Part shown: positions 1 to 64,000 of the stretch, in pieces | How positions within the stretch are numbered: position 1 is the first letter of the stretch | Layout: every line of letters starts with the position of its first letter | NCBI RefSeq assembly: GCF_009914755.1 | Contig: NC_060929.1 | Source: the human T2T-CHM13v2.0 reference genome, Homo sapiens | Strand: one strand, 5' to 3' | DNA length: 64,000 nt | Made by a program: the position numbers and the translations under genes | The notes under the pieces: model-generated | What the model saw: the letters and a program-made list of their open reading frames with translations, nothing else | Databases searched by the model: none | Told to the model about the DNA's origin: nothing

Positions 1-1799
1 GGCCTCTCCAGAAGCTGACCAGATGCCAGCATCATGTCTCCTGTACTGTTTGTGGAACCATGAGGTCATTTCGTGACCTCTTTTCTTTATAAATTACCAG
101 TCTCAGGTATTTCTTTACAGCAATGCAAGAATGGCCTAATACACACCTGTAAACATTTTAGGAAGCTCACTAGGGACAAAAACAAAGTGCCTTCTTGTCT
201 TCAGATTCCTTTATACATCAGAGAGTTGGGAGGGAAAGCTGTCATGCTCAGAATTTCACATGGGCCCTTGCAAAAGGAGCATGTTTTTCTATGAGAGGTG
301 GGGCCAAAGAGATTGTCAGTATGGGGAAGTGCCCCAGGACTCTTAACTCACAGCTAAGGGAAAGAGGGAGTGGAGGGGAGCAGCAGCGTTTGTGAACCAG
401 CAGGCAAGGGAAGCCCCTAGAGGAGCAGTGTGGTCTAGTGGGAGTTGAGGGGCCTGCTGGGGTTATGGAGAGTACCAGGAAGGAAGCAGCTCTGGGGGAA
501 ATAGTCCTTGGAATCTGCTGCCTTCTGCCAGCTAGGGTTCAGTCCATAATCCCAGCACTGGGATTAGGAAGGCTCAAATGTCTTCAGTGTTACCATCACC
601 ATGAACTAGAGCCAAGACCAGCACCCAGGTTAGCTGATTTCTGGGCACTGTCTGTTCCCTTTAATTTCTGCCCTCCCAGGGGACACCTGGAAAGCTCTGA
701 GGTCCTGTGGTGATGGGGGCTTATTCATTTGATTCTGGAAATATTTACTGTCATTCACTCTGTTCCAGGCCTGGTGGTAAATCTGGGGGATAAAAAGGAG
801 AGCAAAGACACTCATTTATTCACTTGGTCAGCGAATTGTGAGTGGGACTGATGGGCTCTGTACTATGTGCTGTGCTGGGTTTGAGGACACAAAGACAAGT
901 GACTTCGTTCCTCCTGTAAGCACACATTGAATGCATGTTGTATGATGCTGGAAACAAAGATAAACCTGAGCCTATATTCTGCCCTCAGGGAGCTCACAGT
1001 GTCGGGGCAGACAGACACACAAATGCAGCAGTGTGTAAACAAAGCCAGTATGGAGGCATGGAGGGAGAGAGGTTCTCCAAAGAGAGAGATCCAAGGCGAA
1101 GTTGGTGGTCACCTTGGCTAGGCAGAGAAGGCCATGGCATGTTACAGGGATGTTGCAGGTGGGGCTGGTGATCCAGTTTGAGGGGCCTGGGGAGGTGGTA
1201 GCAGGAGATGGGGCTACAAAGATGATTTGATGCCTGATTGTGGGGGCCTTGCTAGGGTGTTAAAGCTGATCCTTAGCCAGGGAAGAGCTGTTGAGTGATT
1301 TTAACTCAGGAAGCAACAGGCTGAGACTGGATGTTTATAAGGGGCCTCCTGCTGTTGTGTGGGTTGTAGACCATAAAGGATGAAGCAGAGAGGCAAATAT
1401 GTCAGACGGTAGCAGCTGCTATCCAGGTGAGAGAATCAAGGCCTGTGCTGGATTTGGGGGAATAATAGGGATTAGATTCTGAGATCCCTTTTTCCCTAAC
1501 AGGACATGATCCCTCCATCCCTGCCCTCACCCTTAGCACCTGGCATAGTGTCTGGGCCCCAGCAGGAGCTCCATGGATGTGTGGGAAGTAACTCATTGAT
1601 GCCAAAAACCATCCCCAAAGTCCTGCCCACAAGGCCACTGTAGGGGAAGACGCAGGAGCAGGAGGAAAAGAGGGCATAACAGGGTGCTGCCCATCTCTGT
1701 CTCCCTAGCTATTTTAGGAATCTGAGGGACAGGAAAATGGGGCTTAGGGGAGCTAGAAGCAGCTTGAGTCACTTATTCTGTGAACACAGCCTGTTGTCT

Positions 1800-3585
1800 T
1801 TGATTTGCCTTCCTCCTCAGAAATCCTATCCCATCAGCCATGCCCAGGGTTTGCTGTCCTCATCCAACTTGACCCAACTTTACCTCCTGCCATTCTGTTG
1901 ACTATTCCCTCCTTGAAATACTGTCTTCATTCAGTGTGCACAAGCCATCGCTCCTGGATTTCCCTCAATCCTACTCTCTGCTCCTCACCTACTCAGCCAC
2001 CCCTCTTCCTCAAGTTGTTGTTTAATGATAGAAACTCCTCAGAGCTCTGCCCTTACATGTTTGCGCTCTTCCCTGAGTGAGCTTGTCATACTATTGTAGT
2101 GTAGTGGCTTACGAGGCAGCTGCAATCCCTCCCTCTCTTCCCTGCACACATGCCTCTTTGAAATGTAACTGCCATTCCTCTTATCATAAGGTAGAATCTA
2201 TTTCTCAGTCTTTAGAACTGGGCTTGCTTTGGTCAATGGGTAATTTTTAAAAGTGATGAAAATAAAGACTTAAAAAACATTTGTACGTTGGTGATCGCCC
2301 TCTCTTGCTGTGCTTTTGGACACTAAAACTGTCTTGTAAATGAACCTAAGCTAGCCCATAGGAGTGGCCATGTGGAGGATAGCCAAGATGCTCTAGCCAA
2401 CAGCCTAACAAACTTGTGAGTGAGGCTGTTGCAGAGCATTCTCACCCAAGAGAGATCAGCAGATGAACCACCCAGCTAATCCCAGATGAAACTGCCAACT
2501 TACGGAATTGTGAGCTAGTAAATAACTGTTGTTTTGTGTCACTAAACTTTTGGGTAGTTTGTTATACACCAAAGGCTACTTGATACTCATGGCTTTAAAC
2601 AATATCTTTATACTGAGAATTTCTAAAATTTGCATCTCTATTCCAGATTACTGCCTGAGCTCAAGATGTATACTATCTACTTACAACCATGTGAATATCT
2701 CATAGGCATTTCTAATTTAACATATCCAAAAGAGAGCTCTTGATCTTTTCTCAGAAGGAATCTGCCTTTCCTCTGGTTACTATCATCTGTACATGGCACT
2801 TTAACCACATAGTTACTCAAACTAGGAAACTGGGAGTCATTCTTGACACCTCATTATTCTTCACCACCATACCCCACATCTAGTTTGTCACTTAGTACTT
2901 TCAACCAACCCTACACTGAAAATTCTTCTTTAATTTGCCTTCCTGTCTCTCTCCACTGTCACCATCCTGGTTCAAAGCAAGTGATGATTCTCTTGCCTGG
3001 ACAACTCCAATAGCCTCCTAACTAGTCAACCACTTCCATTCTTGCCCTTTGCAATCCATTCTCAGCCCAACAGCCAGCGTGAACAGATCATGTCACCCCA
3101 CCCCCAGCTCACTTGCACCTTCCAGTTTCTTCCCTTTGCATGTAGGAGCAAGTTCAAACTCCTCTCCACATTCTCTGAGACCTGCAAGAGTGTGGTTCTA
3201 ACTCTCTGCACTCATCTCCCACTGTGTTCCCCTTTGCTCACCCTTTCTTTTCAGCCATGTCAGCCTTCTTTCATTTCTTTGAACTCTTCAAACTTTTCAA
3301 GACTTTCAGCCTGCCTATATGCTGTCCCTTTTCCTGAAATTCTTTCCCCTCCTTTCTCGGCCTGGCTAATTTTACTCTTGCTTTGGTTGTCATCTCAAAT
3401 ACTACTTCTTTAAAGAAGACATACATATTTTTCTGACTAGACTGTATGTTCCTTGAAGAGAGGGATCTTGTCTGTTATGTGCACTATGGAATACACAGCA
3501 CCTAGCCCAGAGTCTGACACATAGTAGGCTCTCAATAAAATTTTTGTTGCATAAATAAATGAATAAATAAGTAGTTGCTGAATGC
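1800..3585 (+). mobile_element. Ancient L2/MIR-class LINE 3' region (degenerate), ending in the diagnostic tail ...cacctagcccagagtctgacacatagtaggctctcaataaa...gaataaataag
   Basis: L2 3'-end-like phrases (tccctcaatcctactctctgctcctcacctactcagccacccctcttcctcaag) and a terminal MIR/L2 tail at 3440-3585. Boundaries are approximate. Confidence 0.4.
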
Positions 3586-4142
3586 CCTCATTCACTTATT
3601 GGCTTGATATATATTTCTCGAGTACCTGCTGGGGACCAAGCCCCGTGCTAGCTTCCAGAAGTACACTGATGAGCATCAGCAGGAATATCCAACTTCATAA
3701 AGCTTACAGTTTACCAAGGGAGGCAACCTGTGATCACATAATCCCCATGTAGAATGTATAATAGTGAAGGGAGAGATGCGGTCTGAAAAAAATAGTTATC
3801 TGGGAACCTAGAAGGAAGGAGCCACTCGAGACTGAGAAATCCTGAAAGGCTTTTTCTTAAGGAAGCTATGCGGAGATCTGAAAGGTGAGTAGGAGTGGAT
3901 GGTGGGGGAAGTATATAGTCCAAGGTGAGGGAGGGAGAATGTGCCCTGCAAGGAGCCAAAAGAAGGCCAGTGTGGAGGGATGCAGAGCATGGAGGAGGGA
4001 GGAAGAATTGAGGCTTGAAAGCTGGGGAGCAGCAAAGGATGTCTTTTGTCCTAAAAGCCAAGTGAAGGCTTTTGAAGGGTTTGAATCTGGGAGGGGTTGG
4101 GGATTTGACAGGATTATATTAGCAGTTTGAAAACATCACTCT

Positions 4143-4447
4143 GGGCCGGTTGTGGTGGCTCACGCCTGCAATCCCAGCACTTTGGGAGGCCACGGTGGGT
4201 GGACCACCTGAGGTCAGGAGTTTGAGACCAGCCTGACCAATATGCTGAAACCCCATCTCTACTAAAAATACAAAAATTAGCTGGGTGTGGTGGCATGCAA
4301 CTGTAATCCCAGCTACTTGGGAGGCTGAGACAGACGAATTACTTGAACCTGGGAGTTGGAGGTTGCAGCCAAGATCAGGCCACTGCACTTCAGCCTGGGA
4401 GACAAAGTGAGACTCCGTCTCAAAAGAAAAAAAAAAAGAAAAGAAAA
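4143..4447 (+). mobile_element. Alu element (full length, poly-A tail)
   Basis: gggccggttgtggtggctcacgcctgcaatcccagcactttgggaggcc ... gagactccgtctcaaaagaaaaaaaaaa. Confidence 0.92.
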
Positions 4448-4638
4448 TTTCATTCTGCCTACTGTGTGGAAGATGAATGGAAAGGGTCAGGAAGAGATGG
4501 AGGAGACTCTTGTAGACCCTCCAGCCAGAGAGGATGGTACTGTGAGTTAGGGGCAACAGGAAGAATGGAGAGAAGAGGTGGGAAGGGGATAATGAGAAAG
4601 AGAATGAATTATTTTTATGAAAATAGGTATGACTACCA

Positions 4639-5096
<458 letters not shown>

Positions 5097-6719
5097 TTAC
5101 TAAACTCTTCAGTTCTTTACTGAGGGAGAAACTAAGAGTTGGAGTGACTCAAATGCCTGCTCATTAAAAAATGACGAGAAATTAAGGATTTGAAGTGAAC
5201 ATGACAGAAGTGCACACTGGGTCATCTGGTTTAATCTTTGTCATTTTTACTGGACGGGAATCTAAAATGCCAGCGTCTGGTTCAATACTGCATACTCTTC
5301 ATCCGGACTCCTGGGCCCTCTTCCTTCCTCAGGAAATCTAGGTCATTGCCCATGGGCTCAGACACCCAGACCCTTTCCCTCTTCAACCCAAAGAGCTCTA
5401 AGCTCACAGTCTGGAGATTTCTCTCTCTCTCTGCCAGGTAACCAGCCTTCCTGCCGCTCTCACAGACCCCAACTCCTTCCTGCTTGTTGACTCCAAACAC
5501 CCCTTTCTGATCCCACTCCCTCCCAACATGCAGCCTCCTGTTTACTAGGCAGGGCCCTCCTCACACTCATCGCATGAATCCCTAACTTTTCCTTTCCTCA
5601 CACGGTCCTCCTTCTTGGCTCAGTGCTTCACGTCGCCATTTTATTTTCTTTGTCTGGCATCAAATTCAAAGGCCCCTCTGATCAGACTCCCCAAGCTGGA
5701 GGCTGTGAGTATGTGGGAAAGAAATGGGAAGGACTCTCTCAATTTCCCCAGCCCTGGAAGAGGAGCAGCAGACCCTCAACACCCCACCTCACGCCCTGCC
5801 CCCTTTCCTCTCCACTTCTTCCTCAATTGCCAATCTCCCAGCAGAACCAGGATCCGTTGTGCTGCCTGGGACAAGGAAGGATGCCGTGGATATCTGAAGA
5901 TGCTCTCCTGGTACTAGAATCCTGCAGCTTTTTGGCCTAACAGTGCAGAGCTTCAGCTTGGATGTGGAAAGGGCCTAGCAGAACTAGTTGCAAGTTCTGC
6001 TTCAAAGAGGGACAGGTATTCTCCCAGGCAGAGCCACCTTTTATCCCTACAGGGAGTTTCCTACTTTGTCACCTCCATTCACAGATTTGGTGGGCCACTG
6101 TGTGACAGCTGTCTTTGTCGGGGTACTGAGATGATCAAAGAGAAATGAGGCCATGCTCAGCTGGAGTTCTGGAAGATGAGATAAAATGTAAAGAATACCC
6201 TTTATAAAGATAAGAGGTTCTTAGCTTCTTGGGGATCATAATCCCTTATGACGGACAAAGGGCTCTCTCACCAGAAAAATGTACATGTGCAAAAGCACCC
6301 AAGGCTCTGCACACAGCAACAGGGCCCCACCCTCTCAAGGACCAGGAGAGAGCAGTTGGCAGGTAGGCAGAGCACCAAGGCCCCCTTCCCCATGCAGAGA
6401 AGGTGAGGGAAACCTGGCCCCATCCTAGATTCAGTCTCCAGGTCCTGGTCACAGGAAAAGAGCAGGCGAATGAGCACATTTCTTACTTTTCTTTTTGGGG
6501 GACAGCCCAATTAAACAGGGGCCTTCATCCCTACTGTTATTTAAATTGGGGCTCCAGAGCCAGGATTTTCCTCCAGGTCCAGAGGTGAGTAAAATGCTCT
6601 TCACAGTGTTTCATAAGGGAACATCTACATAACTCTCCCTATGGCCTTGGACCAAATCTGTTACTCCTGACTGGTGAGCCAGACCTGGGGGCCTTCCTAG
6701 GTTACTAGAGAGGAGAAGA

Positions 6720-6800
6720 CCCCCTAGACATACACACTGGTGCACAGACACATACGTGTACAGACACACATGTATACACACACATACACACAAATGTATA
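6720..6800. repeat. Imperfect CA/TG-rich low-complexity tract
   Basis: acacactggtgcacagacacatacgtgtacagacacacatgtatacacacacatacacacaaatg. Confidence 0.7.
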
Positions 6801-9009
6801 AACACAAAGAGCCAAGAGATGCATCTGCACAGTGAAAACTTCTCTGGACTCTAACCTTTGCTGAAGCACTGGCCAGGGCAAAATAAATGAAGTCTCCATA
6901 GTTAAAACAACAACAAAAAACCCAAACCAAAACAAAAATAAATGTCTTATAGGCAAATGAGAGCAAAGTCTGTAGGAGCCCCAATTTAGTCCAGAACTTC
7001 TCTACCCATTTAAAGCATTTATAATGGACTCATCTACTTAACTCGGGGCACAAGAAGTAGGATGGTTTTCACTGTTAATTTGGAGTGTTCTTCCCAGGTT
7101 TTTCTCTCAAGGTAATAAGAGAAAATAAAAGTGTCTTTTATATGTTTTGCATTTATAATTCAATTAACAAACATTTACTGTGGGTAGACTATGTGCTAGT
7201 ACGTGCCAGGCACCACAGCAAACAATCGGACAGACATGTCCCAACCCCTACCCCACATTACAGAAATAATTCCAGGTGCAGTGAGTCTTCCCACAGGTGC
7301 TTTGGCTGTCTTCTCATCCAGGAGTCATGGAAGGGCCCCCTAAGGGGAAGTGACATCTAACACCTGCTGGAAGGTAAAAGTAGCGTGTGGGTCTCCATCC
7401 TCCTGTGGGGTCTGTGTGCCCCAGACATGGCTTCTCAGTACCTCTGACCTTCCTTCTCACTCTTGCCCTTCCTGGCAGCAGGCATGCATGTGGACTGGGA
7501 CCTTGGTCCCTACAGTTATTAGCCCGTGGCACAACAGGGAGCTGTGCAAGGTTTTGGGAGTATCAGCTGTGGTAAATCTGGGGTGGCAGAATGGTCCCAG
7601 GCTAGCCTGGGGTCGGAGTCACAAGTGAGATAGGGCTGATGCTGCTGAAATGCTGGGGGAGAGCTTGTCCTTTGAGCAACTCCATTTTTCTATCTACTTC
7701 CCCCCTGCACCTCCAGCTCTTCCCTGATACCTCCAGCCTTCCTCCTCACTATGAAGGCAACTGCCTGAGGCCCAGAAGAATCCAGCAAACAGCCCTGACA
7801 TGTAAGGCACCATTAGGATAATTCCAAAATGCCACTCATGGCCTACATGTGTTATCCTGCCCGCCTCTCCAGGCCCATCTCCCCCTGGCTTTCTCTATCC
7901 AACATATCAGTTTTTCCTCAGTTCTCATTGTCACCACCATGTTCCCCATGTTCCTGGGGTCTCCATTTACACTATTCCCTCTGCCTACAAGGCTTCCTCC
8001 ACTCTAATCCCCACCCAGACTTTTCCATTACTTCATGAACTCCTGTTCACCCACTAGGTCTCACCTCAATCACCTACGTGTCAGAGCAGCCCTCGTCGTC
8101 CTTTGGTTCTGTGCGCTGGCAGCCCATGCTCCTTTTCATACTGTGTGGTTATCCAATTATTACCCATTCCTCCCACTAGGTTATGTGATCTGTGTGAGCA
8201 GGGACAGGCCTGCTGCTCACCACTGTGTCTGGCACCTGTCACAAAGTCTGCCACATAGTAGACTGTCTGTAAAAGTATGAGTGTTTGGGTGGATACATGA
8301 ATCATGGAATGTCTTGTATGGGGAAAGGTAGCCATGCCGAGCAGATGCCCAGCCCTCACTTTGTGTGCTGGGCTGGCAGTGTTGGAGTCCAGGAAGTCCA
8401 TGGTGTCTACCATGCCCCTAGTCATCTTATCAGGAAAGTGACCTGAGCCACTTCATTCCTGGATCAGTGGTTTTGGCTTATGTCATGTGGTTCAAGTGGT
8501 AGCACCCCTGTAGCTCTGTCCATAATGGCCTAGATGAGGACTGATGTCCCTACCAAACTGTAAAAGGGCTGGGCGTGAGATAAACCAATGCTTTCTAAGG
8601 AGGCTTGGCATGAACTTCTAACCAATAGGGGTGCTTCATTTTGGGTAATGGCAAACTTAGGAGTTTCTTTTGAGACAACTAACTACAAAGAACTCTGTAA
8701 AAGTTCAAAAAAGAGAAGAAGGGCCACTCTAGGGCTGGCTGGATCCCCAACTGCTGGACAAGCCAGCCTCAGTAGACTGATACCATAAAGTATGTCTTTA
8801 TGGTCAAGGAAACCATATTCCTTGTCACCTCAAACTCTCATGTGTCCTTGCAAAATGCCTCTTCTACCACTGCTAACTTGTATTCACCCCTTCCTTTCCA
8901 TTATAAGGAGTAAGAAGAAAACAAGTGTAAGGCTAAGGAATGAGTTTCTTTTGGTATGTTTGTCTTCATGTGTGCTGTGGAGAAAAGGACTTCATTAAAG
9001 TACTTTTTA

Positions 9010-9291
<282 letters not shown>

Positions 9292-9744
9292 CTACAGGGC
9301 ATTAGCCTGCTGACTAAATTTTTTATTGCATCCTAGTAGTTCTAGAACTGTTGGGGTCTTCAAAGTGAAATATCACAGCTCAATGATGACATGACTTGCT
9401 TATGAATCATGGTAATCATCAGCACCCCAGGTGCTAAATCCTTCAAGAGTCAATGTAGATGTAGGTGTTTGGGTATCTGGCTGCCTCATTACTCCAATTT
9501 GTCTGTGGCTATGTCAATGTTACAAAGACAACAAGCAAACCATGAGAATATCTGTTTCTCTGAGGCTGGTTGTAGGCCTCAAAAAATGAACTCCAGGTAT
9601 TGATGATGAGATGAGTAGAAAGAGAGAAAAAAAATACACTTTAAAAATTAGCTCAGCCAATGATGATCAGAAAAATAAAGAGGGTGTTTTTGGATCATCT
9701 TATTCAGGCAAACTAGAGATTAAGCGATTTATGTCTGTCTCCCT

Positions 9745-10266
<522 letters not shown>

Positions 10267-11284
10267 GTGTGTATTCTTTTCCACTGATATCTTTGTCTTT
10301 GAATATCCTTATTTTTCATGAATAAATAGAGAAATGTATAGAATAATTTCTTACCTTATAGTTCCTAGCATATAATGGAAACTCATCTAGCAATCATAAG
10401 CAGGTAAAGTAAATATTTACTCTCATATGAGAACAGACTTCCTTCCAATGGTCATGGAAGCCAGAAGCAGTCCCCAGATGGTTTTTGCTCTGATCTCAGA
10501 GACATTATACCCAAGACCACTTTGGAGCTCAGAAGTCGTACAAATTCTCATTTCTGACAGAATGACCTGGCAGGGGGCTCCTTCTGCTCCATCTGTGACA
10601 CATTTGAAGCAGAGGACTTTGTTGACTTTCTACCCTCTTTTTAAAACCTTTGAAATTTAGTTTTCAGTACACAATGCAACAGTGCTCTATAAAAGCAGGT
10701 CTGTGGAGGCAACACAGATGAGATCAACATCCCTGGACTGCTTAGCATGGTCTCTCTCTGCAGTGGAAACCTTACACCACATGAGGTGGGTAGCTAGAGT
10801 TGACTTAGAAGAGCTTAACTGATTTGATTCAACACTTTAAATCACCTCTAATGTGGCACATTAGTAATGCCACCATATTGTAAATGATACATCCACAGAA
10901 GCATTAGTCATTATACAAATAGAATGAATAGGTTTCACTACACTTCAAGATAAACATGTCGAAACACTAACTCCATTCACTCAGGGCCTTTTGAGCTTGC
11001 TCAGGGCCCTTACCTGGCTGTTAGAATAAATACAAAGTTTTATGGCTTACTTTCTCTGTATGACTTCACCATCACCCAATACAAATTCAGGCTAGAAATT
11101 GCAGTTGTGCACATTGACACATTTATTTATTCATTCTCTTACTTAGTAACCTATTGTTTTCTCAGCTTGGTTTACAGAGTATTATGGTTCCCTGACATTG
11201 ATCACAGGATTCATAAGTACCATTTTTGTTAGAGTGCAAAAGTTTAGAATGGTTCTGCATCTCAAAAAGAGTGAGTCAAGAAAG

Positions 11285-11455
11285 CAGGCAGTATTGTGTC
11301 ATGGTTAGAGCAAGAGCTTGAGAGTTAGGTTCACTTGGATTTGAATTCTAGTTTCATCGCTATGTGTATAAACTCAGGAAATGACTTCACTTTTCTGAAC
11401 CTCCATTTTCTTATCTGTAAAATGGTTGTAAAACCCCTCACCTCTCTCCATTTCA
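11285..11455 (+). mobile_element. MIR SINE fragment
   Basis: ggatttgaattctagtttcatcgctatgtgtataaactcaggaaatgacttcacttttctgaacctccattttcttatctgtaaaatgg. Confidence 0.55.
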
Positions 11456-11868
11456 GCATTGTGTATCTCTTTTCCTTTTTATGCACCTTCCAGAATGTCA
11501 AGCATCAATAAAAGATCCTTGAGGATCAGCCAGGTCATGAAGGAGGAGGAGATATGTAAGGTGGCCTGGGAAGGAAAGGTAGCACTGGTTACAGGAAGGG
11601 ACATCTCCTTTAGTGATTACTATAAAAGCAAAGGTGTGCTGATGGCAATGTGATGGCCAGGTGGGAGGTGGGAACAGTAAGGACAGCAAAAACACCAGTT
11701 TAATGACAAGGAAAAGGAAGGAGGTATAGGAGACGCTAGGAGAGGTTGGAAGGGACTGAGCTGTAGAAAGCAGAGAATGCAAGATTTTACAGAATATAGC
11801 AAAGTAAGAAATGGGCTTCATGTACAAAATATTTCAAACAAATTCTCTTATATCCTTTAATGATTAAC

Positions 11869-11965
11869 AAAGCATTTTGCAAATACCAGTTTCTAAAAAA
11901 ATGAAGCTTCCAAGGCAGGTTACAAACACTTCTGAGAGTTGTAAACCCTCACAGGCTATAGGAAT
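11869..11965 (+). repeat. Copy A of an unclassified dispersed repeat (partner at 18479-18580)
   Basis: caaagcattttgcaaataccagtttctaaaaaaatgaagcttccaaggcaggttacaaacacttctgagagttgtaaaccctcacaggct compared with caaagcactctgcaaacatcagttctggaaaaaaaaaaaacgtatcctccaaggcaggattatatgcacttctgggagttgtaaacccatgcaggct. Confidence 0.5.
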
Positions 11966-12148
11966 ATGTGCATTCACAACAGCTAGTTCTTTAATGGCTT
12001 GTGCCTTAGTTTCTTCCTTTATAAAAAGGAGAATGATAATGTTGGTAACCATGACTACATTGTAGGTTATCGTAGCATTTCATCAAATATAAAAGGCGTG
12101 TCACTCTGTACTTTGCATAAATAAGTGCTTAATCAATATCAGCTATTT

Positions 12149-12190
12149 ATGTGTGTGTGCATGTGTGTGTATGTGTGTGTGTGTGTGTGC
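12149..12190. repeat. Imperfect (TG)n microsatellite
   Basis: tgtgtgtgtgcatgtgtgtgtatgtgtgtgtgtgtgtgtgc. Confidence 0.9.
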
Positions 12191-12689
12191 ATAAAGAGAT
12201 GTCTTGTAAGATGTTCCATCAATGTATTGACCATGGTCATTTCTGATTCATGGGATTTTAAGTAATTTTTACCTTTTTGGACCTTTTTGCTATAATTTGA
12301 ATTTTCCCAATAAACATGCATTATTTGTGTAAAAACTATAAAGCGATTTTTTAAAAATCCATACTTAGCAATGAAACATTTCAGATAATGTAGCTGAGTG
12401 GGATACAGCTTTGCTTGTAACAGCCTTTCCAATGATCAGACTGAATAGTTAACCCTTCAGTGCTAAAAACTCTATTTCAGAAAAAGGTCCTTGTTTTACA
12501 TTTTCATAATTAAATGGTCTATTACAGGTGGAAGCTTTTTACAAAACAAGGAGTTCCTTAAAGGTAAGAAGAGTCTCCTCCACTGAGAATATGTAGGCTT
12601 CCAGCTTTGAAAGGATAGATTTTTGATTTTTAGTCTGAGAGTCTTCCATCTAGCGTTTATGGATTTTGAAGACAGAAGACAACCAAACA

Positions 12690-12840
12690 TCCCCCAGAAG
12701 ACTGTTAGCTTCACTAGCACAGGGAAAGTATAATTCACCTTTGTATTCCCAGGGCTTGACACAGTGCCAGGCACGGAGTAGGTACTATATAAACATTTTT
12801 ATGTTGAATGAATAATCGAATGAATGAATGGTAAGTTTAA
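12690..12840 (+). mobile_element. MIR/L2-type 3' tail
   Basis: cccagggcttgacacagtgccaggcacggagtaggtactatataaacatttttatgttgaatgaataatcgaatgaatgaatgg. Confidence 0.55.
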
Positions 12841-14789
12841 GGGCTGAGTTTCTGCTTGGGAGATGGAGAGAGTCACACTCTCTTACATACTAATATTTGA
12901 ATAGGAAATTTAAAAAAATTAAATGGGAGCAAAGTGATTTTAACTAGGAGCACACATAAGACCAAAATTGAAGCAGAAAATTCAATGTCCCTTTATTAAA
13001 GGCCTACAGCACACCGGGCCCTGATCTACATGTTGAGGACAGTTGTGAAGAGGAGCTTAATTACATTGGGGAATACAGACTTTGATCAAGCCATGACATG
13101 TGGGAGGTGAGTCCCTGCAGGGAAAGAGCTGGATGCTTTGGCAGCATATGATGGGGGCACCCAGTCTAGGTAGGGTGCAGTGGGGAAAGCAGACATGGCC
13201 AGGGAAGGCCTTTGTAAGAAATTGGCATTGAAGTTGAGACCCAAGGTTGATGAGAAGGAGCAAGAAAAGTCAAGAGTGGCGGCAAAACATTTCAGAAGCT
13301 TCCAAGGTGGAGACATAGAACAAGCTAGGGGACCACAGGTACAAAGATCCTAATCTGGGGAAGAGTTTGTGATATGTGAGGAACAAAAAGAAGGTCAGTG
13401 TGAGCAAGGCACCTGCGAGAAGTGGGCCATGGCAGGGATCACATCACTCGGGTCAGGGCCATGGGAGGAAGTTGGGATTTGATATGATGTGTAATGGGAA
13501 GATCTTGAAGAGCTTTACTGTGACAGTAACCATAATCTTATTTATATTTTCAACATGGAATAGCTGTTGGGTGATAGAGGGGGTAGAGTGAGGCTGAGTG
13601 GAGGCAGAAGATAGTCCAGGCAAGAAATAAGGGTGACCCGGACTATGACCTGGGTCTATCTGTAGACAGTAGACATGGAGAGAAGTGGATGGATTTGAGC
13701 TATGGTTTGAAGGTAAAACTGATAAGACTTGGCAAATGGAAAGTTGAAGGGCAGCCCTATTTAACTCTGGCTGCTCTGTCTAACAGCAGCCATCCTTTTT
13801 CATCCCAGCACTCTCTCCCCCAACTTCCATTCATGGTTTTATTTTTCTACAGGTACTTGTTACCATGGGACATATTAAGTTTTATTTGTTTTCTCACTAT
13901 TAATAATTATCTGTTTATTACAGCTTTAACTTTTGTCTATTTTGTTTAATGTCCTATTCCTTATGCCCCAAACATTCTTGGCACATATTAGGTATTCAAT
14001 AAATATTTATTGCCTTATTGAATAAGGGCATTAATTTAATAAATGAATAAGTAAATGAGGGTGAGAGACAAGGTAAGTGAAGAATGTTTTTAGTTGGCTA
14101 TTCCTTCATAACAAACAAACCTAGAATCTCAGTGGTATACAACAACAGACATTACTTTTTCTCACTCTTGGGTCTGTGAATCAGCTTGGGTAGCTGTGCT
14201 TCAGGCTTGCAGGTCTGTTGAGCTAGGCTCTGGACTGTGGGTTGGGATCCACTCTGCTCCATGTGTATTTTCATCTTCCTTGGCTCAATGGCTACCTGGA
14301 GTCTGTTCTTCTAAATGGTAGATGGCAAAAGCACAAAAGACCAAATTCAATTTCAAAGGAGCAAGGAAGAATATTTCACCTTCTCTGGTGGAAGATACTG
14401 CATGGCAAAGGGTATGAATGTATAATTCCACAACAGGGGGAGATTGAGGATTAAAGACCTATAATCCAATCTTCCAATATGACAGCTAGGTATGGCTTGA
14501 ACAACTACATGGATGGAACTGCCATTTACTGATATGGGGAAGACTGGAGCAGGAACAGGTTGGGGAGAGAGGATAAAAATTAGGAGTTCAAATTTTGACC
14601 TGATAAATCCAGTGAGACTGCCAATGACAGGAATCACAAGTGGTAGAAATGTAACTGGCTTAAGCAAAAGCAGAATATAATGGTGAATGTAATTGGGAAG
14701 TCTAAGGAGGATCTTCAGAGCTTCAGGTACAGCTGGATCCAGGAACTCAAAAAATTTTGTCAGGGATTTGACTTAGCTTCTGTTTCTTT

Positions 14790-15171
14790 GATCTGTTTCT
14801 CTTTTTTGGCTTCACTTCCAAGCAAACTCCCTCCACATGGTGGTGAGATGGATCCTGGAAGCCTCAGAGTCACCCTTAGCTTAGCAATGACAGTAAAAAG
14901 AAGGACTTTTCTCTCTTATCCATACATCAGTCTAAGAGATGATATTGTTAATTTTGCTTAGGTCATATGTCCATTTATCTGATCTGTTTCTCTCTTCTGG
15001 CTTCATTTCCAAGCAAACTCCCTCCACATGGTGGTGAGATGGCTCCAGGCAGCCTCAGAGTCACCCTTAGCTTAGCAATGATAGTAAAAAGAAGGACTTT
15101 TCTTTCTCAACATCCATACATCAGTCTAAAAGATGATATTGTTATTTTGCTTAGGTCATATGTCCATTTAT
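14790..15171. repeat. Tandem duplication: two copies of a ~191-bp unit (14790-14980 and 14981-15171), roughly 90 percent identical
   Basis: Both copies read gatctgtttctct..ggcttca.ttccaagcaaactccctccacatggtggtgagatgg..cc.g.agcctcagagtcacccttagcttagcaatga.agtaaaaagaaggacttttct...catccatacatcagtctaa.agatgatattgtta.ttttgcttaggtcatatgtccatttatc. Two parallel ORFs (14680-14961 and 14967-15200) are artefacts of the duplication. Confidence 0.9.
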
Positions 15172-28385: not shown

Positions 28386-30080
28386 TGTAATGTATGTGGT
28401 ACTGTTTTTTAAAGATTATATTCTAGTGCGAGAGACAGAAATAAAGTAAATGAACAAATTATTATGAATCAGTTAATACAGTGAAGAAAATGAACATAGT
28501 ATTGGATTAGAGATTAGGGAAACTCTATATAGGATTATGGGGTGATCAGGGAAGGTATCTGGGATGAGAGCTAAAGCTGAGACTTAAATAACGATAGAGC
28601 TAAAAATTAGTGGCCAGGGATTAAGAAAAGTGGTATAAGCAGAAAATGGCATTTGTAATATCTGAGGTTCAAAAGACATTCCAGTATAGGAAGATAAATG
28701 CTTTTGAAGAATGAGTTCTTACTAATATTTATTGGGAGCAGGAATAATGCTTCTGGAGTTTGATTTCATTGTTTTGAGGAGCAACAGCTCATTTGTAGTA
28801 ACAGGACACACTGTGAAAAGTGCTAGATACCTGGATTACATGCCCTTTCTCTGTCTCTCTGTGTTCCTCTAGTAACTTGAGTTTATCTCATTGTACTTAC
28901 ATATAGGGGTATAGTTTGGTGTCTGTCGTGCTACGTTATTCTGTGAAGGGAGATTCTGTCCCGTTTGCATTTTTGCTATTCCCACTCTTCACTCATATAG
29001 TACCTTTGTATGGGACTTAGAAAAAGGCCTTCTCATTTATTCCTTCACCCTTGGCTAGTGCTGATAAACCCCTGCATGTCCTACAATGTCTGCTAGTTAG
29101 TAGGTGCTCAATAAGTGTTTAATGATTCATGGCTGTTATAGCTGCTGAGTCAGTTAATGCACATATACTTAAAGAAGTAGGTGTACCTTATGATAATCAT
29201 TTCTGTATTTCTGTTGATTAACCTAGAGTACTATAGTTATGGAAGTATTTGTACCTAGTTTCTGATTTGATTTTTCTTAGTTTCAACCTCCAAATTTGTA
29301 TAACCCCAAGTATATTAGAGAGAATTGTTTTGAAGCAGGAATGACTCATGATAATGTAAATCCTCTCTTTAGTAAGGGTTCATAATATGGCTGAGGTATA
29401 GCTGCACTTTAATTTTGAAACCTGTTTTTCCTCTGACTCTTCAAGAAATATGTTTATTTTAAAAAATATAGAATTAGATGAAGCAGAAAGTGAAAAGTAC
29501 ACCTAACCCCACCACCAGAGCTAATATCACAAACCCTTTCTTTCATTAAACAAATATTTATTGAGCATATGTATCACTAGGCTTACAGTGATGAGTGAAA
29601 ACAGATACAGCTCTTCTCGTGGAATTTACATTCTTGTGGGGACAGATTTGAAAGGTAAATGTAAAAACATAGGTGTGGTAAGTGCTACAAAGTAGGAGTA
29701 TGTGATGCGGTAAGCATATAAGAGGGGGACTTCTAGCCAGGACGGTTTGGGAAGACTTCCCCGAAGAAGGGATGCTTGAGCTGAAAGAGAGGTGAGGTGT
29801 GTGTGTGTTTTGTAATGTGATAGATTCATTTGTAATTCATGATATACCGTAATTTTATAAGGTTTTCATTTATGGCTGAGGTACCACTGCATCTCTTTTG
29901 GTACACTAATGACGTTCTGTGTTCAGTCAGTGGTTGCAGTTTTTCAGAAGAATCAGGGAACCTCACGTACACAGGAATTTCTAAATATTATGATTACCTT
30001 GGTTTTCTTTCTAGCTTTGAGGTCATTTCTCTAAGAAATGACAAAATACATCAATAAAAGGGTATTATCAAGTCAAGTCT

Positions 30081-30136
30081 TCATAAACCAAAGGTATACT
30101 ATGAAAGGCCAAGATAATAGCAGATAATGGGTTCAT
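30081..30136 (+). repeat. Copy 1 of a 56-bp near-perfect direct repeat (copy 2 at 31469-31524; 55/56 identical)
   Basis: tcataaaccaaaggtatactatgaaaggccaagataatagcagataatgggttcat compared with tcataaaccagaggtatactatgaaaggccaagataatagcagataatgggttcat. Confidence 0.95.
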
Positions 30137-31468
30137 AGCTGTTAAGTCCCTCCAGTTTCTAGTGTAAGAAGGAGCATACCTTCCTGTCTGTTCAATTATT
30201 GGCTCTCTGTGCTTGGTGTACATTTTTTTAAACTCAATTTTAATGCCCTATTTCTGTTGGCTATCATATGGAAATAAATATAGGATAAAACTAAGTGATA
30301 GGCTAAATGGCATATGAAACTCTTTATAGCCCCTGTTCTTTTTTCCATTACTCTCTAAGATCTTACAGAGATTATGGTTAGTGTCTTTTAAGCCTGAGTT
30401 CCTAGCATGGAGTATTCCTGACATACACTAGTGGGCACCCGGTAAATTTTGAATAAATCAAATGTCTCCTCTGTCTAATATCACAATTCATCTCTCCAAT
30501 TCATATGATCCTCAATATCTACATATTTATTCCTTTTCTCCTTGAGCTTTAATTTTATATCTTCCTGGATGCATGCCAGTATTTGTTTCCTTATGTCCCT
30601 CCACTGTCACCTTCTTGCCTTGTTTTGGCCATAACTAGAGTTACCCTTTGGTAAGTGATGTTTTCATTATTCAGGGTTTAAACCTTAACTTTTCTAGTTA
30701 GGCTTCTGTTTATTTGTGACATCCCTCGTATCTCTTTTTTTTTTTTTTATTTAATCACGGTGTGTGTGTGTTCCTCTCAGTTAGGTTACTACCATGGTTT
30801 TCATCTACGCTTTGTCCCCCTAGTTAGTCTCTTACTTGGTCCTTTGTTGTTGGAATTTTTGTCTTCTTGAAATACCTCTTCGAACATGTCTTTCGGCTTA
30901 GATAGAACTCTACACGGCACATAGAACTACTTCTAGCAGTCTGACTCCTTAGCCTTGTATTCACAGTCTTTCCCTGTTTGACCTTCATTCTGTGGTTGTG
31001 CCTTTCCCTTTTGCTTCACAGTCAGACTAGCTGATTGTCACCTCCTAGCCTCCCTTCCTCATTTGGCTGAGTGATTTGGTTTTCCTCGTCCTTGTACTTT
31101 CTTGCCAAGTGGACTGTGAATGATAGATTGTTATATTTCTATCTCGTATTCAGTATTTTGGTAGTCACTCTCAAAATTTGTGCTTATATGACAAGCAGTT
31201 ATTCTTGCCTCATCCTTAAGCTCCTATTCACTTAGGTGCAGTGTGTTTGAGTTTGCAGGGGAGGGGTAGAATCTGTCCAAACCAGCTGTTTTTTTTGCAC
31301 AGTTGCTAAACCCCCTCAACCAACTTCTTGTCTGTTACTGGCCATTTGCAACACAGTTAATTCCTTCTTAATCAGTCATATTCACCAGTATATAATCTTT
31401 TCACTTTTTTCTTCTTCCACTTTCCAGTTATACTGTTCTTTCTGTTCCATGTATGTACTCTAAATACC

Positions 31469-31524
31469 TCATAAACCAGAGGTATACTATGAAAGGCCAA
31501 GATAATAGCAGATAATGGGTTCAT
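31469..31524 (+). repeat. Copy 2 of the 56-bp direct repeat
   Basis: See copy 1. The flanking sequences outside the 56 bp are unrelated. Confidence 0.95.
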
Positions 31525-33149
31525 TATCTGAGTCTGAAAGTGTTTGATCACTCAGATTTAATTCCATTCATTCATACGGCAGTTTTGATGAAAATTGACT
31601 GTCTCACCTAACACGAATTGTCCCGTGGGTTTCCTAATGAGATTTTAGATTTAGATTTTGGGGGATTCTCTGGTTTTCAAGCTAGAAGTAGAAATTCCCT
31701 GAAAGGTTTCATGGACACTGTTCAGTGTAGTTTGTGTTTTTCTTTTATGATGCTCATGGTTAGCCTGTTCTGAATTACTGTAACAAGACTTGGCTTTTAA
31801 AGAAAAGGCTGTTTGACACTTAGCCTTCTGAAAGTTTGGTTTAATACGGCCCTAGTAAGAGCAAAAAAGAGAAGGCAGAATTTGTCTTCTATCCCTGATT
31901 ATGTTATTGAAATAAGATTAACATTTATAAACAACTGTTTTACAATAGGTTTCTATGGAGGTTTATTGCAAAAGAAAATAGCTTGACGATTTAAGTTCCT
32001 TGAAGCCTATTGACTTTTTGGTTTTCTTAGGAACTAAATATATTACCTCTTAATATGTTTAGATATATATAAATATATCTTATTATATTGGTATATATTA
32101 ATATATATTATTCCCACTGGTGTACTTTAGGATAGGTATGTTAGGTGGCTCAGGATGAGGATTACAGAGGTGCAAATAGAATCTGCTCAGAAGCCAGATT
32201 GTCTAGGGCATTATTTCACCTATGTGGACTGTCAAATGCATCTTCCCTTGACTTACTAGAGAACTCAGAAGTAAGCAAGCCCTGGAGCACCTGAAAGTAC
32301 CAAGGATACAAATCATGTATTCCATGCTAATTGGGTTCTTTTTGAGACAGAAGGAAAGTTCATTTTCATTAGGTAGTTTATCAAGTTTCTCCAAAAGCAA
32401 CACTGAGGAATATAGGAGAAGCTATGAGAAATGCAGAAAGAGAAAAGAAAAAAAAAAGAGTTAAAAGAATGAGAACAAAGGAGGGGTTAGAATGACAGAT
32501 ACTGGGGGCAAGTGATGGGGAGCATCAGAAAGGACTTTGAGAGAGGACAAAAGAAAAAGCTGCCGTATTTCTTCTAAGATGTAATTTTTTTTTTCACCTC
32601 ATAACATAACATTAACTGTCTTACAGTTAATAGCATCTGAGTATTGCTTTTGGCCAGGTGGCAGTTTTGATCTAGTTGTCATTGTACAGGCATGGCTCTG
32701 ACTTGCTGTTTCTGTTGCTGTCATTTCAGTCTCAGTGTGGACATTGTTTTAACTTCTCGTGTTGAGTAATTGCCATTTAAAATATTTTCTTAGTTGTTGT
32801 TTTCACATCTTCATTTAGATCCTCTAGGGACACCAAACAGGCACCAGTATCAAAATTTGCAGGATGGTTGTCAGTGGCTTGAAAGACAGTCCTGGAGCAG
32901 TGTCGGAACATTCTTCATACTTACATTCTTGATGGCAGAAGGATGATACTGTGAATAAAAATTTTAAGTTATAAGAAAGCATTATGCCATTTACTTTGCA
33001 GCTTTTTCTTCCTTCAGGGTTCATAAAATAATGCGGACTCTTAAAGTACATGACTGTATGCTTATTGAAATAAAGGATCCCAACCATTTATTTAAAATCC
33101 TCAGCCTGATAGCAACAATGTTCATGATTATTACAACAATAATAACTAC

Positions 33150-33340
33150 AGTTGCCCTTTATTGAGTATGCACTGTGTACTAAGTGTTTCTCACTTAATT
33201 CTCAGAACCTTTTAGGGCCATAGTATTCACGATACAAAATAGGAAAAAATGGAGATTTTGGGTGTAAGTGTTAGATCCAGAATTTGAACCCAAGTTTATT
33301 AGGCTTCAAATCCGGTGCTGTAGTTCCTCATCCTGTTATA
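33150..33340 (-). mobile_element. MIR SINE fragment (minus orientation)
   Basis: ggtgtaagtgttagatccagaatttgaacccaagtttattaggcttcaaatccggtgctgtagttcctcatcctgtt; the upstream part carries a MIR-like head in reverse. Confidence 0.45.
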
Positions 33341-34989
33341 TAAAGTATTACTTTGTGAAAGACATAGAAGCTTTTATGCTTAAGATAAAATTGTCTCCCT
33401 TCATCCTTCTCCCCAAAGGGTCATATCCTGACTTCTTTTAGCGACCTTTATATCTTTAGGGCAACTCCATTCTCCACTGTGTATCGTAGATAGTTATGGG
33501 CACATTTCAGTTGTTCTATTAATTTGTGACTATTTAGAGTTAGTCTGGATCTGATTTATATTTCAACTCTTTATTATCTAGCTTAGTGCCTTGCCTTTTA
33601 TAGGCACTCAGTAAATATGTGTTGTATAAATAAGGCTATAAGTGTGAGCTTAAGTTTAGCACTGGTTATTATGTATATTTGTGTCTCAGTAGACTCTGAA
33701 AGCATTTAGAAAAGGAGTATAGAGGACCAAAATTTAGCTGTCCAGTAATCTGTAATGTGTAAAGACTGTTGCAGTTGCTAAGTACAGTCTTTTGGGATTT
33801 TCTCTATTACTGGAATAAGTGTAGAGGTGATGTAGAAGAGTATTATGGGGTGTTAGATACACAGCTGATTTAAATTGAAGATAGGTGTTCTCAGTGTTTC
33901 TAAATTCGTTTTATTTAGTGAAAGGCAAAGGGGGCATGAAAAATTGAATCAACTTTTCAGGAAAGAGACTCAAAATGTTCAGAGGTATTGCAGGTTCACT
34001 TGTGGCTCATGCAAATCAGAACGTATTTTATTTTTTGTATACATAATGAGAAATTTTTTCATAACCGAGTACTTATGTGAGGATACTAAAGTAAATCTAT
34101 TGCTGTAACCCAAGCTCTCTGATCATTTTATTTCAAATTTTGGACCAAGGTGTTATTTTGAATATAGTATAGTCTGCAGAAAAGACTAGGACAAAATGCA
34201 TCCATTATATGGGTACCATAAAGAAGTTTTAATCTCAGTTTAACAATTTTACTTTTACTATAGGTGGTTTAGTTCCTTTAGAAACCTAGCTGTTAAATAT
34301 TAAGAGAATAGATGAGTAAAATATGATTGCACCATTAAAGGCATTTAAAAAAATCTATATATTCGGGTGAGGGAAGAGCAAATGCTTGTGGTGTTAAATA
34401 GAAAATGCAGAATACCAAGTAATATCATGTTATATCCTGTTACGGGCAGTTGTGGGCAAGACTATATATATGCAGAGGAAACAAATATAAGCATACCATA
34501 TGTTAATGGTATGATTATAGGTGAGTATACTTAGGAAAAATATTTTTTAAGGAAAAATATTTTTTAAAAAGTGGTACATTGTCTCATCATTTCTGAGATC
34601 ATTGTGTTCCAGTAATAAGTGTGCTAAAAATGTCCTAATGATAATTAGAAAAGCTTTGGAGTAAGATCACCACAAAAAAAATATATTTTTATGCAGTGGT
34701 AGTAAGCATAAAGCTAAACCTTTCATTCCTGCTGATTGACCTAGCACAAATGTGAGAAGGTTGGGTTAAAGTTGATAGGTTGATGACATACGTTAAGTGG
34801 TATAAAAATAAGTTTGAAAATGAGCAAATTAAGCTGGATTATTCTTGATCTCTTAAACTATACAATCTTATGATAATATTTAACAATTTGAATGTTTTGG
34901 AGAAGTCAGGAATATGAAGAACAATTACAGACCTGTAAGGGAAGAAAATTCCTTGGCAGGAGGGTTTCTTTCTAGGAGGCAGTCTGTAC

Positions 34990-35245
34990 AGTGGTTTGGA
35001 ATATGGATTCTGCAGCTGGACTGCCAGGGTTCAATTCTCAGCTCTGTTTCTTGCTTTCTGTATAATTAAGCAAGTTACATTTAATTTCCCTTTGCCTGTT
35101 TTCTCATCTGTAAAATGAGAATAATGGAATTTGCTTTATAAGGCTGTTTTGAAATTTAATGATTTTTGGTTTCTAAATGTAAAGTCCTTAACAGTACTTG
35201 GCATAGTGAGTGCTCAATAAATGTTAGTGGTTTATTATTATTACC
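34990..35245 (+). mobile_element. MIR SINE (nearly complete)
   Basis: gctggactgccagggttcaattctcagctctgtttcttgctttctgtataattaagcaagttacatttaatttccctttgcctgttttctcatctgtaaaatgagaataatggaatttgctttataaggctgttttgaaatttaatg...acagtacttggcatagtgagtgctcaataaatgttagtggtttattattatt. Confidence 0.8.
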
Positions 35246-35689
35246 ATTATCAAAGGAGTATTATGATTCCTTTGCTTAAGCAATTGATTTTTTTTTTAGA
35301 AAGGAAGCTGTTGAAGTTATTGAAGTACCTGTTGCTATATTCTAAGAAATTAAAATGTCCAGAAATCTGCCTCTGTAAGTAACCTTTTAAGATCATTCAT
35401 GCCACTCTGTTTCTTTAGTCAGTAATAATGCAGCCCATGTTCTATGCCTTCTATAGAGAATTTCATTTAAAATGAAACCACTGAAAAATGTAGACCACCA
35501 TTTTATACTAAATGGTGAGTAAAAGGTCTGATTTTATCTTGAAGAATGAAACTAAAATTCTGGGAAAACATTAGCTTATAGTAACTGTAAACATGCATGA
35601 ATTGTTATAATGAACAAATAATGGATCAAGTGTGAATGGATAAACAATTTTTCCCACAAAATAATTCAGTATCATTATATGACAGCCTT

Positions 35690-36170
35690 CAATTTGACAT
35701 TTGTGGCATTAGCTTTAAGTTGTTCTTTTTTTTGCAAAAATATTGATAAAAATATATATACATTTTTTCAAGGACCTCTGTTAAATTCTTTGATAGTCAA
35801 GTTACTCTTACCCTCCTCCCGAACAAAGAATGTCTTGCTTACTGATTACTGTAAAAGTGGTAGATTCCCTGAGCTCAGTATTCCTCATCCATGCATCAAG
35901 ACTACAAAAAAGCACAAACTCATACAAATAAAACATGGAGAATCTTATAATACTGAAGGAAAGATTACGTGTTATTCCTTCTATACAACATTCACAAAAA
36001 GGCAAAACTATAAAATACATCACATTATCCCCATGGGTCTTGGGGACAAACAAAACCTCAAATAATGTCAATGCTTATGCTGCTTGCTGTGCCCAGAGTA
36101 GCAGAGTCTCTAACCCAGGAGTCTTATGTCCTTTGGCACCATCCAGAAGACAGTAACAGACTAACTTGTA
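35690..36170 (+). mobile_element. L1 3'-UTR-derived fragment (sense on + strand); forms an inverted pair with the L1 fragment at 36480-37200
   Basis: The + strand ORF fragment ILKERLRVIPSIQHSQKGKTI mirrors the - strand ORF fragment ILRERLHIIPSTQHSKTGKTN 400 bp downstream. The pattern resembles old L1 (L1M/L1P) 3' UTR. Classification is tentative. Confidence 0.4.
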
Positions 36171-36479
36171 AGTGGGGTAAAATCAAATCCTAGATCCTAC
36201 ATTGTTTGCCATCATTTTTATAAACTTTGGAAATCTTGGAATTTTTGCAAAATCTGTAGTCTCACTCATGGTTCATAAGCCATTATGGTGAGGGAGACAC
36301 TTGTGAATAGGGACTGATTTTATAAGTGATCAGTCACAAGTATGTTTTAAAGATATTTTTAAAAATTGAAATAATCATCTAGTAAAGCACACAGAATTAA
36401 AGTGTGTAGCTTAATGAACTTCTGCATATGGTATACATCCATGTCATCATCACCCAGATCAAAATATGGAAAATTTCTA

Positions 36480-37200
36480 GCTCCCTAGAAGGCTGTCTCA
36501 TGACCCTTCTTAGTGCTCTTCTGGCCTTGATGGCATAGGTTAGTTTTGCCTGTTTTTGAATGTTGTGTAGATGGAATAATGTGTAATCTTTCCCTCAGAA
36601 TATATGAGAATTCTCCATGTTTTACACATACTAGTTCTTTCTGTAGCTGTGAAGTATTCCATTTTATGAATTTATTACCAGTATTTACCCACTCTACTGC
36701 TGATGAATATTTGGGTTCCAGTTTGGGACTATTATAAATAAAGTTGTTAGGAACATGTACTTGTTTTTTGGTGGACACAGCACTCATTTCTGTTGGATAT
36801 ATACCTAGGAATGGAATTTCTGGGTCATAGGGATCTATGTTTAGCGTTAGTGGATACTGTTAAACAATTTTCAAAAGTGACTGGACTAATGTATATTCCT
36901 ACTATCAATATATGAGAGTTCCAGTTCTGTATTATCATGAACAGTTAATCTTTTTTTTTTTTTTAAGTGTAGCCATTCTGGTAGGTACCGAGTGAGATTT
37001 TACTGTGGTAGTTTTTGTTTTCTTTTTGCATTCATGTGATAACTAATGATATTGAGCCCATTTTCTCATCCAGTGGCTATTTTAATGTCCTCTTTTGTGA
37101 AGGATCTGTTCAGATCTTTTGACTATTCACTAATTTTTATGATGAATTTTTCTCCTTTTGTAATGTAAGTTGAGACGTGGATAACAAGTACTCGGGTAGC
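36480..37200 (-). mobile_element. Old L1 (L1M/L1P-like) 3' fragment, minus orientation
   Basis: The + strand reads the L1 antisense: ...ctgctgatgaatatttgggttccagtttgggactattataaataaagttgttaggaacatgtacttg...ggatatatacctaggaatggaatttctgggtcatag...ttcctactatcaatatatgagagttccagtt...ccattctggtaggtaccgagtgagattttactgtggtagtttttgttttctttttgcattcatgtgataactaatgatattgagc. Confidence 0.75.
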
Positions 37201-38410
37201 TTGCACATACCACTTTACCAGTTTGGGAAGTATAGAAAACATTTTTAGAAATAATTTCATCAAAAGTGCTAAGTTTTTTAGTCATTCCATATTTAAAGAG
37301 TTGAGTGTGAGATTTGCTCCTCTCCCTGTGCTAGTTTTACTAGTAAGAGTTCTAGGTTTTTAAAACTGACACCTATTGTTCTTTTTGAAACCAATCTCTT
37401 GAAGTTTAGTGGCATACCCATTCACCAAAGTCACTGGCCTTTTCTTTGTTTACATTCTCTTTAAACTCTCCCATATGTTTAATCTTCTGCAGTACCATTG
37501 TATCTAGTTCTGTCTTTTTAATAGTGCATTATCAGTAACTCACTATCAGGAAACTCTTTCCTAACAGTGAATGTTTCGTAATATTTAGGTGTTTACTTAC
37601 TGTTCTTTTCACTCTGTTGCAAACTTTTTTTTTTTAGCTCTTTGTGCAAAATCTTAAATCTGTTTCTCATCTTTACCTGGCTAAACCTGTATCTCCAGTC
37701 ATGACCTTTTCCCAGTGGAGTTTACCACCATTTCTACTGACAAAGCTGCCTTCTGAATGTTTTTAATTCTGTGGGTAGAATTCTCATTTTATCATTATCT
37801 TAGTCAACGTGGGTTTAAAATTTGAAATTATCTCTTAATTTCAAGGTACAGTTAGTAGAAAAATCAGTGACCATTCATTAAGTATCATAGTGTGTGGTAT
37901 GGCACATGCAATGGTCCAGGTGCTGAAGACTACTTCTTAGAAGGATTTTGTACTGTATTTGGGAAGTTATGATATTATTTATGACTTATTAATTAGTTTT
38001 TATTATAAATATTCAGTGACCATAGCCTCTTCAGCATTGGGTGGTAAAGGAAGTCTTCACAAAAGGGGATAGATTGGAGCTCATCATTAAGAATGACTAA
38101 GATTTCTCTTGGAAGACACAGATGGGCAGAGGGGCAGGGATTTGGATTGGATCAGAAGGTGTGTATAGTGGAAGAGTAATGGGCAAGATTAGATTAGGAC
38201 TAGATCTAGCCAGTCTCTTAAGTCTTGGTTCGTCTTCTTTCTGAATGCTAATGATTAGAATTCATGTTTGAATAGTACTGTTGAGTTTGTAAAGCTTGTG
38301 TTAGATAGACATTAGTACTTTAATATTTCTGTGACTTAGGAACCATCATCTCTATTTTACAGAAAAGTTAATAGGCTTTGAAAAAGTGATACTAGTAAAG
38401 AACAGAATCT

Positions 38411-38460
38411 GGTGGGCACAGTGGCTCAAGCCTATAATGCCATCAACTTGGGAGACTGAG
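38411..38460 (+). mobile_element. Short Alu 5' fragment
   Basis: ggtgggcacagtggctcaagcctataatgccatcaacttgggagactgag. Confidence 0.7.
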
Positions 38461-40142
38461 TCTGGTGTGTTTCATTTCCAGGCATATTTTTATTCTCTGA
38501 TATCATAGATATCTATAAATAACAATTTTTTTGTTTTAAGTTTGATATAGACATCCTTAGAAAGGTATATATATTTTTACAAATTGTTTTTCTTACTCAT
38601 TTATTTGATAAATGGACACTATTCTAGGTCCAGGGCATCCAGTGGTTTTGAGGGCAGACGAGACTACCTGCATACTAACATTGCATTGGGGAAAACAAAG
38701 TAAATAAACAAAGTTGATAATGTAATATCAGATTAGGGTAAATGCTATAAAAAATGAACAGGGTCAGGGGATAGAGAATGTTGTGAGAATGGGCTGTCAT
38801 GCTATTTTCAATCAAGTGGTCAGGGAATTCCTCTTTCAGGAGGTGACCTTTGAACAACTGAATTAATTTGAGTGAGTATGCTGCGTTAAGTTACGGGAGA
38901 AGAGAATTTAGGGGAGAGAACATCAGATGCAAAGACCTCACATAGAAATAACCTTAGAATACTTGAGAAATGGAAAGAAGTTAAGTGTGGTTAAATGCAA
39001 TTAGGTAGGATAATGGTTAAGAAATGAGTAAGGAGAAGCCAAGGGCCTGATCATGTATGATATTGTATTCAGAATTCTGGTCTTGAAGCTCCTGTCTTTT
39101 TGCCTCCCTCTTCCTTAACTGTCTCTCTGTTGCTCATACACATACTCTCTCACACATACGTACACTACCCTATCTAGCCCCCCATTATATTCTAGTGTTC
39201 ATGAATCAGTCAGCCAGGCCTGTCTCTTATCTAGCCTAGGAAATGCTATGTTCATGTCTGCCTATATATATATTTTTTTGTTTGTGTGCCTTTGCCTTTG
39301 ACATTTCCCATCTCATCTCAGACAACCAAACCATGGTTTTACTTCCTGACCCACATGGATTTTATCATACATCCTTGATGTAGATGCAACTGAGGTCAGC
39401 CCTTCTTACAGTTCATTTAGTACATAACACTTTATACTCTGTGACCTGTTAGTGACAATTATGCTTTCATTCTCTTTGTTATATCTCTCTATTTTAATGT
39501 GGCCAGTTTTGTTTGCCTAGGAAAAATCATCCTACATAGGGCTGGGCAAGACAAGGCACAAGGCATATCCATACATAAGGAGGATATCTTTACTTCCCTG
39601 TACCCTTCCCCACCATGGTTCCAGCATAGAAGGCTGGATAGCTGCCAGTAGTTGATCGGCATCCAGAACTGTATCTGGTACTTTAGTAGGCTCTCAGTAA
39701 GTGTATTTTGAATGAATCAGTTTATTGACTGTTGAGATTAAACCCTACTTGGCATAACTTTTTTTAAAAAGCCCCATCATGGCTATTCACAATACATGGG
39801 ATGTAACAAAGAATCAATAATTATTTGTTGAGTGTATGTCAGTTTTACTTTACTCTGTGTTTACATTATCTTTATTTACTTTATGTTATTGTCTGGGCTT
39901 TAGCTGAGCACATACATTCTTTTCTGGAAAGATGCACCCCAGTCCAGAATAATATTGATGCTAGAATTTTTCAAAGACAAAGCTATAGCTTTTGGCAATT
40001 GTAGGCACAAGAAAGGAAGCATCTTTTGTTACACCATTTTTCCAAACGTTATTCTTGTTACTTTAGTAGGTATTTATCGTCTGTGGTTGGCTGTGCAGCG
40101 ATCTGCAGGAGATCTTACACATTCTTTTTATTCTTTATTTAG

Positions 40143-40245
40143 AAATGGGATCTCACTATGTTGCTCAGACTGGACGTGATTGAACTCCTGGGCTCAAGTG
40201 AGTCTCCCGAATAACTGGGATTACAGGTGTGTGCCACTGAGCCTG
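40143..40245 (-). mobile_element. Alu/FLAM-like monomer fragment (minus orientation)
   Basis: aaatgggatctcactatgttgctcagactggacgtgattgaactcctgggctcaagtgagtctcccgaataactgggattacaggtgtgtgccactgagcctgg. Confidence 0.8.
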
Positions 40246-41070
40246 GTTTTTACCAGCTTCTATCGGTGGAGTGCCTGTCACTTCCACCTGTCATCATCAG
40301 GAGCTTCTTAATGGTGCAGAACAGTGGTTTACCTGGAGCAAGCTCATTAACCAATATAAAATATCACTTAAAATAAGCCGATAGGAATTATAAAATTAGA
40401 AACTGACCCTTTTAAAATGAATTTATTCTCTTTAAATTTATTCAACATACTTAGTTTTACAAATAGATACTTGCCATTTTACTGGCAGTTATAATGATTT
40501 ATTTGAGGGTTTGGTACATCTTATACAACCGTGAATACAATTTGCATCTAATAATGTGACTTCAGTAGTATCATGATTTTTGTCCAAACCTTCTCAGTCT
40601 GGGAAACATTTAAAGAGAATAATGACCTTAGAGAAGAGCTGGATTTCTTTTAAGACTTCTATTCAGATCAGGACACAATCACGTTCAAAATTGACATAGC
40701 ATGTAACATGGATTTCAGTGAAGAAAAGTACTTCAGAATCAAATTTTAGAAGAGTGTTTTAGGGTTTAGTGGCCTAATCAAAGGGAGTCCAGAAGCTATT
40801 TTTGGATAATACATAGGAGGTAGAGCAACCTGGTTTTGCCTCTGGTTATCATTTGACATTGCCAGTGTCTTACTTGTTCATATTATGGGGAAGGAATCGA
40901 GTGGTCACAGAACTTTTGGAGAAAATTTATCAATTTTTTGTTTACTTTGTAATGCTTTTCTGTTCTTATTTAATAAAATATGCCTTTCGATTATATTAAT
41001 TTAAATTTGTATATATTGAATTGATTTAAACTAGGATCCTTTCCCCCTTTCTCTTTCAGGACTTGACCCA

Positions 41071-41645
<575 letters not shown>

Positions 41646-44600
41646 TGAGAAGAATTTGGAAAAACAAAAACAAAAAACCTCTCTTCCTGATATGCATGTA
41701 ACTAGATTTAGTAATGAAAAGGTTGTATTAGCTTTGTGTTTCCATCTTAAATATTCTAATCTTGGAAGGGCTATTGGATTTTGAGTTTAGCTTTTTATAT
41801 GTAGGTGATACAATTCTCAGGTGGCTTACTCTAATTCATTATTCACTGTAAGCACCCATATATCTACTCTGCCTTTTCCTGTGGATGACCTGTCTCTGTT
41901 TTATTTAAAGCCTAAGCTCCAAGTGTGTACTATATCCCATTCCTTTTTGTCAAATGAAGAACTTTGTTCCTACAGTTATCATCCTTCTCTCCAGCATTAT
42001 ATTTTCCCTTTCTACCAGAGTATTTCTGATAGCATACAAGCATGCCATGATACTACCCATCCTAAAATAAAACTTAAAAAAAAATTCTGCTTTTCACTTC
42101 ATTCACATAACCCAACCCCAATCACTGCACTGTTTCCACTGGTCCTTTTAGAGGATTCTCCATTTTTATTATCTTTATGTTTCATTTTTTTCTTGTGACT
42201 TCTCTAGTTAGTCTTTCTTTCCTACCATTTAACTTGTCGAGATCACTAGTGACTGCCTTTTTATAGGTCAAGGGGTCATTTTTGAGTCTTATCTTACTGT
42301 CCGCTCAACTGCATTTGATACAGTTGATCTCCTTCCATCCTACTCAAAACTTTTTCTGTGTTTGGCCCCTAAGACAGTATGCTATCCTGGTTCTCCTACC
42401 TCACTGACTGTTCTTGCCCCTCTTTGCTGGCGTATTCTCCTGTTTTCACAGGAGTCAGTCCATGGACCTTTTCTCCATTTATATTATTTCTTTATGTGCT
42501 TTCATGCTGTCACATGTCTTAAGATTGTCTATAAGCTGATGCTCACATTTTGAACTCAAGTCAACTTCTCCCTTGAGTTTTAGATTTGTGTATCCAGTTG
42601 CCTACTTGACATTTCCACTTGAATATTTATTTATTAAACATACCAAATGTAATATGTCTAAGCGCAGTTTTTTTTCTCTGGTTTCCCCTATTGAAGTGAA
42701 TGGCAACAGCATTCATGTAATTGCTAATGCCCTAAACTGCAAGGTCATCTTTTATTCTTCTTACTTAAATCCTATATTTAAAATATGAGCAAATGCTGTT
42801 TGCTGCACCTTCAAAATATGTCTTAATAAATATGTCACCTCTCATCATTTGTGACATCACTACTTTAGTACAGTACATCATCATCATCACTCACCTTAAG
42901 TAGTGTCCTAATTGGTCTTTCTGCGTCTCTTCTTCCCCTTAACCCATTGTGTTTTCCACACAACAGCCAGAATGATTTTTTAAAAACATACTAAATCATG
43001 TCAGTTCCTACTGAAAACACTTTCAAGGCTGTCACACTTAAAGAGATTTCTGTAAGACTCTGTATGACCTATCCTCAGAGTTCTCTGTTCCTTGGACTTG
43101 CCATACTCCTGTTTCCAGGCTTTAACTCTTGCTGTCTACTTATTCTCCCCCAGGATCTTTCCATGGCACATTTTCTCATTCCATTCAGTCCTTGCTCAAA
43201 TATCCGCATCACTAATTGACTCTATATTAGATATTTATTTTGTTTATTGACTGACATGAGCAGAGTCTTCCTCTATTTCATTCATTACTCTATCCTTAGT
43301 GCTTAGAATAGTATATTGTTGTCTGGCACTTGGTAGGTGATGCTCAGTAAATTTTTTTTATAATGAATGGTATAAGCTGAGCTGCTAGCTGAGTGCATTA
43401 GTCATCTATTGCTGCATGACAGATTGCCACAAACTTAGTGGCTTAGCACAATGCATGTTTATTACCTCACAGTTTCTTTGGGTGAGGAGTCCAGTCACAT
43501 TTAGCTGGGTCCTTTGCAAGGCGCTGTAATCAAGGTGTTGGTTAGGGCCAAGGTCTTATCAGAAGCTCAATTAGGGAAGGATCTGCTTCCAAGCCCATGT
43601 GATTGTTGACAGATTTAGTTGCTTTCACATAGCCTTCTTTATAGGTAGTTCACATTCATGACAGCTTCTTCAAAGCCAGTAAGGAAGAGAGGGTCTTCTG
43701 GTAAGAAGGACATTATATTCTTGTGGAATGTAATCATACATACGCTGTCACCTTTGCCATATTCTGTTGGTTAGAAGGAAGTGATAGGTCATACTCATAC
43801 TCAAGCAGGGAGAATTACCCAATGGTTTGAATACCTGGAGGTGGGAATCACAGTGGTTACCTTAGAGTCTATCTGGGTTTCACGTGGAGATGTGTGGTAA
43901 AAAGACTGAAAATAACATTGGATGTGGAGACTAGTAGAAAGGATAGCAGATAGCAGTGATTATGCTGTCTGTGAAAGTTCAACTTAAGAGCTTTAGAGTG
44001 TCTTTAGACAGTTGGTATGATATGATTCTCAGTTTCTTACTGAGTCCAAGGAAAGCTGATAGCTGAAGGAACTGATGAAGAAAGGAAGATAAAAGGATTT
44101 AATAGAGAAGTATAGGCTGAAAAACTCCCAAGCTTGCTATTTGCTAGGAGGGAGTCTAGGAATTTTATGTATTCCCCTATAGCCAAAGTGTGACTAGTAG
44201 TCAGCCAGCCAATAGAAATGTCTTATTTTTTGTATACATTTTTCTCAGCTATGATTCATTCTATAGAAAAGACTGGGGCATAGCTCTGATACTTTTAAAT
44301 AACGGAAAATTTCATGTCTTACTAGTTCAACTATTGGAAAGAGACTATAGAGACCTCATGTTTCGCCCTGAGCCCAAACTCTTGGGGGAAGGGGCAGATT
44401 ACCCAGCTAGATTAGCTTGCTGACCCCCCATGATTAAGCAGCTATGACGCAGAATGGATCACTTCATATTACCAGTATTAATAAAGTAGTAGAAGGTGGT
44501 GGTAGTGATAGTAGTAACAGTGATAGCAATTAATATTTATTGAGCACTGATGGAATAGTGATTCCTTCATGGGGTTAGAAAAGGGTACTGACATTTTACA

Positions 44601-45334
44601 ACCCTTTCAGTTTACTTATGGGTTTATAGATAAGGAAACAAAGACTTAAAAGGGAAGTAACTTAGGCACGCTCACACAGTTAGAATATAGTGGAGTAAGT
44701 TTTGCAAAAAGATAAAAAGATGGAGGATAGTTAGAAAGAGATAATGAACATAAGAAAAATAGAGGGCCAACCTAGGTGGTCCTAGGTGTTTAGTTGAATA
44801 CAGTGCACCCTAAGCTTTTTGGCACCAGGGTCTAGTTTCATGGAAGACAGTCTTTCCATAGAATTGGTTGGGGGATGGTTTTGGGATTATTCAAGCACAT
44901 TATATTTATTGTGCACTTTATTTCTATTATTACATTGTAATATGTAATGAAATAATTATACATTTCACCATAATGTCAAATTAGTGGGAGCCCTGAGCTT
45001 GTTTACCTGCAGCTAGGTTGTCTCATCCAGGCATGATGGGAGACAGTGACAGATCATCAGGCATTAGATTCTCATAAGGAGCGCACAACCTAGATCCCTC
45101 ATATGTGCAGTTGGCGATAGGATTTGCTTTCCTATGAGAATCTCATGCTGCTACTGATCTGACAGGAGGCGGAGTTCAGGCGGTAGTGAGAGCAATGGGG
45201 AGTGGCTGGAAATACAGATGAAGCTTCGCTCACTCTCTCTCACCATCACCTCCTGCTGTATGGCCTGGTTCATAAGAGAGCATGAACTGGGGGGGTTAGG
45301 GACCCCTGATCTAATAGACAGTATTGTCTATTGA

Positions 45335-45525
45335 TTAAGACTGTGGGTTCTGGAGCCAGGCTTTCTGGATTTGAATCCTGGTTTTACCAAATACTACCTC
45401 AAGCCTTAACCTTTCTGAGATTTAGTTTCCTCATTGTAAAATGGTAATAATACTACCTACCTAATAGGTTGTTATGAGCATTAGATGAGTTGGTGCCTTA
45501 AAAAGTACTTGTTAAAACATTAAGT
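45335..45525 (+). mobile_element. MIR SINE
   Basis: ctgtgggttctggagccaggctttctggatttgaatcctggttttaccaaatactacctcaagccttaacctttctgagatttagtttcctcattgtaaaatggtaataatactacctacctaataggttgttatgagcattagatgag. Confidence 0.8.
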
Positions 45526-46083
45526 GGCCTGGAATCAGTTTCAAATTAAATATCAATTCTAATAGAATAATATATTCTGGAAATAGAGCATTGAGGAAGA
45601 TGGCAGAGAGAAAATTTTCCAAGAAATAATATCAAACACTTCCCCAAACTGAAAATTGAAAGGGCTCAGTGACCAAGTAATCAGAACAAAGGATAAAAAA
45701 AGCCCCACATGAAATTTTTGTATATCATAGATTAAAAAAAAGATTCTGAAAACTTTCCAGAAAAGAAAGACAGGAAACATATAAAGGACTAGAAATCAGA
45801 ATACTGGATTTCTCAATGCAGTTCTGGATTCTAGAAGAAAGTAAAGTAGTGCTGTCAAAATTCAGAAGGAAATGTTATCTGCCTGCCGACAAGCAAAAAA
45901 AATAAATTTTTATACATGCAGGAAGTCAAGAAAATTCAACTTTTTACTTTCTCTTAGGACACTAATAGAGGATGAGGTCCAGGAAATGTGATCCAGCAGT
46001 AGAGAAGGGAAGTCCAAGGACTTCAGACTTGTAGGAGACTTGAGCAGTAACCAATATAGGTTGGAACCAAAAGTTGGAAGATC

Positions 46084-46413
<330 letters not shown>

Positions 46414-48295
46414 TTATTTGATTATTTGTTGTATCCAAGAAATAGTAATGATAGGCGTTTAACAGATCTGTTGGAATTCTGGAAATATTAGTGGAATGTA
46501 CTTAAAATTAAACAAATGAAGAAACAAGGCAATGGTTAACTTTAGTAAAAACATTGTTCAAGAAAAAGTAGACTCATAGTACACTTGATTCAGCAATGAA
46601 TTACATGTATGTATATATGAATACTGGATATTGATTTAAGCAAAATGTTATATTTAACTCTATTTTGGGGATGGGAGTGGGATAGAATAATAAAAGAATG
46701 CTGCCTCATTTGCCCTAAGAGCAAGTCTACAAATAATATCTTGACTAATAATAGCAATATAAGCATATTATTTAGCAGTACACAAAGTAAATGTTATAAG
46801 AGATGGCTAAGAGTTTAAATTTGTTTTCTATAGAAACAGTATATGGGAGGGGGCTAGGAATTGCAGTTTTTGTTATAATCTCTAATAGCATGTCTTTTTT
46901 TAAACTGTCCACATATTAACATTATTTTGGATGATATAAAATAATTTTTTAAAAATCGTGCATAGATAATGTACAAGTGAAAGAGAAGCCAGTGATTTTA
47001 GCATACCTCTAAAGAAAAAAAAAAGCAAATTCTTACTGAACTGAATTCCTGAGTAGTTATTTCACTAAGTCTCTCAGATTGCTAGCCTGCTAAATGTAGA
47101 AATTCTTGCTGCCTAATGCCCTTCTCTCCAATGGCAGCTGCCTCTTGTTCTGCGAGGGGAATAGCAGTTGTTAACACACAGTAGAACAAAACGATTGTAG
47201 TCAGATGTTAACCACATATTTAGTATACTAATGCAGTAGAATGAAATGAAACAATAGACAAAAATAGCACAAATACTGACTTAACAGAAACACTGGATTG
47301 TTGTGTACATCCCTACTTCAGGGAGGTGAAGTGTGACTTAGGTAGCTTAAAAACAAACTCATTTTGTTGATGCTGAATGATATCAGAATTAAGTTGAGAT
47401 TTTTCTAAGTGAAACTACATTGACAGATACAGGACAATTGTTAATGAGATGAGTTGTAAATGTTTGAAGAATCAGGTTTGTTTCAGTTTCCTGCATGGAA
47501 AGGTAATCAGATATTTGAATGTGATTGGTCACTTGGGTCTTTAGAGAAAGCGAATATTTGAATAAAGTTTATCTCTTAAAAATGTATCTGTTAAAAATGT
47601 TTAGACTTTGTTGTGTATATTTTCATTATGGTCATATTTAGAAGACTGATTTTGATTGGAAGGCTTTTACCTAGAGAATATTACCATATTCAATATGGAA
47701 AACCGTACTGAACAACGTAAAACATGAGATCTTTCAAACTAAGAAAGATCAAAGTGTTCATAATTGGAAATGTGGAAGTTTTTAGGGCATTCACATAACA
47801 GATTCCAACTTCACTCTGTAGTCTTAACTCCTTGTTCAGTGCGTAGGCCAACTGATTTTCTCATCTCCTCTGCCACCCTCCCCTTCTACCTCTTCCCAGC
47901 CCTAGTACTCCCATGTGAAATCCTCCTGTATCTTTAAGGTTCAGTCAGGTATGTTTTTTTCTTACAGTATTTTGTTTGATTCTCTGCTAGCTGGGAGCGC
48001 TCACCTCTGTTTAACTCCTATTGTGTTAAATTCTCTGTTTTATGGTTGTTTTTTAATATCCTTTATCTCATAGAACAGGAGTGGTATCTTTCTCTGGATT
48101 TTCTGTCTTCCAGGGTACCTTATGCAGGCTAAATGCTTACAGAGTTTTGGATTCAGTTTTTATGTAAATAGAGATTCAGGGCTCTATAAAACAGCCCTTT
48201 CTAAAAGTAAATTGTTTTAATAGGTTTACAGTCTTACATGAATCCTTTCTACCAACCCCTTAGTGTGGATGGGGCATTTGTTTAGTCATTCCTGA

Positions 48296-48592
<297 letters not shown>

Positions 48593-50717
48593 TGATACCA
48601 AAAAAAAAAAAATTCCTAAGAATCACAGTTGTTCTTACTGTGGGCCCTCTGGGTGAACTGTTACATGCCAAGGTATAATAGCTGTTTCTGACTCTTTATT
48701 CTTTAGGTAATTGTTTGATTTCCAGAAGAGTTTAGATTTTATTTTGCCAATTACCGTATGTTTAAAAAATGGAAGTAGCCCTATTTGACTTAAATATTTT
48801 CTTCTATTTTATGACACTCAGTACCATTTATTGTCTTTTATATAACTGATACTGTGATGAAAGCTATGGCATTCAATTTAATCTTCAGAATGACTATGTG
48901 AGATAGATATTCCTGTTTTACAGATGGAAAAAGAAATTCTAAAGTAAATTTTAAACTTTTAAGTACCTTACCTAGGGTAGGGCTAAGAACTAGAGGTTCA
49001 GACCCAGGTTTGTCTAACTCTAAAGTCTGTGATCTTTCACCTTTACTGTGTGGCTTTTCAAATTATTTAAGACTTTAGAAGTTAAAATGAATCCTGGTTA
49101 TCTTTAGTTAGATAACTGATGAACTGATTTCACTGGAGAAAGATAAGTAGATTTTGTAAAGTTCTAAATTTTGTTAATGGCATGTCATATATGGACATGT
49201 CAGTATGTCACTGTCAAGAAATATTTGAACACCTGCTGTTGTCAGGCAGAGTCATATATAAGTACAGTAAGTCCTCACTTGATGTCATTGATAACGTCTT
49301 GGAAACTGACTTTAACTGAAACAGCATATTACAAAGCCAGTTTTATCATAGGCTAGTTGATATAAACAAGAGTTAAGTTCTTGTGGTATATTTCTGGTCA
49401 CAAAAATATCACTAAATTTATAAATAAAGACCCAAGACTCTTCTAATATTAAACATTGAAATAAATGTGAGCTGTGCATATCTTTAAGAAAGATCAATAA
49501 AAACAAGACTGTTATTTACTTAATTATTCTAATTCATGGTCATGGGTAGCCAGAGCACATTCCAGCAACTCAGGGCACAAGGTGGAAACCAATCCTGAAT
49601 GGGACGTGATTAAATCACAGAGTGCACTCACACACACCCCGGCACTCACACTGGGACTGTTTAGACATGCATGCCAGTTCATCTGATGTGCACATCTTTG
49701 GGATGTGAGAGGAAACTCGGGTAACCAGAGAAAACTCAAACAAACATGGGGAGAATGTTCAGACTCACACAGACGTGGCCCTGGCTGGGAATGGATTTTT
49801 TTTCTCATCAGCATCATAACAAAATGATGCTGAACAAAACACCATTGAACAAAACATTATTCAAGGACCTACAGTATATTCTTTGTGATTTCTCTACTGC
49901 AGCAAAATATCAATTGGTATAGTTTTTTCTTTTGAAGAGAAATTAAGTGCCAGCTGTTTAACTTGCTATTAGGAATTTGCTCAAAAACAAATTTTCATAG
50001 TTTGTCTTAGATTCAGTGCTAATTGTAGTTCTGTCTCAAAATACATCCTGTACAAAACATTGGGATGAAAGACAAATTCGGTTCTTATTTATAATTACTG
50101 AGACAAAAAAGTATAGCTGTAGCTTTTGCAAAATTTTCAACTATGAGTGTTGAAACTCAAAGATTTTCTAGTTAACATTTAGTTTCCTAAGTGAATTACC
50201 TAACCATTTAATAGGACACAACAGCCATATTTGGATGTTGCACAAGCGTTAGACAATTGCTGTTAGTGTTGATGGCAAATTTTGAAGGGACATAGTTTTA
50301 CTTTCCAGTTTTAAATGACAGTATACAGTATGTGCTGATCTTAATAATTTAAAAGTGTCTCTGTAGTAGATATATACCCAAATGAGGAAAATCTGTACTT
50401 CAGATTGATATGTAATAGCTGTAGTTTCTCTGAACACATAAAAATAAAGGCAAAATTCTTGACCTTGAATTCTGTTTCAGTGAATTTTAGGACTGATCCT
50501 TGTATCCTGGATTACCAGGGATCTGGGCTAAATAAATGTGGATTTGTAGTAGGTTTTCAATTGCCATTAGGTGTGCTGTCTGTTCTCCTTTTCCCTTGCC
50601 CTAGGATAGTATCCTACATTTTTTTGTGTGTGATGTTCAGTAATGAAGCTTGCTGGTAATCTTAAGAATTTTCTAAAGCTTTTAGAGTAATAATTTTGAG
50701 CAGAATGAAGATTTTAA

Positions 50718-52570
<1,853 letters not shown>

Positions 52571-52630
52571 TTTCCCCCTATTTTTTTGTTGTTTTGTTTT
52601 ATTTTTAATTTTTAAATTATTTATTTATTT

Positions 52631-52840
52631 TAGAGACAGAGTCTTGCTCTGTCATGTCCAGACTGGAGTGCAGTGGCGTGATCATAGCTCACTGGAGCCT
52701 CAGACTCCTGGGCTGAAGTGCTCCTCCACCTTAGCATCCTGAGTAGCTGGGACTACAGGCATGCATCACCATGCTTGGCCAATTTTTTTGTTGTTGTTGA
52801 GATGGAGTCTTACAGTGTTGCCCAGGCTGGCCCTGTTTTT
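52631..52840 (-). mobile_element. Alu fragments (partial right arm plus a ~45-bp remnant, minus orientation)
   Basis: gagtcttgctctgtcatgtccagactggagtgcagtggcgtgatcatagctcactggagcctcagactcctgggctgaagtgctcctccaccttagcatcctgagtagctgggactacaggcatgcatcaccatgcttggccaatttttt, then gagatggagtcttacagtgttgcccaggctggccctg. Confidence 0.85.
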
Positions 52841-52844
52841 TTTT

Positions 52845-53129
52845 GTTTGTTTGTTTGTTTTTTTATGGCAAACTATATATAACATAAATTTTACCATCTT
52901 AACTATTTTTAAGTGTACAGTTCAGTGGCATTAAATCCATTTATAATGTTGTGTGACCATCACCACCATCCATTTCTATAGCTCTTTTCACCTTGTAGTA
53001 TTGAAACTATACCTGTTAAATAAAAATTTCCTATTCTCCTTTTCCCCCAGCCCTTGGCAACCACCACTCTGCTTTCTAATCTCTATGATTTTGACCACTC
53101 TAAGTACTTCATATAAATGGAATCATACA

Positions 53130-53168
<39 letters not shown>

Positions 53169-53630
53169 TGACTGGCTTATTTTTCCTCAGGGCACATCCA
53201 TATTGTAGCAATGTCAGAATTTCATTTCTTTTTAAGGTTGAGTAATATTCCGTTGTATGTATATACCAAATTTTGTTTATCTATTCATCCATTGATAGAC
53301 ACTTGGATTGCTTTCACTTTTTTGGCTATTGTGAATAATACTACTGTGGACATGGGCGTACACATATCTCTTCGAGATCCTGCTTTCATTTCTTTTGAGT
53401 ATATACCAGAAGTACAATTACTGGATTACATGGTAATTATATTTATACTTTTTTGAGGAACAGCCATACTGTTTTCCACAGTGGATGTACCATTTTATAT
53501 TCTCAGCAACAGTGCACACGGATTCCATATTCTTCACATCCTCACCAGCACTTGTTTTCTATTTTTTAGATATTGACCATTTTAATGGGTATGAAGAGAT
53601 ATCTCACTGTGGGTTGTTCTGTATTTTTTT
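52845..53630 (-). mobile_element. Second L1 3' end (minus orientation). The (TTTG)n/T-rich complement of its tail is at 52830-52870, and it contains an internal T35 run
   Basis: Antisense L1 3'-end text: aaattttaccatcttaactatttttaagtgtacagttcagtggcattaaatccatttataatgttgtgtgaccatcaccaccatccatttctatagctcttttcaccttgtag...ttggctattgtgaataatactactgtggacatgggcgtacacatatctcttcgagatcctgctttcatttcttttgagtatataccagaagtacaattactggattacatggtaa...tttccacagtggatgtaccattttatattctcagcaacagtgcacacgg. Confidence 0.8.
53133..53167. repeat. T35 homopolymer
   Basis: An uninterrupted run of 35 T inside the L1 fragment. Confidence 0.95.
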
Positions 53631-54192
53631 TATCTTTTTTTTTTTTTGGATAATTGACAAATGAAAAATTGTATATCTTTATGGTGTCATTGTGGCTTTA
53701 ATGCCACTTTGGTTTGAGACCTTAACCTCCTTAGTTTGTCCCAAGTTTAGAAATATGTACTGCTATTTTATACGTTTCTTAAAACAATGTGTTTTTATGT
53801 GTTTTCTATGTTTGTGATAATACTGAATGTGTGTTATATTGAGTGCTCTGTATTCCTAAGAGCAGTTAAATTTCCAGACCCCTAATAGTTTTGTTAATGT
53901 TTCTATAATGTCTAGAATTTATCAAGAAATCTCATTATATTAATTTGCCTATAATTTAAAATCTACCTTCATTTACCATAAAAATGGAACATGAATTTCT
54001 GGATTTGAATTCCTGTTTCTCTACTTATTTGCTTTGCAATGTAGGTAGTTTTTAAATCTCTAAGCCTGAGATTCCCCATTTACAAAATAGGGATGATATG
54101 CTGGAATTATTAATATGTTGATTAAATTAGACAATACATGTAATGATTTTAGCACACAACATTAGGCCGTACACAATAAATAGTATTATTTT

Positions 54193-54270
54193 TCTCCTTT
54201 TAAAAATATGGACTGTATTTACTCCACTTTATTCTCCTTTTGAAAATATGGACTGTATTTACTCCACTTA
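54193..54270. repeat. Tandem duplication of a ~38-bp unit (2 copies)
   Basis: ttctccttttaaaaatatggactgtatttactccactt ta ttctccttttgaaaatatggactgtatttactccactt. Confidence 0.9.
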
Positions 54271-54822
54271 ACCTCCTTTTCTTTTCTCCTGATTTTCCAG
54301 AGATCATAGTGCCATTTAATAGTGTTATATGTTAGATGTCCATTGGAATGTAATTTGTCTCAACCAAACAACTGAGCCCCTTTAGAGGAACTTGATACTC
54401 ACATTTTCTCACCTTTGTAGATACCTTTTTCACTAGAATTTCTTCTCATTTCAGTCAGATTATGTGTATTTTCTCCTTTCTTTTTGCCAAAAAAGTGACA
54501 AAAAGAAAATCAAAGTTAAACGGCAGTGCCTGGAACCACCTGTTAGCAACAATACGTCTTCTGCCTTGAGCAGAGGCAGTGCTTTTCTGGTTCCTCTTTT
54601 CCTTTTAACCAAAATTGCCTTTTTAGTTTCGCCTAGCATTTTTTTTTTTCTATAACCTTCTGCTCGTTCTTAGCTCTAATCTTCCTGATGTTACTCTTAT
54701 AACTTCATGCAACTCATTTGTACCTGTCTTTAGGAATGGGCCTCTACATGTATAAACTTTGTATAAACTTTAAAATCTGAGCTCTTAAGACTTCTTTGGG
54801 CTTACAGTGGTTTATTTTCCTC

Positions 54823-54935
54823 TCTTCCTTCTCATCTGCATTCTTTGCCATTGAATACTCAGAATTGATTTATTTTCCTCTCTTTCTTCTCATCTGAATT
54901 CTTTGCCATATAAAACTCAGAATTGAGTTTTAAAA
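54823..54935. repeat. Tandem duplication of a ~55-bp unit (2 copies, ~85 percent identity)
   Basis: ttttcctctcttccttctcatctgcattctttgccattgaatactcagaattga / ttttcctctctttcttctcatctgaattctttgccatataaaactcagaattga. Confidence 0.85.
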
Positions 54936-54963
54936 GTTAAACTATTCTATTAAAAAAATAGTT

Positions 54964-55277
<314 letters not shown>

Positions 55278-55303
55278 TTAAATTGCCTACATAGACCATG
55301 TGA

Positions 55304-55624
<321 letters not shown>

Positions 55625-56339
55625 TGAAAGAGAATTGAGGGTCTGTGATTTCTTTGCTTGATTTCAGCTCCAGGAAGGGTGCTGGGATGTAGAGCTTCCA
55701 TGTATCTCTTCTACCCTTTGTGTCTATTATGAGTTACTGACTTTTATATTAATGAGTTTGGCCAGTATTTTATATTGTGTATAAACCTTTTTCTGTAGGC
55801 AGTTCTGGCATGTAAAATTTAAACATATACCTCTATTTACCCAAAGATAATGTTCATTTAGTTGTTTTGTTTTTTTGTTTTTCTTTATAAATAGACTGCA
55901 TTTTTTAGTTCAGTTTTTGGTTCACAGCAAAATTAAGTGGAAGGTACAGAAAGTTCTCACATACTCTCTTCTCCCACACAGGCACAGCCTCCTCCATTAT
56001 CAGCATCTCTCACCAGAGTGGGACATTTGTTATAGTCAGTGAGCTTCCATTGACACATGATTATTATCCAGTGGGGTTCATTCTTGGTTTTGTACATTCT
56101 GTGGGTTTTTAACACATGTATCCACCCTTATGATATGATACAGAATCATTTTTTACCTCTTAAAAATTCTCTGTGCTCTGCCTGTTCACCTCTTCTTCCC
56201 CACAACCCCTTGCAACCACTGATCTTTTTACTGTCTCTATAGTTTTGCCTTTTGCAAAATGTCATAGTTAGAATCATACAGTATGTAGCTTTTTCAGACT
56301 GGCTTCTTTCACTTAGTAATATGCATTTAAGTTTCTCCA

Positions 56340-58700
56340 TGTCTTTTTATGGCTTGATAGCTCATTTCTTTTTAGCATCTCTATTAGGGTTCTCTAGAGG
56401 GACAGAACTAATAGGATATATGTAATATATATGAAAGGGAGTTTATTAAGGAGAATTGACTCATGTGATCACAAGGTAAAGTCCCACGATAGGCCATCTG
56501 CAAGTTGAGGAACAAGGAAGCCAGGGGTGGATCAGTCCAAGCCCAAAACCTCAAAAGTAGGGAACCTGACAGTGCAGCCTTCAGTCTGTGGCCAAAGGCT
56601 CAAGAGCCCCTGGCAAACCACTAGTCTAAGTCCAAGAGTCCAGAAGCTGAAGAATTTGAGTCTGATGTTTGAGGACAGGAAGCATCCAGCACAGGAGAAA
56701 GATGAAGGCCGGAAGACTCAGCAAGTCTGCTCTTCCATCTTCTGCCTGCCTGCTTTATCCTAGCCACGCTGGCAGCTGATTAGATGGTGCCTACCCAGAT
56801 TGAGGGTGGGCCTGCCTCTCCCAGTCCACTGACTCAAATGTTAATCTCCTTTGGCGACACACCCACAGACACACCCAAGAAACAATACTTTGCATCCTTC
56901 AATCCAATTAGTTTGACACTCAATACTAACCATCACAGCACCAAATACTATTTCATTGTCTTGGTTGTACCACAGTTTGTTTATCTGTTCACCTGCTGAA
57001 GAACCTTTTGGTTGCTTCTAAGTTTGAGCAATTATGAGTAAAGCTGGTATAAACATTCATGTGCAGATTTTTTATGTGGATATAGTTTTCATCTCATTTG
57101 AATAAGAAGCATGATTGCCAAATTTTATGGTAGGAGTATGTTTAGGTTTGTAAGAAACGGCCAAAGTGCCTTCTAAAATGGCTGTATCATTTTGCATTCC
57201 CAACTATGAATGAGAATTCCTGATGCTCCTCATCCTTACCAACATTTGATGTTGTCATTGTTTTGGATTTTGGCCATTCTAATAGGTGTGTAGTAGTATC
57301 TCATAGTTGTTTTAATTTGCAATTCCTTAATGACATAACATGTTGAACATCTTTTCACATGCTTACTTGACCAATCTGTGAGTCTGTGGTGGGCTCCCTA
57401 CTCATATCTTTTGCCATACTTTAATCAGATTGTTTTTGAGTTCTTTGTATATTTTGAATTATAGTCTTTTATCAGATAGAACTTTTTCAGATTTTTTTTT
57501 TCCTAATCTGTGGCTTGTCTCCTCATTCTCTAGACAATGTCTTTCTCAGAGCAAAAGTTTTAAATTTTAATGAAGGCCAGCTTATCAATTATTTCTTCCA
57601 TGAATTGTACCTAAAAAAAGGCATCATCATACCAGAAGTCATCTAGATTTTCTCCTGTATTATTTTCTAGGAGTTTTATAGTTTTGCATTTTACATTTAG
57701 GTCTGTAATCCATCTTGGGTCAATTTTGTGAAGAGTGTAAGGTCTAGTCTAGATTTACTTTTTTGATGTAGCTGTCCAGTTGTTTCCTGTATCATTTTTT
57801 GAAAAGATTTTTTTTTCTTCCATTGTATTGTCTTTGCTCCTTTGTCAAATACCAGTTGACTGTATTTACTTGGGTCTATTTCTAAACTCTATTCTGCTCC
57901 TTTGATCTGTTTGTCTGTTCTTTTATTTTATCATGATCTTGATTACTGTATCTTTATAGTAAGTCTTAAAGTGAAGTAGTGTCAGTCCTCCGACTTCATT
58001 CTTCTCCTTTGATATTGTGTTGGCTATTTTGAGGCTTTTACCTCCCCATATAAAGTACAGAATCATTTTGTCTATATCCAAAAAATAGCTTGCAGGGATT
58101 TTGATTGGCATTATTACTCTATAGATTAAGCTGGGAAACACTGCTATCTTGACGATATTGAGTCTTATTCTTGAATGTGCAGTATTTCTCCATTTATTTA
58201 GTTCTTTGATTTCTTTCATCAGAGTTTTGTAGTCTTCCTCATAGAGCATGTTCCTATTTTTTTATATTTGTGCCTAAGTATTTAATTTTGGGGATACTAA
58301 TGTAAATTATAATTTTTTTATTTTAAATTTCATTTGTTTATTGTTGCTGTATAGGAGAGCAATCAACTTTTGCTTATTAACCTTGTATCCTGCAACCTTG
58401 CTATAATGCTTACTAGTTCCAGGAATTTTTTGGTCAGTTCTTTCTTATTTTTACATAGACAATCATGTAATTTGCAAACAAAGACAATTTCCTCCTTTCC
58501 TATCTGTGTACCTTTTATTTATTTATGGCATTAGCAAGGACTTCCAGTATGATGTTGAAAAGTGGGAGAGGAGGCATCTTTGCTTTGTTTTTGATCTTAG
58601 CAGAAAACCTTCTAGTTTCCTACCATTAAGTATGATGTTAGCTGTAGATGTTCCGTATCAAGCTGAGGAAGTTCCCCTCTATTCCTAATTTGCTGAGTCT
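56340..58700 (-). mobile_element. Old L1 element (3' UTR plus part of ORF2, minus orientation, 5'-truncated) keeping an ORF2 reverse-transcriptase-region remnant
   Basis: Minus-strand ORF 57923-58249 translates to an L1 ORF2-like peptide (YKTLMKEIKELNKWRNTAHSRIRLNIVKIAVFPSLIYR..IPIKIPASYFLDIDKMILYFIWGGKSLKIANTISKEKNEVGGLTLLHFKTYYKDTVIK, compare L1 ORF2 ...KTLMKEIKEDTNKW...IGRINIVKM.ILPK.IYRFNAIPIKIP..FF.E..K.ILKFIW..K.PRIAK.IL..KN.AGGITLPDFKLYYKA.V.K). The + strand reads L1 antisense throughout, including the 3' UTR-like block gggttctctagagggacagaactaataggat...ccagattgagggtgggcctgcctctcccagtccactgactcaaatgttaatctcctttgg at 56370-56880. The low-coordinate boundary is approximate. Confidence 0.75.
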
Positions 58701-59873
58701 CACTTAGTTTTTTAGTTTAACTTTTTTGTTTAAAATAATTTTACAGATACTGATTATAGTTAAATCCTTCAGGTCTCTGAAAAAGAATTTTTTGTCTCAA
58801 ATTTAAACCTGAATTAGTTTATGTTAGAAAAACAATTAAAAATGTGTTGTTGCTGCTATGTTCTGAATTGTGTCGTCCCAAAATTCATGTTTTGAACCAA
58901 GGCCTGGGCACCTCCTCACTCCACCCAGAGGGTTGGGAGGGTAGAACATCAAACCAAAGAGGTTTATTCTCCAGCCTTAAGGCCTAATGCAATTTGCTTT
59001 GCTAGGTTTTCAGCTTCCTTGACCCATCATCACTCCCTTATTTTTTGTTTTTCCATTTTGGAATGGGAACGTCTATCCTGTGTCTGTCCCACCATAAGCA
59101 CGTAACTTACCTGGTTTCATAGGTTTACAGCTGGAAAGGAATTTTGCCTCAAGTCTCGTATGTCATATGTAGATGATATTTGGATGATACTGGGTTTACA
59201 ACATTAGAGTTGATGTGGAAATGAGTTAAGACTTCAGGGGCTGTTGGGATAGAATATATGTGTGTATTTTACATGTAAGAATGATGTGAATTTTGGGTTG
59301 CTGGGGTGGAATGCTAATGGACCATATTGAATCTCCCTAAAATTCATATGTTGAAGTCCTAACTACCAGTGTGATGGTATTTGAAGATGGAAATAATTAG
59401 GCTTGAGAGTGGGATTGTCATAATGAGATTAGTTCCCTTATAAGAAGAGGAAAAGAAACAGATCTTTCTCTAAGAGCATGCACTGAGGAGGGGCCATATG
59501 AGCACACAGTGAGAAAGCAGCTGTCTGCAAGCCAGGAAGCAGGTCCTCACTAGTTACCAAATCTTCTGGCACCTTGATCTTGGACTTCCCAGCCCCCAGA
59601 CCTGTGAGAAATAAATTTCTGTTGTTTAAGCCACTCAGCCTTACGGTATTTTATAGCCTGAGCAAGCTACGACTATTGCCGATCCTGGTATTTCTATAAC
59701 TTTTTAAATTGTCATATTCAAGCTGATTTCTAGTGCTTGTTTTCGGATATAGATTCACAGCTAGGAAGGACAGTGAGACTTGTGAAATATCTGAAAATTT
59801 TCTTTTTCATGTAATACTTGGGTTGGGTTAAAAGATAAACACATGGACAATCTGAGTTTCTGATATGTATTAA

Positions 59874-60179
<306 letters not shown>

Positions 60180-61842
60180 TGAACCATGCATTGTGAAAGG
60201 TGCTAGAAACATACAAAGAAGTTTGACACGTGGCCTCTGCCTTAAGTTGCCGATATTGAAGAATGTATTAATCAAATAAAGACATGATGTTCCCTCATTT
60301 TTTTGTCCTGCTTAGTGTTTCTTCCCAGTGCTAAGGATCTGAAATCATACTACCACTTTGTTTTTTGAGTGTTACCCTGACTGGAACATAAGCTGTACAG
60401 GAACTTGCTTTGTTCACAGCAGTATCCCCAGTAGCTAGAAGAGTGCCTCATTGTAAATACACAACACATATTTATGGAATATTGTGTATGAATGCTGGTG
60501 AAGGATTAGAATTTTATAATTAAGGTATTTGTGGAGTATTTTGGGTTGAGATGACTTGTAAGTGTTACCATGATGTGAGAGGAGCGGAATTAGAAATGGG
60601 AAATCTAGTGTGAATGATACTCCAGTGGCTTCACCACCACTGCTCCCATCTTTTAAATTTAGGCAATAAGGTTTTATTAATAATTCATCCTGCAGATAGT
60701 TGCCATAACAAACCGGGCCCTTTTCATACTGCAATAAAATGTCAAAGTCTCATGCATCAAGTGATCAGGAAGGAAACCCATCCCAGGTAAAGTGTATTGC
60801 CTGTTTCTTGAGAAGTTTTGTTTTTACCCCTTGCTGCATTTTGCTTCTTTAACTTGAGGGCATCTTGGTCCAAAATAGGAATAAAAGGTAAATAAATATA
60901 ATTGTGATAGGATTTCTTATAGAAGTGATTCAAAAAAATCCTGCGGCCAAAAATAAGTTACGAAACAAAGTTTTCATTGTCTTGAGTTTACTGCCAACTT
61001 GCCTTAGTTTTTTCAGTGAAGTGCCTCACTTCTAGGCATTGATTTTTTTTTTCTTCCATCACAGTAGAAGTAATTTAAGGGAAATCTATTTTGTGAATTT
61101 TGAAATTCTAGAATCAGTTTTTTCTTTTTCCCCAGCATATAGTTCTAGGACCTTTTCTTTCATGGGTTAGTTTTGGGGTGGTGGAGGGATATGTTGGGAA
61201 AATACTAGGTGACTAGCTTTAGTTATATAATTTGAATATTTAATGTTAAAACTATTTCCACATATTTATATATTTTTAAAATTTTTATTTTTTTTGCCCT
61301 CACATCTTGCAAAGGAACATATATATTTTTAAATATAAAAAAATTTTAAGTAAGATAAATCTGCCATTTCAAAGCTCTTCTTATGACCTGAAATTATATA
61401 TGTAACTTTGGTTTTTTTTTAGTGTTGCTGTCCTCTTTGTTAGCACAAAGAGTGCAAAAGTCTGTCAAATGACTGTTTATGATAGTTGATAGCACTGAGG
61501 ATTTATTTGAAAGGACTCATCAAAAGATGATTTGGGGTTTTTTTTTTTTAGCCCTCTCTTTCTCTCATAGAGATGATAAATGATTGTTGGGAAAGGAAAA
61601 AGAGAACAACCTAAAAATGGATAACTTAATCTGCTGCCTATTTGAGGCTTCTCTTGTAGATGCAGGCAGACATTAACCTCTTGATTATCTTTGGCAGCAG
61701 AAGGCCATCTAGTGGTAACTTCTGTCTAAAGACTGCTGGAAGTTTGCTGTGGATTAATGGGTACTTTTGTTGCACCATACAGTCTATTTGGTTTCATTGT
61801 AATGATTCTTTTAGCTGACTCTTGTGATGTTTGTCTTTTTAA

Positions 61843-62115
<273 letters not shown>

Positions 62116-62388
62116 TAACATAATTTGAGTCACTATAAATGTGTATATTATGACTTTAGGTTATAATTTTTAAAAATTGTTAAATGAAAGTTGATAATTG
62201 CTTTTGGCCTGATTTAACAGGTTTTTAAATAAAATTATTGAATTTGTAATTTTAACTACATAATAGATCTAAGATTTCATTTTGTAATCTAGACATTATA
62301 AAATGCATGATTGATATTGATTTTGATATTGAATAGGGGCTGAGATTATAAGGAATTTTAGTTAAAAGACTAAATTTCTAGAAAGCAT

Positions 62389-62762
62389 TTGTATTAGTCC
62401 ATTTTCATGCTGCTAATAGACATACTCAAGACTGGGTAATTTATGAAGAAAAAGAGGTTTAATGAACTCACAGTTCCACGTGGCTGGGGAAGCCTCACAA
62501 TCATGGCGGAAGGTGAAGGAGGAGCAAAGTCATATCTTACATGGCGGCAGGCAAGAGAGAATGAGAGCCAAATGAAAGGGGAAACCCCTTATAAAACTAT
62601 CGGATCTTATGAGACTTTATTCACTACTGTGAGAACAGTATGGGGGAAACTGCCCCCATGATTCAGTTATCTCCCACTGGGTCCTTTCCACAACATGTGG
62701 GAATTATGGGAGCTACAATTTAAGATGAGATTTGGGTGAGGACACAGCCAAATCATATCAGC
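62389..62762 (-). mobile_element. THE1/MST-type MaLR (ERVL-MaLR) solo LTR, ~375 bp, minus orientation, ~290 bp downstream of the SMAD5 exon 6 donor
   Basis: The + strand reads the reverse complement of the THE1 LTR consensus: tgtattagtccattttcatgctgctaatagacatactcaagactgggtaatttatgaagaaaaagaggtttaatgaactcacagttccacgtggctggggaagcctcacaatcatggcggaaggtgaaggaggagcaaagtcatatcttacatggcggcaggcaagagagaatgagagccaaatgaaaggggaaaccccttataaaactatc.gatcttatgagactttattcactactgtgagaacagtatgggggaaactgcccccatgattcagttatctcccactgggtcctttccacaacatgtgggaattatgggagctacaatttaagatgagatttgggtgaggacacagccaaatcatatca. Confidence 0.85.
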
Positions 62763-63060
62763 ATTTAATATTAAAATTGCTATTTGAGTCTCTTAACTTC
62801 AACAGTTTTGATTATTATTACTAGATTTCATTAGGGTGACTTGGCAGAATTCTTTAGAATACTAAAATTATTTCATTCCTAGCTAAGTACTGTTATTAAA
62901 AGTAATGGCAGAAGCCACAATTACTTTTCCACCAACCTTAATATTAAGGATTTGCAAAGTTCAAAGGAACTTTTCAAGTTTTTCATCTACTCTCTTCACC
63001 TGACTGTATTGACATTCCAAAGATTTGTGCTTAAAATCTGAAAAGAATTTTAGTCATGTA

Positions 63061-63118
63061 TTTAAGCAATCTGTACTGTATCTACATATTTAAGCAATCT
63101 GTACTGTATCTACATGGT
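63061..63118. repeat. Tandem duplication of a 29-bp unit (2 copies)
   Basis: atttaagcaatctgtactgtatctacat atttaagcaatctgtactgtatctacat. Confidence 0.9.
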
Positions 63119-63584
63119 TCTTAAGAATTTAGCACAAGAAGAGCACCTGTCACACGCTGTGCATGGGTTTTTTTCTTTTTGGTATTCAGCCCCAGTCCAG
63201 TGTTTTCATGATACTTTGCTGTAGATCTATTGTATACATCAGTTTACTGGTTACCCTGAAGGTATTTCTGCCTTCTTGTACAGTAATGTGACTTTTGCAT
63301 ATTTATTTTAATCTCCACTCCCCAATGTTCTTCACTCCCCTGACCGCCCTCCCTCCCCAACCCAGTTTTCCTGGGCCAAGACTACCATAAGCAGTAAACC
63401 AGAGAACCTGATAAATCCAGGAAAATAAAAGTGAAAAATTTCTATTTCAATTTTTATCTGCAGTTTTAGGCTAAAGATTTCAGCTCAGTTCATCCCAGTA
63501 ATTTCCAACCTTAAAGGATAATCACTATGTGACTGCCACATTAAATTATACATGCATGTATTGATCAATATCTACAATGCCTTA

Positions 63585-63950
<366 letters not shown>

Positions 63951-64000
63951 AGAAACTCTGACATGTGACATGATCTTACATGAGGCTATTTATGATTTTG

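What the first reader, a model, noticed from the sequence alone, without database searches (positions are those of the whole stretch)
30081..31524. A 56-bp near-perfect direct repeat (55/56) flanking a 1.33-kb segment in intron 1
tcataaacca(a/g)aggtatactatgaaaggccaagataatagcagataatgggttcat occurs at 30081-30136 and again at 31469-31524 in the same orientation, with unrelated flanks outside. 98 percent identity over 56 bp implies a recent event. It is far longer than an L1/Alu target-site duplication (7-20 bp) or an LTR target-site duplication (4-6 bp). Options are an insertion by another mechanism with a long TSD, a microhomology-mediated duplication remnant, or gene conversion. The intervening 1.33 kb has no obvious Alu/L1/LTR hallmarks. 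The repeats predispose to a ~1.39-kb deletion/duplication polymorphism by unequal exchange.
Basis: seen in the sequence. Interest (0 to 1): 0.55.

Follow-up and report, generated by a model that had tools for sequence, protein, structure and literature searches.

The report
Small copied DNA patch in SMAD5 intron
A 56-base stretch in the first long intron of the primate SMAD5 gene was copied and pasted 1.4 kb downstream of itself by an error-prone DNA copying or repair slip, which is an ordinary, probably harmless kind of mutation and not the insertion of the 1.33 kb in between.

Summary
The 56-mer pair is real: R1 30081-30136 and R2 31469-31524, 55/56 identical, no chance matches expected. The 1.33-kb spacer is not an insert. 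Spacer and R1 sit collinearly at the orthologous place in sheep and pocket gopher. R2 alone is missing in sheep, vampire bat and gopher, so the empty site is for the 56-mer, not the spacer.

R1 and R2 share four primate-derived substitutions, and their single difference is a later G>A change in R1. R2 is therefore a primate-lineage copy of R1, roughly 9 Myr old by the one mismatch (0.2-50 Myr).

The inserted block is 59 nt (CC + R2 + T) replacing one ancestral G. Perfect 7- and 9-bp inverted repeats straddle the two junctions, and an 8-bp hairpin starts exactly at the breakpoint. Each is about 0.1-0.5% likely by chance. The site can be rebuilt base for base by four microhomology-primed template switches (3, 2, 3 and 5 nt).

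This fits known template-switch or Pol-theta-type synthesis, but with an unusually long tract and distant donor. It is an ordinary intronic mutation of low interest. No primate orthologue could be reached, so dating and polymorphism remain open.

The parts
30081..30136 (+). R1, the ancestral donor copy of the 56-mer
   Evidence: Present at the orthologous, collinear position in sheep (44/56 identical). Its first half is also present in gopher. No inverted repeat with a loop of 3-10 nt straddles its boundaries. With a 26-nt gap, one 7-nt pair (CTATGAA/TTCATAG) spans its right boundary.
30137..31468 (+). Spacer X (1332 bp): ancestral intron sequence, not an insert. It includes a (T)15/(GT)n microsatellite at about 30735-30775.
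   Evidence: Aligns collinearly with sheep L003 at about 34266-36253 and with gopher L009 at about 1836-2858. Its 3' end also aligns with bat L007 82-163. No other copy in the window, no Alu, and no poly-A or poly-T at its ends.
31467..31525 (+). The actual derived block: filler CC + R2 + filler T (59 nt). It replaces a single ancestral G.
   Evidence: Outgroups read ...CCTAAATAG|ATCTGAGT (gopher)...CCTAGATAG|ATCTAAAT (bat) and ...CCTAAATAG|AAAT (sheep). The window reads ...CTAAATA-CC-[R2]-T-ATCTGAGT.
31469..31524 (+). R2, the derived copy of R1
   Evidence: Absent in sheep, bat and gopher. Shares primate-derived states with R1 at positions 2, 3, 17 and 23, and keeps the ancestral G at position 11.
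31464..31485 (.). Perfect 7-bp inverted repeat ATACCTC / GAGGTAT (8-nt loop) straddling the left junction. The filler CC pairs with GG inside R2.
   Evidence: Found. A stem of this kind occurs at 0.45% of random positions in the window.
31509..31530 (.). Perfect 9-bp inverted repeat CAGATAATG / CATTATCTG (4-nt loop) straddling the right junction. The filler T pairs with an A inside R2, and the ancestral flank ATCTG pairs with CAGAT.
   Evidence: Found. A stem of this kind occurs at 0.10% of random positions.
31526..31557 (.). Acceptor-site hairpin: 8-bp inverted repeat ATCTGAGT (31526-31533) / ACTCAGAT (31550-31557). Its first arm begins exactly at the right breakpoint.
   Evidence: A perfect stem of at least 8 bp starts at only 0.096% of positions. 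As naked single-stranded DNA the region folds only modestly better than shuffles (-5.8 kcal/mol, z = -1.46).

Best explanation
R2 is a lineage-specific templated copy of R1. It was written into otherwise ancestral SMAD5 intron sequence 1.39 kb downstream of its donor, on the primate branch.

Shown:
- The spacer and R1 are ancestral.
- R2 is absent from three outgroup lineages.
- R2 carries the primate-derived states of R1.
- The derived block is CC + R2 + T in place of one G.

Inferred: a 3' DNA end at the acceptor site made a short series of microhomology-primed template switches. That end was either a nascent strand that came off its template next to the ATCTGAGT/ACTCAGAT hairpin, or a resected break end. 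Written for the top strand (the mirror path on the bottom strand is equivalent), the steps are:
1. ...ATA anneals to TAT inside R in inverted orientation and copies CC(TC).
2. The new TC end realigns on the start of R1 and copies R in direct orientation.
3. The ...CAT end snaps back on ATG and copies T(ATCTG).
4. ATCTG re-anneals to the original site and synthesis continues.

The product is a neutral 58-bp net insertion with no evident function. Whether the enzyme context was replicative (FoSTeS/MMBIR-like) or break repair (Pol theta / SD-MMEJ-like) cannot be told from sequence.
For: - Collinear orthology of the left flank, R1, spacer and right flank in sheep and gopher, with R2 missing. Bat also lacks R2.
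- Gopher is from Glires and sheep and bat are from Laurasiatheria, so parsimony places the gain on the primate side.
- R1 and R2 share four states that differ from sheep = gopher. The single R1/R2 difference is derived in R1.
- With one difference over 2 x 56 bp, the maximum-likelihood age is about 9 Myr at 1e-9 per site per year (95% interval 0.2-50 Myr).
- Perfect inverted repeats straddle both R2 junctions, and the filler bases extend both stems.
- Such stems occur at 0.45% (7 bp or more) and 0.10% (9 bp or more) of random window positions. Both occur 56 bp apart at only 2 of 63,500 positions. The native R1 junctions have none with a 3-10 nt loop.
- A perfect stem of at least 8 bp begins exactly at the right breakpoint, against a background of 0.096% per position.
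- The four-switch path rebuilds window 31454-31545 exactly, using microhomologies of 3, 2, 3 and 5 nt.
- Snap-back and loop-out priming from 1-4-nt primer repeats, reiterated priming, extension and dissociation, and inserts that become part of longer inverted or direct repeats are the published hallmarks of SD-MMEJ and Pol theta repair (PMC5728401; PMC5068794).
Against: - No primate orthologue was obtained. The pre-insertion sequence is therefore inferred from distant outgroups, and CC and T could be later or earlier point changes rather than synthesis products.
- Only 3 filler bases are uniquely explained by the inverted steps.
- I noticed the junction stems after the fact, so the nominal probabilities overstate significance.
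- The donor distance (1.39 kb) and tract length (56 nt) are well outside the usual Pol theta range. In PMC5068794 most inserts are under 25 bp and about 85% are primed within 10 bp of the break.
- The hairpin region is not unusually stable as naked ssDNA (z = -1.46).
- Genome-wide uniqueness of the 56-mer was not testable, so a third copy acting as donor cannot be strictly excluded.
Confidence: 0.7

Rival explanations
1. A copy of R1 was captured at a double-strand break and sealed by classical end joining. The CC and T fillers are random additions or unrelated point substitutions, and the junction-spanning inverted repeats are coincidence.
For: There is no direct microhomology at either junction when R is delimited by maximal identity. 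Only three filler bases carry the templating signal. The stems were noticed post hoc.
Against: The joint occurrence of junction-spanning stems is about 2-3 in 100,000 in this window's own background, and the breakpoint also abuts an 8-bp hairpin. All three fillers extend the stems (1/64 by chance). Capture of a free 56-bp fragment while the donor stays intact needs an extra copying step anyway.
Confidence: 0.17
2. One reading: the 1.33-kb spacer plus one repeat copy is an insertion (by a transposon, retrocopy or other mechanism) that generated a 56-bp target-site duplication.
For: The R-X-R geometry has unrelated outer flanks.
Against: The spacer is present and collinear at the orthologous site in sheep and gopher, and its 3' end is present in bat. 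The outgroups lack only R2. There is no poly-A or poly-T at the spacer ends and no Alu. The spacer has no second copy in the window.
Confidence: 0.01
3. The duplication is ancient. R2 was lost independently in the outgroups, or R1 and R2 are two copies of an old interspersed repeat, and near-identity in primates is due to recent gene conversion.
For: Sheep and bat are both Laurasiatheria, so one deletion could explain those two. No RepeatMasker or Dfam screen was available.
Against: Gopher (Glires) also lacks R2, so at least two independent precise losses would be required. R2 shares four primate-derived states with R1. Homology ends abruptly with unrelated flanks, so an old, diverged 56-bp tract would be a very poor conversion substrate.
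Confidence: 0.02
4. A 1388-bp tandem duplication (R-X-R-X) was followed by a precise deletion of the second X. Alternatively, the second copy is an assembly or cloning artefact.
For: The R-X-R geometry equals 1.04 tandem units.
Against: This needs two events with a deletion endpoint exactly at the R/X boundary. It does not explain the lost ancestral G, the fillers or the junction stems. An artefact would not be expected to carry the ancestral G where R1 has since mutated.
Confidence: 0.03

Closest known systems
Synthesis-dependent MMEJ / polymerase-theta templated insertions (snap-back, loop-out, reiterated priming; PMC2943611, PMC5728401, PMC5068794, PMC4912351)
   Same: The insert is templated from the same chromosome. 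Short primer repeats (2-5 nt) occur at every inferred switch. Inverted (snap-back) synthesis of a few bases creates the microhomology used for the next step. The junction ends up inside new, longer inverted repeats. Several rounds of priming, extension and dissociation are involved.
   Different: The main tract is 56 nt and its template lies 1.39 kb away. Published inserts are mostly under 25 bp and primed within about 10-50 bp of the break. Enzyme dependence is unknown. This is a germline evolutionary fossil, not an experimental junction.
FoSTeS / MMBIR replicative template switching
   Same: Microhomology-primed switches to templates within kilobases. Direct and inverted segments are mixed in one event. 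A hairpin-forming inverted repeat sits at the point where the strand would have left its template.
   Different: The classical cases are kilobase-to-megabase copy-number changes, whereas here the net change is 58 bp. Replication dependence cannot be shown from sequence.
Short-range template switches of the four-point model (Loytynoja and Goldman 2017, PMC5453318; Walker et al. 2021, PMC7954356)
   Same: A local strand-switch-and-return event during copying that leaves hairpin-capable inverted repeats and looks like a complex indel in alignments.
   Different: Those events insert an inverted copy of adjacent sequence. Here only the 2-nt and 1-nt fillers are inverted, while the 56-nt body is a direct copy from 1.39 kb upstream.
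Target-site duplications of L1, Alu or LTR insertions
   Same: Two direct repeats bracket a segment.
   Different: The bracketed segment is ancestral rather than inserted. It has no poly-A and no element termini, and the repeat is far longer than usual.

Membership tests
Insertion with target-site duplication (retroelement, transposon or other) | Orthologous empty site in outgroups: one repeat copy and no spacer | tested here: not met
   Sheep and gopher have R1 plus the full spacer, collinear, and lack only R2.
Insertion with target-site duplication (retroelement, transposon or other) | Element hallmarks at the spacer ends (poly-A tail, LTRs or TIRs) | tested here: not met
   No poly-A before 31469 and no poly-T after 30136. 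No Alu hit in 30137-31468. No long terminal inverted or direct repeats of the spacer were reported.
Two copies of a known interspersed repeat family | Both copies old and present at orthologous sites, with further copies elsewhere | tested here: not met
   R2 is absent in three outgroups. There is no third copy in the 64-kb window. No match to the 24-nt core was found in the genome or viral collections, though these are not mammalian genomes.
Two copies of a known interspersed repeat family | Match to a curated repeat consensus (RepeatMasker / Dfam) | not testable with these tools
   No repeat library was available. A MIR consensus recalled from memory gave only a weak 19-nt hit inside the spacer.
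SD-MMEJ / Pol-theta templated insertion | Insert sequence identical to nearby sequence on the same molecule | tested here: met
   55/56 identity to R1. The one difference is a later change in R1.
SD-MMEJ / Pol-theta templated insertion | Short primer or microhomology repeats at each priming step, with snap-back filler that becomes part of a longer inverted repeat | tested here: met
   Exact rebuild with microhomologies of 3, 2, 3 and 5 nt. The 7-bp and 9-bp junction-spanning stems include the fillers and are rare in the background. Criteria are taken from PMC5728401.
SD-MMEJ / Pol-theta templated insertion | Template within tens of bp of the break and insert usually under 25-30 bp | tested here: not met
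   The donor is 1388 bp away and the tract is 56 nt. PMC5068794 reports inserts mostly under 25 bp, about 85% primed within 10 bp, and only about 3% mapping to distant sites.
SD-MMEJ / Pol-theta templated insertion | Dependence on POLQ | not testable with these tools
   This is an evolutionary fossil, so no genetics is possible.
FoSTeS / MMBIR | Microhomology at all breakpoints and multiple switches to nearby templates in mixed orientation | tested here: met
   Four switches (inverted, direct, inverted, return), all within 1.4 kb.
FoSTeS / MMBIR | Origin at a stalled or collapsed replication fork | tested here: inconclusive
   An 8-bp inverted repeat starts exactly at the breakpoint (background 0.096%). 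Its folding energy is not exceptional, however (z = -1.46), and the arm ACTCAGAT is only partly present in the outgroups.
Short-range inverted template switch (four-point model) | The inserted or replaced sequence is the reverse complement of adjacent sequence | tested here: not met
   The 56-nt body is a direct copy. Only CC and T fit an inverted template.
Ancient segmental paralogues homogenised by gene conversion | Both copies present in outgroups | tested here: not met
   R2 is absent from sheep, bat and gopher.

The most novel reading that the evidence does not exclude
R carries two AGATAA (GATA-factor-type) motifs 11 bp apart. Copying it would have added a second paired-GATA module to the 5' intron of SMAD5, a BMP-pathway gene active in blood formation, and so created a primate-specific regulatory change. 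A milder reading is that the locus is an unusually clean germline fossil. It would show that Pol-theta/SD-MMEJ-style iterative synthesis can reach a template 1.4 kb away and copy more than 50 nt.
Probability: 0.03. Interest if true: 0.4.

Novelty: new member of a known kind. Interest (0 to 1): 0.15.

Why it matters
It matters little for SMAD5 biology. The change lies deep in an intron, about 9.7 kb from the first coding exon. The donor sequence is not conserved above the intron background (44/56 identity with sheep, and half of it is deleted in gopher).

Its value is as a worked example. A repeat pair that looks like a giant target-site duplication turns out to be a short dispersed duplication, and its junctions preserve a base-by-base record of microhomology-primed template switching. 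Catalogues of such fossils help calibrate how far, and for how long, error-prone polymerases copy in the mammalian germline. The result also warns against reading an R-X-R geometry as an insertion of X without checking outgroups.

Tried and rejected
- **Rhinoceros SMAD5 loci (L001, L002).** The 10-kb upstream flank ends at the equivalent of window ~33.8 kb, about 2.3 kb short of R2.
- **Chinese hamster (L006).** It spans the intron, but alignment stops at window ~30020 and resumes at ~34700. R1, X and R2 are lost or unalignable, so it is uninformative.
- **Primate contigs via spurious ORFs.** I queried the protein collection with seven concatenated ORFs that span R1, R2 and the junctions. Nothing scored at E <= 0.01.
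- **Primate SMAD5 genomic loci via proteins.** It equals P0001 and is on record only on two rhinoceros contigs. The primate entries (P0002, P0020) are UniRef-only. Marmot X2 and elephant X2 are not on record. The window has no MYQ upstream start that might match a longer annotated product.
- **DNA pattern scans.** There were no hits in genome contigs with two patterns, or in viral contigs.
- **MIR consensus from memory against the spacer.** It gave only a weak 19-nt hit and was not used as evidence.
- **Rejected ideas.**
  - The terminal TCAT...TCAT of R as a 4-bp microhomology: the outgroup sites have no TCAT.
  - Direct microhomology between the donor and acceptor flanks: there is none.
  - The R1/R2 mismatch as a polymerase copying error: R2 carries the ancestral G.
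  - A 7-bp inverted repeat with a 26-nt gap at the R1 right boundary: with gaps that wide it is not rare enough to count as evidence.

Full report
**Observation.** They match at 55/56 positions and differ only at position 11 (A in R1, G in R2). Start-to-start spacing is 1388 bp and the spacer is 1332 bp. Allowing three mismatches, the window holds only these two copies, and 100 dinucleotide-preserving shuffles gave none. A BLAST of the region with 500-bp flanks against the whole window returns only this 56-bp match. The similarity therefore ends abruptly, and the spacer has no second copy nearby.

**Context.** Rfam finds all four conserved regions of the SMAD5-AS1 lncRNA at 16986-21716. A CpG island lies at about 20-21 kb, with 67% G+C. 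SMAD5 coding exons lie on the + strand from 41229 onward, and the window is full of Alu elements, so it is primate. The repeat pair lies in the long 5' intron, 9.7 kb upstream of the first coding exon. I could not verify that the species is human or that the intron is strictly number 1.

**Getting orthologues.** The DNA collections available are microbial, so I went through proteins. A SMAD5 search and the cluster listing gave ids whose encoding contigs could be fetched with introns.
- Rhinoceros loci stop 2.3 kb short of R2.
- A sheep gene model with an N-terminal extension spans the whole 5' intron in three assemblies, L003-L005.
- Vampire bat (L007) reaches just past the R2 site.
- Pocket gopher (L009) covers the whole region.
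- Hamster (L006) spans it but is unalignable between window ~30020 and ~34700.

**What the outgroups show.** In sheep the region is collinear with the window. The 10 bp 5' of R1, R1 itself and the start of the spacer form one block (30071-30275 aligned to L003 34201-34400). The spacer continues in order up to 31435, and the right flank resumes at 31535. R2 has no counterpart of its own and matches only the sheep orthologue of R1.

Base-level alignments show a clean gap at R2 in sheep, bat and gopher, with both flanks aligned. Gopher belongs to Glires, the sister group of the primate side, while sheep and bat are Laurasiatheria. Parsimony therefore places a gain on the primate branch rather than repeated precise losses. 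The spacer is ancestral intron, not an insert. This refutes the 'long TSD around a 1.33-kb insertion' reading. It also refutes 'two copies of an old repeat family' and 'old paralogues homogenised by conversion'.

**Direction and age.** R1 is 44/56 identical to its sheep orthologue and R2 is 45/56. At the positions where gopher is alignable, sheep and gopher agree against the window at positions 2, 3, 17 and 23, and R1 and R2 share the derived state at all four. At position 11, sheep, gopher and R2 have G and only R1 has A. So R2 was copied from R1 after most primate-branch substitutions had accumulated, and the one difference is a later change in R1, not a copying error. One change over 2 x 56 bp gives a maximum-likelihood age of about 9 Myr at 1e-9 per site per year. 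The interval is wide, at 0.2-50 Myr.

**Junction anatomy.** The outgroups read CCTAAGTAG|ATCTGAGT (gopher), CCTAGATAG|ATCTAAAT (bat) and CCTAAATAG|AAAT (sheep). The window reads CTAAATA-CC-[R2]-T-ATCTGAGT. The derived block is therefore 59 nt, at 31467-31525, and it replaces one G.

A scan for short inverted repeats found two perfect ones that straddle the junctions:
- ATACCTC (31464-31470) with GAGGTAT (31479-31485), across the left junction.
- CAGATAATG (31509-31517) with CATTATCTG (31522-31530), across the right junction.

In both cases the filler bases (CC on the left, T on the right) extend the stem between ancestral flank and R-internal sequence. A third pair, ATCTGAGT (31526-31533) with ACTCAGAT (31550-57), starts exactly at the right breakpoint.

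Against the window's own background:
- Junction-spanning stems of these kinds occur at 0.45% (7 bp or more) and 0.10% (9 bp or more) of positions.
- Both together, 56 bp apart, occur at 2 of 63,500 positions. One of these should be this locus, since it meets both thresholds, although I did not print the positions.
- The R1 boundaries have none with a 3-10 nt loop.
- A perfect stem of 8 bp or more starts at 0.096% of positions.

These numbers are post hoc and should be discounted. Three such coincidences at one site are still hard to attribute to chance.

**Mechanism (inferred).** A script rebuilt window 31454-31545 exactly from the retained flanks plus R by four switches:
1. The 3' end ...ATA pairs with TAT (R positions 15-17) in inverted orientation and copies CCTC.
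2. The TC end realigns on R positions 1-2 and copies R in direct orientation.
3. The CAT end pairs with ATG (R positions 47-49) and copies TATCTG.
4. ATCTG re-anneals to the acceptor flank.

The mirror path on the other strand is equivalent. It starts with the strongest microhomology (CAGAT, 5 nt), from a 3' end that has just completed the second arm of the acceptor hairpin. This would suit a nascent strand that folded back and left its template.

**Comparison with known mechanisms.** This is the logic of synthesis-dependent MMEJ and Pol theta repair. Short primer repeats, snap-back (inverted) or loop-out (direct) priming, limited synthesis that creates a new microhomology, and reiterated rounds are all described for those pathways, as are inserts that end up inside longer repeats (PMC5728401; PMC5068794).

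It departs from those descriptions in scale. Published inserts are mostly under 25 bp, with about 85% primed within 10 bp of the break and only about 3% from distant sites. Here 56 nt were copied from 1388 bp away, which is more in the range of replicative FoSTeS/MMBIR switching. Sequence alone cannot separate the two settings.

The naked-DNA folding energy of the hairpin region is unremarkable (z = -1.46), so the hairpin trigger is a suggestion only.

**Function.** None is evident. R1 is no more conserved than the surrounding intron, and half of it is deleted in gopher. Rfam reports nothing at the site. R does carry two AGATAA motifs, of which only the second is kept in sheep, so a regulatory effect of doubling them is not excluded but is unlikely. 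A 56-bp direct repeat is a weak substrate for unequal exchange, and whether a 1.39-kb deletion or duplication segregates could not be tested.

**What could not be done.** No primate orthologue could be reached:
- The ORF-based search of the protein collection found nothing.
- The single metagenome scan returned a chance 21-mer match.
- The genome and viral scans were empty.
- The canonical SMAD5 protein is on record only for rhinoceros.

Three things therefore remain open: the branch on which R2 arose, the exact pre-insertion sequence (and so whether CC and T arose together with R2), and any present-day polymorphism.

**Verdict.** The feature is a primate-lineage, locally templated 58-bp net insertion with an unusually legible template-switch footprint. 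It is a new instance of a known kind of mutation, of low general interest.

Noticed in passing
window 16986-17251 and 21166-21716: All four Rfam SMAD5-AS1 'conserved region' models match the + strand. That is the same strand as the SMAD5 coding exons, although the lncRNA is described as antisense to SMAD5. The Rfam seeds may have been taken in genome orientation rather than transcript orientation.
   Followed up: no
window 30111-30127 and 31499-31515 (inside R1 and R2): Each copy of the 56-mer holds two AGATAA (GATA-type) motifs 11 bp apart. Only the second is conserved in sheep, and both fall in a 28-bp deletion in gopher.
   Followed up: partly
L009 (gopher) about 1555-1800, just 5' of the R1 orthologue: Gopher has a lineage-specific insertion of about 240 bp that looks like a rodent SINE, immediately upstream of R1. 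It also has a 28-bp deletion inside the R1 orthologue.
   Followed up: no
L006 (hamster) 22275-24849 versus window 30020-34706: Hamster has about 2.6 kb where the window has 4.7 kb, and nothing there aligns to R1, the spacer or R2. The segment seems to be deleted or diverged beyond recognition in this muroid.
   Followed up: partly
window 29368-29406 and 29853-29891: A 39-nt direct repeat at 72% identity, 485 bp apart (family D2). Window 29260-29359 also has a second, non-collinear match in both the sheep and the hamster loci, at the same locus coordinates (21448-21540) and the same identity. This could be an old interspersed repeat just upstream of R1, but the identical coordinates in two loci also look like a possible mix-up.
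   Followed up: no
window 30735-30775 (inside the spacer): A (T)15 run followed by a short (GT)n microsatellite. A pyrimidine-rich tract at about 31395-31450 lies just 5' of the R2 insertion site.
   Followed up: no
window 31500-31506 / 31523-31529: The right-junction arm can also pair with the first AGATAAT of R2 (7 bp, 16 nt between the arms). The junction therefore has two alternative fold-back registers.
   Followed up: no
The collection names P0001 only for black rhinoceros, with a UniRef line saying n=1. The window's exons agree with it over residues 1-418. Whether human SMAD5 is truly identical over the last 47 residues was not checked.
   Followed up: no
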